From the NCBI GenBank assembly GCA_963555755.3, contig OY820905.2:1-64000 (forward strand): a DNA stretch of 64,000 nucleotides, given 5' to 3'. This document shows, one piece after another, positions 1 through 64,000 of this stretch. Both the position numbers and the translations under genes were made by a program. This DNA comes from Nitrospirales bacterium. Lineage in GTDB: Bacteria > Nitrospirota > Nitrospiria > Nitrospirales > UBA8639. The notes under the pieces were generated by a model, which saw nothing but the letters and a program-made list of their open reading frames with translations, had not been told where the DNA came from and made no database searches. Within the stretch, counting starts at the first letter, position 1. Every line of letters begins with the position of its first letter.

Positions 1-956
1 TCACCGCTGCGCTGGTCCTTGCGATGCTTGATAAAAGCCGGCGGATCGAGAACAACCACATCAAACTTTTCACCGCGCTTCTGCAGTGCTTTTAATGCGT
101 CGATTGCCGGTGATTTTAGCGCCGTAAATTGCTTTTCAAATCCCGCCTTCGCTGCGGACTCGCTGGCCAGGCTTAGCGCGGGCCCGGAACTGTCAACGCA
201 GCACAGCGATGCCGCTCCACCACGAAGCGCCTGTAAACCCCAAGCCCCCAGATAGCTGTAGACATCCAATACACGTTTGTCCCTAGCGTAACTGGCCAGC
301 AGCGAGCGACTCTCCCGATGATCGTAAAACCAACCGGTTTTTTGACCACCCATAACCGGGACCTTAAAAGTCGTCTCGTTTTCGATAATATCGACATACT
401 CTGGCACTTCACCGTGAACAACTTCGGTACGCGATACCAGGCCTTCCGGTTCATTGTCGTTTTCATTGCGCAACAAAATCCCCGCTGGAGCAACCACATC
501 GACCAGTGCGCTCACCAGGATATCGAGCACCGCCATCATTCCAGCCGTAGTCACCTGCATGACCAACACATCGCCATATCGGTCTACAACCAGGCCGGGC
601 AGAGCATCCCCGTCGCCATACACCAGCCGATAAAAAGGCTCTTTATAACAGGATTCTCGCCACTTCAACGCCAACTCCAGTCGCTTGCCTATGAACGGGT
701 AATCCAGCGCCTGGCCTGCTTTTCGACTAAACAAACGGCCACACAGAAGTGTGTGGGGATTGAAGTAAGCGCTCCCCAACACTTCCTGGTTGGCATTGAG
801 CAATGTTCCCACCTGGCCTGCGGCCATCGATTTAAAGCCACTTCGCTCAATATCGATCTCATTACTGTAGACCCAGCAATGGCCATGTTTAATTCGACGA
901 TCGGATTTGGGCTTTAAACTAATAACAGGTAAAGCAGCCGTTTGATGTGAAGGCAT
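1..956 (-). CDS. RlmI-like class I SAM-dependent rRNA methyltransferase, 5' part (runs off window start); inverted copy of 35683..36885
   Basis: Reverse complement matches 35683..36638 with a few substitutions; ATG at 956. Confidence 0.85.
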   Translation of the reverse strand, partial: MPSHQTAALPVISLKPKSDRRIKHGHCWVYSNEIDIERSGFKSMAAGQVGTLLNANQEVLGSAYFNPHTLLCGRLFSRKAGQALDYPFIGKRLELALKWRESCYKEPFYRLVYGDGDALPGLVVDRYGDVLVMQVTTAGMMAVLDILVSALVDVVAPAGILLRNENDNEPEGLVSRTEVVHGEVPEYVDIIENETTFKVPVMGGQKTGWFYDHRESRSLLASYARDKRVLDVYSYLGAWGLQALRGGAASLCCVDSSGPALSLASESAAKAGFEKQFTALKSPAIDALKALQKRGEKFDVVVLDPPAFIKHRKDQRSG

Positions 957-2090
957 AGAGGACTCAGGAGATAAAAACTTACCGGAAAATTATCCTGGAA
1001 AACGCCGTTGGGAGCGAAGAAGAGATGCAAGCTGTTGACAGGCGTAGGAAAATTTTATAACGCGTGCTCACCTCATGGGCGACGTGAGCTGGGGCCCGAT
1101 AAAATACTGATAGCGTACTATATGCATTTCAAAATAGGCATTTGAAAATTTTCCTGGCACACCAATGTTTGGGTGAGCGCTTGGTTGAGCCAAAGCATTT
1201 TCCAGAATCATAGCTCGCCACCATACCTATATCAGCTTGCAAATACAAAGCCTTTAGACCAAGCCCGTCCGTCCAGCCGGTTCAACGTGTCGCGAGGAAC
1301 TGAACTTCTCTAAACAAGCTTCTCTAAACAAAGATTAACTGGAATTACCCGCACCGGGCAATTAGTCTAATAACAATATAGTAATGGATCTATACCTTTG
1401 TTAGGCTTCGCCTTGAACATGCCGGGTTAAGCCCAACACTGAATCCAGGCATTAAATCACCAGTACGGAAACCCATTTCAGCCAAAAGCTGCATCGCATT
1501 ACCGAATGTCATCTCCATACCCCCATAGACAATAGCCAGAAACAAGCCGAAGTAACCCGAAAATTAGCCAAGTCAAAACGTAATCGGGAATAGGAATTTT
1601 AAAAGGCCTTTTTGCCTAAACCGGAAAGTATCAAAGACCCCGTTGCGGGGTCAATTTGCAGACGTTACCGTCTGAAAGGCGGGAGTTCCACGGCGAGATG
1701 GTGCGGCAGGGCCCATTTTTCCAGGATCGGGTCAGCCTGTCGTTCCATTGTGGTGTGGGAGTGGGGGAACTGGGCAAAGGGGGAGTGTCGGCTCCGACAC
1801 TGAACCGGAATCCTGGGGGAGCTTAGGCCGTTTGTAGGAACGGGTCGAGCCGGGCCGGGGCTCGTGGTGGAGCGCGGGTGGGCAAGCCCAGGTGCGCGAG
1901 AATCTTGGCAATCACGGTGGGATCTTCAATGGCGGCGAGGATGGTCAAAGGGCCGCCGCACTGTGGGCAGGTGGTAATGTCGATGGCGAAGACGCGTTTG
2001 AGTAATTGTGCCCAGCTCTTGCGGGCCCGCGTTGAGACCGAGGAGAGCTCGCTGTTTCCATCGGCGAGGTCCGTCGCCGGGTCCGGCCTC
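1..2090. repeat. Left arm of a large inverted duplication (partner ~34550..36638)
   Basis: Position x corresponds to 36639-x; ORF track shows mirrored ORFs with scattered differences. Confidence 0.95.
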
Positions 2091-2140
2091 GCCGGGCACG
2101 ATCTGGGAGCGCAGGGCCGCGTTGGGCGCCAGGACGCCAT
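1586..2140 (-). mobile_element. IS91/ISCR-like element remnant: transposase C-terminus plus oriIS end
   Basis: SWAQLLKRVFAIDITTCPQCGGPLTILAAIEDP..IAKILAHLGLPTRAPPRAPAR; end reads TTTTAAAATTCCTATTCCC on minus strand, like ISCR oriIS. Confidence 0.85.
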
Positions 2141-2998
2141 AGAAACACAGCTGGCGAACGTTCTCCCCATTCTCTTCCGGGTGCCTCCACCTTTGTCCCG
2201 AATCACATGGCTCGGGAACTCGCTCTGCTCAAACAGCCTCGCCAAAGCAGCCAATTCGATACAGAGGCTCCGCCGCGTCTGAAGGCGGGAAGAGAAGTGG
2301 AAAGGAGAACAGGCGGAAGTGCTGAATCGGCGAAACTCTCAACCCAGGATTTGACCGCATGCCGTCATCGGCGGTGTGTCTAGCGGGTTGAAGTCCCGCG
2401 AAAGGAGTTGTTCGTACACCTTTCTAGTACCGGGAAGCAGCGTCTGAGTAATCAGGGGTTGAAGTTTCCCATGGGCAAAGCCGCAGGCCGTAGCGCAAGC
2501 GAACCTAGATGTAGCCTCGTAAACGAATTGGAGATGCCGACCCTGTGGTCAGAAGGGGAAGGCCGCCGTTTGAGGGAGCAGAACGAACACCCACCCTCAG
2601 GATCTTCCGGGGTAGCAGGGATGGCATGTGGCGGAAGAGACACCGTGCAGGACGGGAGACCCGCGACGGTGCTGGCGCAGAACCAGCAACTGAGGCGTAT
2701 AAGGGATACCGAAATCGCTGCGGGCCGTCGTGGGAGTCGGAGGGGTTCATAGTACCGTTGGAGAGCCTGGGACAACACAACCCGGCCCGAGGGAAGGGAC
2801 CCTACTTTGTTCACGTTTCCGACGAGTGGAGGATCAGGGGATTGCCATTGCGCTAACCACCCCGAGCACGATCAGGACACTACAGAGGAAACTATCTCAG
2901 AAGGCCAAGTCTGAATTTGGCTATTGCTTGATGACAGACGCATGCCGCTGGAAGAAGAACATCGGAAAGCCGTGTATGGGAAAACCATACGCACGGAT

Positions 2999-4992
2999 GT
3001 GTGTCCAGGTAAGGCGAGACTGTTCAGTGGGAAGCAAGCCCACCAGGGTAAGAGCCTGAGCCCTGTAGCTTGGATGGCAGCGTGGAGAGAAACCGAGACG
3101 CTGAAGCCCATCGACAAAGCCATCGTAGAGGATGGTGAGCGAGTTCCCGGGCCGTAACGCAAGTGAACGCAGAGGTAGCCTCGAAAGTATGAAACCTCGG
3201 AGGTCGAGTCCCTGTCCGTAGGACGAAGACGGCATGGACAGGCGAACCAAGGCTGAGACGCCTGGCCACTCCGGCGGGGTGAGAGCGACAGCACGGGAGC
3301 AAGGACAGACGACGCAACTGGAGAAGCCCTCCTCGTCCCAGGGAGAAATCCCTGGAGGAAGATCGGCTCTATAACCAGCTCTCTGGGAAGTGAGCCGAAG
3401 ACGAGAGGGTGGCGGAGGGGCTCGTAGGAGCGAGGAAGCAGGGTCATGCCTGTGGAGCAAAGGAGCCCTACTGGCTGTAGGCTGTGATCAACATGGGAGG
3501 CAGGGACGAGATGACAACGGCGTCCATTACACTGCAAGACCTGCGACAGCGGCTCTACGTCAAGGCGAAGGCTGAGAAGCGATGGCGGGTGTGGGGCCTG
3601 TACGTCCACGTGTGCAAAGAGGCGACGCTACGCGCGGCCTATTCGATGGCCAAGAAAAACAACGGAGCCCCCGGCATTGATGGGGTGACGTTTGCTGGCA
3701 TCGAGGCCACGGGGGTGGAGCCCTTTCTTGCACGACTACGGGACGAACTGGTCACGCAGACCTACCGACCGATGCGGAACCGGCACGTGGAGATTTCGAA
3801 AGGCGGTGGACGAGTCCGCGTCTTAGGGATACCCGCGATTCGGGACCGCGTGGTACAGGGAGCGCTCAAGCTCCTGCTGGAACCGATCTTTGAGGCGGAT
3901 TTTCGTGATGGGTCGTATGGGTATCGACCGAAACGGACAGCCCACCAGGCGATTGGCCGGGTGGCTCAGGCGATGGTGCAGAACAAGACGCGAGTGATTG
4001 ATGTGGATCTGGCGGCCTTCTTCGACACGGTGCGGCATGACCGGCTGCTGGCGAAGGTGGCCCGACGCATCCAGGATCCCGCGATCCTGCGGCTGGTGAA
4101 ACTCATCGTCAAGGCGTCCGGCCCGCGTGGGGTGCCTCAAGGGGGTGTGATTTCCCCGCTGCTGGCCAACCTCTATCTCACGGAAGTGGATGAGAGGCTG
4201 GAGCAGCTGAAGGAGACAACCCGGCAGGGCCAGTATACGTATCTCGAGTATGTCCGGTTTGCGGATGACCTCGTCGTGTTAGTGGATGGCTATCGCCGCC
4301 ACGCACAACTGGCGCAGGTTGCGGAGCGGAAGCTGCGAGAGGCGTTGGCCCAATTAGACCTTCAGGTGAATGAGGAGAAGAGCCGAATCGTGGACCTGAG
4401 TCAGGGAGGCAGCTTCGGCTTTCTGGGCTTTGACTTTCGGCGTGTGCGGTCGCGGCGTGGAGTGTGGCGCCCGCAGTACATACCGAAGGTGAAGCGGCGC
4501 ACCGCGTTGCTGCGGAAGCTCAAGGAAGTGTTCCGACGCGGGCAATCCCAGCCGGTGGGACGGATGATCGCCATGATCAATCCGATCGTACGGGGCTGGG
4601 TGAACTACTTCCGGATTGGGCATGCGAGTCGGTGTTTCTCCTACGTGAAGGATTGGGTGGAGCGGAAGGTCCGGCGGCACATGATGCGAGTGCGCCACCG
4701 TCGAGGTTTTGGCTGGAAGAGGTGGAGTAAGGTTTGGCTCTACACGGTACTTGGCTTATATGGAGATTACCGAGTGCGGTACAACGGGTCGGCATGAAAG
4801 TCCTTCCAGGCTGATAGGTCACATAACCCTTGAGGTGAAGCATCCAGGAAAGCCCGGTGCTGGAAATCAGCACGCCGGGTTTGAGGTGGCGGGGACTGGA
4901 ACCGTGACCAGGGGAGTCGGACTGAGGCCCATTCCGAAAGGGGTGGAGGAGCCACCGAACCCTACCGTTGGCGCGCCAGTCCTCGACCCTAC
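2999..4992 (+). mobile_element. Group II intron B (class E-like), inserted at the 3' end of DV of intron A
   Basis: Starts GTGTG at 2999; own DV GAAAGCCCGGTGCTGGAAATCAGCACGCCGGGTT; ends CCCTAC at 4992; host DV/DVI rejoins seamlessly. Confidence 0.9.
3511..4797 (+). CDS. ltrA: Group II intron reverse transcriptase/maturase (no endonuclease domain)
   Basis: [37 protein letters not shown], maturase X domain RGWVNYF. Confidence 0.95.
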   Translation: MTTASITLQDLRQRLYVKAKAEKRWRVWGLYVHVCKEATLRAAYSMAKKNNGAPGIDGVTFAGIEATGVEPFLARLRDELVTQTYRPMRNRHVEISKGGGRVRVLGIPAIRDRVVQGALKLLLEPIFEADFRDGSYGYRPKRTAHQAIGRVAQAMVQNKTRVIDVDLAAFFDTVRHDRLLAKVARRIQDPAILRLVKLIVKASGPRGVPQGGVISPLLANLYLTEVDERLEQLKETTRQGQYTYLEYVRFADDLVVLVDGYRRHAQLAQVAERKLREALAQLDLQVNEEKSRIVDLSQGGSFGFLGFDFRRVRSRRGVWRPQYIPKVKRRTALLRKLKEVFRRGQSQPVGRMIAMINPIVRGWVNYFRIGHASRCFSYVKDWVERKVRRHMMRVRHRRGFGWKRWSKVWLYTVLGLYGDYRVRYNGSA

Positions 4993-6423
4993 TGATGAGG
5001 GGGCGCTGGGAAGTGCTGACTGCTATGGTCCGTGGTAGACGCGTGCGTCGAAGCGTTCGAGAGCAGCTCCATGTATGCACCAGTGCTCTACTCTACCCGT
5101 GACTTAATGCAATTACTCAGGCCTGACCGTTCGCAGTAACAGCAGTATGTCTAGCGGGTTAAAGTCCCGTCCAAGGAATTGTCCGTACACCTTGGTAGTA
5201 TGAGGAAGCGGCGTCGTGGTCACACGGGGTCGTAAGTTTCCACACAGCAAAAGAGCAGGCCGTCACGCAAGTGAACCGATGAGTAGCCTCGTAAACGAAG
5301 TGGAGACGCCGACCCTGTGGTCAGAAGGGGAAGGCCGGTGGAAGGGTGCTGGAATAACGGAAGTGGCATCCCTCGACTCCCGGGGTAGCAAGGACGGCAT
5401 GTTCTGGAAGACGTATCGCCCAGTGCTGGAGACCTGTTTTGGGGGTGGGGAGGCCACCGACCACTGTGTATAAGGCCACGAAATCACAGCGGCCCGGAAC
5501 GGGAGTCGGAGGGGTTCATCGTACCGCGTGAGGCCGAGGGACAACACAACCCCGGTCGAGGGAAGGAACCCTGCTGTGTTCATGCAACCGAAGAGCGGAG
5601 GATCAGGGGATTGCCATGGCGCTAACCACCCCGGAGACGATCAGGACGCTGCAGAGGAAGCTGTATGCCAAGGCCAAGCAAGAACCGGCCTATCGCTTGT
5701 ACGCCCTCTACGACAAGATCAGCCAGGAGGATATCCTCAATCATGCCTGGCGGCTTGTCCGAGCCAATCGAGGCAGCCCCGGTAGTGATGGGATCAGCTT
5801 CGAGGCCATAGAGAGTGGAATCGGGGTAGACACGTTTCTGCGGGAATTGCCCCGTGATCTGCAAGCCAAGACCTACCGAGCCCAACCGGTGCGACGCGTC
5901 ATGAGACTTAAAGCGGACGGCAGTTTCCGTCCGTTGGGGATCCCGACGATCCGAGACCGGGTGACGCAAATGGCCGTGAAACTCATCATCGAGCCGATCT
6001 TTGAAGCCGACTTCTGTACGAATTCGTACGGATTCCGGCCCAAGCGATCGGCCCATGATGCGGTGGACGACATTGCCAAGACGCTCTGGGCCGGCTACAC
6101 CCCAGTCATCGACGCCGACCTGTCGAACTACTTCGACAGTATCCCGCAGGCCAAACTGCTGGCCGTGGTCGCGGAGCGCATTGTGGATGGGGGCATCCTG
6201 CGCCTCATCAAGCAATGGCTCAAAGCCCCGGTGAGCGGCGACGACGCGAACGGCACCCGGAAGAGCGTAGGCGGCGGCAAAGCCAACCGCACGGGGACCC
6301 CGCAAGGTGGGGTGATCTCCCCGCTGCTGGCTAACTGCTCCTTGCACCTTCTGGATCGGACATGGCAACGGCGGCACCTCAAAGACAAACTGCAAGCGCA
6401 TCTCGTGCGCTACGCAGACGACT

Positions 6424-8292
6424 GTGCGCCACGAAGGCGCACAAAAGGACGTCAGTCCTTTGTGCAGCCATGCTGCACAAGAGATGAGGGGAGGCCCCTC
6501 GAAGTCGCTGTACAGGCGGAGGCTTCAAACCACCCATGGCTGCTGCCTTTAAGAGAGGTGGTGGTGAGCGCAATGGGAAAAGGCAGGGCAAGACCCTGTC
6601 AGGTATGGACCGTCGAGTCGAACGTGAGTGAACCGCTGAGGACGTGTCGAAAGCGTAGGGATGACGTCAAAACCGGGGGGGGATCGTTACTCCGGGAGGA
6701 ATCTGGCGGGCACCTGGTTACTGGCCAGATGGCGTCCGGCATGAAGGCGGCGAGAAGGCGGTCCAGGCTCTTGTGGAGAACGTGGGAACCTGTCACCCCG
6801 ATGCGAAGGGAGAAACGCAAGTGGAGGTCCCACAAGCGTGAGAGTACCGAGGCGGGGTACAGGGGCGGAGCAACTCGTAGTAGTGAAGAAGGTTCTGTAA
6901 TGGAGCTGGAGCGAAGGGGTTGCCTTATCGGGCTTGAGGGAAGAGAGCAACCAGCGATGGGAGGACTTTCGTGACTCAGGCCAAGCCATTTCCCATTACC
7001 CAACGTCAGGTGTGGGAAGCCTACAAACGAGTGAAAGCCAATCAGGGTGGGGCTGGGGTGGATGGCCAGACGGTGGCGGACTTTGAGCAGAGGTTGGACA
7101 ACAACCTCTATAAGCTCTGGAACCGGATGGCCTCTGGGAGTTATCGGCCCCTGCCGGTCAAGCGGGTGGAGATTCCCAAGGCAGGCGGCGGCAGCCGTCC
7201 GTTGGGGATCCCGACCGTGGCAGACCGGATTGCGCAAACAGTGGTCAAACAGGCCCTGGAACCGGAAGTGGAAGCCCACTTTCACCCGGATTCCTATGGC
7301 TACCGACCGGGGAAATCAGCGCATCAAGCGATTGGGCAGGCGCGCAGGCGGTGTTGGCGCTATGACTGGGTGGTGGACCTTGACATCAAAGGGTTCTTCG
7401 ACACCATCGACCATGACCGGCTGCTGGCCATGGTGCGTCGGCATACCCAAGCTACGTGGGTGCTGCTCTATATCGAGCGATGGTTGAAAGCTCCGGAGCA
7501 AGTGTTGGACGGGACGGTGCGGGAGCGGACCCGAGGCACGCCGCAAGGGGGTGTCGTCAGTCCGTTGCTGGCGAACCTGTTTCTGCATTATGTCTTCGAT
7601 GCGTGGATGAGGCGGTACTATCCGCACATCCCGTTTGAGCGGTATGCCGACGATGGGGTGTGTCACTGTCGCACCCGGAAACAGGCCGAACATCTGAAAG
7701 GGGCGTTAGCGCGGCGCTTTGCGGATTGGGGGCTTGAACTCCATTCGGAGAAGACCCAGATTGTATACTGCAAAGATGCCGATCGGCGTCTGGGGTATCC
7801 AATCACCGCCTTCGACTTCTTGGGCTACACGTTTCGCCCACGGCGGTCGAAGAACCGGTGGGGGAAATACTTCATCAACTTCAGTCCGGCCATCAGTAAT
7901 AAGGCGGGGAAGGCGATCCGCCAGGTCGTGCGGAGCTGGCAGCTCCATCTGCGGAGCGATAAAGCGCTCGACGATCTGGCGCGGATGTTCAATGCGAAGA
8001 TACGCGGGTGGGTGACCTATTACAGTGCCTTCTACCAATCGGCGTTGTACCGGTCCCTCCGGCACATCGATCGCAAACTTGTGCTGTGGGCCACTCGCAA
8101 GTTCAAGCGGCTGCGAGGCCACAAACGGCGAGCCGATCAGTGGTTGCGACGCATTGCGTGTCGGCAGCCCAATCTGTTTGCTCACTGGCGGTTGGTGTAT
8201 GGACAGGCTAGATAAGAAGAGCCGGATGAGCGGAGACGTTCACGTCCGGTTCTGTGAGCGCCTCGAGGGGTGGTTCCTCGGGGCGACTCGAC
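6424..8292 (+). mobile_element. Group II intron D (bacterial class D, RmInt1-like) inserted at the YADD motif of intron C RT
   Basis: GTGCG start at 6424; DV GAGCCGGATGAGCGGAGACGTTCACGTCCGGTTC; ends ACTCGAC at 8292. Confidence 0.92.
6971..8215 (+). CDS. ltrA: Group II intron RT/maturase, class D type, intact
   Basis: [55 protein letters not shown]. Confidence 0.95.
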
Positions 8293-8363
8293 TCGTCGTG
8301 ATGTGTCGAAAAGATGTAGAGGAACCGCTAAAGGTCGTGCGCCACGTACTGGACCAACTGGGC

Positions 8364-9693
8364 GGGCCTGTAAGATAAACTGTGTAACTGGTATCATGAC
8401 GGATCCATTGAATAAGGAGGACTGATGACCAGAGCCAAGACCCCAAGCAAAACCGATGTGCTGTTAGATGAGCTATTGGAAGGGTGTGCGTCACCCGAAG
8501 ACATATTCGGCACACATGGGCTGGTGAAGCGTCTCACGAAACGGCTCGTAGAACGCGCCCTGCGGGCAGAACTGACCGAGCATTTGGGCTATGCCCCTCA
8601 TGCCCCTGAGGGCCGTGGATCCGGCAATGCCCGCAATGGGAGCACGTCGAAAACGGTGCAAACGGCCCACGGGGATCTCCCGCTCCAGGTGCCCCGTGAT
8701 CGTCAAGGCCGCTTTGAGCCGCTGTTGGTGCCCAAACGCCAACGGCGCTTGGAAGGGTTTGATGAGAAGGTCCTGGCGTTGTATGCCCGAGGGCTGACGA
8801 CTCGCGACATTCAAGGGCATCTGGAAGAACTCTATGACGTGGAGGTGTCGCCCACGCTCATTTCGGCCATCACTGATGCGGTGTTGGAGGATGTGCGCAT
8901 CTGGCAGAGTCGGCCCTTAGATGCTGTGTATCCGATTCTGTACTTCGATTGTCTGTTTGTGAAGTCTCGGCAGGAGGGCGTCGTTAAGAATAAAGCCGTG
9001 TATGTGGCCTTAGGGGTGAATCTACAGGGCGAGAAAGAACTCCTGGGGCTCTGGATCAGTGAGACCGAAGGGGCCAAGTTCTGGCTGTCGATCTTCACCG
9101 AACTCCAGCAGCGCGGGGTCCGGGATTGTTTTGTGGCTTGCGTCGATGGGCTGGGGGGCTTGCCAGAAGCCTTGGAGACGGTGTTCCCACACACCCAGGT
9201 GCAACTGTGCATTGTGCATAAGGTACGGCAATCCTTGCGGTATGTGGTGTGGAAAGAGCGACGAGCCGTGGCGCGGGATCTGCGAGCCCTCTATGGCGCC
9301 GCGACGTTGTCGGAGGCGGAAAGCGCGTTGGAGACATTTGCCGCCAGGTGGGATGCGAAATATCCGACGATCAGTGCGACGTGGCGACGGCATTGGAGTC
9401 GGCTCACGATCTTTTTTGATTATCCCCCAGAAATCAGGAAAGCCATCTATACCACCAATGCGATCGAATCGGTGAATTTTTCGTTACGCAAAGTCCTGAA
9501 AAGTCGGGGAGCCTTTCCGACAGATGAATCAATTCTGAAGGTGCTGTATTTAGGGATGCAGCGGATTGCGAAGAAATGGACGATGCCCATTCCGCACTGG
9601 AAGCGGGCTCTCAACCAATTCGCCATGCTCTTAGGAGATCGAGTGCCAACAATCTAGCCCACAATTCAGTTACACAGTTAACTTGACAAGCCC
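8364..9693 (+). mobile_element. IS256-family element
   Basis: Imperfect 26-bp TIRs GGGCCTGTAAGATAAACTGTGTAACT / AGTTACACAGTTAACTTGACAAGCCC; no target duplication. Confidence 0.9.
8425..9657 (+). CDS. IS256 family transposase
   Basis: VPRDRQGRFEP, WQSRPLDAVYPILYFD, QLCIVH, IYTTNAIES. Confidence 0.95.
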   Translation: MTRAKTPSKTDVLLDELLEGCASPEDIFGTHGLVKRLTKRLVERALRAELTEHLGYAPHAPEGRGSGNARNGSTSKTVQTAHGDLPLQVPRDRQGRFEPLLVPKRQRRLEGFDEKVLALYARGLTTRDIQGHLEELYDVEVSPTLISAITDAVLEDVRIWQSRPLDAVYPILYFDCLFVKSRQEGVVKNKAVYVALGVNLQGEKELLGLWISETEGAKFWLSIFTELQQRGVRDCFVACVDGLGGLPEALETVFPHTQVQLCIVHKVRQSLRYVVWKERRAVARDLRALYGAATLSEAESALETFAARWDAKYPTISATWRRHWSRLTIFFDYPPEIRKAIYTTNAIESVNFSLRKVLKSRGAFPTDESILKVLYLGMQRIAKKWTMPIPHWKRALNQFAMLLGDRVPTI

Positions 9694-11267
9694 CCATTAA
9701 CACTGCAAGACCTGCGACAGCGGCTCTACGTCAAGGCGAAGGCTGAGAAGCGATGGCGGGTGTGGGGCCTATACGTCCACGTGTGCAAAGAGGCGACGCT
9801 CCGCGCGGCCTATGCGATGGCGAAGAAGAACAACGGGGCCCCCGGCATTGATGGGGTGACGTTTGTTGCCATCGAGGCCACGGGGGTGGAGCCCTTTCTT
9901 GCACGACTACGGGACGAACTGGTCACGCAGACCTACCGACCGATGCGGAACCGGCCCGTGGAGATTTCGAAAGGCGGTGGGCGAGTCCGCGTCTTAGGGA
10001 TACCCGCGATTCGGGACCGCGTGGTACAGGGAGCGCTCAAGCTCCTGCTGGAACCGATCTTTGAGGCGGATTTTCGTGATGGGTCGTATGGGTATCGACC
10101 GAAACGGACAGCCCACCAGGCGATTGGCCGGGTGGCTCAGGCGATGGTGCAGAACAAGACGCGAGTGATTGATGTGGATCTGGCGGCCTTCTTCGACACG
10201 GTGCGGCATGACCGGCTGCTGGCGAAGGTGGCCCGACGCATCCAGGATCCCGCGATCCTGCGGCTGGTGAAACTCATCGTCAAGGCGTCCGGCCCGCGTG
10301 GGGTGCCTCAAGGGGGCGTGATCTCTCCGCTGCTGGCCAACCTCTATCTCACGGAAGTGGATGAGATGCTGGAGCAGCTGAAGGAGACAACCCGGCAGGG
10401 CCAGTATACGTATCTCGAGTATGCCCGGTTTGCGGATGATCTCGTCGTGTTAGTGGATGGCTATCGCCGCCACGCCCGACTGGCGCAGGTCGCGGAGCGG
10501 AAGCTGCGGGAGGCGTTGGCCCAATTAGACCTTCAGGTGAATGAGGCGAAGAGCCGGATCGTGGACCTGAGTCAGGGAGGGAGCTTCGGGTTCTTGGGCT
10601 TTGACTTCCGGCGTGTGCGGTCGCGGCGTGGGGTGTGGCGCCCGCAGTACATACCGAAGGTGAAGCGGCGCACCGCGTTGCTGCGGAAGCTCAAGGCAGT
10701 GTTCCGACGCGGACAATCCCAGCCGGTGGGACGGATGATCGCGATGATCAATCCGATCGTACGGGGCTGGGTGAACGACTTTCGGATTGGGCATGCGAGT
10801 CGGTGTTTATCCTACGTGAAGGATTGGGTGGAGCGGAAGGTCCGGCGGCACATGATGCGAGTGCGCCACCGTCGAGGTTTTGGCTGGAAGAGGTGGAGTA
10901 AGGTTTGGCTCTACACGGTACTCGGCTTATATGGAGATTACCGAGTGCGGTACAACGGGTCGGCATGAAAGTCCTTCCAGGCTGAGAGGTCACATAACCC
11001 TTGAGGTGAAGCATCCAGGAAAGCCCGGTGCTGGAAATCAGCACGCCGGGTTTGAGGTGGCGGGGACTGGAACCGTGACCAGGGGAGTCGGATTGAGGCC
11101 CACTCTGAAAGGGGTGGAGGAGCCACCGACCCCTACCGTTGGCGCGCCAGTCCTCGACCCTACTGATGAGGGGGCGCTGGGAAGTGCTGACTGCTATGGT
11201 CCGTGGTAGACGCGTGCGTCGAAGCGTTCGAGAGTAGCTCCAGGTGAGCACCAGTGCTCTACTCTAC
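9694..11267 (+). mobile_element. Second, 5'-truncated copy of intron B (to 11163) followed by host DVI (to 11267)
   Basis: Near-identical to 3523..5096; RT ORF 9760..10968 lacks its start. Confidence 0.9.
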
Positions 11268-11563
11268 CCAAATTATAATTACTCAAAAGAAAAGGCCCAC
11301 TCGGCTTTTAGACCAAGTGAGCCTTCCCAAAAGGAGGATGAACCTGAGTTGAAGTCTCTCACGAATCCGGCGTGTTGTCTATTCCTCAAACGAGGGATCA
11401 CCGTATGGTCTACAAACACTTCGTCCTCTGAGTAATCTCTGGTTCTGTAGTCTACCCGCTTTCAACAACTTACCGTGTCACCCTACCTGAACTACCGTCA
11501 GACAATGTAACAATGTGTGCAAGGTGCCTTGTTTCACTATTGACAGGCGTGACGGTCCAACAC

Positions 11564-11845
11564 CTAAAGGGATGATTCCGTAAGCCGCCACCGAACTTCC
11601 TCTTCAGGCTGACCAGCTTCTTCCGCAGGCTCAACTTTGTCGTCTTTGTGAAGTAATCTCAGCATTTCCTGACAGGTATGATCCAACTCCACAGCCCCTA
11701 TGCTATGGAGCCCAGCTCGGCGAGCAATTTCTCGTTGAGGTACACCTTGGCCCCCAACACCAGCGTCAGGATGATTCCGAAGAACTTCTAACACGAGGTC
11801 CTTCAGTTGGCTGATGAGTTCTGTACCACGTTGATGAAGATTCAT
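11564..11845 (-). CDS. Hypothetical protein, possible winged-HTH
   Basis: 93-aa ORF with VPQREIARRAGL helix-turn-helix-like segment. Confidence 0.5.
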   Translation of the reverse strand: MNLHQRGTELISQLKDLVLEVLRNHPDAGVGGQGVPQREIARRAGLHSIGAVELDHTCQEMLRLLHKDDKVEPAEEAGQPEEEVRWRLTESSL

Positions 11846-12050
11846 TGTGTCACCTTTTGGGGTTGGTGGGGACGGGGAGTCAATCTATATTGTCTCAGGC
11901 GGAAAAGAAGCCGCAAATTGAGAAGGAGAACCTCAAGAAAATTGTTTGTCTTTGGGAAGAACTGTACCATATTCTTACCCTGTCTTTGCACTCCTCCGAC
12001 AGGATCTAGCCTGGTTATCCAGGACCGTATCGGGCTAGGGATTGCTCAGG

Positions 12051-13894
12051 CGGATCTTCCCCCCATGTTTTCACCCTAAGCTGTTGGAATCCTTTAGGAA
12101 AAAGGTAGATTGCTCGCTATAATGTAGGCATGTAATTATTGAATTTGCATTGCTATAATGCGAAATATATGCTACATATAAAGCATGTATATCGCCAGCG
12201 TCCCCAACCGCACGTCCCCGCCCGCCATTTTGTTGCGTGAAAGCTACCGGGAGGATGGCAAGGTCAAGACCCGGACCCTGGCCAATCTCACCTCATGGCC
12301 CCCGGTCCGTGTGGACGCGCTCAAGCGCTGCCTCTGCGGGGATTTCGATGGAACGGGAGACGATGAGGCCCCAGTCAGCGATCGGATCTTTGGCGTGCTC
12401 TTCGCCCTCAAAGCGCTGGCCCAGCGAGTCGGGATTGTCTCGGCCTTGGGGCAGAAGGCTGTCGCAACGCTCGCGCTATTTCTCGTGCTGGCACGGGTCG
12501 CCCACCAGGGCTCGCGGCTGTCGGCGGTGCGGTGGGCGGCCGACCATGCGGTGGCTGAAGTCCTGGGCCTGCCCGCCTTTGACGAGGATGACCTGTACGA
12601 GGCCTTAGACTGGTTGGCACCCAACAAGCAGCCATCGAGAAGAAACTGTATCGGGCCTCTGTCCAGCGGACCGGCCAGCCCCCGGTCTTGGTGCTCTATG
12701 ACGTGACCTCCTCCTATTTTGAGGGGGACAAGAATGAACTGGCCGCCTATGGGGATAACCGGGACGGCAAGAAACACAAGAAGCAGATTGTCATTGGCTT
12801 GCTGACAGGGCCGGATGGTGAGCCGCTGGCCGTCACGGTGTTCAAGGGGAATACGGCGGATCCCCGCACGGTCGCCGAGCAGATTGAACGGATCAAGACC
12901 CAGTTCAAGATCACCGACGTCGTGTGTGGGGGGGATCGGGGGATGGTGAAAGCCGCAGGCAAGGCGGCCCTCACCGAGCAGGGACTCAAGTACCTCACCG
13001 CCCTCACTGACCCGCAGATTCGCACCTTGCTGAAGAAAGATGTGCTCCAACTCAATTTGTTTGATGAGACGATACAGGAAGTGGAGGAAGGCGCTCGTCG
13101 GCTGATTCTGCGGCGGAACGAGGCGTTGCGCCACACGGTGGCCACGCGACGGCAGGACAAGGTGGCCACGCTGCAGCAGAAAGTCGCGGCGCGCAATGCG
13201 TTTGTCCAGACGGCCACGCGGGCCACCCCGGCGGCGGGACAGCGGCAGCTGACCCAGTGGGCCAAGAAGCACAAGCTCTCCACCTTCATCACGCTCGCCC
13301 TTCAGGATACTCAGCTCATAATCGAGATCGATGAGGCCAAGCAGGCCGATGCGGCCCTGTTGGATGGCTGCTCGGTGCTGGAGACGGATGTCGCCCGGGA
13401 GACGATGGAGCCCTCGACGGTGGATGCCCGGTACCGGGATCTGCAACGGGTGGAACGCGACTTCCGGACAATGAAGACGGGCTTGCTCGAACTGCGCCCC
13501 ATCTTTGTGCGGAAGGAGTGCCGCACCCGTGGTCATGTCTTCGCCTCGATGCTCGCCCTGAAAGTGGCACGGGAAGGCGAGCGAGGCCTGAAGGAGGCGT
13601 TTGGGACGACGGAGCAGAGTGCCCAGGCACTCACGCTCGATGATGCTCTGGCGGCCCTGTCACGGTTGTGTTTCCAACGCCAGGAGATCGGCGGGCAAGA
13701 GGTGCTGCAACTGGCTCGACCCGATGCCCGACAGGCGGCCATCTTTACCGCATTGGGGATCACCCCTCCCACCACCACACGGCCAGCCAAGGGGCACATG
13801 TAGGCAGAAGCGCGGCCACGCCAAGACCGTGACTTCTTCAATGACATCAAGAGGTTAGAGCCAAAAACTCGCCTAAAACTCGGGGGAAGATCCG
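12051..13894 (+). mobile_element. IS1634-family element with 5-bp TSD TCAGG
   Basis: TIRs CGGATCTTCCCCC / GGGGGAAGATCCG; TCAGG at 12046-12050 and 13895-13899. Confidence 0.9.
12185..13803 (+). pseudogene. IS1634 transposase, frameshifted near 12620
   Basis: LLRESYREDGKVKTRTLANLT (12185..12706) continues in another frame as LYDVTSSYFEG..NRDGK..DRGM..VERDFRTMK. Confidence 0.85.
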
Positions 13895-14083
13895 TCAGGG
13901 GAGAAACTTCCTGCCTCTGGGCAACCAGGCTGGATTTGTGAATTAGGCAATAATGCCAATTCGAAACCCACAGGCCCTGTTGCGTTCCCATCGCACGAGG
14001 TTGACAATACCTTAGCCACCATCATGGGCCAGTTATGCAACAACGCCCCCCTTCCCTGGATTTCATCTTTCTTAGGAGCGAGG

Positions 14084-15094
14084 ATGCCCCCCACTTCAGT
14101 GCCAGTTATTAATATAGATCCGTTAATCAACGAGAAGGGGAATCGGCAAGAAATCGTCGACCACATCAGTGCCGCTTGTCGGGACTGGGGGTTTTTCCAA
14201 ATCATCGGACATGATATTTCTCCAGAATTGATATCCCGCCTCTGACGTGAACCCCAGCGGTTCTTTGCGCTTCCTGCTGAGGTAAAACAGACGGTTGCCC
14301 GTACGAAGGACAATGCCCGGGGTTGGTTCAACCGGGAACTCACCAAGAATACTCGTGACATGAAGGAGGTGTTCGATTTCGGGTACATCCAGAATCCGAA
14401 CCTTCCAGACGATGATCCCGCGAATTGGACACGGGATGGTTTCAACCAGTGGCCGGATGCGAGACTTTGTCCGGATTTCCGGCCAACCATGTGGGAGTAC
14501 TTTCGGGCTTGTGAGCGCGTTGCTTTCTCATTGCTCGATGTGGTGGGGGAAGCGTTAGGTGTGTCCCCTGGAACGCTCACACATGATTTCAGGGGGAAGC
14601 ATACAAGTTTTCTCCGACTGAACTATTATCCCACGCATGATCCATTGATTGGCGATCTTGATGTTTCAGCGACTGGACATTGGGGTGTGCATCAACACAC
14701 CGATGCTGGTGCCTTGACCTTACTTAGCCAGGATGAAGTCGGTGGTCTGGAGGTCTGCGTCAACAGCAAATGGTTCCCGGTAGAGCCGGTGGAAGGGGCA
14801 ATGGTTATCAATATTGGAGATATCGTCCAGGTCTGGAGTAACGATCTTTACCAGGCACCAGTTCATCGAGTTCAAGCCAGCGGGAATCGTGACCGCTACA
14901 GTTTGCCCTTCTTCTTTAACCCTTCATATGATGCTGTGTATGCTCCGCTGAAGGTTCTGACAAATAAAAAATCCTATCCCAGATATCGGCCCATTCACTG
15001 GGGTGAGTTCCGTTGGCAGAGGCAGCAGGGAGATTTTGCCAATTATGGTCAGGAAAACCAGATTGCCGATTACCGGATACACGAGGTAGGTTGA
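14084..15094 (+). pseudogene. 2OG-Fe(II) dioxygenase (IPNS-like) with one in-frame TGA at 14243-14245
   Basis: VPVINI..AACRDWGFFQI, LRLNYYP, HTDAGALTLL, NIGD..QVWSND, HRV, RYSLPFF; both ORF pieces in the same frame. Confidence 0.85.
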
Positions 15095-15663
15095 GGTCGT
15101 ATGGTCAAAAACCTCACACGGGGAAAGCTTGAACAAAACCTGCTCATATGGACTCTGGCTGGGACGATTAGGAATTCGCCATGCACAGGCATACGAAGAA
15201 TTGTGTGACGTTTAAGGTGAAAACTAACCTGGACAATATTGAGAAGCGGCGTTGTTGTATAATTCCTAAAAACACACCGGATATCAGCACCTTACGCATT
15301 TCAGAGAAAATAGAAAAATACAATAAATTCAATGAGTTACCTGCAATTATGCAACAACGCCCTAAACCGGAGGTTGTTTGAGAATGTATCCTTAAACAGT
15401 AGCAGGGTAGGTAGCCTTAGAAAGACAAAAGTTGGGAATCGCGTCCTGTTGGGCGCACCCCATTCAAAAACCGAGTTGATAGTTTAGCCTTTGGGACTAG
15501 AAAGAGTGTTTCATGTCAGTGTGATAGATTTGTGCTAAAGCGTACCCCATTAGATAGACTCAATAGAATTAATGGAGTCTATGGAATAAGGAAAAAGCTC
15601 TTTGAAACCAGTTAAATGCGGGAAACCAGACCGGTTTCAATACGTTAGTAATTCTTGTCAAAT

Positions 15664-15711
15664 CGGATTCCTAAACCGCAGGTCGGACGTGCAAATCGTC
15701 TCGGGGTACCA
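15664..15711 (+). pseudogene. Degenerate 3' half of a tRNA-Arg(CCT), att-site remnant
   Basis: CGGATTCCTAAACCG anticodon arm, GGACG-TGCAAAT-CGTCT T arm, ends ACCA. Confidence 0.6.
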
Positions 15712-15906
15712 TTATTTTTCGTTCGTTTGGCAGTGTGCAAAAGGAACAGGTATCAGGTGCGTCCCCTTTTCCCTTTGGTTGGCTTCGCCTTGCGAGGAAA
15801 CGGGAAGATATGATTCGAGTGTGACCTCAAATTCACATAACAGAAAAGCCCCACCGCCGAAACGATGAGGCTCGCTGTGTGTGTGACCCGTGTATCAATA
15901 ACGTAT

Positions 15907-16488
15907 TTACGCTCCTTTCTTCTTCATCCGGTAGCCAATGAGTCCGACTAAGCCAGTGCCTAAGAGAACTATCGTGCTGGGCTCAGGATTGGCAACGGAG
16001 TTATTCAGGGTGCTATTCCCTGGGGCGGAAAAGTTGGAGATGGTCGTGGTCGCTGATCCAAAAATGGAATCTACGGAATAGGCACGGAATCCAAAGACAT
16101 TCCCGGCCAGTACGACAAAGGATGCTGTTCCCCTTTGGGTATCCAGTCCGTGGTCATCTGTGAGCTGGGTAAAGATGCCATTGAGCAAATAGCCGAAGGG
16201 GTCCCAAGAGGCATCCCAGTCACTGGTGGAAAAAGCCCAATTGAAGTTGACGAAGCCATCGGTCACCGCTGCGATGGTGAAATCTTGGCTGCTATTTGTC
16301 ACAACTCGCCCATCACCGCTGATCAGGGTAATCGACGTGGGGGCTCCACTAAGATGAATGGACCCTCCATACTCGGTCGATGATGTCCAGTTGCTCACAT
16401 CATAGGGACCGATAAAGTCTGCGAACGCGGGCATGGCACAGAAGGTGAAAATGCTAAGGGTTAATGCTGAAATGGTTAAGGTTTTCAT
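15907..16488 (-). CDS. PEP-CTERM sorting-domain surface protein
   Basis: Signal peptide; C-terminal NPEPSTIVLLGTGLVGLIGYRMKKK. Confidence 0.9.
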   Translation of the reverse strand: MKTLTISALTLSIFTFCAMPAFADFIGPYDVSNWTSSTEYGGSIHLSGAPTSITLISGDGRVVTNSSQDFTIAAVTDGFVNFNWAFSTSDWDASWDPFGYLLNGIFTQLTDDHGLDTQRGTASFVVLAGNVFGFRAYSVDSIFGSATTTISNFSAPGNSTLNNSVANPEPSTIVLLGTGLVGLIGYRMKKKGA

Positions 16489-17151
16489 GGGCAACCTCCT
16501 GAGTGTGAGTAATATTGTTGTTGGAGAGAACCGCGGGGTAATAGTTCTGAGTTACCTTCCGGTTCGTCCGTCATATTGCTTATGTACTTTGCATAAGGTA
16601 TGCCAAATGTTGACAGCAAAAGGCTTTGGTGAGTTGGGTCTCATTGGCAGGCCGTTATAGCGAAATATTGTGTGATGGTGTTGAACACTATTGAAGGGCT
16701 GGGATAACTAGGTGAGGCTGAGCGTTGAAAACTGTAAAATCTACCGACAGTGAGATACGTACATTGACGTAGAACGTGTAGTTTGGCCAACAAAATCAGG
16801 GAGTTCTGTAAAAAAAATGAGGTGTCAAAATTTTTAACAGGGGTCGGAAAGGAATCAGCAGAAACGAGAAACAGGAGTGAGCACCAAACAGAGTGTGTGA
16901 AGGGAGTACAGCAACCACCATGGTAAATTTTTTTACACGTGGTAATTTTTTACACCCCTCATGCATTCCATCCATCCCAAGTAGGGGAACGTCACTATTC
17001 ATACGGGCCAGGGGTCTTTTTGCGCACATTGTGAGGTGGTTCAGCCTAGAAACGGCAGTTGGGTGCAAAACAGCCGTGTAAGATATTGGCGTGCATAGTG
17101 AAAGATAAAAATGGGGTCACAGATGAAAATGGCTATAATGGTGGAGGCTTA

Positions 17152-17847
17152 GGACTTGCGAGAAAATAACTTGAACAATCTCGCATCCAATCTTCGGGCC
17201 ATCTTGGAACCTAGAAACAGCAGTTGGATCACAAAAGTCCGCGCAAGCTCTTAGGACCTGCGAGAAAATAACTTGATCAATCTCGCATCCAATCTTCGGG
17301 CCATCTTTGAACGGGCCTCAATCGAAAAACTCTCACCATAGCTGTGCTATGCCTCGAGTGTTTCTCAATCGTTTCGTCCAAATCCGACCCAAATCTTGGC
17401 GCGATATTGATCAAGTTATTTTCTCGCAGGTCCTTAGGGTCCGTCACGAAATAACCGGGACAATTGGCCGAGACGATTTTGGAGCGAGCCAAGGAGCGAA
17501 GAGCGCGCATACCGGGAGTATGGAAGCGATGAGCGACGCCGGCGGAGCCCAAAAGCGTCCGGCCCTCCCAATTGTCCCGGTTATTTCGTGACGGACCCTA
17601 AGCGCACCTGGCAAAATACAAAAATGTCTTATCACCACCGAGGTGACTACGACTTTTTGTATTTCACCATGCACCCCAATGTCTTACACGGCTTTTTTGC
17701 GCCCAACTGCTGTTTCTAGGTTGAACGGGCCTCAATCGAAAAACCCTCACCATAGCTGTGCTATGCCTCGAGTTTTTCTCAATCGTTCCGTCCAAATCCG
17801 ACTCAAATCTTGGCGTGATATTGATCAAGTTATTTTCTCGCAGGTCC
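17152..17847. mobile_element. Nested MITE cluster: MITE1a[MITE3 17209..17721[MITE1b 17254..17433 + MITE2 17437..17598]]
   Basis: TIRs GGACCTGCGAGAAAATAAC, ACCTAGAAACAGCAGTTGG, GGGTCCGTCACGAAATAAC; TTA/TAA/TGA 3-bp duplications. Confidence 0.85.
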
Positions 17848-18531
17848 TTAGTGTGCAGAATTATTGGGAAATAGGTGTTGTCCTGTTAATCCGTAATAGG
17901 CTTTTTCTAGCGTGCCCACATGCGACACATGCATGAGGAAGGGGATTCGCCATTCTCCATCGAGGGGGTGATATTCGTCAGGAATGAGGACTCGGTCCAA
18001 GCGTTCTGAGTGGGCGGCATAAACTTTAAATGGTATGCCTGCCACTGCTCCAATGTGACCATCATCGGTAATGGTTCCGGTCAGAGTTCGCCCATATTTG
18101 ACGGCATCGCCTTTGGCGAGAGCGATAACACTGAGGGCCACCATCGCGGATAGGCTATCGCCATACATGGTTAACCCTGAATAAGGAAAGCTGAGGACCA
18201 CGGTCCAGGAATCTGTTTGAAGATTGGCGGCCTGTGCGGCACGACCAATGGCCGTCGCCACGCCCTTTCGCGCTAAAGGTCCGAAACGCCCTAGCACTTT
18301 TCGAAATTGGACTTTGAGCCCATCATGGTCCGATCGTTTCTGAAAGTGAATCATCACATACATGACAATGCCCACAGGGTGATGGGCTTCATTAAAGGTC
18401 ACTCCTAGGATGGGAACGGATTGGTGGCGAACCTGGGCTGGAGAGGCTATTTCTGACGCCAGGGAATGTGACTCCAAAGATAAAGCAAAAAAGATTCCCA
18501 TTGTGAAAATTATAGAACGTTGGATGCTCAT
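17848..18531 (-). CDS. Secreted Lon-like (S16) protease-domain protein
   Basis: Signal peptide; GDSLSAMVA, TLTGTITDDGHIGAVAGIPFKV..A, RVLIP. Confidence 0.75.
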   Translation of the reverse strand: MSIQRSIIFTMGIFFALSLESHSLASEIASPAQVRHQSVPILGVTFNEAHHPVGIVMYVMIHFQKRSDHDGLKVQFRKVLGRFGPLARKGVATAIGRAAQAANLQTDSWTVVLSFPYSGLTMYGDSLSAMVALSVIALAKGDAVKYGRTLTGTITDDGHIGAVAGIPFKVYAAHSERLDRVLIPDEYHPLDGEWRIPFLMHVSHVGTLEKAYYGLTGQHLFPNNSAH

Positions 18532-18725
18532 AGAGATGGCCGCCGGGTTGTTGTGACTTTGCTTTTCTCTCTCATGCAGTATACGTGATTTGACGCTGAG
18601 ATTTCCTATTTCATCTTGGGATATGTTTTCTGATGGGCCCTCCGTCCCTCTTCTCGCTTTCGGAACTTCAGTAGAAGATCTCTGCTTGAGCAAATTCAAT
18701 GCTGTAATCTGTCTTGGTACAGTCT

Positions 18726-18852
18726 TAGCGGGAGGTTCAAAAAGGTTAGTCCAGCAAGGCCGCAGGCCCTTTGGCGCGCGGAGCGTACGATAGTACGTGA
18801 GCACGACAAAGGGCCGAGAACGCCGCTGGCGGCCTTTTTCAACATCCTGCTA
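18726..18852. repeat. REP/MITE family ending in ATGTTGAAAAA (other copies 19439..19655, 63651..63798)
   Basis: Terminal inverted repeats and shared GCCGCCAGC..CTCACGTAC..GTACGCTCCG core. Confidence 0.75.
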
Positions 18853-19299
18853 GGTGTCCAGGAAGCGATCGGCCAAGTCTGGCGTTGGCTTCCAACAGTG
18901 TTCTTTTTTCCCTAAGACCTGATACCGATGTTTGGCGACCCATTTGTAGACCATATCTCTGATGGGTCGGGGAATCACTAATAAGACTGATAGGATAGGC
19001 CACAACCCACCCAATCTTTTTGCGGTCAATAGAGCGGCTGTCGATTGGTGATAGACCTGGTTGCCCACAATCAGAACCATGGACGCCAATCGGTCCTGGT
19101 TGTGGGTCCCTAAATATTTGTTCGCTACGGATGATTGCAGTGAGGCAAAGCGAAATTGCTTGCGGGCGTCTCGTTGAATTACAAATTGTACACTGTTCGT
19201 GCACAGATTGCAGACGCCATCATACAAAATGATGGGCTGGTCCGATTCAACGGGTGATGTCATGTATTCGTCTTTCATTTTTCCTCGTTGGTGATCCAA
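18850..19299 (-). CDS. DCC1-like thiol-disulfide oxidoreductase (DUF393)
   Basis: ILYDGVCNLC, FRFASLQS, RDMVYKWVAKHRY. Confidence 0.9.
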   Translation of the reverse strand: MDHQRGKMKDEYMTSPVESDQPIILYDGVCNLCTNSVQFVIQRDARKQFRFASLQSSVANKYLGTHNQDRLASMVLIVGNQVYHQSTAALLTAKRLGGLWPILSVLLVIPRPIRDMVYKWVAKHRYQVLGKKEHCWKPTPDLADRFLDT

Positions 19300-19368
19300 C
19301 TGCTATTTCTAGGTTCAATGGAGAGACGTATTCTCTACTGTAGCCCAGTGGGATTGACTTGTCAGCCT

Positions 19369-19751
19369 AGGAGCCTGTCCAAGATTAGACGGATCTACTG
19401 CGAATGCGCTGGATGTGGCCAGATCTTCCGATCCTTTTCGGGGAATGTTGAAAAAGGCCGCCAGCCTTCGCCAAGGCTACGGCAGACAAGCCAGCTGCGT
19501 TCTCGGGCTTTTGGCGTGCTCACGTACTCCGTGTACGCTCCGCGCCCCAAGCCTACTCCGCCGAAGTAGCCTTTGGCTACGAAGGCCGGGAAGCCCTGCG
19601 GCCTTGCTGGACGACCCCCCGCCTCCGCGAGGGCATGCTTTTTGAACATTCCCCGTTATCGTTGAATAGTCCAACTATTCGCCTCAAACGATCAAAATAT
19701 CTGACTCAAACCAGCTCATCCTCGTGGCATCGCTAATCTCGGAAAGGCTCC
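19369..19751. mobile_element. MITE (GGAGCCTGTCC..GGAAAGGCTCC) containing a nested REP/MITE; partial copy at ~27476..27562
   Basis: Imperfect TIRs; second half matches 27476-27562 in reverse. Confidence 0.65.
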
Positions 19752-19858
19752 CAGGCAGTCGGAACTTCACCAGACATTGTCTAAAAGATCAAACATCAAA
19801 CCGTACATCCTGGTCGTGAGTAGAGGCTATTGGTCAGTCGACGGAAGGAAGTAAAAGA

Positions 19859-20017
19859 GAGGGTGTACGATTAACTGTGTAACTGGTTATCATGACCGTT
19901 CCATTGAATAAGGAGGAATGATGACCAGAGGTAAGACCCCAAGCCAAACGGACGTGCTGCTCGATGAATTGGTGGAGGGCTGTGAGTCGTCCGACGATCT
20001 GTTCGGGAAACATGGGC
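19859..20017 (+). pseudogene. IS256 left end and transposase N-terminal fragment
   Basis: Homologous to 8364..8520 (MTRGKTPSQTDVLLDEL). Confidence 0.8.
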
Positions 20018-21393
20018 TGTAGTGGTCCAGTGAAAATGGACAGGGAGAAAAGGGGATTGTGTGAATAAGCCCAGACGGCCCTCGCTGAGGATTTGGCCTG
20101 GGTGTTGGAAAAATTTGTCGTCCATATTTGCCCCTCACTGGCCGATCACGGCTTGGTTGATACTGGAGTATTCCCTTGATCGGTCTTCGCCGCCTGTGCC
20201 TCAAACGTATTGGGACTCTGATAGCCCAAGGTCGAGTGAAGCCGCTCACTATTATAAAACATCGCCAGGTAATCAATCACGCTTAGCGTGGCCTCGGCCC
20301 GTGTGTCGGGTGGTTCCTCCGTGAAGCCTTCTTCTTTCAGGCTCCGGAATACCCGTTCCACAACCGCATTGTCATAGCAATTGCCCTTCCGACTCATACT
20401 GCACCCCATCTCGGCGTTCCGGAGCTGCTGTTGATACTCCGCACTGGCATACTGACTGCCGCGATCCGAGTGATGGAGCAACCCTGGCTTGGGGTGACGT
20501 TGCCCCATGGCCATCTGCAAGGCCTGCGAGACTCAGCACGTCGCCATGGAGGCCGCACAGGCCCCGCCCACGACTTTGCGGGAAAACAGCTCCACCACAA
20601 TCGCGAGATACAGCCACCCTTCCTGGGTCCAGAGGGCGGTGATATCACTGCCCCACACTCGATTAGGCGCCGCGACCGTAAATTGCCGGTTGAGTATATT
20701 AGGGGCAAGGGGCAAGGCATGGCGGCTATCCGTCGTCTGCGGACACCGCCCTGTGCCCGTGGGCTTCAGATTCGCCTGGCGCATCAGGGTCCGTGTCCGA
20801 TCGCGACCGATCGCATGCCCAGCCTGTTGCAAGGCCTGACTCAGTCGGCGCGAGCCCTAGCTGCGACGAGAGGCCCGATGGAGTTGCTGAACCTGAAGAA
20901 TCAGCGCTGGATCTGCCTGCGCCCGGCCTCCTCCACGTTGCACAAACCGATAATACCCACTGGCACTCACCTCTAAGACGGCACAGCGCAGCCGGACAGG
21001 ATACGTCTGCCGTTCACGGTGAATGAAGGGATATCTCAGATGTTGTGGGTGGCGAAGAAGGCCGTCGCTGTTTTTAAGATGTCGCGCTCCATCCGTAGGC
21101 GCTGATTGTCCTCGCGTAACCGGCGTAATTCGGATTGCTCGGGCGTCTGATGCCCCTGGCCGGGGAAGGCCGCGTCCTGATGGTGCTGCTGTTCGCGCTT
21201 CCAGCGCGAGAGCAATTTGGCCGTGATCCCTAAATTCTGGCCGGCTAGGGTCAGGGTATAGCCTTGTTCCATAACCAGGGCCACGGCGTCGCGCTTGAAC
21301 GCGGCTGTGTACTGTCGTCGTCTTGTTTCCATTGAACCCCTCCTGATGGGTATTGTCCCTTTTCCAGGTGTCCCATTCAACTAGACCACTACA
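20018..21393 (-). mobile_element. IS3-family element, orfA ~21036..21332, orfB broken by stops
   Basis: TG..CA ends TGTAGTGGTC / GACCACTACA; WGSDITALWTQEGWLYLA, HHSDRGSQY, CYDNAVVER. Confidence 0.9.
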
Positions 21394-23388
21394 GCTGATG
21401 ATCAACGAACATCCTCAAGGGGCGGGGCCTCTCGTCGGGCGGCAGCTGCGCTACCTCATCGGGTCACACCATGGTTGGCTGGGCGGATTTGGATTTGCCG
21501 CAGCGGCTCTGCAGCTGGCCGACCGTGACACGTGGATCGGCTGGGATGCCGAGCAGCGCCGAGCCCATCTGCATTGTGTGGTGGGGATGAGCCGTTTTCT
21601 GCTTCGTCCGAGCGTGCCATGCCGCAACCTGGCTTCGAAAGTGCTGAGTATGAGTCTTGCGACTTTGCCCGATGATTTTGAGCGCCAGTTCGGCTATAAG
21701 CCCTGGTTGGTCGAGAGTTTTGTCGACACCCGTCACTATTCGGGGGCCTGCTATCGGGCGGCGAACTGGATCGCGGTGGGGAAGACCAAGGGGCGCGGCA
21801 GACAAGATCGCTTCAAACAGTCGGCGCTGAGCGCCAAAGCGATTTATGTCTACCCCATCGAGACCGACTTTCGGGAGCGAATGGGGTTGCCCCCGAATGC
21901 CGGGCTTAGTCCGTTGAATCCGGCAGACGGTTTGGGGGGAGATCTTTGGGCGGAACACGAGTTCGGCGGCGCCCCCCTAGGCGATGCTCGGCTGAGCAAA
22001 AGGCTGGTAACCGTGGCGGCAGCCAAAGCCGAAGTGCCGGGCCGCGCCTTTAGCGGCGTGGCCAAGGGCGATTGGGCGGCGGTCAAGGCTTATTACCGCA
22101 TGATCGACCAGCCGGAGGACTCGGCAATCACCATGCCCAACATCCTGAGGCCGCACCGCAGGCGCACCGTGCGGCGGATGAAGGGACAAAAGACCGTGCT
22201 GTGTGTGCAGGACGGCAGCGATTTGGAATACACCAACCTGGATCACTGTGAAGGGCTGGGTGAGATTGGCACCAACCAGACCGGTGCAAAGAGCCGCGGA
22301 CTCCATTTGCACTCCATGTTGGCGATCGCCCCGAACGGACTACCCTTGGGAGTGCTGCGTGCTCAGTGCACAGCCCCCAAAAGCAGAGCACCGGAAGATG
22401 ATCGGCCCGCGTTCGCCATTCCGATCGAGGAGAAGAAGACCTTCAACTGGATTGCGCAGCACCGCGATCTGGTTGAACTGGCGTCCGAAATGCCTCAGAC
22501 GCGCCTGATCGACGTGTGCGACCGGGAAGCGGACTTCTTCGACATGTTCGACGAGCAACGCCAACACCCTCGCGTTGGCCTACTGGTCCGTGCCAAGCAG
22601 AACCGCACCATCACCGAAGAACCCTTCAAACTGTTCACCGCCATTCGTCAGGCGCCCGTTCAGAGTCGGATTCGCGTACACCTCCCACGACAGAGCGCCC
22701 GGCCTAAGAGAAGCAAACAACAGGCTCGACCCAAGCGGGCCGGGCGTACGGCGGATATGGCGGTACGCGCTATGCGAATCCAACTTCGTCCGGCACACTA
22801 CCACGCCGCCAAGGAACCCATCGATATCTGGGTGGTTCATGCGCGGGAAGAGCACCCGCCGGCAACGGCTGAGCCCGTTGAGTGGTTCCTGCTGACAACG
22901 ATCGATATCTCCTCGGCCGCGGAGGCCGAACAGTGCCTGCGCTGGTACGCTCTGCGATGGCGTATCGAAGACTGGCACCGCGTGCTGAAATCCGGCTGTC
23001 GCATTGAGGAGATCGCTCACGAGAGGGCAGAACGTTTGTGCCGGGCGATTGCCATTAACCTTGTCATTGCCTGGCGGATTATGCTCATGACCCTTCTGGG
23101 GAGAGAAACCCCGGAATTGCCGGCCGAGGTGCTGTTCTCGGACATTGAATTGCGGACCTTGCACGCCTACGCTAAAAAAAACGATTGAAGCCTCCGTTGC
23201 TGTTGGGTGACACGGTGCGACTGGTTGCGAAGATCGGAGGCTATCTCGGACGTAACAACGACCTGCCACCAGGTCATCAACTCCTGTGGCGGGGCTATAC
23301 GGAGTTTCAGTTCATGTGCCTGGGGTTCGCGTTGGTGGAGGATGAATGAGATTGTCCAGTCTTTATTTATGGGGAAAGGGCAGGGCTA
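21394..23388 (+). mobile_element. IS4-family (IS50/Tn5-type) element encoding a DUF4338(DruA-like)-DDE fusion transposase; 5'-truncated by IS3; -1 frameshift at A8 (23174-23181)
   Basis: GRQLRYLI..RFLLRP..NLASKVL..VESFVD..GACYRAANW; then LGDARL..RL, QDGS, DREAD, EWFLLT, YALRWRIEDWHRVLKSG; -1 frame VAKIGGYLGRNNDLPPG. Confidence 0.85.
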
Positions 23389-23516
23389 GCCTCACTCCAC
23401 CAAAATTGTGATTGATCCACAAAACCTTGAGCGGCCCGCCGGCTGAGGCAGTACACGCTCTTGACGACCACCGCGCAGTGAATCCGCCGTATCCGAGTAG
23501 ATCCTAGGGGCAGCAG

Positions 23517-23679
23517 CCTGTGAGTCTCGAATTCGTAATTTTCCCAAGGCGTCAAGACTTTCAATGAAGTTTCGCGGATAGAAAACAATAGGAAGAAAGG
23601 AGTTTAGGGCAGGGGACAGTGAGCAGTAGGGCAATGGAATACCATTTGAGGCCCGAATTAGGAATTCGAGATCCACAGG
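23517..23679. mobile_element. MITE with CCTGTG..CACAGG ends (possibly IS1380-derived); relatives at ~15098-15190, 23775-23849, 38030-38230, 43752-43840
   Basis: TIR CCTGTGAGTCTCGAATTCGTAATT / AATTAGGAATTCGAGATCCACAGG. Confidence 0.65.
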
Positions 23680-23895
23680 TAACTCGCCTGGACATAATCT
23701 GTTGGTTTGTCAGGGATCAGGATCCGAGTTCCACACATCGCAGGAGCCAAATCTGGCTTAAGTTGACAATACCTCTATAAATTCATCCCCATTGAAAAAC
23801 TTGAGTTTTTCAGATACCCAAGGCTGGATGAGTTTTTTGACCACACGGGAAGTTTGATCGTGAGGAGTAATCGGAAATCAACAAGAAAGTGGACT

Positions 23896-25176
23896 TCAGA
23901 ACAAGGTCACCACATATGCTACAGCCGTCCCGCCTAACAGGATTAGTCCCACATAACTCAACGCCAACATCTTGGGCCCGGGACGATGCTCTGGGGGAAC
24001 CTCCTCTGACGTCACGGCACGTAAGTTGAGGTATCCGAGAATGGGCGCCGTAATAAACGTGAAGATGGTGGCAAAATCCACCATGGTGGTGAGGTTCCCA
24101 ATAAAGAGGCCTAGCACTAGGGTACCCATCACGCCCAAACCGACGATGGCAATCCAGTACCCGCGACCGACCGGGGCATTTGGATTCGGAAATTGTCCGG
24201 CAGGCATTCTGAGAACTTGCACGCATCGATCGAGTGCCCTTGGGAAACCGTCCACTACGGTGATGGAAGTGGAAATCATGGTCGTCAGTATGGCCACCAA
24301 TACCACTGGGCGCGTCCAGGTGCCCAGGGTCGTGGTGTAAAGCTCAATCAATTGCGTGCTGAATACGGTGCCCTGCGGGCTGAATTCCTGTCCTGCTCCA
24401 AACATCACGGTAGCGCCGAGGAGCAAGAAAGCGAAGGCGAGAAAGCCTGTGCCCAGGTAGCCGATTCTAAAATCCAGCAGTGCAGTCTCGACGCTGGTGC
24501 GCACTCCCGTTTCCCGGTTTTTCGCCAACGTCCAAAGCGAACTCCACACGGAGATGTCGATGGCCGAGGGCATCCAGCCCACCAGTGCAAGGATGAATGC
24601 CATTGACACGACGGCGTTATCACCACCCACACCTGGCCACAGCATCAGGGTTGAGAAGTCGGTTCTTGGCAAGGTCACCGCCGCAGCTAGCACCGTGGAG
24701 ATCGCGAGGAGCACGAGAATGGCCTTCACGACCAAGTCGAAGACGCGAAAGTTGTCAATCCAAAGCAAAGCGGCGCACGCCAAGTATACCCCACCCCACG
24801 ATATCCACTGGGGGATGTTCAACCCCAGGGCGGACTGCAACAGGAAGCCCGTGAACAGGATGACGGCGACCTGAACGATCACCGACGTGAAAAGCGTGAG
24901 GATGAAGTAGAGCCAAAGGGCCCACTTTCCGATACGGCGATATCCCTCGACGAGGCTCTGCCCCGTCGCCGCCGCGTACCGGGGGCCGTACTCGAAGAAG
25001 GGATACTTGAGGATGATAGCGAGGGCCACGATGCCCGTGAGAGCGAACCCCGCCAACGCGCCGGCGCGGGTCGATTGGTGGAGGTGTGACACGCCGATGG
25101 CGGCAGCGGCCCACATGAGGCCCGGCCCGAAGTTCTTCCAGAATTGTGGCGGAAAGAAGGGCTTGGATTCAGGCAT
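23896..25176 (-). CDS. NRAMP-family divalent metal transporter
   Basis: FGPGLMWAAAAIGVSH..QSTRAGA, KYPFFEYGPRY, GWMPSAIDISVW; about 11 hydrophobic segments. Confidence 0.85.
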   Translation of the reverse strand: MPESKPFFPPQFWKNFGPGLMWAAAAIGVSHLHQSTRAGALAGFALTGIVALAIILKYPFFEYGPRYAAATGQSLVEGYRRIGKWALWLYFILTLFTSVIVQVAVILFTGFLLQSALGLNIPQWISWGGVYLACAALLWIDNFRVFDLVVKAILVLLAISTVLAAAVTLPRTDFSTLMLWPGVGGDNAVVSMAFILALVGWMPSAIDISVWSSLWTLAKNRETGVRTSVETALLDFRIGYLGTGFLAFAFLLLGATVMFGAGQEFSPQGTVFSTQLIELYTTTLGTWTRPVVLVAILTTMISTSITVVDGFPRALDRCVQVLRMPAGQFPNPNAPVGRGYWIAIVGLGVMGTLVLGLFIGNLTTMVDFATIFTFITAPILGYLNLRAVTSEEVPPEHRPGPKMLALSYVGLILLGGTAVAYVVTLF

Positions 25177-25201
25177 AGCGACGGAGAAGATAATTGCCCA
25201 G

Positions 25202-25333
25202 GGCATTGTCAACTTAACAAAAATTCGACCCTGAACAGACAATTAGCCTGGACATAATCTGTTGATTTGTCAGGGATCAGCGTGCGCGCTCCACGCCTTG
25301 ACAGAGCCAAATTTTGCCTAAGTTGACAATACC
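25202..25333. mobile_element. 132-bp IS6-type MITE (subfamily c; partial copy 23680..23773)
   Basis: GGCATTGTCAACTTA..TAAGTTGACAATACC. Confidence 0.85.
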
Positions 25334-25454
25334 ATTTTGAAGAATCATTTTTATACGGGGATGTTTCAATGGAATAGCGCCCTCTACCAAGGGACGCATA
25401 CCCCCATTGTGAGTCAGAGCCTCTTTGAGAAAGTTCAAGGTACTTTCCGTCGAC
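25334..25454 (+). pseudogene. Fragment of a large serine recombinase (recombinase domain)
   Basis: LKNHFYTGMFQWNSALYQGTHTPIVSQSLFEKVQ. Confidence 0.65.
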
Positions 25455-25586
25455 GGTTTTGTCAACTTAAGTCAAATTTGGCTGATTTTCTACCTCGAGC
25501 CAGTAACCTGAATGCCGAACAATCAATGAGTTATGAATTCGTGTATTGCCAAAATTTTGGTCAAATTCACTTAACTTGACAATACC
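25455..25586. mobile_element. 132-bp IS6-type MITE (subfamily a; also 41532..41663, 44831..44962)
   Basis: IS6 TIRs and shared internal sequence. Confidence 0.9.
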
Positions 25587-26220
25587 GTGGGAAGTCATGG
25601 CTCCAATGCCGACGGCACGCCATGGATTTGGGGCCGCTGTAGTCGATGGAAACGTGTATGTGATCAGTGGTGGCCCTACACCAGGAGGTTCTTGTAGCAA
25701 TCTCAATGAGATTTTCATCCCACCGGTTTCAGCCAAACCTGTGAAAACTTCTCGGACGCCGGCCCAGTATGTTGGATCCGTGATGGCTGTACTTGCGACG
25801 TTCAACGATGCTGGTGTGCTGCCCCCTGAGTCGAGTGTCCAGGCGAATCAATTGATTCGCGCACTTATTCAGTTTCAGACGGTCTTTGTGAAAAGTCCCG
25901 AACCTGCAGTTCGAGAATTTCTTTCTTCTGCATTGATTGCTCAAACAGGTGAACAGGCTACAATGGTTCTTGATTCATTTACCTTAACAGGTTGGACTTC
26001 TCAATCTCTGGAAGCTGTGGTGGATTATTCAAGGCAGTACCCCATGTGGGAAAACCCACAGATTGAAAATGCTTTTCGTGCCTACAACCTGAGTCCTGAG
26101 GATTGGGAATTGGTGCAGACCCTCTTTGTGAAAGCTCGTCAGAATCTAGCGCATCGCGAAAAAGATCTCCATGCGGTGTTTGCCAGTCATCGTTCCGGGA
26201 TGCCTGGTGGTAATTTTTAG
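25587..26220 (+). pseudogene. C-terminal part of a Kelch-repeat protein, 5'-truncated by MITE
   Basis: WEVMAPMPTARHGFGAAVVDGNVYVISGG single Kelch unit directly after the TIR. Confidence 0.75.
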
Positions 26221-26225
26221 AGTAA

Positions 26226-26405
26226 GGACCTGAGAGAAAGTACCTTGGACAATCTCGCGCCAAGATTTGGGTCGGATTTGGACGGAACGATTGAGAAAAA
26301 CCCGAGGCATAGCACAGCTATGTTGAGGGATTTTCGATTGAGGCCCGTTCAAAGATGGCCCGAAGATTGGATGCGAGATTGTCCAAGGTATTTTTTCTCA
26401 GGTCC
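26226..26405. mobile_element. MITE1 copy with TAA duplication
   Basis: TAA-GGACCTGAGAGAAA..TTCTCAGGTCC-TAA; 180 bp like 17254..17433. Confidence 0.85.
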
Positions 26406-26412
26406 TAAGGTT

Positions 26413-27387
26413 TTATCCCTGTTTAAGATGTATGACCTTCCCTGTCCTGGCTGATTCATAGCAGGCATCGGCAATTTTGACAGCTCGTTGGCCATCTAGT
26501 CCGGTGATAGGCATTGGCCTATCGTTTTGTACTGCATTGACAAAATCGGCGATCACCTTTGGGATTGTTACGGTAGATGGGAAAGGTTGGGAGATCGTGT
26601 GTTCGCCTTCCTGAATGTGGGTCAGAAAGTTTGAGGTCCAGTCAGCGATAAGCTGACCCCTCTTGCCAATGATTTCTGCACGGGTCACTTTGGTTTTACT
26701 TTGTCGCGAAATATCTAATAAACAGGGAATATCCCCATCTGTTTTTAAGCTCACCCATGCTCGAGTATCATGTCCCTGACCGTCTTCCCTGTCCATGTCG
26801 CAGTGCACCTGCTGAACTTCTTGCCCGGTTAGGAATCGAACCAGGTCAAGTTGGTGAATGCCAATCTCGAGCAACGCTCCTTGGTTTGAAATGGAATGTA
26901 AGTCGTGAACTGGATCTAGCGCTGACTCCAGGCGGTTAGTCAGCACAATGTACTGCCACTGGCCTATTTTTGATCCGTGTTGTTTTAGTGCGACAATGGT
27001 CTCTTCATAACGAAGGGTCTGGGCCACCATTACTGGGGACTTGGCTTGGGCTGCCGCCTTGACAATTTGCTGAGCTTCGAATGCTGTATGGGCTAATGGC
27101 TTTTCCACGAGCAAGGGTTTTTTCTGGCGAATGGCTTCCAGGGCAATAGGGAAAGCTTCACCAGGTGGTGTCACGACGATGATGGCCTGGATATCTGGAT
27201 CAGCAATGAGGTCATGGTGGTCTTGGTAATGTCGAAGTCCATGTTGCGTTGCAAAGGTTTGGCCTCTGGATGTATCTCGTCGGCATACAGCCACCAGATG
27301 GCAATGCGGAATGCGATCCAGAAGATGTCGGGCATAGCGCTGGCCGTGCCGACCGAGTCCGATGAGTCCAAGGCCTAAGGAAGCCAT
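26413..27387 (-). CDS. Gfo/Idh/MocA family oxidoreductase
   Basis: GLIGLGRHG, LLVEKPLA, LLEIGIHQLD. Confidence 0.9.
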   Translation of the reverse strand: MASLGLGLIGLGRHGQRYARHLLDRIPHCHLVAVCRRDTSRGQTFATQHGLRHYQDHHDLIADPDIQAIIVVTPPGEAFPIALEAIRQKKPLLVEKPLAHTAFEAQQIVKAAAQAKSPVMVAQTLRYEETIVALKQHGSKIGQWQYIVLTNRLESALDPVHDLHSISNQGALLEIGIHQLDLVRFLTGQEVQQVHCDMDREDGQGHDTRAWVSLKTDGDIPCLLDISRQSKTKVTRAEIIGKRGQLIADWTSNFLTHIQEGEHTISQPFPSTVTIPKVIADFVNAVQNDRPMPITGLDGQRAVKIADACYESARTGKVIHLKQG

Positions 27388-27583
27388 GAGTTCCAATCCC
27401 CTTTGTCGTAGAGGGAAAACGAGATCTTCATGTTCTTTTGGGCTTTCTGCTTTTATGCAATGATTTTTCCCCAAGGAGTCTGTCCGAGATTAGCGATCGT
27501 CACGAGGGTGGTCTGGTTTGAGTCAGATATTTCGATCGTTTGAGGCGAATAGTTGGACTATTCAACCTAGAAACGGCAGTTGG

Positions 27584-28867
27584 GGGAATAGGAATTTTAA
27601 AAGGCCTTTTTGCCTAAACCGGAAAGTATCAAAGACCCCGTTGCGGGGTCAATTCGCAGACGTTACCGTCTGAAAGGCGGGAGTTCCACGGCGAGATGGG
27701 GCGGCAGGGGCCATTTTTCGTGAATCAGGCCAACCCTTTCGCATTATGGGGGGGAGTGAGTTGGAGCCTGGACAAAAGGAGAGCGTCGGCTCAGGCACTG
27801 AACCGGAATCCAGACTGGGATTAGGCTGGCTGCATGAACGCGGCGAGGTGGGCCGGGGCTCGTGGTGGGGCGCGGGTGGGCAAACCCAGGTGGCTCAAAA
27901 TCTTGAAGATCACCGCGGGATCTTCGATAGCCGCCAGGAGCGTCAATGCCCCGCCGCACTGCGGGCAGGTGGTGAGGTCGATGGCGAAGACGCGTTTGAG
28001 TCATTGCGCCCAACTCAGGCGGGCTCGTGTTGAAGGAGCGAGGGAATCGCCATCCTCATGGGCGGTGTCCGTTGCCGGGTCGGCCTCGCCGGGCACGATC
28101 TGGGAGCGTAGCGCCGCGTTGGGCGCCAGCACGCCATGGAAGCGAATGAGATGGAGCCGGGGACGTGGGACGAGGGCGGCCAGGCGTTGCAGGAATTCCA
28201 GCGGGGTCATCACGAGGTGGGTGGTGCCATCGCGGTACGGGGTTTTGAGTTGGAGGACGACCTCGCCGGCTGGTGTACGGCGCAGGCGTTTGTGGCCCAA
28301 GGCCGGGCGCGTGATGTCGCGACAGAGCTGTTCGAGTTGTTGTTGCTGCTGGGGGCCGCAATGGGTGTCGGCATGCAGACTGAACCCTTGCGCACTGACA
28401 CAGCCCTTTGGTTGCGGCGTCTCTTGACTGGCGAGGCGCAATGATGGGTCTTTCCACGTCAGCACTTTTTGACCGGCTCGGGGGCCAAGGGAAATGCGGT
28501 AGGTGCAGGCGGCTGCCTGCAGCGGGGCCAAGGCGGGATCGGCATCGGGGTTGGTCAGGTACGGGATTTCGGTGTCTTCTGCCATGAGCGCGCCGTGGCG
28601 GGTTAAGGCCTTCAGGAGGCGCGTGATGATCCGCGTGAGTAATGCCTGAAGCTGGTCAGTGGTGGGGGCCGGTATGGCCTGGAAGATCGGGACCCCGTCG
28701 GTGAGGCGATAGACGCCATCGAGCATCAGGCAATGAAGGTGGATATTGAGATTGGCGGCGGAGCCAAAGCGTTGGATGAGGGTGATGGCGCCAGTCTGAG
28801 CCTGGGCATGGGTCAACCCGGCTTCGTGGATCGCGAAGGTCGACAGGGCGTGGTGAATGACCTGCAA
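27584..28867 (-). mobile_element. IS91/ISCR-like element, truncated, transposase pseudogene with oriIS
   Basis: IQRFGSAANLNIHLH (HUH); CRDITRP (catalytic Tyr replaced by Asp); premature stop at 28001; oriIS as at 1586. Confidence 0.9.
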
Positions 28868-29094
28868 CAGCGAACTCCTCCCTTCAATTCCGCAAACCCT
28901 CTACAACGGACCACCGATTTCCCAGTGACTACCCGGATAGCGGATAGTCATTCGTTCTTTTTCTGAATTCCTTCTTTAACAGGGAAAATACAGGGAATTT
29001 ATTATTTTAGAAACCCAGGTTTTGGAGCTCAAACTTACCAGACCCCTTTGAATTCAAGGTGATTGAGAGATCTCATTTTCGGATTGAACCTTCA

Positions 29095-29259
29095 ACCTAG
29101 AAACAGCAGTTGGATCACAAAAGTCCGCGTAAGCTCTTGGCGCACCTAGCAAAATAAAAAAATGTCTCATCACCACGGAGGTGACTACGACTTTTTTTAT
29201 TTCACCATGCACACCAATATCTTACACGGCTTTTTTGCGCCCAACTGCCGTTTCTAGGT
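29095..29259. mobile_element. MITE3, intact, TCA duplication
   Basis: TCA-ACCTAGAAACAGCAGTTGG..CCAACTGCCGTTTCTAGGT-TCA. Confidence 0.9.
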
Positions 29260-29423
29260 TCAAGAACAGGGAATTAACAGGGAATTTGGTGTCCATACAA
29301 AACGGCTAACTCAAAACTTGCTCATTGACTCTTCGGCAGCGTGAATGAGGAATTTGCCATGCACAGGGTCAAAAAGTACTGAACTCATATACGTATACGC
29401 ATTTAGGGTAATTTAAAATTTGG

Positions 29424-29557
29424 GTAACTACTCAGGTGGATAGGCTGAAGGCTGAAGGCTTTTAGGGGGCAACCATGCGTGAGCATACAAAACTTCAGGT
29501 AATTATGAGTGATAGCCTTCAGTCTTTAGCCTTCAGCCTAAATACCTGAGTAGTTAC
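29424..29557. mobile_element. 134-bp miniature element with heptamer-repeat TIRs and 8-bp TSD AAATTTGG
   Basis: GTAACTACTCAGGT..ACCTGAGTAGTTAC; internal GGCTGAA repeats; AAATTTGG at 29416-29423 and 29558-29565. Confidence 0.85.
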
Positions 29558-29719
29558 AAATTTGGCAAAGCCGCATTATAATTTCACAACTTGTAGGGTT
29601 CATTTTTTTTGGAATCCTGCCGATATGATAAGGTACAGTAGGATAGGTTTCCTCTCTTTTGTGGATCTTGTGGGAGATTACTTAACCTTAGTTTGGATAG
29701 GGATAAAAGGAAACCAGCC

Positions 29720-32377
29720 ATGAAAAAGATCGATCGATGGTCCATTCACGTTCTCAACCTCTTCGTGATCCTGATCCTGATGACTTCAGTGGCCTGGGCC
29801 CAAAACGTGGTACAACTACCTCACCAATCCCTTCCCAGTTTTCTGGGCTATGTGGAAGATGAATTTATAGTTGTGTTCACCCCTGAGGCCCGGAGAAATG
29901 TGACGGTCACCCAAGGTCAGGGTGGGAAGCCCCAGGTGAATCTACCTTCGATCAATGCCCTTACTAACCAGTATGGGGTTCAGCGCTTCCAACGACAATT
30001 TCCGCAGGCGAAACCGCAGGCGACGACTTCTCAGTTCGTTGACCTCACCGGGCATTATAAGGTCCTCTTGAAACCTGGACGAAACTTGAATCAAGCCCTT
30101 CACGCCTTTGAGGCCAATCCGAATGTCGATCATGTCGAAAAAATCGGTGTGCATACCCTCTCGCTGACTCCGAATGATCCCTATTATAAAGATTCGCCCA
30201 ATGCCAGTTTCCCGTATGATCAATGGCACTATTGGGATCTTAACGGGATTGATGCCAGTTCCGCCTGGGATACCGAAACGGGGGATTCTACGGTGGTGGT
30301 GGGAATTCTTGATAGCGGGACTCGTTACTTCCACGTGGACTTAGGAGGCGACAGCGCACCCTGGGGTCCCGACAATCCCTTTGCCGGAGGGAATATTTTT
30401 ATCAATCCCGGGGAAATTCCCAATAATGATACAGATGATGATAACAACGGGTTCGTCGATGACACGATTGGGTGGGATTTTGTCACCAATGCGGGTGGCG
30501 CCGGACTGTCCTGTATTGATCAGGACTGCTCAGGAACGGACAATGATCCTGATGATGGCGACGGCCATGGGACCCACACGAGTGGCACGGTGGCGGCTAT
30601 CACCAATAATGATGTTCTGGTGGCAGGCGTGGCTGGAGGAAGTGGAGCCGGGAACGGGGTCAAGATCCTTCCTTTACGGATCGGGTTTCACGCCAAGTAT
30701 CGAGGGCAAGTCACCGGTGTCGTCCGTATGGACTGGGCTGCGGAAGCCATGAATTACGTGGCGGGTCTTGTGGATGAGGGCATTAATGTCGCGGCCGTCA
30801 ATTGCTCCTGGGGGTCATCGAACTCTGGAGGGCTGAACGCCGCCGTCGATAACCTGTTGGCGCATGGTGTGATGATCATCCATGCCGCCGGGAACAGTAA
30901 CTCTAGCAGCCCCGACTTTCTGGGGAATAAAGCAGGAGTCATGAATGTGGCGGCGACAGATGCAAATGGCAATGGCGCCAGTTTCACCAACCATGGCTCC
31001 TGGGTTGATGTTGCCGCGCCAGGGGTCGATGTCGTGAGTACCTACCGCAGTCCCAGTGATCCTGATCCCGAACACCACTACATTGCAGTAATCAGTGGAA
31101 CTTCGATGTCGGCTCCCCATGTCTGTGGGATTGCTGCCCTCCTCGAATCCTGTAATGCAGGTCTCAGCGGGGAGGACAAGTTCAAACTGATCGTCGATCA
31201 TACGAATTCATATTCTGACAACCGAAAACTCGGCTCGGGAATTGCGAATGCTGATCTGGCCCTCGCCGCCGGCTGCAATGGGGTCTGCGATATTGTGGCC
31301 GATTTCAGCGCATGGCCAACCTCTGGTACCGCCCCCTTGATAGTGGATTTCACCAACTCGTCCACTGGGACGGACATTAACACCTGGTTATGGAATTTTG
31401 GAGATGGAGAGGGCTCGACCGAAAAAACCCCGACACATACCTACACGGCCAGCGGGACTTACACGGTAAGCCTCACGGCTTCCAGTAGTGTCTGCTCCGA
31501 CTCGGAAACGAAGACGGCGTTTGTGACGGTGAGTGTACCACCCATTGCTGAATTTAGTAGCGATGTGATCTCGGGGACTGCGCCGTTGACCGTGACCTTT
31601 GCGGATCTTTCGACTGAGGCACCAACTTCCTGGTCGTGGGACTTTGGCGATGGGAGTGGAACCTCCACCGCCCAACATCCATCCTATACCTATAACAACG
31701 TTGGCACGTACACGGTTATGTTGACGGCGACGAACAGTGCTGGGGATGACACGGAAACCAAATTTGACTATGTCATGGTCACTCAACCGCCAGTGCCTAC
31801 CAGCGATTTCAGTGGTACACCGACTTCGGGAACTGCGCCGTTGACCGTGACCTTTACGGATCTTTCGACTGAAGCACCAACTTCCTGGTTGTGGGATTTT
31901 GGCGATGGGGACAGCTCCACCACCCAGAATCCTTCTCACACCTATAGTATAGCTGGCACCTATACCGTGGCGTTAACAGTAACGAATGGTACCGGATCCG
32001 ACACAGCCACCAAGGTAAATTATGTGACGGTTAACGAACCAACAGATCCCATGATGATGAGTGTCGTTGATATTGTGGTGACCAAACAGAATTTGGGAAA
32101 GGGCAATAAAGAGGGGGTGGCGGTCGTGACCGTCCGCGATGATGCGGGGAACCTTGTGGCCAATGCTACGGTTACAGGAGATTTTTCTGGTAAAACTTCG
32201 GACGAGGGATTAGAAGGCGTGACAGATGCGAATGGCCAAGTTGCGTTCTTTTCCAGTGTCGCTCGTGGTGGAGGAGAATGGTGCTTTGAAGTCACCAATG
32301 TCACCCATGGTACACTCACTTATGATTTGGAGGGTAATATTGTGACTCTTTCATGTGAAAGTGGGGATGTGCCCTAG
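29720..32377 (+). CDS. Secreted S8 subtilisin-like serine protease with three PKD domains
   Basis: Signal peptide; ILDSG, HGTHTSG, AAGN, SGTSMSAPHV; repeated WDFGDG PKD units. Confidence 0.95.
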   Translation: MKKIDRWSIHVLNLFVILILMTSVAWAQNVVQLPHQSLPSFLGYVEDEFIVVFTPEARRNVTVTQGQGGKPQVNLPSINALTNQYGVQRFQRQFPQAKPQATTSQFVDLTGHYKVLLKPGRNLNQALHAFEANPNVDHVEKIGVHTLSLTPNDPYYKDSPNASFPYDQWHYWDLNGIDASSAWDTETGDSTVVVGILDSGTRYFHVDLGGDSAPWGPDNPFAGGNIFINPGEIPNNDTDDDNNGFVDDTIGWDFVTNAGGAGLSCIDQDCSGTDNDPDDGDGHGTHTSGTVAAITNNDVLVAGVAGGSGAGNGVKILPLRIGFHAKYRGQVTGVVRMDWAAEAMNYVAGLVDEGINVAAVNCSWGSSNSGGLNAAVDNLLAHGVMIIHAAGNSNSSSPDFLGNKAGVMNVAATDANGNGASFTNHGSWVDVAAPGVDVVSTYRSPSDPDPEHHYIAVISGTSMSAPHVCGIAALLESCNAGLSGEDKFKLIVDHTNSYSDNRKLGSGIANADLALAAGCNGVCDIVADFSAWPTSGTAPLIVDFTNSSTGTDINTWLWNFGDGEGSTEKTPTHTYTASGTYTVSLTASSSVCSDSETKTAFVTVSVPPIAEFSSDVISGTAPLTVTFADLSTEAPTSWSWDFGDGSGTSTAQHPSYTYNNVGTYTVMLTATNSAGDDTETKFDYVMVTQPPVPTSDFSGTPTSGTAPLTVTFTDLSTEAPTSWLWDFGDGDSSTTQNPSHTYSIAGTYTVALTVTNGTGSDTATKVNYVTVNEPTDPMMMSVVDIVVTKQNLGKGNKEGVAVVTVRDDAGNLVANATVTGDFSGKTSDEGLEGVTDANGQVAFFSSVARGGGEWCFEVTNVTHGTLTYDLEGNIVTLSCESGDVP

Positions 32378-32440
32378 AGTGGAAGAGGCTGACTTCCTAT
32401 TTTAAACTGATCCAAAGTTGGGAAGAAAACAAAAATCAAA

Positions 32441-32475
32441 AGAGCCCCACGCCTTCGGGTGTGGGGTTTTTTTTT
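32441..32475 (+). terminator. Rho-independent terminator
   Basis: GCCCCACGCC-TTCG-GGTGTGGGGT followed by a T run. Confidence 0.8.
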
Positions 32476-32513
32476 ACGCCTCCCCATCACAATGGCTGTG
32501 TATGGCGAATTGC

Positions 32514-33306
32514 GGTAATTTCAACTTAACGATCGATGGGCACATTGAACCAGCTAAGCCAAGCTGCTTATGCGCACATCACTTCCTCCCAGACCTGAAA
32601 GGCCTGGGTCCGCAAAATGCGATAATTAACCGCCTGCATGAGGTGGCGGCCGAGACGAAAGAGATTCTGTGTGAGTCCGTGTAACATCAAAAACCGTTGA
32701 GCGTGAGTTGCTGAAGAAAACCCTCCCATATGATATTCTTGTTGCCGCGTGGGTTGGTGTGACACTTCCGCTCGGTTATTCGCGTAGACCGCATTGATAT
32801 GCTCGACGGTCGGCATGACGACCCGGTGTGCGGCGCCGTAGCTTTTGAGTGTGTCGGTTATCATCCAGCGCGGCTCACGGCCTTGGCCTTTCAGTAAACG
32901 GCGGAAGAAGCGCACCGCCGCGTGTGTATTGCGTCGGCGTTGCACCAACATATCAATGGTATCGCCGTCTTGATCCACGGCTCGCCAGAGATACTGCTGT
33001 TCGCCTTGGATGGACACAAACACTTCATCAAGATGCCACGTATCACCAAGACGACCTTGTCGCGTCTTCAATTTCCGTGCATAGGCTGGCCCAAACTTTC
33101 GGCACCATTGACGAACGGTTTCATAGGTGACGGTGATGCCACGTTTGGCCAGCAATTCTTCGACTTCACGGAAACTGAGGCAGAAACGATGGTACAACCA
33201 GAGGGCATGGCTAATAATTTCAGAGGGAAAACGGTGACGTTGGTAGCTGGGCGGTTTATTTTTCATACAGCCCAGTCTGCCAAGTGCAACTTAAATTGAC
33301 AATACC
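32514..33306 (-). mobile_element. IS6-family element (transposase 32568..33266)
   Basis: 793 bp; TIR TTGACAATACC; WHLDEV, YLWRAVD, NNRAEVSH. Confidence 0.95.
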
Positions 33307-33307
33307 C

Positions 33308-33428
33308 TCAGACCCTCTGCGGAAGGTGAACTCCCGCAGGTCAGACGGCCGTGTCTCCAGATTGCCCCCACAACGCGGTCTTTGGTACTTTGCGGTTCAG
33401 TCAAAAATGGCTTTTAAAATTCCTATTC
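33308..33428 (+). mobile_element. Orphan ISCR-like oriIS end (divergent relative)
   Basis: Aligns with 34940-35050; ends GGCTTTTAAAATTCCTATTC. Confidence 0.7.
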
Positions 33429-33503
33429 TCCCAATTGATAGCTGGATGATGAACGGATAATTAGAAATCTTTTTTCAGAAAGCCCTACTTATAACCCGCA
33501 TCG

Positions 33504-34238
33504 TTAGGTGTCATGTGTTTTAGAAGAGGACATGCCCAAACGGTGGATATCCTTTAATTCGTTTTCCGTGATATCTCGCCAATGGCCAACAGGCATGTCC
33601 AGGGAGATATTCATAATTCTTACCCGTTTCAATTGAGTGACCCGATAATCCAAGTATTCACACATTCTTCTAATCTGACGGTTCAAGCCTTGAGTGAGAA
33701 TGATCTTGAATTTGAACTTACTGAGCCGCTTGACTTCACACTTGCGTGTTACGGTGTCAAGAATCGAGACGCCATTACTCATTTTTTCAATAAACTCTTT
33801 GGTGACTGGTCTGTTGACCGTGACCATATATTCCTTTTCATGGTGATTTCTGGCCCTGAGAATTTTGTTAACGATATCACCGTCATTCGTCAGGAAGATC
33901 AGGCCTTCACTTTGTTTGTCTAATCGACCGATCGGGAAAATACGTTTGGGGTAATTGATAAAGTCGATGATGTTGTCCTTTTCTACTTTGGTATTTGTGG
34001 TGCAGACAATGCCTACTGGCTTGTTGAAGGCGATATACACAAATTCTTCTTTAGGGGTGGAGATTAAATTACCGTCAACTCGCACTTCATCTCCCTCGCT
34101 GATTTTAGTTCCCATTTCTGGCACCTTGCCATTGATGGTTACTCGGCTTTCTTCAATCAACTTGTCCGCAGCTCTTCTTGAGCAATAGCCCACTTCACTG
34201 AGGTACTTGTTGATTCTTGTTTGAGGTGTTTCGTTCAT
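33504..34238 (-). CDS. rluF: 23S rRNA pseudouridine synthase (RluF/RsuA family)
   Basis: S4 domain [37 protein letters not shown]. Confidence 0.85.
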
Positions 34239-34429
34239 TTGTTGCGGACCAAGTTAAAACTTTCAGTATTATTAACATCGATTGAAAAGCTAATTCAATG
34301 GTGTATGTTCACGGATGTGAACGGTAAGTAGGACCGAACCCTAAAATGAAGCGCGCGGTATTTTTATCCCGACTTCCCTGCGGGCACAAGGAAACATTGA
34401 ATCCGATTGTTTATCTAAACTTGCACTGG

Positions 34430-34524
34430 CGGATCTTCCCCCCATGTTTTCACCCTAAGCTGTTGGAATTCTTTAGGAAAGTACGGGTCAAGTACGGGTC
34501 AAGTACGGGTCAAGTACGGGTCAA
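34430..34524 (+). repeat. Orphan IS1634 left end followed by (GTACGGGTCAA)x4
   Basis: 34430-34480 matches 12051-12100; four exact 11-mers at 34481-34524. Confidence 0.9.
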
Positions 34525-34549
34525 GTCTTTTGTTGACTAATACTTTTCC

Positions 34550-35053
34550 GAGGCCGCCCCGGTGCCGAACCTCGTCGATGGGAACAGCGAGCTCTCCTCG
34601 GTCTCCACGCGGGCCCGCATGAGCTGGGCGCAATTACTCAAGCGAATCTTCGCCATCGACATCACCACCTGTCCGCAGTGCGGCGGCCCTTTGACCATCC
34701 TCGCGGCTATTGAAGATCCCACCGTGATTGCCAAGATTCTCGCGCACCTGGGCTTGCCCACCCGCGCTCCACCACGAGCCCCGGCCCGGCTCGACCCGTT
34801 CCTACAAACGGCCTAAGCTCCCCCAGGATTCCGGTTCAGTGTCGGAGCCGACACTCCCCCTTTGCCCAGTTCCCCCACTCCCACACCACAATGGAACGAC
34901 AGGTTGACCCGATCCTGGGAAAATGGGCCCTGCCGCACCATCTCGCCGTGGAACTCCCGCCTTTCAGACGGTAACGTCTGCAAATTGACTCCGCAACGGG
35001 GTCTTTGATACTTTCCGGTTTAGGCAAAAAGGCCTTTTAAAATTCCTATTCCC
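34550..35053 (+). mobile_element. IS91/ISCR-like remnant with oriIS (right arm of the inverted duplication)
   Basis: Mirror of 1586..2090. Confidence 0.85.
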
Positions 35054-35682
35054 GATTACGTTTTGACTCGGCTAATTTTCGGGTTACTTCGGCTTGTTTC
35101 TGGCTATTGTCTATGGGGGTATGGAGATGACATTCGGTAATGCGATGCAGCTTTTGGCTGAAATGGGTTTCCGTACTGGTGATTTAATGCCTGGATTCAG
35201 TGTTGGGCTTAACCCGGCATGTTCAAGGCGAAGCCTAACAAAGGTATAGATCCATTACTATATTGTTATTAGACTAATTGCCCGGTGCGGGTAATTCCAG
35301 TTAATCTTTGTTTAGAGAAGCTTGTTTAGAGAAGTTCAGTTCCTCGCGACACGTTGAACCGGCTGGACGGACGGACTTGGTCTAAAGGCTTTGTATTTGC
35401 AAGCTGATATAGGTATGGTGGCGAGCCATGATTCTGGAAAATGCTTTGGCTCAACCAAGCGCTCACCCAAACATTGGTGTGCCAGGAAAATTTTCAAATG
35501 CCTATTTTGAAATGCATATAGTACGCTATCAGTATTTTATCGGGCCCCAGCTCACGTCGCCCATGAGGTGAGCACGAGTTATAAAATTTTCCTACGCCTG
35601 TCAACAGCTTGCATCTCTTCTTCGCTCCCAACGGCGTTTTTCAGGATAATTTTCCGGTAAGTTTTTATCTCCTGAGTCCTCT

Positions 35683-36885
35683 ATGCCTTCACATCAAACG
35701 ACTGCTTTACCTGTTATTAGTTTAAAGCCCAAATCCGATCGTCGAATTAAACATGGCCATTGCTGGGTCTACAGTAATGAGATCGATATTGAGCGAAGTG
35801 GCTTTAAATCGATGGCCGCAGGCCAGGTGGGAACATTGCTCAATGCCAACCAGGAAGTGTTGGGGAGCGCTTACTTCAATCCCCCCACACTTCTGTGTGG
35901 CCGTTTGTTTAGTCGAAAAGCAGGCCAGGCGCTGGATTACCCGTTCATAGGCAAGCGACTGGAGTTGGCGTTGAAGTGGCGAGAATCCTGTTATAAAGAG
36001 CCTTTTTATCGGCTGGTGTATGGCGACGGGGATGCTCTGCCCGGCCTGGTTGTAGACCGATATGGCGATGTGTTGGTCATGCAGGTGACTACGGCTGGAA
36101 TGATGGCGGTGCTCGATATCCTGGTGAGCGCACTGGTCGATGTGGTTGCTCCAGCGGGGATTTTGTTGCGCAATGAAAACGACAATGAACCGGAAGGCCT
36201 GGTATCGCGTACCGAAGTTGTTCACGGTGAAGTGCCAGAGTATGTCGATATTATCGAAAACGAGACGACTTTTAAGGTCCCGGTTATGGGTGGTCAAAAA
36301 ACCGGTTGGTTTTACGATCATCGGGAGAGTCGCTCGCTGCTGGCCAGTTACGCTAGGGACAAACGTGTATTGGATGTCTACAGCTATCTGGGGGCTTGGG
36401 GTTTACAGGCGCTTCGTGGTGGAGCGGCATCGCTGTGCTGCGTTGACAGTTCCGGGCCCGCGCTAAGCCTGGCCAGCGAGTCCGCAGCGAAGGCGGGATT
36501 TGAAAAGCAATTTACGGCGCTAAAATCACCGGCAATCGACGCATTAAAAGCACTGCAGAAGCGCGGTGAAAAGTTTGATGTGGTTGTTCTCGATCCGCCG
36601 GCTTTTATCAAGCATCGCAAGGACCAGCGCAGCGGTGAAAAAGCCTATCATCACATTAACCAGCTAGCGTTAAAACTGCTGGACCAGCAGGGCTTGTTAG
36701 TCAGCGCCTCTTGCTCTCTGCACTTGCAGCGCGATGCGTTGACAAGGATAGTGCAGACTGCGGGATACAAGGCGGGCCGCAGTACATCGATAGTGTATCA
36801 AGGTGGGCTGGGCGCAGACCATCCAGTCAATGCGGCGATGCCAGAAATGGACTATCTAAAAGCGGTGTTTGCGCGAATCGATTGA
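35683..36885 (+). CDS. RlmI-like class I SAM-dependent rRNA methyltransferase
   Basis: GHCWVYSNEI PUA domain, DALPGLVVDRYG, GQKTGWFYDHR, LDPPAF, SASCS. Confidence 0.9.
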   Translation: MPSHQTTALPVISLKPKSDRRIKHGHCWVYSNEIDIERSGFKSMAAGQVGTLLNANQEVLGSAYFNPPTLLCGRLFSRKAGQALDYPFIGKRLELALKWRESCYKEPFYRLVYGDGDALPGLVVDRYGDVLVMQVTTAGMMAVLDILVSALVDVVAPAGILLRNENDNEPEGLVSRTEVVHGEVPEYVDIIENETTFKVPVMGGQKTGWFYDHRESRSLLASYARDKRVLDVYSYLGAWGLQALRGGAASLCCVDSSGPALSLASESAAKAGFEKQFTALKSPAIDALKALQKRGEKFDVVVLDPPAFIKHRKDQRSGEKAYHHINQLALKLLDQQGLLVSASCSLHLQRDALTRIVQTAGYKAGRSTSIVYQGGLGADHPVNAAMPEMDYLKAVFARID

Positions 36886-36956
36886 GTGCTTGCATCATCC
36901 CTGATGCAGACGGTTTTAGCTGGGCCTGGATAACAGTAATAGCTAGCTTCTGTGCC

Positions 36957-37108
36957 GGTTCTGTCGCAAATAGCGAAATGGTGAAAAATCCTATGGGTTT
37001 TTGTCCCGTCCCAGATTAGAAAACCCCTGTAATTTTGGCAATTCCTGTTTGCAAAATATGGAGATCAAACCTTTCAATACCTTCAAAAACGCTATTTGCG
37101 ACAGAACC
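36957..37108. mobile_element. 152-bp IS6-type MITE (GGTTCTGTCGCA ends); also 41887..42038 and 48395..48546
   Basis: TIRs match the IS6 element at 53725..54520. Confidence 0.9.
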
Positions 37109-37190
37109 GTTTTTTGACCATACGAGAAGATCACTCTTTTCGCAGCGAGGAACGCTGATGCAATCTCCCGTCTAATATTTGTGACAACGA

Positions 37191-38009
37191 TTGCTGACTC
37201 TGTTCGTCCATCTGATTGCGAGACCAAACATGAGCGAGAATACTGAATTTGAAAAGGGAGTCAGGGCGTATGCAGAGGGGGACTACGCAACCGCTCTCCT
37301 TGAGTTCAGACAACTTGCCGAAAAAGGATATGCCGCTGCCCAGAACGATCTCGGTGCAATGTACGCTAATGGAGTGGAGGTGCCCCAAGACTATCAGGAG
37401 GCAGCACAGTGGTTTCACCGTGCTGCCGCGCAGGGGCATGTCCGTGCCCAGTACGCTCTGGGTGTGATGTATAAAAAGGGAGAAGGGGTGCCCCAAGATG
37501 CTGAGGCAGCGGTGCGCTGGTGGCGACGTGCTGCCGAGCAGGGTTATGCTGATGCCCAGAGCAATCTGGGTGTGATGTACCACAGGGGAGAGGGAGTGCC
37601 TCAGGACTATCTGGAAGCGGTCAAGTGGTATCACCGTGCTGCTGAGCAGGGTCATGCTGCTGCCCAGAGCAATCTGGGTGTGATGTACCATAGGGGAGAG
37701 GAGGTGCCTCGGGACTATCTGGAGGCGGTCAAGTGGTATCACCGTGCTGCTGAGCAGGGACATGCCTTTGCCCAGAGTAATCTGGGTGTGATGTACGCCA
37801 AGGGAGCAGGAGTTCCCCAAGACTACGCACGTGCGCATATGTGGTTCAACATTGCTGCATCATCAGGGAAGGACTATGCGAGGGAGATAAGAGAGGAAGC
37901 GAGGAAGATGAGAGGTAAAGTTGAAAAGAAAATGTCTTCCGCTCAAATCACCGAGGCAGAACAACTCGCAAGAGAATGTATCGAGAAGAACTACAAAGGG
38001 TGGTGCTGA
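37191..38009 (+). CDS. Sel1-repeat (TPR-like) protein
   Basis: Five 36-aa AQxNLGVMYxxGEGVPQDxxEAVKWYxRAAEQG repeats. Confidence 0.92.
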   Translation: MLTLFVHLIARPNMSENTEFEKGVRAYAEGDYATALLEFRQLAEKGYAAAQNDLGAMYANGVEVPQDYQEAAQWFHRAAAQGHVRAQYALGVMYKKGEGVPQDAEAAVRWWRRAAEQGYADAQSNLGVMYHRGEGVPQDYLEAVKWYHRAAEQGHAAAQSNLGVMYHRGEEVPRDYLEAVKWYHRAAEQGHAFAQSNLGVMYAKGAGVPQDYARAHMWFNIAASSGKDYAREIREEARKMRGKVEKKMSSAQITEAEQLARECIEKNYKGWC

Positions 38010-38404
38010 ACCGGGAAGAACGCTGATGACCTGTGGATCTCGAATTCGTAATTGTCTGCAAATAGTTAAGAATTTCAATGGACTTTCGAGGCGAATGAAT
38101 TTATAGAAAGGACAGGGAGGCCGGATGAGTTTTTGACCATACGGGTTAAAAAACTCAAATGGAGAAAGCTAAGACAAAACCTGCTCAATGGCCCTCAGGC
38201 AGCGGCGAACAGGAATTCGCCATGCACAGGGTTGCGGACGGTTGGTAATCTGAGTCAGACTTATCGGCAGGGTCCGAAGCGGAGGTTACTATGCCCTCGG
38301 CAAAGAAGCCCACGCGCAAACAAGGTAAGAAGCGGCGGCAGGCTGGAAAAGAACAAAGTCAATCGTCCTCCCGCCGGAGCAAGGTCGCGACGAGTACCCA
38401 GGAT

Positions 38405-39197
38405 GGTATTGTCAATTTAAGTTGCACTTGGCAGACTGGGCTGTATGAAAAATAAACCACCCAGCTACCAACGTCACCGTTTTCCCTCTGAAATTATTAG
38501 CCATGCCGTCTGGTTGTACCATCGTTTCTGCCTCAGTTTCCGTGAAGTCGAAGAATTGCTGGCCGAACGTGGCATCACCGTCACCTATGAAACCGTTCGT
38601 CAATGGTGCCGAAAGTTTGGGCCAGCCTATGCACGGAAATTGAAGAAGCGACAAGGTCGTCTCGGTGAGACGTGGCATCTTGATGAAGTGTTTGTGTCCA
38701 TCCAAGGCGAACAGCAGTATCTCTGTCGAGCCGTGGATCAAGACGGCGATACCATTGATATGTTGGTGCAACGCCGACGCAATAAACAAGCGGCTGCGCG
38801 CGTCTTCCGCCGCTTACTGAAAGGCCAAGGCCGGGAGCCGCGCTGGATGATTACCGACACACTCAAAAGCTACGGCGCCGCACACCGGGTCGTCATGCCG
38901 ACCGTCGAGCATATCAATGCGGTCTACGCGAATACCCGAGTTGAAGTGTCACACCAACCCACGCGGCAACAAGAATATCATATGCGAGGGTGTTCTTCAG
39001 CAACGCACGCTCAACGGTTTTTGACGGTACACGGACTCACCCAGAATCTCTTTCGTCTCGTCCGCCACCTCATGCAGGCGGTCAACTATCGACTGTTGCG
39101 CACCCAGGCCTTTCAGGTCTGGAAGGAAGCGGTGTGCGCATAAGCAGCTCGGCTTAGCTGGCTCAATTTGCCCATCGATCGTTAAGTTGACAATACC
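38405..39197 (+). mobile_element. IS6-family element (transposase 38445..39143)
   Basis: 793 bp, TIRs GGTATTGTCAA. Confidence 0.95.
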
Positions 39198-39407
39198 ATA
39201 TTTTGTCGTTGATGAGGTCGCGTCTCTCTGGAATAGGTGTGAGGATACAAAGGGAAAGTACGGGGCATTCCGTTCTGGCGTAGGATTAGCAACATGTTCG
39301 GTATTTTATATCATACCGCTTTCACTCTATAATTAACCAGTTGGGCAAGTACCAACAGGTATTTTTCAAGCAAAAGACCGGGTGTTGTTTATAATATCCG
39401 TTATTTT

Positions 39408-41465
39408 TTAAAACGCGACGCTTACTCCCATCCCACCGGAGAGGACGAGGCTCTTGTCGTCTAAATACAGCCCTTCCATCCCTCCGTAAAGAGATACCGT
39501 ATCGTTGATAGACCCGTTGAAGTCCAGGCCGGAAAAACCGCCAACAACAGTATCTTCACCGCCAGGATTAAAAACAATATTTTCACCGAGCAATGTCGCG
39601 TTGACCTTGTCGCCACCGACTATCGAACGGGCTTCCACCCCAAGCCTTGGCACGAGGCGGTAGGACTGGCTGTTTTGGGCCCATGGTATCGTCATCGCCA
39701 TCTGTATGCGGCCTTGCAATAAATGAAGATCGCGGTCTGCGACGACGAATTCGTCACTGGCGCCGCTCTCGGCAAAACCATCAAGAAAGAAACCGGTATA
39801 GCGCAAAGATGCACCCGGCTCGACTGTTATTTTATCTGTCACGGGCAGAGAGATGCTGGCAGACAGCTCGGGCGCGACAAAAAAACCGTAGTAATCGGCG
39901 GTCGCGGTTTGCAGGCCATCGTCCATATCCTGGTTGTTGGCGGTCACGCGCTCGCGGTCATGGTCGGTTATGCCGCCGGTAATCTTGGCGCCGATTGTTA
40001 TATTGTTGAACTTGAAACTCCCGTAAGCGCCCACGAAATAGCCGTATATATCTTCTTGCTGGGCATTATACTGATGGTCGACCATATTGACCGAAGCGCC
40101 GAGAAAGCCCCCTACCACCGTACCGCTACTGAAACGCTTGTCCGCCCCGGCCACCAGGCCAGTGCCCCAGTGGTCGGTATCGACCGAAGGTGATTTGCCA
40201 TTCTGTTCCCTGTATGATCCGAACCCATACCCCCATGACTGTGTTCCTGTCGACGATGGCTGGGATACATGCAAGCGCCCTAGGCGCCTGGCGGCGTACT
40301 GTGTCCCTGTCAATGATGAGGAGTTCAACTGCCCCAACCGCCCGTCGACTGCATCGTAGATGCCATTGGTGATGTCGGTAATGATCTCATCAGAGATTGA
40401 GGACAGGGTCGGGTCGACAACGGCGACCCGAAACCCCTTGATGACCATCGGCGCGCCTATGGGGTTGATGTGGGGCAATGCCCCGCTGTCACTGAACGTC
40501 TTGTCCACGGACAGTCCGTTTGTCACAGTCAAAGTGTTGGTATCACTGTCGAGCCGGATCGAGCCGATAATCACCGAACCGGGCAAGAGAACAATCTCGT
40601 TGTTTTCTGCGGCAGAATTACTATTTCTTAACCAAATGGCATGTGCAGAGCTGCCAGTAGCGCTGATCAGACCGCCATTGATGATCGTATTGTCATCTCC
40701 TGCTACTGTGTAAATCGCCGATGACTCCTCATCGTCATCCGTCGTCATAATCGAGCCGTAATTGGTGATCGTGTTGCCACTGTTAAAACCAACAGCCCAG
40801 GCGTCCGCCCCTGCGGTGGTTACCAAGCCAGTGTTGATGAATTCGCTGTCCGAAAAGAAAATAACGGCTGTAGTTTTGTCACCTGTCACGGCTATGACGC
40901 CGCGATTGATGATCAGGTTGCCGGTTGACAAATTAGACCCAACAATGCCTGCGCCAGCGTCGCCACTTGCCGTAATTGTCCCCTCATTAATAACTGTGCT
41001 GTCGTCTGGAATGAAGATGGCAAATGCTCCGGCGCCACTTGCCGTAATTGTCCCCTCATTAATAACTGTGCTGTCGTCCTCAACGATGATGCCAGCTGCA
41101 TTATCGCCCTCTACCGTAATCTTCCCTTTGTTGATGATCGTGTTGGAGCCGTTGCCCGAGATACCATCACCCAAAAAACCGGGGTCAACAGAATTCAGGT
41201 CATTTTCTATCTTGCCGCCTTTCTCAACCGTACAGCTCTGCCCAACAAGCAGGGTCTGCTTATCATTGGTCACTGTTTCACCATTCACAATCGTGGGACA
41301 GACGGCTTGAGCCGGAGCCGCTATCAGCAAACTTCCAATAGCCAGGATGAAGGCGCCAAAAAAAAAGGCAAACGCATTATTATCCCGCCTCGTTCTTGCT
41401 ATGTGTGTGAAGCCTACATAAACGGCGCTGAAATTGCTGGCTGTATAATTCAAAACCGTGGGCAT
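39408..41465 (-). CDS. Autotransporter with a beta-helical passenger domain
   Basis: Signal peptide; repeated N.G.I motifs including a 72-bp internal duplication; C-terminal beta-barrel ending in VAF. Confidence 0.85.
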   Translation of the reverse strand: MPTVLNYTASNFSAVYVGFTHIARTRRDNNAFAFFFGAFILAIGSLLIAAPAQAVCPTIVNGETVTNDKQTLLVGQSCTVEKGGKIENDLNSVDPGFLGDGISGNGSNTIINKGKITVEGDNAAGIIVEDDSTVINEGTITASGAGAFAIFIPDDSTVINEGTITASGDAGAGIVGSNLSTGNLIINRGVIAVTGDKTTAVIFFSDSEFINTGLVTTAGADAWAVGFNSGNTITNYGSIMTTDDDEESSAIYTVAGDDNTIINGGLISATGSSAHAIWLRNSNSAAENNEIVLLPGSVIIGSIRLDSDTNTLTVTNGLSVDKTFSDSGALPHINPIGAPMVIKGFRVAVVDPTLSSISDEIITDITNGIYDAVDGRLGQLNSSSLTGTQYAARRLGRLHVSQPSSTGTQSWGYGFGSYREQNGKSPSVDTDHWGTGLVAGADKRFSSGTVVGGFLGASVNMVDHQYNAQQEDIYGYFVGAYGSFKFNNITIGAKITGGITDHDRERVTANNQDMDDGLQTATADYYGFFVAPELSASISLPVTDKITVEPGASLRYTGFFLDGFAESGASDEFVVADRDLHLLQGRIQMAMTIPWAQNSQSYRLVPRLGVEARSIVGGDKVNATLLGENIVFNPGGEDTVVGGFSGLDFNGSINDTVSLYGGMEGLYLDDKSLVLSGGMGVSVAF

Positions 41466-42038
41466 TGTTTGGGACCTCCTAATGCTTGAATTTAGTATTT
41501 CAATATAAACAGGGTCATGAACACAGAGTAGGGTATTGTCAAGTTAAGTGAATTTGACCAAAATTTTGGCAATACACGAATTCATAACTCATTGCTTGTT
41601 CAGCATTCAGGTTACTGGCTCGAGGTAGAAAATCAGCCAAATTTGACTTAAGTTGACAATACCCCTCGCAGCCCTTGTGAATTGGGTGGCGCAGCACCTT
41701 CTCCTATGTGAAGGGCCACTTGTGCCCAGCGGTCAAACGAAAAAAGCCCCACCGCCGCAACGATGAGGCTCTGTGTTTATGTGATTCTTTTATCGATGAT
41801 TCGTTTAGGCCAACACCCAGAGCCAGAACACCACTTTAGTTTCTTACGCCCTGTGTCCAAATTGTGCTGATACATATACTAATTTCGGTTCTTTCGCAAA
41901 TAGCGTTTTTGAAGGTATTGAAAGGTTTGATCTCCATATTTTGCAAACAGGAATTGCCAAAATTACAGGGGTTTTCTAATCTGGGACGGGACAAAAACCC
42001 ATAGGATTTTTCACCATTTCGCTATTTGCGACAGAACC

Positions 42039-42573
42039 GAAAAATGTGCTTGGCCTTCTCGTACACTTCCATGTAAGAAGGCCTGCTTCCAAATTTCTCC
42101 CACCGCTTTCGAATGGTATCTGGTAAGGAATAGGCGGTGGAAATGGCAATTACCCCTTGAATATCTGCGTGTTGAGTCGGGTCATTTCGTAAGGCCCCAT
42201 AACGAATGGCCATGCAACCACCTAACCCATGACCAGCAATCACAATTTTTTTAAAACCAATTTTTCTCAGAAAATCACATGCCGCATCAATCTGTGGCAT
42301 GACATCGTCAAAAACACCAAAACCAAAGAACAACCCTAGGTTTGCAAGGAGGGTATTCATGGTGATGGAGGAGTAGCGGTGTTGGGCTAGAATTTGAGGA
42401 AGGTCATGTTCCGTGTCATCCAGCAGATTTCCCAACAGCCCATGCAAACGAAGGATGACCGGTTTATTGTCAACATGTTCTTTATCTCTATCTATATGAT
42501 AATAGAGCGCATCAATTTTATGTTCGTTGAATGGAATTGAAATGATGGTGCCTGAGATACCTACCTGATCCAT
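42039..42573 (-). pseudogene. Alpha/beta hydrolase-fold protein, 3'-truncated by MITE
   Basis: LHGLLGN, IAGHGLGG; ORF runs into the MITE TIR at 42038. Confidence 0.7.
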
Positions 42574-42647
42574 ACAGGTCTACAGTACAAGTCGTATGAA
42601 TGGTTGGTTCGGGACTCTGGGAGCAGAAAGAATTGTCATCGAAGAAC

Positions 42648-43148
42648 TCAACACTTTGGTCCACTGACATCCGTAAAGCGAATGGCAATACCTTTTAGCG
42701 TTTTTACCGTATAGTCATAGGGAAGCGCCACCCCAGCGCCATATCCCATTCCAAATCCGGTGCCGTATCCCCATCCCGGATATCCGTAAGACCCCATTCC
42801 CCACGGACCGCCCACCACCGGACTGTCATAGATGACCCCATGTTCGATATGTTTTTCGGGTTTGGAAAATATCACCGCATCGGCGCCCAAAGCCGCAGCT
42901 TTTTTAAGAATTTGGAATTGTTCACTCCGATAATCAGCGGAAGCACTGTCATCAACACTCAATTGTGCAATGGCGATATGCGCACATGGAGGTTCCCGAT
43001 CAACAATTTCTACTTCCTGAATGGAACCCTTTGGGGGAAAGGTTTTATTCGTCAACAAAAAAATATCGACAGACGTACAACTTACTATCAGGAAGGCCAT
43101 TCCCAACAACACCATTGGGGATAAGGAAACCTGTCGAGGACTATCCAT
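42648..43148 (-). CDS. Putative lipoprotein
   Basis: LIVSC lipobox; KKAAALGADAVI; Gly/Tyr-rich segment. Confidence 0.7.
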   Translation of the reverse strand: MDSPRQVSLSPMVLLGMAFLIVSCTSVDIFLLTNKTFPPKGSIQEVEIVDREPPCAHIAIAQLSVDDSASADYRSEQFQILKKAAALGADAVIFSKPEKHIEHGVIYDSPVVGGPWGMGSYGYPGWGYGTGFGMGYGAGVALPYDYTVKTLKGIAIRFTDVSGPKC

Positions 43149-43162
43149 GAATGTTTCCCCTT

Positions 43163-43663
43163 TTATTGAAGATACCGGCCAATCATCTTCCCTTCTATTT
43201 GTAAACGCTGTTCTTCGATGGCATGTCGCTGGTGCCGGTAGGCCTCAAGATCATTTTCATATTGTTGCCGATGTTCCCTCCATTTTTTAAACAGATGTGA
43301 CTCACCTTGCCCCGTCTTCTGAACTTCCTTTAGCAGTCCCTCAGCAAATCGCAAGTGTGTCAGTTGAAGTTTCCACTGTTCCTCATGGAGTGTCCACCCT
43401 TTAAAATCTAAATCCCGAAGTTGTTGGATCAAGGAATCGTTCGTTTTAGGAGTTTCCCTTAAATGTAACATCCGGTTTTCAATCATAGAGATGTTTAACT
43501 GCAATTCGGCAATATGTCTCTCCAAATCTGAAATGATCATTTCGAGGGGACGAATATCAGATGAAGCCAGCGACATGCTACCTCCTCCAAGTGTTAGCGT
43601 CATGATCACTGCGAGCACGGTGGGTTTTGGCAACCGAATCATCTTCACCTCCATTCTTTTCAT
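43163..43663 (-). CDS. Hypothetical secreted coiled-coil protein
   Basis: Signal-like N-terminus, heptad-rich body. Confidence 0.6.
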   Translation of the reverse strand: MKRMEVKMIRLPKPTVLAVIMTLTLGGGSMSLASSDIRPLEMIISDLERHIAELQLNISMIENRMLHLRETPKTNDSLIQQLRDLDFKGWTLHEEQWKLQLTHLRFAEGLLKEVQKTGQGESHLFKKWREHRQQYENDLEAYRHQRHAIEEQRLQIEGKMIGRYLQ

Positions 43664-43861
43664 TTATCCAGAAGACTACAATATTTCTGATTGTCGTGTG
43701 GCTTACAATCGTCTTCTTGATCTAAGGGTCTGTCAAAGATTAGACAGATCTCGTATGGTCAAAAAACTCATCCAGCCTTGCGGTATCTAAAAAACTCAAG
43801 TTTTTCAATGCGGACGAATTAATAGAAGGGACAAGTTTTTGACGAATAGCGCGAGCATTCT

Positions 43862-44719
43862 CTAATAGTTGTCTTTGTGATCCGTAAATTCCTGAAGTTT
43901 GTGCACAAAATCCTTCCTTTCGTGACGAGGGACCGGTGTTTCTTGGAGCCATTCGTACATCTCATGAAGATGCGCTTCGGTGATTTGCCAATGCCCGTCG
44001 CTATCATCAATAAGACTCGTGACGAGGGTAGAGTGAAATTGCTGGGCCGCACGGAGTACGCTCGCTGCCACCAACGGTGAGGTCACGAGGAGCCGCGTTT
44101 TCATGATTCTCAATACCTCGCAAAACGCCGCGGCCATCTCTCCCGCGCAAAAGTACGGATCATAGGTGTTTCGATTCGTCCAGCGTGTAATCTCATGGAA
44201 GGCTTTGCGGACTTCTTGACGTGTGACAGGAATAGCCGTGTTTGTCTCGAACGTGGGGTGCGTCGGCAGGCGACTATGGGGTCGCGACCACCCCCTTGAT
44301 TCAGAGGCCAGACGCAAGACGTCCAAATCAGCCTTGAGCGGAGAGGCAAACACGGGGTGAATCTGGGCTCGCGTGACCGGGGGAGGGGGAATCGTCTCCG
44401 TTTCAATGTCTTCTGTTGATGGCCGCGCTAGCCCACGCCATTCATCCCACACAATCGCGGTCGCCACCATGTGTTTACAGACATCCCCTTGATAGGGACA
44501 GGTGCAGCTTCTGCTCATCCCGTTGGCTGCAAACTTCAAATGAACCGCATAGGGCTTGGTGCCTTTTGCCACCGCGTCCGTTTCTTTTTCATCACGTTTG
44601 AGGAGGCTGACTTTATGGCTATTCGCATAGGCTTCCCCGCGACGCCATATGACTTCGGAGGTTTTATTGAGCAGTAAGTCGGTGGCGGATTTCACACTTT
44701 TTACATTTGTATGGCGCAT
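43862..44719 (-). CDS. SWIM zinc-finger protein
   Basis: RRGEAY, SCTCPYQGDVCKHMVA. Confidence 0.85.
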   Translation of the reverse strand: MRHTNVKSVKSATDLLLNKTSEVIWRRGEAYANSHKVSLLKRDEKETDAVAKGTKPYAVHLKFAANGMSRSCTCPYQGDVCKHMVATAIVWDEWRGLARPSTEDIETETIPPPPVTRAQIHPVFASPLKADLDVLRLASESRGWSRPHSRLPTHPTFETNTAIPVTRQEVRKAFHEITRWTNRNTYDPYFCAGEMAAAFCEVLRIMKTRLLVTSPLVAASVLRAAQQFHSTLVTSLIDDSDGHWQITEAHLHEMYEWLQETPVPRHERKDFVHKLQEFTDHKDNY

Positions 44720-44737
44720 TTCCCTCTCGTCAAAAAC

Positions 44738-44830
44738 TTATGCGGCCGCGCGGGAGTAGTATTTCAGCAACCCCCCAAGCCTTTCGCGAGAGTGAATCGA
44801 GTTCCCCTCTGAGTGCCCTTCACTGGCCAG
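44738..44830 (-). pseudogene. C-terminal fragment of an integrase-core transposase
   Basis: RERLGGLLKYYSRAA*. Confidence 0.6.
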
Positions 44831-45133
44831 GGTATTGTCAACTTAAGTGAATTTGACCAAAAATTGAGCAAAGCACGAATTCATAACTCATTGATTGTTC
44901 AGCATTCATGTTCCTGGCCCGAGGTAGAAAATCAGCTCAATTCGACTTAAGTTGACAATACCTGAAAACCCTATCCGAGTGCTGTTGGCGTAGTTAAGTC
45001 ATTCGCCAAACGTCTGGTGCAAGACCAGCCGAAGAGCAGCCATGCTTGCTGCGCCTCGCCTTTGCGAGGGACGACATTCGGGACGCTTACACTCAGGCGA
45101 CACGGCGTCTGAAATGACTATGCGCACCGTGGT

Positions 45134-46243
45134 CTACCTACATTCGTAAAATGCGGTTATCTCACAGTAGTACGTCCCATCGGGGAGCTGCTCCTGATGG
45201 GTCACTATGTGGCTTGTGAACACGGCTGGGCAGCGGCTCGGGTAGATTCTGCGCGCGCCTGTGTTCGCTTGACGCAGGGCTGCTGCTTCCGCATGGGACG
45301 CCGTTGGTTCCCACCCGAATCCCTTCATGCGGAACGTTGAACCGCAGTTGGGGGGGGCCGCTGCTCCTCCGAGCGGGCTGTCGTAGGCGAACCCGGGCGA
45401 ATGGGGAGGTGTTGATGGCGGCGGCGTTGGGGCTGTGGACGTGGTGGACCCATCGGGACGCACGACAACCGTGTGTCCGCCTGGAGTCACGATGACTACG
45501 CTGCCATCGGGAAGCACAACGACCGTGTTGCCATCGCCAGGTGAAACGGTTCCGCCATTCGGAAGCGGAATCGGTGCGGAAGTTCCCCCGCCGGCGGCGG
45601 TGGGCGGTTTGTCCCCTGCCCCCGCTCCCTCATTTTCGTCCGATTCCCCTGACTCATCGTACGCTTTCATAACTGCGAGGGCAGTCAACGCAAACGGGAT
45701 GAGCGCGGGATCCGCGATTACGACCAAGACGAGAATCAGGATTGCGATGATCTTGAAGCCGATGACAGTGGCGGGATCGATCGCAGCCAGATCGATGCCG
45801 AATCCACCCAGCAGTGCTGCTTGGTTGATGCGGTCCATGGGCGCGAGCGTGGTCGGGTCGGCTATGGCACATCGCAGAAGCGCGTTAACTTCTTCCTGCG
45901 GCAGCGCCCTCACCCGATCGAAGAAATCGGTGTCGTCAAAATGGTTGAATCCCGCGGCACCACCCGCCAGGGTCCGCGCCTCAATTGCGTCAACGATTTC
46001 ACGCTGCCGCATGATCCCGTCCGTGATGAGCTTGATTGTCTCTTTGGACAACTCGCCCTTCAGGCTCGTTGTCAGCAGAAGTTTGGCCAGCCGGTTCAAA
46101 CGGCTGGCAGCCAGAGACATCGCCGCATAGTTTTCAGGGTGTTTGATTAAACATGGCCCCAAATCAGCGAACGTCACAAGCACATCGGCATATGACTTCA
46201 ACCACTCGGGCGCATTGCCCGCTTGACCTGATTTAGCTGGCAT
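45134..46243 (-). CDS. Hypothetical membrane-anchored protein
   Basis: 369-aa ORF; hydrophobic hairpin, P/G/T linker, PDG beta-hairpin repeats, Cys-containing C-terminus. Confidence 0.6.
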   Translation of the reverse strand: MPAKSGQAGNAPEWLKSYADVLVTFADLGPCLIKHPENYAAMSLAASRLNRLAKLLLTTSLKGELSKETIKLITDGIMRQREIVDAIEARTLAGGAAGFNHFDDTDFFDRVRALPQEEVNALLRCAIADPTTLAPMDRINQAALLGGFGIDLAAIDPATVIGFKIIAILILVLVVIADPALIPFALTALAVMKAYDESGESDENEGAGAGDKPPTAAGGGTSAPIPLPNGGTVSPGDGNTVVVLPDGSVVIVTPGGHTVVVRPDGSTTSTAPTPPPSTPPHSPGFAYDSPLGGAAAPPNCGSTFRMKGFGWEPTASHAEAAALRQANTGARRIYPSRCPAVFTSHIVTHQEQLPDGTYYCEITAFYECR

Positions 46244-46291
46244 CCTGTTTACTGCCTTAGATTTCGTAAATTACCTGGGCATCGACTTAGG

Positions 46292-46554
46292 TCATCGCAC
46301 GAACTCGACCAAAACCTCTCCAAGGTCTCCCGGCCGCGAATTGATGTGGATTCGGCACAGCTTTGAAACCACCCTGGTCCTCACGCCCTCGCCGAATGAG
46401 CGTATGCCGCTATCGAACTGAATGTCAATCTTTGGAACGGTCGTTCCTGAACCTCCGATGATGCCTGTGAACGTAACGTACCACTCGTGCACGTTTCCGT
46501 CGTTGGGGTACAACGTTTGCCACTCACAGTGGACAAGGCGGTATTCCTTCGGAG
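46292..46554 (-). pseudogene. C-terminal fragment of an unknown gene truncated by IS6
   Basis: Open frame reaches the IS6 TIR. Confidence 0.45.
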
Positions 46555-47347
46555 GGTATTGTCAACTTAACGATCGATGGGCAAATTGAACCAGCTAAGT
46601 CAAGCTGCTTATGCGCACACCGCTTCCTCCCAGACCTGAAAGGCCTGGGTGCGCAACAGTCGATAATGGACCGCCTGCATGAGGTGGCGGCCAAGACGAA
46701 AGAGATTCTGGGTGAGTCCGTGTAACGTCAAAAACCGTTGAGCGTGAGTTGCTGAAGAAAACCCTCGCATATGATATTCTTGTTGCCGCGTGGGTTGGTG
46801 TGACACTTCAACTCGGGTATTCGCGTGGACCGCATTGATATGCTCGACGGTCGGCATGACGACCCGGTGTGCGGCGCCGTAGCTTTTGAGTGTGTCGGTA
46901 ATCATCCAGCGCGGCTCCGGGCCTTGGCCTTTCAGTAAGCGGCGGAAGACGCGCACCGCCGCGTGTTTATTGCGTCGGCGTTGCACCAACATATCAATGG
47001 TATCGCCGTCTTGATCCACGGCTCGCCAGAGATACTGCTGTTCGCCTTGGATGGACACAAACACTTCATCCAGATGCCACGTATCACCAAGACGACCTTG
47101 TCGCTTCTTCAATTTCCGCGCATAGGCTGGCCCAAATTTCTGGCACCATTGCCGAATGGTCTCATACGTGACGGTGATGCCCCGTTCGGCCAGCAATTCT
47201 TCGACTTCACGGAAACTGAGGCAGAAACGATGGTACAACCAGACGGCATGGCTAATAATTTCAGAGGGAAAACGGTGACGTTGGTAGCTGGGTGGTTTAT
47301 TTTTCATACAGTCCAGTCTGCCAAGTGCAACTTAAATTGACAATACC
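46555..47347 (-). mobile_element. IS6-family element (transposase 46609..47307)
   Basis: 793 bp, TIRs GGTATTGTCAA. Confidence 0.95.
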
Positions 47348-47358
47348 AATTGAACCTC

Positions 47359-47970
47359 ATGAATAAACTGCTGCCCGGCATTTATCACTGGCGAGTTTCT
47401 CACCCCGACATTCACATCGAGGTCGACAGCTACTACGTCTCGGCCCTGAGGCTGGCGTTTCTCATTGATCCACTGGCGCCTCAGGAAGGCATGGAGTGGT
47501 TCAGGGTGCGTCCCGTCCCGGCGCACATTTATCTGACCAATCGGCTCCATGATCGCCACTGCCAGCGGTTCATCGAGTCCTTCGGCGTAACGGTCTGGTG
47601 CCATGAGGCTGGGTTGCATGAGTTTGCCGACGGCAGCCTTGACGTCACCGCTTTCCGGCACGGTGATAAATTACCAGGTGGTGTGCGCGCTCTTGAAGTC
47701 AGCGTGCTCTGCCCCGAAGAGACGGCTCTTCTACTTCCCACCGCCGGCGGGGTGCTTTCAATCGGTGATGCGATTATCAACGAAGACGGTGAGCTCGGCT
47801 TTGTGCCCGACTCGCTAGTTGGTGATGACCCACCCGCGATCAAGCGTGGCCTGAAAGCATCGCTCCTGCGGATTTGTGAGCAGGAGACGTTCGATCATCT
47901 GTTGTTCGCCCACGGCAACCCCATCATTGGTGGAGGCAAAGAAGCGCTCCGCACTTTCTGCCGGCGGTAA
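47359..47970 (+). CDS. Metallo-beta-lactamase-fold protein
   Basis: LIDP, LTNRLHDRH, IGDA, LLFAHG. Confidence 0.7.
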   Translation: MNKLLPGIYHWRVSHPDIHIEVDSYYVSALRLAFLIDPLAPQEGMEWFRVRPVPAHIYLTNRLHDRHCQRFIESFGVTVWCHEAGLHEFADGSLDVTAFRHGDKLPGGVRALEVSVLCPEETALLLPTAGGVLSIGDAIINEDGELGFVPDSLVGDDPPAIKRGLKASLLRICEQETFDHLLFAHGNPIIGGGKEALRTFCRR

Positions 47971-48140
47971 GCCATGAGCAACTCGGGTGCTGACAGTTTC
48001 GGCTATTCCAAATATAAGTGTCATAAACATGTTTTCCTGAAAGGCCTGACCTGCATTGGTGTTTTACGTAAGGAAAGGGATTAGGGTAAGTGGAATGAAA
48101 GTGTAGACCTATAGAATTGATGGGGGAGTATTTATTCCTT

Positions 48141-48394
48141 TCATGCCTTTGATTCCTCAACCGTGACACCATAGAAATCTCGACTTATCACATGCCGTTC
48201 TCCTGTTGTGGTGCCGGCTCGTACGATCTGCGTGGTTTTGAACTCTGTTTCAGCCGCCGCATTTAGCTCAGCTTCCACATCAGACAGAAAGAGGATTTCC
48301 TCTGATGGTAGGCCTACTTCCTCACGGATTTTCTCATAGGCGCGTTTCTCTCGCTTTCCCCCCACTCTGGTGTCAAAAAAGTGAGAGAAATAGG
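48141..48394 (-). pseudogene. mtnC: Enolase-phosphatase E1 C-terminal fragment cut by MITE
   Basis: FFDTRVGGKRE..Y..I...EILFLSDVEAELNAA. Confidence 0.75.
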
Positions 48395-48798
48395 GGTTCT
48401 GTCGCAAATAGCAAAACTGTGAGAAACCATACAGGTTTTCATCTCGTCCCAGGTGAGAAAACCCCAGCAAAATTGACCATTTTCGTTTTGGCAACACAGA
48501 GAAATTCGCTCTTTTTTCCTTCAAAAATATTTTTTGCGACAGAACCTTTGTAACCCCCTTTCCCAGAGAGCATTGTTGTGATGAGCGCAATTCGGCCAAA
48601 ATCTCTCTGGGTGCCACAACTACCAGCACAGTGGCACCGCCAAAATCCTGTCAGAGAAAACGGCATGAATATGGGCAATTGATGAGGGTGATGATCGCTG
48701 GAGAGAGCGTCAAGCATGGCTCCAAGGGAGCCTAACCTGCCGACTTGTTAGGAGTATTTTGGGAATGCGGAGAGAGGCCCATTTTGCGGTAGACTGGT

Positions 48799-48886
48799 TG
48801 GCGGAGGGGGTGGGATTCGAACCCACGGTGGCTTGCACCACGCCGGTTTTCAAGACCGGTCTATTCGTCCACTCTAGCACCCCTCC
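48799..48886 (-). tRNA. tRNA-Ser(TGA)
   Basis: Cloverleaf with long variable arm, CCGGT-CTTGAAA-ACCGG, GGTTCGAATCC, CCA end. Confidence 0.97.
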
Positions 48887-49054
48887 TCAACATTCTTAGG
48901 GTTCGCGCAAGAATACCTTCCCATGTTTGGGCATCGACCCATCCTGTCTGGCGGCGTGGCTCGTCCCTCCATACGAGGAGTATGCGCAGCCCTCGCGCCT
49001 TGCCAGACAGGGGCCTCAGCACCCAAACATGGGAAGGTATTCTTGCGCGAACCC

Positions 49055-49285
49055 TTATTGCACAGTTTCTTCGATGAGAAACCAACCCTTCTTTTTCATG
49101 CACACGTCAAAGCCTGCTTGTCCGCCTAATCCGGCGATGCCTTGGTCCTCCTCGCATTCGGATTGGGCTCGTTCAAATTCGCCTGGTGGCGCCCCGGGTT
49201 TGGACCAGGAGGTTTGAATGGTGGGCAGTGAACAGGCCGCGATGAACATGGTTCCTATCATAAGGAAGAAAATTGTGTGTTTCAT
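49055..49285 (-). CDS. Small lipoprotein
   Basis: IAAC lipobox; WSKPG..C..C M.KKGW. Confidence 0.7.
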   Translation of the reverse strand: MKHTIFFLMIGTMFIAACSLPTIQTSWSKPGAPPGEFERAQSECEEDQGIAGLGGQAGFDVCMKKKGWFLIEETVQ

Positions 49286-49362
49286 GTGTTCACCTTGTTG
49301 TGCTGAATAGTTTATTATTTTCGAGTTAGCCCTGGTGTAAAGGCTACGGGATTGGGATCGAA

Positions 49363-50643
49363 TTACGTTTTGGGTGGTGTCATGATTTCGACGCCATACA
49401 TATACGGTTGAAGGGCTTTGGGAATTCTGACAGATCCATCCTCTTCCTGGTAGTTTTCCAATATTGCCACGACCGTTCGTCCGAGAGCCACACCCGACCC
49501 ATTGAGTGTGTGAACCGGTTGGACTTTTCCACCCTGAGGACGATAGCGGATATTGGCGCGGTGGGCTTGGAAGGCTTCAAAATTGCTGCAGGAGGAAATC
49601 TCTCGATACTTCCCTTGAGACGGCAGCCACACTTCCAGGTCATAGGTTTTCGCTGCGGAGAAACCCATGTCGCCGGCACAGAGCGTCATGGTTCGATAGG
49701 GCAATTCGAGCGATTGGAGAATCGATTCAGCGGAATTCGTGATGCGCTCGAGTTCTTCATAGGACAGGTCGGGTTTGGTGAAGACGACGAGCTCCACTTT
49801 ATGAAATTGGTGCATCCGAATCAGTCCGCGGGTATCTTGCCCATAGGAGCCGGCCTCCCGACGAAAACAGGGGGTGTGGGCGACATGCCGAATGGGAAGG
49901 GCGGATTCTGGGAGAATTTCATCCCGATACATATTGGTCACGGGCACTTCGGCCGTGGGAATCAGAAAGAAATCGTCGTCTTTGAGTTGAAAGAGATCGC
50001 TTTCAAATTTTGGCAATTGACCGGTCCCGATCATAGATGCCCGATTGACTAAATAGGGCGGTAACACCTCAGAATACCCATGGGCTTGAATGTGAACATC
50101 CAACATAAAGGTGGCTAATGCGCGTTCAAGCTGAGCACCGAGGCCCAGGACAATGGCAAATCGAGCGCCGGCGATTTTACTAGCCCGTTCGAAATCCAAA
50201 ATGCCAAGGTTTTCCCCGAGTTCCCAATGCGGTTTCGGTTTATAGGAAAAAACCGGAATCTCGCCCCAGCGGCGCACTTCGACATTGTCGCTCTCCTGAG
50301 CCCCTTTGGGAACGGTATGATGGGGGATATTGGGGATTCGGAGCGCGTGGTTTTCGAGTTCCTGTTCGACGGTGCGGAGCTGTTCTTCCTGTGTTTTGAT
50401 ATGGTCGCCCACGGCTCGCATCGATGCCATGGCATCGTCCGCGGGTTGTTTGTTTCGCTTGAGTTGTGCCACCTCTTCCGAGCCCTTTTTCCGTTGATGC
50501 CGAAGGGCTTCCACCTGGGAAATCATGTCGCTTCGGGTGTGGAGTAATTTCTCCAATTCTGCCCAGGCGACATCGGCCCCTCGGGGGCCGAGTTGGTTTC
50601 GGATGGAGTCGAATTGATCTCGCAATGTCCGGAGGTCGTACAT
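49363..50643 (-). CDS. serS: Serine--tRNA ligase
   Basis: [37 protein letters not shown]. Confidence 0.98.
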
Positions 50644-50994
50644 ACGGTTGAACTCAAGTTGTTGAAATTGTGGTTGAAATTTAGCAGTTGTCTCAAAGGC
50701 AGTCAACGCAAGGGCGGACGTGGTCTACTTGCGAATGTAGGAGGATTTCACCTACTCTCACGGTATGGAATATGTGTTTCCCTATGAAAATATGTTTGTC
50801 GGTGGGGTGGTCATGTTGATCGTGGTGCTGCTGATTGTGCGTGTGAAAGTGGTACGACAGCGTCGAATGGGAACCCGTGAAGTTGATCAAGCAGGTGTAA
50901 CCATCGAACAGACAAAAGGTCGTCCCCCGCTGATTTGATCTTTCCTGAATCCAACCCCTATAATCGGCCTCTTTTTTACCATGGAGTGTATTGA

Positions 50995-51732
50995 ATGAAT
51001 GGTGCAGCACGGTTACAACGGACGGATGGACGTCGGCGTGATGAAATTCGACCCGTCAATGTGACGCGTCCGTTTATTAAGCATGCGGATGGGTCGGTCC
51101 TCATGGAAATGGGTGACACGAAAGTGATTTGTACGGCGTCGATTGAAGAAAAAGTTCCCCCATTTTTGAGAAACAAAGGTCAAGGATGGGTGACGGCTGA
51201 GTATGCCATGTTACCGCGTGCCACACATCAGCGGACGCCACGCGAAGCTTCTCGAGGTAAACAAAGTGGTCGGACTCTGGAAATTCAGCGACTCGTGGGC
51301 CGAGCCCTTCGTGCAGTGACGGATATGACTGCGATGGGTGAACGTACTATTTGGATTGACTGCGATGTCATTCAAGCCGATGGCGGCACGCGGACGGCTT
51401 CTATTACCGGAGCGTTTATTGCATTGGCCGATGCCTTTGCCCAACTCAAGGACAAAAAGATAATCCCCGCCATTCCGTTGACTGATTACCTTGCCGCCAT
51501 AAGTGTCGGGAAGGTTGGCGGGGAGTCTTTAGTGGATCTGTGTTATGAAGAAGATTCCATGGCTGAGGTGGATATGAATCTAGTCATGACCGGGCAGGGT
51601 CGTTTGGTGGAAGTCCAAGGCACCGCTGAGCGGGGAACATTCGGGAAGGATGACCTGGATGAATTTTTGGCATTGGGCTGGGATGGCATTCAACGATTGG
51701 TCAAAATGCAAAAAGATCTGGTCACGATATAG
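50995..51732 (+). CDS. rph: Ribonuclease PH
   Basis: [32 protein letters not shown]. Confidence 0.98.
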
Positions 51733-51738
51733 GGGCGC

Positions 51739-52345
51739 GTGGTGGAATTGGTTCTTGCAACAGGCAATCCTGATAAACAAAAGGAAATAGTCGCGTTATT
51801 GGGTGATTTGCCAATCACCTTTCGAACCCTCAACGAGTTTGAGCCTCTTCCTCCAATCATCGAAGATGGAGAAACTTGCGAAGCCAATGCCATAAAAAAG
51901 GCGACCGTGATTGCCAATCATACAGGCCTGTTAGCCTTAGCCGATGATACCGGGCTTGAGGTCGATGCGTTGGGTGGGCGACCGGGAGTCTACGCGGCAC
52001 GATACGCCGGGGAGCATGCCACCTATCAAGACAATTGCCGGAAATTACTTGAGGAACTTCAAGGCGTTCCTGTTGGAAAGCGGGCCGCGCGGTTTCTCAC
52101 GGTGATCGTCCTTGCCGAACCAACTGATTCGGTCGATGTGGTCGAGGGGGTGTTGGACGGAACGATTGCCGACACTGTTTCCGGCGTCGATGGCTTTGGG
52201 TATGACGCCGTATTTGTCGTTCCCGAGTTAGGCAAAACACTGGCCCAGATCACACTTGAAGAAAAGAATCAAATCAGTCATCGTGGCCGAGCCCTGGCAA
52301 AAGTCAAGGACGTGTTGCGACAGAAGATCCAACAGAGCATCGAGT

Positions 52346-52368
<23 letters not shown>
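51739..52368 (+). CDS. rdgB: dITP/XTP pyrophosphatase (HAM1 family)
   Basis: [37 protein letters not shown]. Confidence 0.95.
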
Positions 52369-52423
<55 letters not shown>

Positions 52424-52502
52424 TTTCATACTTCCTCATCTTGATCGGGCTTGGCCATGGTCGCTCGAATCATCAACGTTGATACCCACTCTGTTCTTGT
52501 GT

Positions 52503-52579
52503 GCGCCCGTAGCTCAGTTGGATAGAGCATCGGCCTTCTAAGCCGAGGGTCGCAGGTTCAATTCCTGCCGGGCGCGCCA
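52503..52579 (+). tRNA. tRNA-Arg(TCT)
   Basis: GCGCCCGTAGCTCAG..TCGGC-CTTCTAA-GCCGA..CCA. Confidence 0.97.
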
Positions 52580-52746
52580 AATGAATCAATAAAAACACTA
52601 TGTTATGTGTTAAGTTTCGGGACGGCTTGAATTGATGAAAACGTTGGGTTACTGAAAAAGTTATTGGCTGTCTTTGTGACATCTGACCCCAGGTTGTGTG
52701 AGTGCGCATTCTCTTCGATCAGGGAACTCCGGTTCCTTTGTACAAG

Positions 52747-53055
52747 CTAAGCAGAAACCAAATCCCCCTTAAATGGCTTCACCTTAATCTGTTTAGCGCG
52801 CTCATCAATGTGGGCCAAATCATATTGATGCTGGACCCGCATCCACCCATCAGCAGTCCCGCCAAAGGCTTTGGCCAGCCGGATTGCCATATCCATGGAC
52901 AAATCCGACCGTTCATTGATCAGAGCACTTAATGCTGTGCGGGACACCCCAAGCACTTTAGCTGCTTCCGTGACACTCAAGCCAAATGGTTCTAAGCAGG
53001 CCACCCGTACACCTAGACCGGGATGTGCTGGATTTTTCATTTTTGACTTCTTCAT
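52747..53055 (-). CDS. higA: HigA-family antitoxin
   Basis: PAHPG, LSVTEAAKVLGVSR, MAIRLAKAFG. Confidence 0.9.
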   Translation of the reverse strand: MKKSKMKNPAHPGLGVRVACLEPFGLSVTEAAKVLGVSRTALSALINERSDLSMDMAIRLAKAFGGTADGWMRVQHQYDLAHIDERAKQIKVKPFKGDLVSA

Positions 53056-53070
53056 CGTTCTACCCTTTCT

Positions 53071-53349
53071 TCAATGATAATCTTCAAAGTCGACATCCAA
53101 GGCATGGCCTTCCTTACACCGGAAGGTAATCCGCCAGTTGGCACGCACGGTAACACTCCACGTACCTTTCCGGTTGCCTTTCAGCTCATGTAGATTAAAG
53201 GAATGAAGGGCCATGTCACCAATATGCTCGGCTGCATTTAACTGAGTCAGGATATATTTGATCCGTTCGACCATATCCCGTGGCAACCGACGGGAATCAT
53301 CCTGTTCAACACAGCGTTTTAACCCTCGATGTTTAAAGCTTTCAATCAC
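53071..53349 (-). CDS. higB: HigB-family toxin
   Basis: SFKHRGL, LHELKG, WSVTVRANWRITF, DFEDYH. Confidence 0.92.
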   Translation of the reverse strand: MIESFKHRGLKRCVEQDDSRRLPRDMVERIKYILTQLNAAEHIGDMALHSFNLHELKGNRKGTWSVTVRANWRITFRCKEGHALDVDFEDYH

Positions 53350-53724
53350 GCCTACACTGTAAAGTGTCGCGCAACACCTGTCAATAAAACCAAGGCGCTG
53401 GCCGCTCTCCTTTTTTGAAGGGGGACATTATCACGAAAACCTTAAATCTTTCGCAATTTCCTTCAATAAGCTGCTTGGCTCAGTGCAGGTGGTCAGCTCA
53501 CGGTTGAGGGGATCATGCCGCTTTCTGTTGAGCTTATTGCCACAAGTGCAGAAGGTTCAGAGCTACCACAAAGCGGAAAACCGTCAATGAAGGGCACCTC
53601 TACAAACCAGGCATTGTTTGTGAGGGCAAGGAAGCCGCGCGCGCAAAACCGGAGTGTATGAGCGAATACATGAGGATTTGAGCACGCGGCTAACGCCGCC
53701 ATCACGGAAAAGGACGGTTTTTAG

Positions 53725-54520
53725 GGTTCTGTCGCAAATACTCGACCGAGACGAAAAAGTTTTGAGGTATTGCCTGTACTACGCAGCGAGTGCATAGAAC
53801 AGTTCTGCGGGAGATTTCTTGTTTCCCACCAACGTTTTCATCTGGCCTTTCTTGATCATCGCCATGACTTCAATGCCCGTTAACGTCCTTTGGGCCGCAT
53901 AAAAGGTTTTGAAGCCTAACATCGGTCGCGTGAGCCTTTTGATGCGTCGGTGGTCTTGCTCGATAATATTGTTCAGATATTTGCACTGGCGGATTTTAAT
54001 GCGTTTGTTATGGTCTCGATTCAACTGGTTCAGACTGGCTTGGTTGGCACCACTTTGATCAATATTCACCAGACTGGGTTTTCCGTTTTGAACAATCGCT
54101 TTTTTCAAAAAGCGTAAGGCCGCCTTGGTATCTCGTGTGGCCGTCAAGAGAAAGTCGATCGTCTGCCCGTGCTTATCAACCGCTCGATAATAATATGTCC
54201 ATTGGCCTTTTATTTTGACGTATGTTTCATCCATTCTCCATCGATTGCCAATGCGTTTCTTCTTTTGTCGAAAGGCCGCATCCAATTGTGGAGAATAATG
54301 AAGGACCCAGCGATTGATGGTGCTGTGATCCACAGTGAAACCCCGTTCGGCCATCATTTCTTCAATATTCCGATAACTGAGAGCATACGCGAGATACCAA
54401 CGAACGCTTTGGAGGATCATGTCGTGTTGAAAATGTTGGCCTTTGAAGGATATCGTTGGCATATCAGGTCTCCTTTGAAAAGACCTCATGCTACCACATC
54501 AAGCTATCTGCGACAGAACC
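53725..54520 (-). mobile_element. IS6-family element, second type (transposase 53779..54462)
   Basis: TIR GGTTCTGTCGCA; WRMDETY, YLNNIIEQDHR. Confidence 0.95.
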
Positions 54521-54682
54521 ATTTTTCTAACCATTTGATATTTAAAAGTAAATTGCTATTTCTCGATTGCATGCCCAATCATATTTTTCCTCACGGAAAT
54601 CCTTTAAAAGTCTGATAGTAATGGTGTTTGGGCGGTTCGAAAAATATCTTCAAAGCTTTTGAATGGCCGGTCACAATTTTTG

Positions 54683-55015
54683 TTAAGCAAAGACTACCTC
54701 TTGGAGTTTTTCTCCTCTGCGCCGAGGGCTGACCTTGACGGTCACTTTCTGATCGAGTTTATTCAAAAAGCTCATGAGCCGCGCTTCGGAAAACCGATGA
54801 TACCGCGCATTCATCAGTAGGGAGACTTCGGCTTGTCCAATTTCTAAAGTTTCTTGCACGTCTTTTTGTTTTTTCAGTCCACGGCCCTTCAGAATTTTTA
54901 GAATTTGAGAGCCGAGTTCTGCCCGCATTAACAGGCTATCAGCATCTTTCAAGCCTAAGTCGGCAAACACATTGCCGGAACTTTCCTCAAATTCTATTTT
55001 CCCTTTTTTCTTCAT
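54683..55015 (-). CDS. XRE-family HTH antitoxin
   Basis: SSGNVFADLG, FSEARLMSFL. Confidence 0.85.
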   Translation of the reverse strand: MKKKGKIEFEESSGNVFADLGLKDADSLLMRAELGSQILKILKGRGLKKQKDVQETLEIGQAEVSLLMNARYHRFSEARLMSFLNKLDQKVTVKVSPRRRGEKLQEVVFA

Positions 55016-55383
55016 GACGGATACTCCTTTTCTAGTTCCAGGGCTTCTTTATAGCGCCGTGCAATCAAATCGACATCTTTTTTCGATGTGGCTATTCCTT
55101 TTGTACTTTTCTTTTGAAACGCGTGCAGAACATAGAGACGCGTTCCAAATTGAACGACATAGACTAGCCGGTATGTATTCGTTTCAAAGTCGTCTTTAAT
55201 TTCAAATACTCCACTGGCAATACCTTTAAAGGATTTTCCGTGTGGCGGCTTCTCACCTTTTTGTGCAAGATATAATTCACCGCCCATTTGTTTTTGCACG
55301 TCTTCCGGCATTTTCTTGAGTTGCTTTTTACTATCTCCAACCCATACAACAGGCCGGATCGTGTCAGTCTTAGCCAAAAGCAT
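55012..55383 (-). CDS. RelE/ParE-like (Gp49-type) toxin
   Basis: GVFEI, YRLVY, YVLHAFQKKS. Confidence 0.88.
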   Translation of the reverse strand: MLLAKTDTIRPVVWVGDSKKQLKKMPEDVQKQMGGELYLAQKGEKPPHGKSFKGIASGVFEIKDDFETNTYRLVYVVQFGTRLYVLHAFQKKSTKGIATSKKDVDLIARRYKEALELEKEYPS

Positions 55384-55407
55384 TCTCCTTACCAAACTAT
55401 TTATAGG

Positions 55408-55427
55408 ATATTACAATATTGTAATAT
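55408..55427. promoter_or_regulatory. Perfect 20-bp palindrome, probable TA operator
   Basis: ATATTACAATATTGTAATAT just upstream of the toxin start. Confidence 0.6.
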
Positions 55428-55547
55428 TTGCAATAAAAAACATCAAAAATAGGCATTTATTAGCAAAGAGTTAAATAGGATTCTAACGAAGTGCCCTGAA
55501 GAATAGAATTCCATTCTTCAAGAGTTTCGAATAAGCGGTTCGAACTG

Positions 55548-55568
55548 ATTCCTGCCGGGCGCGCCAAA
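55548..55568 (+). repeat. attR-like duplicate of the tRNA-Arg 3' end
   Basis: ATTCCTGCCGGGCGCGCCAAA identical to 52561-52581. Confidence 0.85.
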
Positions 55569-56056
55569 AATCCATTAAAAATCTTGATCTTAAAATTCCA
55601 GGGTAAATCGAAAAATGGTCAGTGGCCTAAAAGGACCGTTTCATATTTCCCCAGGCTGGTCAACATGCGATTGTAATTCGGAAGTAATTGACTTGTTTGC
55701 GAATTTATTCCATAAACCATCTATTCACCTAAATAGCACCTGGTTAAACGGGACGAAAGACCCTCGTTTTTTGGGGTCTTTCCGGTCTAGCAAATGGGCC
55801 TTTCGGTTGATTGCGGCAGGAATAAAATCTCATTAGAATACAGGGTTCTGTGTCCCGATCGCCGCGAATTATTCACACTCACATCGGTTTGGTCACTACC
55901 AATTTGGTTTTAGGCCGAACTCGGGAATGGGCCTGCTAAAAAATAGCTCGCTCGAACGCTAGGCAAGGGCTTGTCCTCTTGAAGAACTCAAAGGGTTGGC
56001 CCAAGAAAATGAATGAAATATCTTGTCTCAAATAATTATTGAAGGGGGAAATACCG

Positions 56057-58294
56057 ATGTCAGCAGAACCGGATATTATTTACACAAAAGTGGATGAAGC
56101 GCCTGAGCTGGCGAGTGCATCGTTTTTACCGATTATTCAATCCTTTGCCAAAACCGCTGGGGTGAACGTTGGCACGAAAGATATTTCGCTGGCGGGCCGA
56201 ATTATTGCGCAATTCCCGGATAGATTGAAACCGGAACAACGCCAACCCGATGACCTGGCGTTACTGGGTGAAATTGTTATGACGGCGGAATCCAATGTCA
56301 TCAAGCTTCCGAATATCAGTGCCTCCCTTCCTCAAATCCATGCGGTTGTGACCGAGTTACAATCCCACGGCTATGCCATCCCGGATTACCCTGAAGATCC
56401 ACAAAATGATGAAGAAAAGAACATCAAAGCTAAGTTTGACAAGGTGAAGGGCAGCGCGGTCAATCCAGTGTTGCGACAAGGTAACTCGGATCGTCGGGCC
56501 GCCACCTCGGTCAAACAATATGCACAAAAGCATCCTCACAGAATGGGCAAGTGGACGAAGGACTCAAAAACACATGTGGTGCACATGACCGGTGGAGACT
56601 TCTTTGCCAACGAAAAGTCGGTGACTATTACCGAGCAATCTGCGGGAAAAGGGCGAATTGAATTTGTGGGTGCGGACGGCAACACTACCGTGTTGAAAGA
56701 TAAGGTCACGTTCGACAAAGGTGATGTGGTCGATGCCACGAAGATGAGCGCCAGCGCGTTACGTCAGTTTTTCAAGGACCAAATTGAAGATGCCAAGAAA
56801 GATCCTGATGTGGTGCTGGCGTTGCACTTGAAGGCCACTATGATGAAAGTTTCGGATCCCATCATGTTTGGTCATGCCGTGACGGTGTATTTTGAAGATG
56901 TGTTTACGAAACATGAAAAGGTGTTCAATGATCTTGGCGTGAATCCTAATAATGGGCTGGGCGATGTGTACGCCAAAATCGGCAAATTGCCCTCTGCCCA
57001 ACAAGACGAAATCAAAGCGGACATTCAATCGGCGCTGAAGAATGGGCCTGACCTCGCGATGGTGGATTCGGACAAAGGCATCACGAATCTCCATGTGCCG
57101 AGTGACATCATTATCGATGCGTCGATGGCCGCGTCGATTCGCGCCTCTGGGAAAATGTGGGGCCCGGATGGGAATGAACATGATGCCAAGGACATGATCC
57201 CTGACCGTTGCTATGCCGGCGTGTATCAAGCTGTCATCGAATTTTGTCAGGAGAATGGCGAATTTAATCCTGCCACGATGGGCAGTGTGCCCAATGTCGG
57301 GTTGATGGCTCAAAAGGCGGAGGAGTACGGATCGCACGACAAGACATTTGAAGCCTCTGGCAAGGGAACTATCCGTATTATTGATGGTGCGGGCAAGGTG
57401 TTGCTTCAGCAGGATGTTGAGAAAGGGGATATCTTCCGCTGCTGCACAGTCAAGGATATTCCGATTCAAGATTGGGTGAAGCTGGCCGTGAATCGGGCAC
57501 GAGCCTCCTCAACGCCAGTCATCTTCTGGTTGGATAAAACCAGGGCACACGACGCGCAGATAATTGAAAAACTGAATCGCTATTTAAAAGATCACGATAC
57601 GAACGGTCTCGACATTCAAATCATGGCGCCCGTAGATGCCATGAAGCTTTCTCTCCAAACTGCCAAAGACGGAAAAGACACCATTTCCGCCACAGGCAAT
57701 GTGCTGCGGGATTATCTCACCGACTTGTTCCCAATCTTGGAATTGGGCACCAGTGCTAAAATGTTATCAATCGTTCCACTCATTAATGGCGGTGGATTAT
57801 TTGAAACCGGTGCCGGCGGATCGGCCCCGAAACATGTGCAGCAATTCTTAAAAGAAGGTCATTTACGCTGGGATTCACTGGGCGAATTTTTAGCGCTGAC
57901 CGAGTCCTTCGCGCATCTAGGTAAATTTAAAAATAACAAAAAAGCTCAGATGCTAGCAGCTACGCTGGATAAAGCTACCGGCAAGCTCATGGAAAACCGC
58001 AAGTCACCAGGACGTGTGCTGGGCGAGTTGGACAATTCAGGAAGCCATGTCTACGAAGCGATGTATTGGGCCCAAGAACTTGCCGCACAGAATGACGATG
58101 CGGACCTCAAAGCAAAGTTTGCTCCAGTCGCCAAAGAACTTGAAGCCAACATTGATAAGATTCTTGAAGAATTGAAAACCGTTAAAGGCAAGGCCGTGGA
58201 TATCGGTGGCTATTACCACCCCTGTCCAGACAAAGTGAAAGCCGGCATGCGCCCGAGTGCCACACTGAACAACATCTTGGCGACATTGGGTTAA
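56057..58294 (+). CDS. icd: Monomeric NADP-dependent isocitrate dehydrogenase
   Basis: [58 protein letters not shown]. Confidence 0.98.
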
Positions 58295-58315
58295 ACCAAG
58301 CCCAATTAACCAGAC

Positions 58316-58354
58316 GAGCCCTGGCAAATGGAATTTGCCAGGGCTCTTTTTTTT
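58316..58354 (+). terminator. Rho-independent terminator
   Basis: GAGCCCTGGCAAA..TTTGCCAGGGCTC followed by T8. Confidence 0.9.
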
Positions 58355-58395
58355 GCCTTGCAAGATTTAGTAACGATAGCAGAGGAACTTCGAAG

Positions 58396-59145
58396 TTATT
58401 CGGATGAAACCCTGGATAATCTGGACCCTTTTCTCTCAATCTTCTTGATAGGCTTGGTGGCTAAAACATTTGTGGCACGCGATGCGAAATCGGCGAAGGT
58501 TACTGCCAAATTTGCTCGACGCTGTGCTTCAATTCTATATCGGTCCAATTTTTTGCCATCAAATGATGGACCAATAAATAATCCACTGTAATCAATCATT
58601 GCATGAGAGTCCACTGTAAGTATGGAAACGTGGCTATACATATTGTAAAAGTCAATATTGCCTTTTAGAAATTTGAGAAGGCCTGAGCTTAACCCCATAT
58701 CTTTACCGTGTCGCAATAGATCGCGACACGCCTTATTGAGAGAATATTTGTTTTCAGCGATTTGGTCTATGATATTTAATCTTCGATCAGCACATAAAAA
58801 CGCTAAGCAAATTGATTCGTAAACTTGTCGTTGCGTTTCGCCTGCAGGGGCTAGGTAGCCTGATATGAAGAGCTTCATTGATGTAAAATGAAGCGTAATC
58901 GCGGCGAAGATATATGATGAGCAATAAGCTGCTCGTTTACTCGTCTTTACCGTATCTCGCCATTCCTTCCATTGCTCAAGGGCCTTACCCCTTCCTTCCA
59001 CGAACTGAGATATTTCTATTGGAAAACTCTTGATGTATAGGCTCCGTATGGAGGAATCATCTTCCATTAGTAGCTTAAGGTATTGATCCTGAATGTTTTC
59101 GGTATTCTCGGACATTTGGATGAGGGTCAGTTCTTTCGGTGCCAA
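58396..59145 (-). CDS. Hypothetical protein (low GC, helical)
   Basis: 249-aa ORF; no confident motif. Confidence 0.55.
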   Translation of the reverse strand: MAPKELTLIQMSENTENIQDQYLKLLMEDDSSIRSLYIKSFPIEISQFVEGRGKALEQWKEWRDTVKTSKRAAYCSSYIFAAITLHFTSMKLFISGYLAPAGETQRQVYESICLAFLCADRRLNIIDQIAENKYSLNKACRDLLRHGKDMGLSSGLLKFLKGNIDFYNMYSHVSILTVDSHAMIDYSGLFIGPSFDGKKLDRYRIEAQRRANLAVTFADFASRATNVLATKPIKKIERKGSRLSRVSSE

Positions 59146-59227
59146 ATATAAAATCCAGCAGTTTGGGTTCTCGCGGTAAGGTTCTGGTTTTCGAAAATCT
59201 TTTGGTTTCAGGCGTAACGGATTTTTC

Positions 59228-59638
59228 CTAGTCCAACTCTTTTACAAGTGCAACGGGAGTCGCCACTCTCAGAGGAGCGCGTGCGTAGTCACGAATGTTT
59301 CGTGTGGCAATGACATCGGCGCCACAAGCCATGGCGGCGGCGACTTGCATGGCGTCTTCAAAGTCCTTCATGGGCAATTGGCAAGCGGCGTGAAAGCTTT
59401 CTCGCGTGGCAGGGGCAATATCAATGAATCGTATCAGATCGTCGAGATAATCACGGGCCTGATAGGCGCCTTTGGTCGGCGTCACAAGATAGTAGAAATT
59501 CGAAAGACTGTGCCACGCGACAAATCCTGTGCCATGACGATTTTCCAAAGCCTCTAGCAATTTGGTGGAGCCTTCGACGTGTGGTGTTCGGTTGAGTGCG
59601 ATGTCAATCAAGACATCCGTATCTAACAGGACAATCAT
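59228..59638 (-). CDS. vapC: PIN-domain toxin
   Basis: LLDTDVLID, DFEDAMQ, TRNIRDY. Confidence 0.9.
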   Translation of the reverse strand: MIVLLDTDVLIDIALNRTPHVEGSTKLLEALENRHGTGFVAWHSLSNFYYLVTPTKGAYQARDYLDDLIRFIDIAPATRESFHAACQLPMKDFEDAMQVAAAMACGADVIATRNIRDYARAPLRVATPVALVKELD

Positions 59639-59856
59639 AGATATTTTTTTGCCAGTCGTCGGTAGCGGTCATCTTGTCGAGATGCGGGCGTAAACCGTCC
59701 TCGCCACTTGCTGGCGAAAGATGGATTTTTCTGTGTACTCATGTCACGGAGTGCGGTCTCAATGAGCTGAGAGAGGGAAAGCCCTTGGGCACGGGCATAC
59801 TGTTTGGCTTTTGGGAGTAATTCTTCATCAATCGTGACAGTCAATTTGGTTTTCAT
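59635..59856 (-). CDS. RHH-type antitoxin
   Basis: KTKLTVTIDEELL.KAKQYA..SLSQLIE; overlaps toxin start. Confidence 0.85.
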   Translation of the reverse strand: MKTKLTVTIDEELLPKAKQYARAQGLSLSQLIETALRDMSTQKNPSFASKWRGRFTPASRQDDRYRRLAKKYL

Positions 59857-60078
59857 GTTGATCTCCGTATACGTATATTAAAACAAAGTATACGTGTACT
59901 TGTCTGATATGGCAATCTCATCTGAGATTCCGTTCAGCGGCCTGGTGAGACGATCGTTGTTTTAAAGTGGGAATAGGGTTGAGTGTTGCATTAACTCATG
60001 ATTTCTATTATGCCTATCTGGTGCCAATAATGATGAGCAGTAGTCACGGTTTTCTTTTTTCCGTTTGCTTTATGCCGA

Positions 60079-60300
60079 TTGCCTATGTGTCTGTTATGTC
60101 ATGCTCTCAACCTAAATAAGGCCTATCATCAGGACACTCACCGAAAATGTTATTCTTGCGAAACCTGTCATTTAGTCTTTGTCCCACCTGAATATTGTCT
60201 TTCTGCGGAAGCAGTAAAGGCTGGCTACGACCATCATCAATATTCACCTGATGATCCAGTTTGTCGGTGTTTATTGAGCCGACTCTTTCCATTTCATATT
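60079..60300 (+). pseudogene. N-terminal zinc-binding fragment of a class I SAM methyltransferase
   Basis: CLLC..CETCHLVF..YDHHQYSPDDP; truncated. Confidence 0.55.
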
Positions 60301-60645
60301 CAATTTTTCGGCAATTCGTGCATTGAATGTCTTGGGTATGCGATGTAAGGTTTTGTCTCCTTGATAAATTCCACTATATTTCAGGGCACCATCTTATTGA
60401 TTTGGGAATAGAGAGACGATAGAGGTAGTTCCAAGAGATTTTCACGATTCCATGGTTTGCTCTAAGTGATGCATAATTTACAGTGGGATGTTAAAAGCTT
60501 TCAGGAACTGTCGGTCAGTCAATTTTTTTTCACCATGCACACCAATTTCTTACACGGCTTTTTTTTCGCCCAACTGCCGTTTCTAGGTTAAATGACCGAA
60601 ACACCTTACCCAACCTCGCGTCGATCGTTAATTGGGGGCAGGCTT

Positions 60646-61146
60646 CTAGATATCTGAAGGGCTAAAAACTAGAATGTCTTTAATAGGATGAAAGCGCTTA
60701 TCGGCTGAGACGAGGGCATCGGCTTGGATGCGAAGGGCTACGGCAAGGATAATGGAGTCATTGGTCATAAGCCCGTGCTGAGTTTGGAGGGCAAGGGCAG
60801 TCTCGACTGTATCGTTTTGAGTGCAAGCTTCGAACTTAAGGCCAAGTGTTATCAAGGCACGGACCTTCTCCTTGTACATCCCAAGACTCTTAATGAGCTG
60901 TGGCGTATCCGAGAGCTGCCGTGCAGGGTGGCGACCTTTTATATGCCCAAGCATGAAGGCTTCGGCTAACATCAGTTTATGGGAAAGCTCTTGCCAGATC
61001 GGTTGGGGGAGGACTCCCAGTACCTCACCATTTCCAATGCGATGTAGGAGGCGCTGGGCTTGAGGTGACGTTCCCTGTTCAGCGTACAACAAGATGTTGG
61101 TATCCAGTACGCAAAGACTTCCGGGTGCGATTTGATCCAGATTCAT
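60646..61146 (-). CDS. vapC: PIN-domain toxin
   Basis: VLDTNILLY, LMTNDSIILA, SADKRF. Confidence 0.88.
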   Translation of the reverse strand: MNLDQIAPGSLCVLDTNILLYAEQGTSPQAQRLLHRIGNGEVLGVLPQPIWQELSHKLMLAEAFMLGHIKGRHPARQLSDTPQLIKSLGMYKEKVRALITLGLKFEACTQNDTVETALALQTQHGLMTNDSIILAVALRIQADALVSADKRFHPIKDILVFSPSDI

Positions 61147-61385
61147 CAATCCCAACAATCTTCTTCTAGAATCTGACGGAACTGTCCGCGCGAGAGCTTG
61201 AGGGGGCGTTCGCAAAACATGTGATAAGCAGCCTCGCGCTCCTTTTGCGAGGATGCTTGTCCATTCAGGTAGGAGGTGAGCGCTTCTTCGATGATTTCAT
61301 AGAGTGGCCGACCTTCTTCTGCTGCTCGCCGTTTGGCCAGGCGCATGACTTTTTCTTCAATTAAGGTGCCGAGTTTCTGTCTCAT
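61146..61385 (-). CDS. RHH-type antitoxin
   Basis: RQKLGTLIEE..AKRRAAEEGR; stop overlaps toxin ATG. Confidence 0.8.
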   Translation of the reverse strand: MRQKLGTLIEEKVMRLAKRRAAEEGRPLYEIIEEALTSYLNGQASSQKEREAAYHMFCERPLKLSRGQFRQILEEDCWD

Positions 61386-61742
61386 CAGTGTCCCCCTGAG
61401 CTTACAGCACTTGTCGATTTCCCTATTTAAGAAGATTAAAGAAGAAATCTAGATATGTCAAGATTTTGTTGCCTCTAGGCATATTTTGTCCATTCATAAT
61501 AAAATCCCGCCAGCAGGGGGAGTATTAAAAGGAAGCAGTATGATTGGAAAATCCCCCTCACCCCCTTTTCCAAAGGGGGGATCTCAAGGGTTACCCAGTT
61601 TCTCTGCAATTTGGGCTGGTTATGATATGAAAGGTTTTGTTTCCTTGATAAAATTCCACTATATTTCAGGGCACCATCTTAATGATTTGGATATAGAACG
61701 ACGATTGAGATAGGTCCAAGAGATTTTCACGATTTCGATATA

Positions 61743-62207
61743 ATGCATAATTTACGGTGGGATGTTAAAAGTTTTCAGGAATTGTCGGTCAGTCAATTCT
61801 TTGAGGTCCTTCAGTTACGGGTGAATGTTTTTGTGGTTGAGCAACAGTGTGCCTATCCTGAGTTGGATGAGCATGATCGACATTCTGAGACTCGGCATCT
61901 TGCAGGGCGTGATGAATCTAGACAGGTGATTGCCTATGCACGGATTCTTCCGGCGGGTCTGAGTTTTCCAGAGGTGAGTCTTGGCCGGTTTGTTGTGAGG
62001 AAGGATGCGCGTGGTCAGGGGATTGGTCATCAACTTTTGAATGTTGCGCTGAAGGAAATACAAACCAGTTGGCCGGGTCATGCCATTCGAATCTCGGCTC
62101 AAGACTATCTCGAAAAGTTTTATGGGCAATATGGCTTTACTCGGGCGTCAGATGTGTATCTTGAAGATGGTATTCGTCATGTGGAGATGGTGAAGGCATC
62201 AATGTGA
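61743..62207 (+). CDS. elaA: GNAT acetyltransferase ElaA
   Basis: LRVNVFVVEQQCAYPELD, RGQGIG, ISAQ, YLEDGIRHVEM. Confidence 0.9.
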   Translation: MHNLRWDVKSFQELSVSQFFEVLQLRVNVFVVEQQCAYPELDEHDRHSETRHLAGRDESRQVIAYARILPAGLSFPEVSLGRFVVRKDARGQGIGHQLLNVALKEIQTSWPGHAIRISAQDYLEKFYGQYGFTRASDVYLEDGIRHVEMVKASM

Positions 62208-62220
62208 ATTCATCCTCTTT

Positions 62221-62304
62221 TTGTCATTTCGAGTGGAAGGAGAAATCTATCTGAGTTTTTTGTTTGAAAGGGTTCTAGATTTCTCCCTTTGGTCGAAATG
62301 ACAA
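62221..62304. repeat. Intergenic REP-like hairpin
   Basis: TTGTCATTTCGA..GGAGAAATCT / AGATTTCTCC..TCGAAATGACAA. Confidence 0.75.
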
Positions 62305-62359
62305 TTGGAGTTTTAACTCTGTGGCCTTTAACATTTCACTCATCTAAATTTTCAACCCT

Positions 62360-63511
62360 ATGAATTCCCTACCTCTTGGTAATCTCTCACTCGATAAGTT
62401 TCTGGCCAAGTATTGGCAAAAGAAGCCGCTGCTGGTGCGGAAGGCCTTGCCAGGATGTTTGCCGCCTATTGCGGCGGATGAATTGGCGGGGCTCGCTTGT
62501 GAGGATCAAGTTGAGTCGCGCCTGATCATCCATGATGGTAGCTGCGAGAAGTGGAAAATGACTCATGGCCCGTTTAACGATGAGACGTTCCGCATGGTGC
62601 CAGAGAAGCACTGGACTTTGCTCGTTCAAGCGGTAGACTTCTGGGTGCCTGAGGCCGCCAAATTTCTTGATCAGTTTAATTTTATCCCAACCTGGCGCGT
62701 TGATGATTTGATGATCAGCCTTTCCGGTGATGGCGGTGGGGTCGGTCCGCACTTTGATAACTATGATGTCTTTTTGGTACAGGTGAGTGGGCGTCGGCAA
62801 TGGGAAGTCGGTGGGGTGTTTGATGAACAGTCACCGCGTCGGCCTGATACCCCCGTGATGATCTTAACCGATTGGCAACCCGAAGCGAGTTGGATTCTTG
62901 AGCCTGGTGATATGTTGTATATCCCGCCTCGTGTGGGGCATAGCGGGGTGGCTGTTGGTGAGGATTGCATGACCTGTTCAGTTGGATTTCGCGCACCTTC
63001 TCATGGAGAAATCCTTCGGGAGTTTTCGGGGTTTGTCGGTGACAGATTGAGTGAGGAAGTCCGGTATGCTGATCCAGATCTTAAGCCCCAACCGCACCCT
63101 GGTCAGATTACTCCCGGTGCCTTAAAAAAAGTCCACCAAATCTTACACCAGTATATCGAAGACCAGGACCGAGTGGCGGAGTGGTTTGGTCGTTCCATGA
63201 CCACGCGAAAATATCAAGAAGAGAATCCTGTGCTCGATACCTATAGTCTTGAAGATGTCCGCAAGCATATTGTTGTAGGCGGTGTACTTATTCGAAACGA
63301 AGGTTCTCGTTTTGCCTTTCAGGAACATGGAAATGAAACATGGTTATTTGTCGATGGCCGGTTTTATCAATGTCCGGAGACACAGGCGGATTTAATCAAA
63401 TCTTTATGTGCGATACGAGATATTTGCTCTGATCATTTTTCCGGATCCGATGAAGATCTTTCTCTCCTCTTAGACCTGCTCAATCATGGGAGTCTGTATC
63501 TCTCTGACTGA
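62360..63511 (+). CDS. roxA: JmjC/cupin ribosomal protein uL16 arginine hydroxylase (RoxA/YcfD)
   Basis: YWQKKPLL, WTLLVQAV, GGVGPHFDNYDVFLVQ, LEPGDMLYIPP, SVGFRAP. Confidence 0.88.
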   Translation: MNSLPLGNLSLDKFLAKYWQKKPLLVRKALPGCLPPIAADELAGLACEDQVESRLIIHDGSCEKWKMTHGPFNDETFRMVPEKHWTLLVQAVDFWVPEAAKFLDQFNFIPTWRVDDLMISLSGDGGGVGPHFDNYDVFLVQVSGRRQWEVGGVFDEQSPRRPDTPVMILTDWQPEASWILEPGDMLYIPPRVGHSGVAVGEDCMTCSVGFRAPSHGEILREFSGFVGDRLSEEVRYADPDLKPQPHPGQITPGALKKVHQILHQYIEDQDRVAEWFGRSMTTRKYQEENPVLDTYSLEDVRKHIVVGGVLIRNEGSRFAFQEHGNETWLFVDGRFYQCPETQADLIKSLCAIRDICSDHFSGSDEDLSLLLDLLNHGSLYLSD

Positions 63512-63876
63512 ATTCTTGATCAGCTCCTTGTGTCTTCTATTGAATCCTCTGAACAATCCTGTATGCTCCCGTAGAAATTTATTTCAAAAGGCTCTCCCCC
63601 TTGAGTGTTTACGCTTTACTTGGCTACCCTGATCTTCGGAAAAATGATTCAGGGAATGTTGAAAAAAGCCGCCAGCGGCGTTCTCGCCCTTTTGCCGTGC
63701 TCACGTACTATGAGTACGCTCCGCTCGTCAAAATGGCTGCGGCCTTGCTGGATAGACCCTTCGGAAAGACTCAGGGCATGCTTTTTTGAACATTCCCTCC
63801 CACTGACGATGCGTGGCTCATTTGGAGCTTTTATTGGCTGTTGGATTGCAATATTAAACAGGCCCATTCAACAAAT

Positions 63877-64000
63877 ATGAATACTTCCTCACCTTCCCCC
63901 CTCCGCGGTCTTCTCATCGCCCAGTTTTTTGGGGCGTTTAATGACAACGCCTGGAAATTGATGGTGGCGCTGTTGGCCATGAAGCAGTTGGCTTCACAAA
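63877..64000 (+). CDS. Start of an LplT/Aas-type MFS protein (partial)
   Basis: LLIAQFFGAFNDNAWK. Confidence 0.7.
   Translation, partial: MNTSSPSPLRGLLIAQFFGAFNDNAWKLMVALLAMKQLASQ

Follow-up and report, generated by a model that had tools for sequence, protein, structure and literature searches.

YADD homing and bacterial twintrons are already published. The introns M.a.I5, UA.I3, P.l.I2 and B.th.I3 (B. thuringiensis ATCC 35646) are described as YADD-homing, about 1.8 kb long and endonuclease-less, their IBS1 and IBS2 together being the RYADD coding sequence of another RT, such that insertion makes a twintron (Tourasse & Kolsto 2008, PMC2504315). For Methanosarcina acetivorans, up to five nested introns without coding exons have been summarised as the product of repeated site-specific homing, a perpetual homing site (PMC4424553, PMC2882425). 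The TeI3/TeI4 twintrons of Thermosynechococcus elongatus are reported to have near-identical inner introns in diverged outer ones, and the ORF-less introns of that organism to stem from one ORF deletion and to owe their mobility to a related RT (Mohr et al. 2010, PMC2882425). The Euglena psbF twintron (Copertino & Hallick 1991) is described as a group II intron within DV or DVI of another (PMC8393795), and Table S1 of Toro 2013 places B.t.I4, of class D, within B.t.I3, in its domain 6. Class F introns are credited with a 5-nt DV loop (PMC3753933), and those of class F g2 with FADD, a length of about 1990 nt, a protein of about 430 aa and no endonuclease domain (Toro & Martinez-Abarca 2013, PMC3552965).

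The 9-kb cluster described here lies in a 64,000-nt stretch of a Nitrospirales genome that was analysed as a whole (the window), and it is likely to be a pile-up of selfish introns, half of it broken, rather than a working splicing cascade.

Architecture of the cluster

The original prediction arranged the locus as A[B] - C[D] - IS256 - B'+DVI, with all units on the + strand and three RT lineages. Rfam models, exact junctions and the copies in the genome show that this architecture is real, and the three RT lineages are 33-43% identical to each other. The features are as follows.

1823..2254, - strand: ISCR/IS91-like transposase remnant, upstream context (NCBIfam NF052416, E 1.9e-15, far below cutoff)
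2351..2356, + strand: TTGACC, the IBS1 of A, within a dispersed repeat of TGACCCC type that serves the A/C family as target
2357..2998, + strand: intron A, 5' part, ORF-less class F, with DI-DIV and DV to its next-to-last base (RF02005 match); EBS1 2547-2552, RT remnant about 2847-2929
2999..4992, + strand: intron B, 1994 nt, intact and of class F/g2, interrupting DV of A at its last base pair; EBS2 3187-3191, EBS1 3214-3219, RT/maturase ORF 3511-4797 (FADD), DV about 4849-4882, long DVI
4993..5096, + strand: intron A, 3' part, with the last DV base and a long DVI ending AC (rejoined fold; 3' end conserved in genome copies)
5097..5128, + strand: spacer of 32 nt, ending in IBS1 of C (CTGACC, 5123-5128)
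5129..6423, + strand: intron C, 5' part, class F host (RF02005; TIGR04416); EBS1 5319-5324, RT ORF from 5616 to the YADD codons
6424..8292, + strand: intron D, intact class D, 1869 nt, one base past C's YADD codons (RF01999, RF00029); EBS2 6653-6658, EBS1 6682-6687, ORF 6971-8215, DV-DVI 8217-8292
8293..8363, + strand: RT remnant of C after D, 71 nt, cut by IS256
8364..9693, + strand: IS256-family element, transposase 8425-9657, 27-bp terminal inverted repeats (NF033543, 410 bits; PF00872)
9694..11163, + strand: B', an older, 5'-truncated copy of B (97.2%)
11164..11267, + strand: DVI of an A/C-family host, after B'

Rfam DI models matched A (2390-2622), B (3025-3162), C (5161-5395) and D (6486-6604), and DV/DVI models matched at 8217-8292 and 11019-11136, as well as below the gathering score at 4848-4965. 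The junctions 2998|4993 and 6423|8293 proved exact, since the ends of B and D are identical in all genome copies, and rejoining the flanks restores DV-DVI across B and the codons Y-A-D-D-F across D. Both B and D can be identified as group II introns by their fixed ends (GUGYG at the 5' side, AY at the 3' side), their DI and DV/DVI matches and the folding of DV/DVI, with a catalytic DV and a bulged A in DVI, and each has an RT/maturase ORF in DIV (TIGR04416 above cutoff, 358 and 444 bits, respectively; Pfam RVT_1 and GIIM). The IS256 transposase likewise scored above its NCBIfam cutoff.

The left edge had been placed at 2340, which is no boundary: the first base of A is 2357 and that of C is 5129, in both cases 16-17 nt ahead of the obvious GUGUG. 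The 5' ends of the A/C family, whose insertion site is the dispersed repeat TGACC|CC, were set by the flanks together with EBS1 covariation (at least 5 of 6 pairs in 34 of 36). A begins with GCATG and not with the canonical GUGYG; C and most relatives begin with GTTCG, GTATG or GTACG. The noncanonical 5' end of A is a variant and no argument against its status as an intron. The corrected ends mend an easy mis-annotation, and one pipeline, by its own report, misses the outer introns of twintrons (PMC8919778).

The class F features, a 5-nt DV loop and no endonuclease domain, are present in A, B and C. The DV loops of A and B are GAAAA and GAAAU, respectively (sequence and folds); the RTs of full-length A and C stop after domain X, judged by length, and B is without an endonuclease domain according to Pfam. 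In a quick RT tree, from which two frameshifted rows and L066/L067 were omitted, the A/C RTs are 47-49% identical to Ni.ha.I1 (g3) and share with it a node of 91, drawn open (the tree has no g4 reference). The RT of B, with the motif YVRFADD, falls in a clade of 100 SH-aLRT with B.th.I3 of pBMB67 (49% identity), the one g2 reference, which differs from the same-named YADD-homing intron of ATCC 35646. D is in a clade, also of 100 SH-aLRT, with Sh.dy.I1 and D152 of class D, and is 59% identical to D152. Class g1 had been raised for A/C because introns of that class reportedly have an undefined 5' end (PMC8919778); the tree ruled it out.

Without B, A is a 746-nt element with DV and DVI, complete from DI to DVI, and with a G-A mismatch at the triad G in the folds. 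It lacks an RT gene, yet is present at seven loci; these ORF-less copies share one deletion, outside which they are 93% identical to full-length A (1972-nt copy). The proposed ORF-less host and the relation of a parasite upon a parasite are retained. C has four other copies in the genome, 92-96% identical. No intron-free allele of the site was found among relatives (sets of 31 and 7 genomes).

Remnants of ISCR, IS256 and IS1634 lie near the site. Elsewhere in this genome, an IS1/IS1595-like DNA transposon also sits in DV, in all four of its copies; its three relatives with 48-49% identity lie outside DV, and no DV-targeting transposon was found in 100 family genomes.

Insertion of B at DV ends and of D at YADD codons

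We consider it probable that B entered at its host's DV end and D just past its host's YADD, likely by site-specific retrohoming, and that the right half of the pile-up was broken, likely by an IS256-linked deletion. The position of the guests would follow if each recognises its conserved spot by RNA-DNA base pairing, as is likely. Two distinct intron-targeting strategies had been claimed, and indeed EBS1/EBS2 of B fit the host DV end, those of D fit the YADD codons, and both target sites recur within the genome and in other genomes. The related claim that the guests sit in the most conserved parts of their hosts is correct as to DV and YADD, but B lies only in the last DV base pair. This means that the DV hairpin keeps its place upstream of B, and DVI alone is moved away, by 2 kb; B nevertheless parts A's DV from its last base and from DVI, so that the inner intron interrupts an element that the outer one needs.

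EBS1 (GUCCGU) and EBS2 (GUAUG) of B are complementary at 6/6 and 5/5 positions to the 3' strand of A's DV, while B's own DV fits them poorly, worse than A's. Eleven of the 12 B insertion sites in the genome are DV ends, and the twelfth is a non-intron site with a perfect EBS1 match. B occupies 9/11 A-type DV ends, 1/5 of C type, 1/5 of other types and 0/3 of class D, which is in line with EBS pairing. The EBS alleles of B also track host DV variants: GACCG is found at CGGTT sites (3/3), and GUCCG at CGGAT or CGGAC in seven of nine non-tandem cases. In two of three pairs of identical A hosts, the B haplotypes differ, a sign that B invaded them independently; gene conversion between B copies could mimic independent insertion.

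The three D copies in the genome are identical and all lie at YADD+1, in three different host RTs. The same site is used by 3/3 relatives in the phylum and by a Bacillus pseudofirmus plasmid intron, giving a total of 7/7 examined. EBS1 of D pairs with the YADD codons at 5/6 positions here and at 6/6 at another copy, EBS2 is complementary (read by eye), and D's own YADD context fits worse than the host codons. We give next to no credence to a chance pile-up in a mobile-element hotspot without intron-specific targeting. The remnants around the site and the roughly half of B relatives outside DV would suit it, but 11/12 B and 3/3 D insertions hit a conserved motif at an identical base, with EBS loops that match and covary. 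This EBS/IBS covariation refutes chance for B and D; for A and C standing side by side, chance is a fair account.

Among relatives of B with at least 36 nt of flank (n=55), 28 loci in 21 genomes are at DV ends, by a rule that fires at 0.6% of other positions. Another four are in other intron domains and the rest mostly elsewhere, so that the expectation of guests mostly at intron targets holds fully for D and only in part for B. With 27/55 away from DV ends, targeting would seem to be labile within the family. EBS1-flank pairing reaches at least four of five positions in 55/57 B-like introns (mean 4.79, against a shuffled mean of 2.92 and maximum of 3.33). Specialized lineages are reportedly mentioned in the abstract of Simon et al. 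2008, and a DV site may be in print there.

The hosts of these relatives are often without an ORF. An RT lies within 2.2 kb upstream in just 4/28 DV-hosted relatives, and the host DI model matches only 567-751 nt upstream in 12/18 scanned (9 genomes), which makes those 12 hosts ORF-less. Since ORF-less hosts are this frequent, ORF-less bacterial introns, which have been called rare (PMC4424553), may be undercounted in surveys.

In the retrohoming account that we prefer, B and D would reverse-splice into their sites without an endonuclease, and A would depend for its mobility on the RT that full-length A copies supply in trans, trans action being assumed from the 93% RNA identity. This would be possible only after B has left the shared transcript and DV-DVI have been rejoined. 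Every new A copy would be a fresh landing pad, then filled by B, and the order B-then-A would be a mechanical need of A[B] and no regulated programme. A mutualistic composite is unlikely, though several patterns speak for it. In this reading, B would give its ORF-less host the missing maturase/RT, or A[B] would move as a unit, and the pairing would be kept because the host is rescued. ORF-less A copies carry B in 7/7 cases, against 2/4 DV ends of full-length-A type; hosts elsewhere are often ORF-less, as above; two further Nitrospirota genomes, L001 and G156, have an ORF-less A|B junction as well, with A 85% identical in L001; and in metagenomes just 1/67 RT-bearing C-family DV ends has a guest. 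However, the same genome contains full-length copies of A that encode an RT themselves, identical hosts bear different B haplotypes, B is found in RT-bearing hosts and at a non-intron site too, the preference for A is largely explained by the EBS match alone, and the 1/67 is biased since short metagenome contigs break at repeats.

A bolder extension of the retrohoming account is possible, although we hold it to be doubtful. B might represent a widespread class F/g2 hyperparasite lineage programmed against the near-universal DV 3' end, which spares itself via its divergent own DV and retunes EBS1 to host DV variants (CGGTT, CGGAT, CGGAA, CGGGT, CCGTT). It would live mainly in ORF-less introns farmed as landing pads, maybe supplying RT activity, and DV would be so reliable a target here that the IS1/IS1595-like transposon uses it too.

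The broken right half and splicing

Both C and B' are truncated at IS256. C, as the outer intron of C[D], is incomplete, its RT C-terminus and DV being deleted there, and B' lacks the 5' ribozyme (DI to most of DIV) and the RT start. In the RT remnant of C after D, 69 nt are 100% identical to the C copy at 1.25 Mb, whose RT is intact. Elements of the IS256 family duplicate 8-9 bp of their target. The one in the cluster has differing flanks and hence no target duplication, whereas another copy has a short one, and in our reading this absence indicates a deletion next to the element. The last DVI may belong to the C of the cluster, to an A-type copy or to the C copy at 1.25 Mb. It may be C's own 3' end, making the right half C[D, deletion, B']; a 9-mer that occurs both in the 5' flank of C and in the last 3' flank speaks for this C, weakly, as 8/182 non-cognate flank pairs share at least 9 (one trivially).

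It is extremely unlikely that the right half (C remnant, IS256, B') arose from misassembly between repeats with no real deletion. All of the parts are multicopy, IS256 is without its duplication, at 1.25 Mb a near-identical IS256 (99.85%) adjoins a B at its 5' half, and no displayed contig from four runs spans the IS256 junctions. Against this, the B' haplotype is unique in the genome (97-98% to all other copies), B' and the C of the cluster carry private amino-acid changes, and the genome is in 2 contigs. An inversion that would connect B' to the 5' half of B found at 1.25 Mb was considered as well; the IS256 positions fit, but the halves are 16 nt apart without a duplication.

The original prediction went on to an ordered splicing cascade, which as a functional process across the five intron units of the locus is very unlikely. 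In its favour, the units share one strand, nested guests must exit before their hosts work, sequential twintron splicing is reported as shown in Trichodesmium (PMC4649490), and the region is present in two metatranscriptome libraries. The locus-wide cascade is unsupported because the IS256-linked deletion took C's DV and the 5' ribozyme of B'; the private changes in both, the lack of a host gene flanking or spanning the cluster, and the recurrence of every unit elsewhere in other combinations also count against it. Splicing was checked in contigs from four runs (two metatranscriptomes, two unlabelled) over 2000-11700. None of these contigs joins 2998|4993 or 6423|8293, but absence cannot be demonstrated from contigs. 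Some contigs of the RNA libraries run through A|B and B|A in unspliced form, and these may stem from other copies or DNA; C|D contigs, which reach just 26 nt into one side, were not taken to bridge the junction.

For A[B] alone, an obligatory two-step order, with B out before A, would be a sound inference, and the exact ends across many copies hint indirectly that the units are active in splicing or retrohoming. C and B' appear to be dead remnants, and from their sequences only A[B] and D could still work. The cluster itself is mostly debris, and regulation of a host gene is unlikely.

Comparison with described nested introns

For an intron that targets the DV end, group II introns of almost every kind and class provide a landing site, and one such parasite can therefore burden an entire community of retroelements. 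With two EBS alleles and two variants of the host DV side by side in one genome, the system also offers a natural test of host-parasite coevolution inside a ribozyme. In the literature searched, which did not cover Simon et al. 2008, Dai & Zimmerly 2003, the Zimmerly intron database or the Wolbachia intron papers, we found neither a bacterial lineage homing to DV ends nor an insertion sequence targeting DV.

D resembles the YADD-homing introns in site, size and class D placement, and nothing essential differs by description; D would be a new member of that published lineage, for which 58-67% identity to M.a.I5, UA.I3 and P.l.I2 is a further criterion. The homing in M. acetivorans, as summarised, is into intron ORFs, whereas here a second lineage homes into the DV end of the ribozyme. 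The twintrons of T. elongatus, as reported, and the present cluster have in common near-identical inner introns in diverged outer ones, and ORF-less introns that derive from one ORF deletion and are moved, in the present cluster presumably, by a related RT. In T. elongatus, however, the ORF-less intron is described as the guest, between two ATGs in DIV, while in our case it plays host and is entered at the end of DV. Euglena psbF and B.t.I4 are single cases, not presented in the cited accounts as a site-targeting lineage, and B.t.I4 is of class D and in DVI. B itself is like g2 in FADD, length, lack of an endonuclease domain and place in the tree, but the g2 members in Table S2 of PMC3552965 have transposase, hypothetical-protein or non-coding hosts and, in that table, no DV targeting. 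To these systems the present locus adds EBS alleles of B that track the host DV, poor pairing of B with its own DV, and hosts that are often ORF-less.

Intron ends and classes

The nesting of introns within introns at 2340-11267 is real. The original prediction of the architecture and of the junctions 2998|4993 and 6423|8293 was correct, since the ends are fixed by genome copies and the flanks rejoin. Ends were set by BLAST against the organism's own genome (4.6 Mb in 2 contigs, starting with the 64 kb of the window), where B has 13 full-length copies and D has 3 identical ones. Removal of B and D in silico restored DV-DVI and the codons Y-A-D-D-F. The + strand carries all coding parts, namely four RT frames and the IS256 transposase.

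Features of the cluster
2357-2998 and 4993-5096, +: A, ORF-less class F host
2999-4992, +: B, class F/g2 guest in DV of A
from 5129, +: C, truncated class F host
6424-8292, +: D, class D guest one base after the YADD codons of C
8364-9693, +: IS256 element
9694-11163, +: B', 5'-truncated copy of B
11164-11267, +: last DVI
starts 2390, 3025, 5161 and 6486: four DI models (Rfam matches)
8217 and 11019: DV/DVI models (Rfam matches); a further one at 4848 scores under the gathering threshold

Every copy of A and C carries the same 16-17 nt ahead of the apparent GUGUG, which places the true starts at 2357 for A (GCATG) and 5129 for C (GTTCG). The new end and a readable EBS1 were both present in 36 of 79 metagenome relatives of C; 14 more had the end without an EBS1 match to the search pattern, and no 5' end was matched in the remainder. 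For the 36, the six bases before the new end pair with EBS1 at 5.9 of 6 positions on average (at least 5 pairs in 34), versus a mean of 1.9 at the apparent GUGUG. Compensatory EBS1-target pairs occur; CTGTCC with GGACAG, for example, is found in 8 cases. The A/C target is a dispersed motif, TGACC|CC, whose 12-nt pattern matches 150 times in the genome. This type of repeat (2340-2356 and 5110-5128 in the window, and genome-wide) often occurs in short tandem runs and close to ISCR remnants; it is also the A/C-family target in other phyla (loci L078 and L079), and loci L052 and L077 are flanked by similar motifs.

In a quick, unrooted tree of 76 RTs, B forms one clade with the g2 intron B.th.I3 of pBMB67 (support 100), and D one with two class D references (support 100); full-length A and C fall close to Ni.ha.I1, a g3 intron (47-49% identity), at a node of 91 that leaves their placement open. 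The RT of B has the FADD motif, a g2 trait (PMC3552965), and its closest named relative is from a Nitrospirales MAG. A (746 nt) is the ORF-deleted form of a 1972-nt intron, 93% identical, and all seven ORF-less A copies share the same 642-nt 5' part with differing flanks.

B at the end of domain V

B separates the final two bases of the 3' strand of DV. Its 14 5' ends in the genome lie directly after a host DV (11), after another B (2, both in a triple tandem that occupies one of the 11 host DVs) or at a non-intron site (1), the last with a perfect EBS1 match. B occupies the DV ends of 7/7 ORF-less A, 2/4 full-length-A type, 1/5 C type, 1/5 other and 0/3 class D introns; no guest was found at B's own DV ends among those listed in genome copies. 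This occupancy follows EBS pairing. Of the two alleles of B, the one with EBS1 GACCGU is restricted to CGGTT sites (3/3), while the GUCCGU allele is at CGGAT or CGGAC (7), at CGGTT (2) and in two tandem copies.

Where two A hosts are identical (three pairs), the B haplotypes inside them differ at many positions in two pairs and at one position in the third. Such differences favour independent entry of B into identical hosts, although gene conversion among B copies may also account for them. A full-length A-family intron at 796872-802706 of contig C1 of this genome (G000) hosts D (at YADD) as well as B (at DV), and is the undeleted counterpart of the window's double invasion.

Among the best 80 relatives of B in other genomes (one genome per species), 55 were usable (defined 5' end, at least 36 nt of flank) and 25 were dropped. 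By a pairing rule with a background rate of 0.6% of other positions, 28 of the 55 are DV-end insertions, from 21 genomes of several phyla; in the unrooted RT tree, DV-targeting members appear to lie in both basal and derived clades. Rfam scans of 18 of the 27 non-DV loci placed four more in other intron domains, near the 5' end of host DI (L016, L022, L030) or in the DIII/DIV region (L033). L015 also lies near the 5' end of DI by flank likeness, and the remaining non-DV relatives are mostly elsewhere. In 55 of 57 rows, EBS1 was complementary to the flank at no fewer than 4 of its 5 positions; pairing averaged 4.79, against 2.92 when shuffled. Non-DV rows taken alone behave alike (4.66 vs 2.36), so retargeting proceeds through EBS change.

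In 17 of the 19 DV-targeting rows with an extractable own DV, complementarity to that DV is lower than to the host site (3.5 vs 5.7 of 6). The non-DV relatives carry the same divergent DV, which may therefore characterise the lineage rather than reflect selection for immunity. An RT lies within 2.2 kb upstream in 4 of the 28 DV hosts; of the other 24, 18 were scanned and 12 (9 genomes) have a DI model 567-751 nt upstream, so that those hosts are ORF-less. The junction of ORF-less A and B recurs in locus L001 and in another genome, G156. The host DV at L028, at whose end a B relative (EBS1 AACGG) lies, resembles the B-family DV, and this relative is possibly a parasite of hyperparasites. At L151, another intron begins one base after B's site, directly past the DV of a C-family intron.

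Proposed mobility and possible rearrangement

Observed here are the insertion sites, the complementarity and covariation of the EBS elements, the spread of copies and the truncations. Group II introns reverse splice guided by EBS/IBS pairing, and RTs act in trans on ORF-less introns (PMC12584367, PMC4424553). Since A's DV and DVI need to be rejoined, B would have to splice out first; A would next move using the RT of full-length A, and newly moved A copies would become new B targets. No spliced joint was found among the assembled contigs of four runs. At 2160017-2165998 of C1, a single ORF-less A holds in its DV a head-to-tail series of three B copies with differing haplotypes. Such tandems are consistent with B inserting again where a copy already lies, a process shown for EcKTE56.groEL (PMC12584367).

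The cluster is broken in its right half: C stops 71 nt past D, B' lacks roughly the first 530 nt of B, and the intervening IS256 has no target duplication. The last DVI is of the A type, like that of C's closest copy, and so may be the 3' end of C. At 1.25 Mb, a second IS256 adjoins a B of which the 5' half is present, which makes a rearrangement a possible alternative. Three amino-acid changes are private to the C of the window, and B' carries 11 substitutions besides its lost start. Judged by sequence identity, D and the main-allele B would be newest, A older, and C and B' oldest. Directly downstream of the cluster lies an IS1634-family transposase in two frames (12185-13803). Window 1-2091, with 288 nt of contig end, has an inverted second copy (98.7%) at about 34.5-36.9 kb (34549-36638) in the assembly, and the pair encloses the cluster.

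An 1860-bp element with 24-bp terminal inverted repeats occupies group II intron DV loops in 4/4 copies, in both orientations and with a short target duplication; three relatives at 48-49% identity lie outside DV. Its Zn-ribbon protein (587-610 aa) weakly matches IS1/IS1595 (NF033558, E 2e-7, under cutoff).

Copies of the 1860-bp element on G000:C1
775533-777392 (L189)
1024326-1026939 (L192)
1251116-1252975 (L194)
3058591-3060450 (L195)

Comparison with known systems

Twintrons are already known from bacteria and archaea, as are nesting five introns deep and homing to YADD (PMC4424553, PMC2882425, PMC4649490, PMC2504315). For DV twintrons, one case is reported, in Euglena (PMC8393795), and Toro Table S1 lists a DVI insertion. 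In the literature searched, with early intron-site surveys outside it, we found no description of a bacterial lineage homing to the DV end. The value of the locus lies in this targeting by B, in allele tracking and in the ORF-less hosts, rather than in the 9-kb cascade originally proposed.

Each of the three D copies lies in a different RT lineage, always at YADD+1, which is also the site in 3/3 D relatives (among 150 phylum genomes) and of a class D intron on a B. pseudofirmus plasmid. At L093 (NC_013792.1 49900-52200), class D intron D152 interrupts another RT right after YADD; the Toro Table S1 entry gives it no host gene. D's EBS1 (GAUCGU) and EBS2 (GCGUAG) match the YADD codons. Homing to YADD has been described for M.a.I5, UA.I3, P.l.I2 and an intron of B. 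thuringiensis (PMC2504315), and D follows the same strategy.

Follow-up and report, generated by a model that had tools for sequence, protein, structure and literature searches.

A complete group II intron, intron B (2999–4992, forward strand; 1994 nt, GTGTG...AC), was found in the last base pair of domain V (DV) of another group II intron, host A, in the window analysed here, i.e., positions 1–64,000 of contig OY820905.2 from a Nitrospirales bacterium. It is likely (probability about 0.85) that B reached this site by ordinary retrohoming, with pairing of its exon-binding sites EBS1, EBS2 and EBS3 to the linear 3′ strand of DV.

The 3′ strand of the host DV ends with GCACGGAT at 2998, the GTGTG of B runs from 2999, and after the CCCTAC that closes B at 4992 the host sequence resumes from 4993 with TGATGAGGGG. 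A sequence-only reading of this DNA had already placed B at the 3′ base of DV, and both junctions (2998/2999 and 4992/4993) are independently supported by a DV at C1:228423 that belongs to this host family and carries no insertion. Contigs of DNA runs X1 and X3 start exactly at 2999, that from X3 stops at 4992, and the joint of 2998 to 4993 is present in run X15, whose run type is not on record. The recurrence of the same 3′ junction at 11163, also noted previously, was seen on a second copy of B (9697–11163, + strand; 97% identity; Rfam Intron_gpII match at 11019–11136), whose 5′ part has been replaced by IS256 (8363–9694) and which is followed directly by a host-family DV end and domain VI (DVI; 11164–11267). 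That this copy is the reciprocal half of a 5′ fragment at C1:1251094 was ruled out, because the IS256 junctions differ.

Host A as a whole spans 2357–5096, with its open reading frame (ORF) deleted and its DV split by B. The 5′ part (2357–2998, + strand; class F, g3-like) comprises domains I–IV (DI–DIV) and DV minus its last base; about 1.25 kb of the reverse transcriptase (RT) ORF is deleted near 2930–2950, as judged by the gap relative to full-length copies, whose RTs are 47–49% identical to that of Ni.ha.I1. The true 5′ end is at 2357, directly after the target word TGACC and 17 nt upstream of a GTGTG at 2374; the latter was rejected as the 5′ end in favor of 2357, a start conserved in 11 A-type copies. 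An Rfam D1D4-6 match covers 2390–2622, and EBS1 of host A (GGTCAGA, 2547–2553) is complementary to its exon. The host DV (2967–2998, + strand) carries the catalytic triad AGC at 2968–2970, and its RNA fold has an energy of −13.3 kcal/mol (z = −4.35). The 3′ part (4993–5096, + strand) contains the last DV base, DVI (predicted by folding, bulged A at 5090) and the 3′ end, which is backed by the 3′ ends of 12 host-family copies. With a complete B nested in host A at precise boundaries, the pair forms a twintron.

Intron B has the hallmarks of a group II intron (5′ GUGYG, 3′ AY, a DV with the catalytic triad and a DVI with a bulged A), and an Rfam D1D4-4 match covers 3025–3162. Its own DV (4850–4882, + strand, from folding) has a lower stem unlike the canonical target, and its long DVI (4883–4992, + strand) has a predicted bulged A near 4986 and ends at the 3′ splice site (fold of 4843–4992, z = −3.0). 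The genome contains 13 full copies with identities of 97.5–100%, and the boundaries were also seen in homologues; a search for B DNA in 40 related genomes gave no real match, only two scraps of 27–34 nt. The ORF (3511–4797, + strand; 428 aa) is intact and encodes an RT/maturase with a YVRFADD motif and without an endonuclease domain (TIGR04416, 358 bits, above the cut-off; Pfam gives RVT_1 and GIIM only). FADD in RT5 and the lack of an endonuclease domain belong to the definition of class F, variety g2 (PMC3552965, available text). The RT is 49% identical to that of B.th.I3 of pBMB67 (g2) versus 37% to that of Ni.ha.I1 (g3), and in the tree a 97* branch unites the clade of B with B.th.I3 of pBMB67, which lies at the base of the clade. 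Judged from its sequence, B is a class F intron of variety g2, an assignment based on a single g2 reference and a single full-length g3 reference. Its ribozyme has the IIF features, i.e., the EBS1, EBS2 and EBS3 pairings, α′ in a terminal stem-loop of DId, a 5-nt DV loop and a long DVI.

Insertion in DV is a real habit of B's clade. In this genome, ten of the 11 sites occupied by the 13 full copies of B are DVs, as are 40 of 47 junctions in genome G002. When the 5′ exons of homologues were compared, as the sequence-only reading had proposed, DV was strongly enriched: 46 of 113 distinct junctions lay at the DV position (42 by rule and four, missed by the rule, added later by eye; the rule gave one false positive, L170). 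Applied to 48,000 random positions, the rule gave 347 hits (0.7%), so the enrichment exceeds chance. The 46 targets are 46 different DV sequences from at least eight phyla. The pattern that the earlier reading had set against its own proposal, i.e., diverse sites explained by EBS pairing, was largely what we observed, because the other 67 of 113 sites are not DVs and show the same EBS pairing (mean of 5.6/6 EBS1 pairs), while the DV enrichment stands. Among eight relatives of an IS-like element that were checked, none was in a DV. Introns homing into other introns were known before, at YADD codons or in DIV; in our search, whose coverage did not extend to Michel 2007, Simon 2008 or Dai and Zimmerly 2003, we found no paper describing DV as an insertion site.

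An unbiased covariation scan of the 113 distinct introns against their exons gave one antiparallel run of columns each for exon positions −1 to −7 and −9 to −13, and one column for +1. The first run is EBS1 (GTCCGTA, 3214–3220, + strand), which pairs with IBS1 of B (−6 to −1, 2993–2998, + strand) with one G-T pair; across the 113 introns its columns were Watson-Crick at frequencies of 0.96, 0.88, 0.90, 0.88, 0.87, 0.76 and 0.77, versus 0.28–0.40 expected. The loop is closed by a stem (3208–3211/3221–3224), and δ at 3213 pairs with δ′ at 3177, although single-sequence folding of DI did not recover this loop. The second run is EBS2 (GTATG, 3187–3191, + strand), with 5/5 pairs to IBS2 (−13 to −9, 2986–2990, + strand) and Watson-Crick frequencies of 0.88, 0.84 and 0.71 at −10, −11 and −12 versus 0.36, 0.36 and 0.31 expected (113 introns). 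Both IBS1 and IBS2 lie within the 3′ strand of the host DV. EBS3 (A3282, + strand) pairs with the first base of the 3′ exon, T4993 (0.80 versus 0.53 expected, n = 70).

B and its host therefore form 12 pairs (EBS1 6, EBS2 5, EBS3 1), and not the three to four that had been suggested from an AACC at 3245–3248. That sequence is present, but its labeling as EBS1 was wrong: pairing of its columns with exon −1 to −4 was no better than expected (observed/expected in the DV set, 0.58/0.54, 0.60/0.62, 0.07/0.07 and 0.13/0.20), and the loop (3245–3258, + strand) instead carries α′ (3250–3254), whose partner α is at 3053–3057, with covariation at 3250-3057, 3252-3055 and 3253-3054. Placement of α′ in such a terminal loop is described for IIE and IIF introns, and EBS1 and EBS2 for the IIF layout (PMC3753933, available text).

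The EBS loops follow DV variants base by base. Among DV-inserted introns (n = 45), pairing with their own target exceeded that in all 10,000 permutations of the targets, both for EBS1 (5.98/7 versus a mean of 4.64 and a maximum of 5.13) and for EBS2 (3.18/4 versus 2.02 and 2.51), although these values overstate significance because the introns are related. Among 12 junctions in this genome, ten show a match between exon −2 and the EBS1 allele at 3215, and two copies are mismatched there; the single copy of B outside a DV has poor EBS2 and EBS3 pairing.

These pairings would require a linear partner, and hairpin shape is unlikely to account for the choice of site. Introns with DV-type EBS sequences have made 11 insertions, five of them in one genome, at sites lacking a DV hairpin (−0.1 to −5.2 kcal/mol, versus a median of −8.6 for DVs). 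Genome G005 has six copies with one DV-type EBS set, of which one is in a DV and five are at non-DV sites with a common linear word. The 67 non-DV sites fold like shuffled sequences (−2.4 versus −2.2), and in this genome the strongest DV hairpins (−10.9, −10.6 and −10.3) are empty, while the occupied ones range from −3.8 to −8.0. Because the EBS loops track DV variants, hairpin-less sites are used and the strongest hairpins are empty, we favor sequence-programmed retrohoming over targeting of the class IIC type.

When EBS1, EBS2 and EBS3 pairing was scored loosely it was not sufficient, so a further determinant is needed: 42 non-DV sites in the genome passed such a filter and all were empty, versus 11 of 16 passing DV sites filled. 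None of the 42 has five Watson-Crick EBS2 pairs, and one has the distal motif. The sequence GNRA occurs at −19 to −16 in 41 of 46 DV targets and, as plain sequence, at five of the 11 hairpin-less sites (a signal picked after looking), versus two of 30 unclustered non-DV sites and none of 21 IS-end sites at −19. Linear GNRA at this position may add specificity. No distal motif common to the whole clade was found, and the covariation scan revealed no convincing Watson-Crick partner in the RNA for exon −16 to −19 (best excess 0.18).

A hairpin may still contribute to insertion efficiency. One such scheme would have pairing set the position while folding of the target DNA into a transient DV hairpin or cruciform makes insertion more efficient, for instance because a GNRA loop is displayed to the RT, or to an RNA receptor, while the stem is still closed. 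The empty non-DV sites and the distribution of GNRA described above would fit it, as would a subclade that targets the 5′ end of other introns, where its insertions likewise follow a small hairpin. We nevertheless regard it as improbable, since hairpin strength does not predict occupancy, GNRA at hairpin-less sites is plain sequence, and two copies lie at DVs whose 5′ arm has been displaced by 1.9–2.6 kb by an IS, which may have arrived before or after the intron copy.

The proposal of the sequence-only reading, that B, with an EBS1 of only 3–4 nt, locates its site by the hairpin that DV forms in single-stranded DNA, much as class IIC introns use terminator or attC hairpins, appears very improbable. 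A stable DV hairpin does lie directly upstream of the site, and DVs do predominate here (10/11) and in G002 (40/47). However, the columns at 3245–3248 show no covariation with the exon, whereas an EBS1 of 6–7 nt and an EBS2 do; the partners of both are the hairpin's own 3′ strand; and the use of hairpin-less sites and the shuffle-like folding of non-DV sites do not agree with dependence on an upstream stem-loop. Class IIC introns are described as having a short EBS1, no EBS2 and insertion 3′ of a stem (PMC12584367, PMC3753933, available text); they resemble B in inserting directly behind a hairpin-forming sequence and in having an endonuclease-less RT, but B has full EBS1 and EBS2 pairing on the stem's own 3′ strand, and its RT is class F, not C. 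Least probable of all is that an ORF-deleted host carrying B spread as one DNA or RNA unit, in which case repeated copying of a single old insertion would explain the DV position. B is present in each of the seven ORF-deleted hosts of the genome, but its near-identical copies (0–3 differences) lie in hosts differing by 6–7% and include insertions in full-length hosts and in a host of another, unrelated class; the targets are as diverse as noted above, and empty alleles exist.

B's own DV has changed in a way that would protect it from self-insertion. EBS1 of B pairs with B's own DV at only three of seven positions. The word CGG at −5 to −3 is present in 39 of 46 targets and in the own DV of four of four basal relatives, but in that of only three of 61 members of the derived clade. 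The derived introns have thus lost the target word from the DV they carry, which suggests self-avoidance. One of the three derived introns retaining it (L140) is itself DV-inserted, with 5/7 self-pairs. Insertion would leave the 5′ exon intact as a target for a further copy, and tandem arrays do occur (one triple in this genome; seven of 47 junctions in G002). EBS3 is A in B and G in G002, so that tandem insertion of B would tolerate an EBS3 mismatch. Similarly, in EcKTE56.groEL a second copy at the preserved 5′ junction gives head-to-tail arrays, but there, unlike in B, EBS3 is a U whose partner is the G at the start of the resident intron (PMC12584367, available text).

Since B separates DVI and the 3′ splice site from DI–DV, it is reasonable to infer from the anatomy that host A cannot splice until B is removed. 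Contigs from RNA runs X4 and X8, which lose rare forms, contained only unspliced junctions and no spliced joint.

We propose that an excised intron-RT particle would enter the DV-coding DNA strand by reverse splicing; as the RT lacks an endonuclease, this would probably take place at replication forks. The DV hairpin would be opened rather than recognized, because the partners of EBS1 and EBS2 are the strands that it would occupy, and the letters of the DV loop, G-N-R-A, would likely add specificity in linear form, probably being read by the RT. The clade's DV stem would have been rewired by compensating changes so that its own EBS1 mismatches it. An invaded host would likely be unable to splice or move before B splices out, and new host copies would then be re-invaded. 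With somewhat less than even confidence, we suggest that a whole branch of g2 introns arose as a self-immune parasite of other group II introns, whose ancestor aimed EBS1 and EBS2 at the DV strand common to all classes, acquired an RT reading the DV loop letters and rewired its own DV, with IS ends and the 5′ ends of other introns becoming the targets of later subclades. If so, in every genome that the branch enters, rival introns would come under its splicing control, a natural brake on intron spread.

DV is the most conserved sequence common to group II introns, and nearly every one must keep it. An intron aimed at DV therefore has a place to insert in nearly all genomes that carry introns, with no host gene harmed. 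The mechanism, standard retrohoming, is less surprising than hairpin targeting, but the clade offers a natural, multi-phylum test set for co-evolution of EBS loops, RT and ribozyme core, including what looks like discrimination of self from non-self by means of compensatory changes to a catalytic helix. Because B's exon-binding partners are buried in the host DV stem, it also makes a clean model for studying the order of splicing in twintrons. Such twintrons hide the outer intron from annotation pipelines based on DV, for which false negatives are known (PMC8919778, available text).

B shares an endonuclease-less RT/maturase, FADD and a length of about 2.0 kb with the g2 introns of Toro and Martinez-Abarca 2013 (B.th.I3 of pBMB67, M.xa.I1, Sg.ce.I1 and W.e.I5; PMC3552965), and the available text of the g2 and IIF accounts (PMC3552965, PMC3753933) describes no DV target preference. 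B.th.I3 of pBMB67 differs from B in that it interrupts a transposase gene and has retained a DV of the canonical type. In Thermosynechococcus elongatus, near-identical TeI3 introns lie in diverged TeI4 introns, EBS changes retarget families and another intron serves as a landing pad for proliferation, as with B; there, however, the inner introns lack ORFs and occupy DIV within a single related family, with neither a self-avoidance problem nor a cross-class host range in the available text (PMC2882425).

The YADD-homing introns M.a.I5, UA.I3, P.l.I2 and B.th.I3 of B. thuringiensis israelensis (a different intron from B.th.I3 of pBMB67) resemble B in being endonuclease-less and programmed by EBS1 and EBS2 to a conserved retroelement active site, and they create twintrons and nested arrays (PMC2504315, available text). 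They home to codons for the RT active site, within an ORF, and so leave the host ribozyme intact, whereas the target of B is the ribozyme's catalytic domain, present also in ORF-less hosts, and insertion parts DV from DVI. B works alike but, with its DV target, is not a member of that lineage. The YADD-homing habit is itself represented in the window, by intron D (6424–8292).

Mobile elements are piled up at the start of the window, one nested inside another. Intron B, 1994 nt long, spans 2999 (GTGTG) to 4992 (CCCTAC) and carries an intact RT/maturase ORF of 428 amino acids (3511-4797) in which no endonuclease domain was found. It lies within host intron A (2357-5096), an ORF-deleted intron missing about 1.25 kb of its ORF, and its insertion parts the last base of domain V (DV) and all of domain VI (DVI) from the remainder of A. 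A second copy of B, cut off by an IS256 element, repeats the 3' junction at 11163. The sequence-only reading had placed the boundaries of B, this repeated junction and an AACC loop in B (3245-3248) correctly.

The RT of B is 49% identical to that of B.th.I3 of pBMB67 and 37% to that of Ni.ha.I1, given as varieties g2 and g3 of class F, respectively, in Table S2 of Toro and Martinez-Abarca (PMC3552965), and it contains the FADD motif listed there for g2. In a quick tree, B.th.I3 occupies a basal position relative to B's clade; long branches converge close to the root, so the deep nodes are unsure. The RTs of full-length hosts share 47-49% identity with Ni.ha.I1.

This genome contains 13 full copies of B, at 97.5-100% identity, and three partial ones. 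The full copies make up 11 sites, one a triple tandem, and at 10 of the 11 the same DV position is occupied, the remaining site being non-DV. The DV hosts are ORF-deleted A (7/7 such copies), full-length A (2/3) and one host of an unrelated class; an empty DV at C1:228423 (C1 being a contig of this genome) is identical in sequence to two filled ones. The 5' part of B's DNA had no real match in the 40 related genomes searched, which fits a recent arrival and burst. Head-to-tail arrays of B-type introns at a single DV site occur at C1:2160017-2165998, at locus L120 and in G002, an alphaproteobacterial MAG (7 junctions).

For homologues, we took the best 80 genome loci and the best 79 metagenome loci, from about 600 matches each. 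Among the fetched loci plus the window, 116 showed the 5' boundary cleanly and kept 30 nt or more of exon, the others being ended by contig ends or rearranged, and 113 junctions stood once duplicates were dropped. In these best-matching loci, 46 of the 113 distinct junctions lie at the same DV position (a rule identified 42, inspection by eye another 4), compared with 0.7% of random positions satisfying the rule, so that the DV enrichment the sequence-only reading had proposed to look for in 5' exons was indeed found. The 46 targets are 46 different DV sequences; the 28 of them that have an organism name span at least eight phyla. G002 has 66 matches to the B RT; in the 51 regions fetched (L196-L246), 47 junctions were read, 40 in DVs of a host family whose triad is AAC and 7 tandem. 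All junctions were in DV in genomes G001 (4/4) and G003 (5/5), and 2 of 15 were non-DV in G004. DV is thus a real and widespread landing site.

The 67 non-DV junctions comprise 21 with the motif TTTT..A↓C (arrow, insertion point), which we take to be IS-end-like from its resemblance to IS terminal repeats, at least five a short distance into another intron from its 5' end, seven at GATT..AAGT, and diverse others. Retargeting to TTTT..A↓C (L029, L038, L043, L113, L116, L126, L135, L148 and others) occurred two or more times on the tree; the subclades retargeted to GATT..AAGT↓C include L025, L031, L103, L107 and L111. A subclade with EBS1 CTTCATG (L015, L016, L022, L094, L101, L138) inserts behind a small hairpin in a different type of group II intron, some 26 nt in from that intron's 5' end (GTGCGCC...), and this is a second intron-in-intron site of the same family.

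A covariation scan of the 113 introns compared each domain I column with each exon position for Watson-Crick complementarity. Exon positions -1 to -7 paired with 3214-3220 (EBS1; observed 0.76-0.96, expected 0.28-0.40), -9 to -13 with 3187-3191 (EBS2; 0.47-0.88 versus 0.27-0.36) and +1 with 3282 (EBS3; 0.80 versus 0.53); the stem of EBS1 covaries too, as does the delta pair (3213-3177). The AACC loop, earlier proposed as an EBS1 making only 3-4 pairs, matches the exon at chance level and covaries instead with 3053-3057 (alpha-alpha'), alpha' being placed in such a loop in IIE/IIF introns (PMC3753933). The pairing of B with host A is 6+5+1 for EBS1, EBS2 and EBS3, and the way B finds its site is probably the standard one. 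Among 45 DV-inserted introns with an EBS1, EBS1 and EBS2 each pair with their own target better than in any of 10,000 permutations, a figure inflated by relatedness. Individual cases are clear-cut: EBS1 shifts together with hosts whose DV ends GGAA, CAGTT or GCGTT. This genome has two EBS1 alleles, and in 10 of its 12 junctions the allele present agrees with exon -2. The GGAT variant of the window host, in whose triad G (2968-2970) stands opposite A (2997) rather than the usual U, recurs in hosts of L036, L054, L058, L084 and L095, and the EBS1 of the invading introns tracks it.

The sequence-only reading suggested that B may target the DV hairpin itself, as class IIC introns target terminator or attC hairpins; natural experiments say that the hairpin is not required. 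In genome G005, six copies share one DV-type EBS set; one is in DV and five are at unrelated sites with only the linear word in common. Eleven non-DV insertions by DV-programmed introns (one of which, L100, may be a degenerate DV) have DNA folds of -0.1 to -5.2 kcal/mol, compared with a DV median of -8.6, and non-DV exons overall fold like their own shuffles. The three strongest DV hairpins of this genome are empty. Geometry points the same way: the 3' strand of the DV stems is the pairing partner of EBS1 as well as EBS2, so that the hairpin competes with the intron.

With a loose EBS1+EBS2+EBS3 filter, this genome has 42 non-DV matches, none filled, and 16 DV matches, 11 filled. Five Watson-Crick EBS2 pairs occur at 0/42 of the empty non-DV sites, and G-R-R-A at -19 to -16 at 1/42, versus 12/12 occupied junctions, among them the non-DV B copy with its poor EBS2 pairing. 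Of the 11 hairpin-less sites, 5 carry GNRA at these positions, where the background rate is 0.04 (p ~4e-5, for a motif picked post hoc). On the simplest interpretation, these letters would be read by the RT in linear DNA, just as the distal 5' exon is read by the RTs of other introns, which is established (PMC8643678). A folded DV loop may still help insertion.

On the RT tree (104 rows; four were left out whose RT was mistranslated or shared with a nested copy), DV targeting requires 14 changes, versus 34 with shuffled labels. It is found in every main branch of the derived clade, other targets lying in nested subclades, which suggests that it is ancestral. CGG at -5 to -3 is present in 39/46 targets. 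In the introns' own DV, 4/4 basal relatives have it but only 3/61 derived introns do, the derived ones carrying compensated stems in its place. In 28 DV-type introns, EBS1 pairs at 3.1 positions of the own DV, compared with 5.9 of the real target. The pattern suggests that the clade's own DV was altered in line with self-avoidance; L140 is a counter-example.

After insertion, most of the host DV is still foldable (-13.3 kcal/mol). Because B displaces the host DVI and 3' splice site by 2 kb, B would likely splice first and the host afterwards, and B would have to open the host DV for its own splicing. Contigs of RNA runs X4 and X8 bridge both junctions unspliced and hold no spliced joint. The joint 2998-4993, present in run X15 (run type not recorded), is best explained by an empty allele. 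Several runs contain a further element whose sequence agrees with B over the final 41 nt (4952-4992) and nowhere else, implying a second related intron in those samples.

Homing of introns into introns is known from the YADD-homing M.a.I5, UA.I3 and P.l.I2 (PMC2504315), TeI3 inside DIV of TeI4 (PMC2882425) and Methanosarcina arrays (PMC4424553), and tandem insertion is documented (PMC12584367). A full-text literature search, explicit phrases included, yielded no description of DV as a homing site, some key older work lying outside it. DV as the site is apparently undescribed; intron-into-intron homing, tandem insertion and the probable mechanism were already known.

DV appears, at least locally, to have a second, unrelated parasite. 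An IS-like element of about 1.86 kb, with terminal inverted repeats and a short target duplication, encodes a 596-residue protein whose sole match is weak (IS1 transposase, E 2e-07). All four genome copies (L247-L250; C1:775533-777391, 1024326-1026938, 1251116-1252974 and 3058591-3060449) lie at one position in the upper DV stem, in at least two host types, and two B copies stand just downstream of the element. None of eight relatives checked elsewhere was in a DV.

Members of the host family (types A and C, with 16 5' ends genome-wide) target a dispersed TGACC↓CC word (window 2352-2356, 5097-5098, 5124-5128). GTGTG at 2374 was rejected as the start of A, as shared sequence reaches back to the TGACC word, in 11/11 A-type and 5/5 C-type 5' ends. 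The base C follows 12/12 listed 3' ends and CC 11/12, and the EBS1 loop of A (2547-2553) is complementary to TGACC. The 5' ends are atypical (GCATG, GTTCG), and an internal GTRTG follows 16-17 nt downstream of them. Intron C starts at 5129, 32 nt past the end of A; intron D (Rfam D1D4-2; 6424-8292; three identical genome copies) directly follows the YADD codons of the intron C RT gene, a known homing habit. An ISCR/IS91-like transposase fragment (1823-2254, minus strand) lies upstream of the host and a frameshifted IS1634 transposase (12185-13803, plus strand) downstream. Two near-identical IS256 copies (window 8363-9694; C1:1249252-1250583) each adjoin a truncated B, which in the window is the 3' part and at 1.25 Mb the 5' part. 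The breakpoints differ between the two, which suggests IS-associated deletions.

Follow-up and report, generated by a model that had tools for sequence, protein, structure and literature searches.

A class D group II intron inserted next to YADD codons in the reverse transcriptases of other introns in a Nitrospirales genome

Group II introns that interrupt the genes of other group II introns raise the question of what guides them there, and of whether an intron that reads the active-site codons of reverse transcriptases (RTs) would also read its own. Such an intron, here called D, lies in a stretch of 64,000 nucleotides of a Nitrospirales bacterium (contig OY820905.2, positions 1 to 64,000; hereafter the window), the first 11 kb of which contain nested group II introns according to Rfam. 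An earlier note, written from the letters of the sequence, had proposed that D is a specialist for RT active-site codons, and that mismatches of its guide to its own motif (YADDG) and to that of a neighbouring intron, B (FADD), hint at self-avoidance or escape. From the analysis reported here we hold with high confidence that D is an intact class D intron, all three copies of which stand behind YADD codons of other introns' RTs, likely guided there by base pairing with the DNA. The features of the locus are listed in Table 1.

Table 1. Positions of intron D, its guide and target sites, and neighbouring features in the window.
Feature	Position	Strand	Remarks
FADD codons of intron B, unoccupied	4258-4271	+	4/5 and 6/7 pairs with the guide of D, +1 matched
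5' part of the RT gene of intron C (host)	5616-6423	+	ORF start 5616; closes with YADD codons plus one base
IBS2	6411-6415	+	Tyr codon and bases 1-2 of Ala codon; 5/5 pairs with EBS2
Spacer, unpaired	6416	+	third position of Ala codon, four-fold degenerate
IBS1	6417-6423	+	two Asp codons and base 1 of next codon; 6/7 pairs with EBS1, mismatch at -2
Intron D	6424-8292	+	1869 nt, class D / IIB group II intron, ends GTGCG...AC; basis, three identical copies with these ends
Delta-prime (C)	6643	+	partner delta G6681
EBS2 GCGTA	6653-6657	+	bulge in fold; aligns with EBS2 of RmInt1
EBS1 hairpin	6673-6695	+	stem 6673-6678 / 6690-6695, loop 6679-6689 (11 nt)
EBS1 GATCGTT	6682-6688	+	loop position; usual form in the lineage AGTCGTT
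EBS3 (A)	6744	+	pairs with T at +1; unpaired probability 0.96; aligns with G of RmInt1
RT/maturase encoded by intron D	6971-8215	+	414 aa; Pfam RVT_1 and GIIM only
YADDG codons of intron D itself	7643-7656	+	G at -1 and +1 mispair with EBS1 and EBS3
3' exon, RT gene of intron C continued	8293-8363	+	IBS3 T8293; frame reads FVVMCRK...; cut after 71 nt
IS256-family element	8364-9693	+	truncates host intron C; Transposase_mut, terminal inverted repeats

Rfam matches RF01999 (6486-6604) and RF00029 (8217-8292) fall within D, and its protein lacks an endonuclease domain, the two Pfam domains in Table 1 being the only ones. In a quick tree the protein groups with that of RmInt1 in an ingroup of 70 rows, with an SH-aLRT value of 100 against four other RTs of the genome. 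D belongs to class D (IIB3) and is an endonuclease-less group II intron. It splits the RT gene of intron C (RVT_1 match at residues 99-269) after the first base of the codon next to YADD, and excision in silico restores ...VRYADDFVVMCRK... in that gene. Four uninterrupted sister copies of the host RT, with 92-96% DNA identity, agree with the 3' exon up to 8363. Since the exon ends there at the IS256 element, this particular host copy is dead, whereas two host RTs of D still have open frames.

In two public sequencing runs D was assembled as a single contig of 1870 nt (6424-8293), which is what a repeat with different flanks should give. No exon-joined contig was found in four runs (X8, X10, X1 and X5, two of them RNA), where contigs cannot show an absence of splicing. 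We regard the boundaries, structure, pairing and insertion sites of D as established, and infer its splicing, mobility route and recent activity.

The 5' exon at 6411-6423 reads TACGC-A-GACGACT, as the earlier note had it. The note had placed EBS2 and EBS1 by analogy to RmInt1 and had counted five of five and, with G-U pairs included, six of seven paired positions; both counts held, EBS1-IBS1 comprising two G-U pairs. Both sites also align with the EBS sites of RmInt1, fetched from Sinorhizobium meliloti 1021 pSymA (locus L231), the EBS1/IBS1 of which were taken as given in PMC4075523. The note's proposal that the unpaired spacer falls on the wobble base of the Ala codon fits the genomic targets of D, which have A, C and G at this position, and all four bases occur there among the targets of 72 relatives.

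When domain I was folded, the 11-nt loop with EBS1 had unpaired probabilities of 0.55-0.96 and the bulge with EBS2 of 0.51-0.84, neither site being in a paired stem. Short local folds gave no signal above shuffles (z 0.4-0.8), and the structure is supported by the fold of the whole domain together with covariation. The four helices that flank the EBS covary among 17 relatives, with 97.9% of cells paired and changes on both sides in 16 of 25 pairs; none of 500 shuffles reached this level and slid controls reached 32-47%, the controls being biased in favour of the structure of D, from which the helices were taken. For the stem of the EBS1 hairpin, 100% of cells were paired among the relatives and five of six pairs had a compensatory change. 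The delta-delta' contact (G6681-C6643) was paired in 13 of 17 relatives (AU in 7, CG in 6) and unpaired in 4. Natural variation gave the most stringent test: among 22 relatives whose guides differ, this loop position is complementary to the relative's own 5' exon at 135 of 154 positions, against a mean of 69 and a maximum of 99 in 10,000 shuffles. Of 20 relatives that have other targets, 17 make a Watson-Crick pair between +1 and the position that corresponds to A6744, and A6744 was therefore named EBS3. EBS1, EBS2, EBS3 and delta-delta' were all located in D, the latter two as additions to the earlier note, as in the IIB-like RNA of introns known to home to YADD codons.

Among relatives the usual guide is GCGTA / AGTCGTT, in which a G stands opposite each third position that may be C or T, and C and T are about equally common at -11, -5 and -2. 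As this G faces the C/T third positions of the Tyr and Asp codons, a single guide would suffice for most of the ways in which the motif can be spelt. EBS2 would read Tyr-Ala, the spacer would skip the third position of the Ala codon, EBS1 would read Asp-Asp plus one base, and EBS3 the base that follows. The variant GATCGTT in D pairs with C or T at -1 and only with T at -2, where it mispairs with two of its three targets. In the route inferred for the published introns B.th.I3 and M.a.I5, which D likely shares, spliced intron RNA would pair with the YADD codons in DNA and then reverse-splice into them. D would in this way live as a parasite of other retroelements, on a site that is nearly invariant, abundant and cheap for the cell.

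The three copies of D in the genome are identical and lie in three different RT genes in the same codon phase, each one base past YADD codons. Their 5' exons end in TACGCAGACGACT, TATGCCGATGATC and TACGCGGATGACT, with T as the next base in each. The genome holds 33 listed RT motifs and one further RT without such a motif; in the RT-like gene at G000:C1:3614724-3615803 a YxDD motif was not recognisable in the frame examined. The three host types of D comprise 12 YADD sites, 3 of them occupied.

Could the YADD match be a chance of where a generalist intron happened to land? When the genome was scored against the EBS, 803 sites with at most one unpaired position of 13 were counted, which would speak for such an intron. 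However, RT motifs make up only 11 of these sites, and all three copies are in RT motifs, for which p is about 2e-6 under a uniform choice among the 803; together with the relatives described below, which behave likewise, this effectively refutes a generalist landing, to which we give next to no credence. The 792 non-RT sites pair about as well as the RT sites by the scoring used here, so pairing as scored is not sufficient for the specificity of D. Protein contacts, or a cost or intolerance of some wobble pairs, must presumably add to it. RmInt1 requires T-15 and G+4. As judged from GC skew, all three copies of D are in the lagging-template orientation, as are 10 of the 12 YADD sites.

The target choice of relatives was surveyed in two collections. 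A GTDB set yielded 80 loci, 34 of them with this guide and a callable 5' end; 30 of the 34, with 25 distinct exons among them, lie one base past (Y/F)(A/G)DD, three after damaged variants and one elsewhere. A metagenome scan, in which the guide pattern alone was the query and which was blind to the exon, yielded 121 loci. After removal of 10 without upstream DNA, 23 without a called start and 5 with a short exon or a weak start, 83 were scored: in 73 the 5' exon closes one base after (Y/F)xDD, in 8 it closes with a near variant, and in 2 it is unrelated. Among the metagenome loci with at least 300 nt of upstream sequence, 36 of 44 match an RT by blastp. Introns with the same guide thus sit for the most part one base past (Y/F)xDD, and the surveys oppose what the earlier note had named as evidence against itself, namely homologues with the same EBS in non-RT genes. 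The specialist reading of D is borne out by its own three copies and by both surveys, the habit as such having been published before.

A close copy of D was absent from the 41 related genomes searched, where the best identity was 66-67%, and viral contigs contained one relative of D. Some of the YADD-type hosts (L002, L030, L040, L072, L117, L130, L151 and L159) have only a weak match to group II RTs or none; these may be other classes of RT, as reported for the host of B.th.I3. In six loci of one Gammaproteobacteria MAG (L018, L021, L023, L024, L033 and L034) an extra element separates the 5' RNA from the ORF, near intron position 458. The 5' flank of L181 resembles the 3' end of a different group II intron, which points to a tandem insertion.

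According to PMC2504315, B.th.I3, M.a.I5, UA.I3 and P.l.I2 are 1.8-kb, En-minus, B-like introns, 58-67% identical to each other over their full length, that insert at RYADD codons; their organisms include Bacillus thuringiensis israelensis (B.th.I3), Methanosarcina acetivorans (M.a.I5) and Photorhabdus luminescens (P.l.I2). YADD homing itself is therefore already published in that source, and D adds a member. D resembles the B.th.I3 kind in its length of about 1.8 kb, its B-like structure, its En-minus protein and its insertion one base past the YADD of RTs. Direct comparison was made with L217, a B.th.I3-like element of a B. thuringiensis plasmid, recognised by its exon, host species and RT host and not by name, M.a.I5, UA.I3 and P.l.I2 being known by description. 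D and L217 share 60.2% DNA identity, within the published range, and 56.7% protein identity. L217 carries exactly the published exon, with EBS2 GCGTA, EBS1 AGTCGTT and the junction phase of D. D differs from it in its EBS1, where tolerance at the third position of the second Asp codon is traded for tolerance of C/T at -1. Unlike the B.th.I3 kind, D is also a single element caught in three different host RTs of one genome. The locus is hence a clean example of the published habit, and with its three host types and natural EBS1 variant D is a ready system to measure how a guide RNA reads a degenerate protein motif.

RmInt1 of S. meliloti (class D, IIB3) shares with D the 5 + 1 + 7 architecture plus EBS3, an En-minus protein (54.5% identity) and the codon phase, its target being FIDE plus one base. 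It differs in its EBS2 (ATGAA), EBS1 (TTTCGTC) and EBS3 (G), and in that its target is not an RT; PMC5894124 names this target as ISRm2011-2, an IS630-family element. The nested clusters of M. acetivorans are described in PMC4424553 and PMC2882425, which summarise Dai and Zimmerly 2003, as products of repeated site-specific homing into group II introns, with arrays outside host genes. In contrast to these, the present cluster is in a bacterial genome, has a second invader, B, that uses domain V, and carries an IS256 rearrangement.

Intron B (2999-4992) is inserted where domain V of intron A ends, and the genome carries about 13 near-identical copies of it, some of which are in tandem. A second IS256 copy is found at G000:C1:1249252-1250583 (C1:1.25 Mb), and the two IS256 copies adjoin the two halves of one copy of B, nucleotides 514-1994 from window position 9684 and nucleotides 1-512 up to C1:1250583. 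The arrangement points to a rearrangement made by the insertion sequence, which would also have severed the 3' half of intron C.

Does the FADD motif protect B from D by breaking the pairing with EBS2? None of 15 B sites is occupied, against 3 of 12 YADD sites, and FADD accounts for just 3 of the 73 metagenome targets, both of which would agree with an escape, although the difference in occupancy is not significant (p = 0.075). On the other hand, 6 of the 25 distinct GTDB targets are FADD, and in one FADD target (L053) the invaded host is 61% identical to the RT of B. The copy of B at window position 10429 differs from the guide of D by a single mismatch in 13, and RTs carry FADD irrespective of D. 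As FADD hosts do serve as targets, the escape suggested in the earlier note is unsupported, and we regard it as improbable.

For D's own motif the outcome was mixed. On the 5' exon alone the own motif equals the real target in pairing, at 11 of 12 positions each (5/5 and 6/7), so this part of the proposed mismatch fell away. What sets the own motif apart is the place of its mismatch, at -1 instead of -2, together with a further mispair of +1 with EBS3. Mispairs at both -1 and +1 were found in 44 of 56 own motifs (24 of 25 distinct GTDB and 20 of 31 metagenome members), and in only 4 of 38 scorable real targets (2 of 22 GTDB and 2 of 16 metagenome). Own motifs are therefore the poorer targets, which may be read as an evolved device against insertion into D itself and close kin. 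Such a device would also agree with the finding that none of the three copies of D is invaded and with L003, the one locus where a close relative has been invaded and where neither mismatch applies; here a YADD-guided intron lies within another one with a near-identical guide, and the host protein is 80% identical to that of the invader. Nevertheless, 0 of 3 against 3 of 10 occupied sites is not a significant difference (p = 0.53), and for 11 of the 31 metagenome members no more than one mismatch separates the guide from the member's own motif. Class D RTs are moreover invaded: L084 was placed in a class D host at a YADDG site with both mismatches present, and 6 of the 73 metagenome targets resemble class D RTs by motif, five of them with blastp support. 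YADD-A/G is also found in RmInt1 and further class D introns that are aimed elsewhere, and so need not be an adaptation; an unrelated RT of this genome likewise has FADDA. We consider an evolved device doubtful, and the self-avoidance hinted at in the earlier note stands as a leaky tendency, the own motif being poorer but unprotected. YADD-A/G could be an old adaptation if YADD homing is ancestral. The L003 locus (759-4459) is a three-level nest, in which the invaded YADD-guided intron itself sits after codons that read YAGD.

How old, then, is YADD homing within class D? A tree of 70 class D proteins, 33 of them YADD-guided, was built after near-duplicates and loci without a readable 5' RNA had been left out. 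All trees were quick ones (LG+G4), with sampling seeded on D and an unresolved base. On the protein tree the YADD guide changes 12 times, and 8 of these changes are forced by branches with at least 95% support. That the YADD-homers form one exclusive clade was ruled out by AU tests on proteins (lnL 345 lower, p 7e-6) and on RNA without the EBS columns (lnL 124 lower, p 6e-4). Introns with other guides nest among the YADD-guided ones, and RmInt1 falls in a 98% clade with the B.th.I3-like element.

In parsimony the other guides were coded as 27 separate states, a multi-state coding that favours the single repeated state, YADD; the YADD guide was reconstructed at all nodes of at least 10 rows, although at the root one other state was equally parsimonious. 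Two extra steps are needed if the guide is kept off nodes of at least 60 rows, 5 if it is kept off those of at least 30 and 8 for those of at least 15. In 11 sister contrasts the branch on the YADD side was the shorter one 10 times, with two marginal cases. A scattered guide might also arise through a swap of domain I or the guide region, which is opposed by the several sister pairs common to the RNA and protein trees and by the EBS flanks, the sequence of which goes with the sister in 6 of 7 pairs, L039 being one real chimera. The YADD guides may alternatively have become scattered by convergence on an optimal guide.

The targets of the retargeted lines are IS66, IS5 and IS3 transposases (Pfam) and, as we presume from the motif, an IS6 element. 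Most of these lines stay in codon phase 1, L066 and L074 being exceptions. As IS-aimed introns, RmInt1 among them, nest among YADD-guided ones, most of class D may descend from YADD-homers. We lean slightly towards this reading, in which the 12-base guide and register would have been kept on the deep branches, and RmInt1 and the homers to IS3, IS5, IS6, IS66 and IS630 would be repeated independent retargetings, most of which kept the phase that puts the spacer on a third codon position. If YADD homing is indeed ancestral, parasitism on other retroelements was the starting point of a whole class of introns, and RmInt1, the model intron, is derived and retargeted. The ancestral status is possibly new: no prior statement of it was found in the literature searched, which consisted of main texts with few subscription papers.

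Among L031, L036, L041, L048 and L218, introns that target IS66 one base after K-Y-x-D-H form the sister group of a YADD-homer, and in the RNA tree a YADD-homer of S. meliloti stands beside the IS66-homers with 99% support. The IS66 and YADD targets of this sister pair differ at few bases, a natural retargeting step, and such pairs illustrate how retargeting can proceed through a few changes in the guide. The locus L039 (1991-4388) is a chimera, in which the 5' RNA and guide fit a non-RT exon and the 3' flank holds the remainder of a group II RT; recombination inside a twintron likely joined one guide to another protein.
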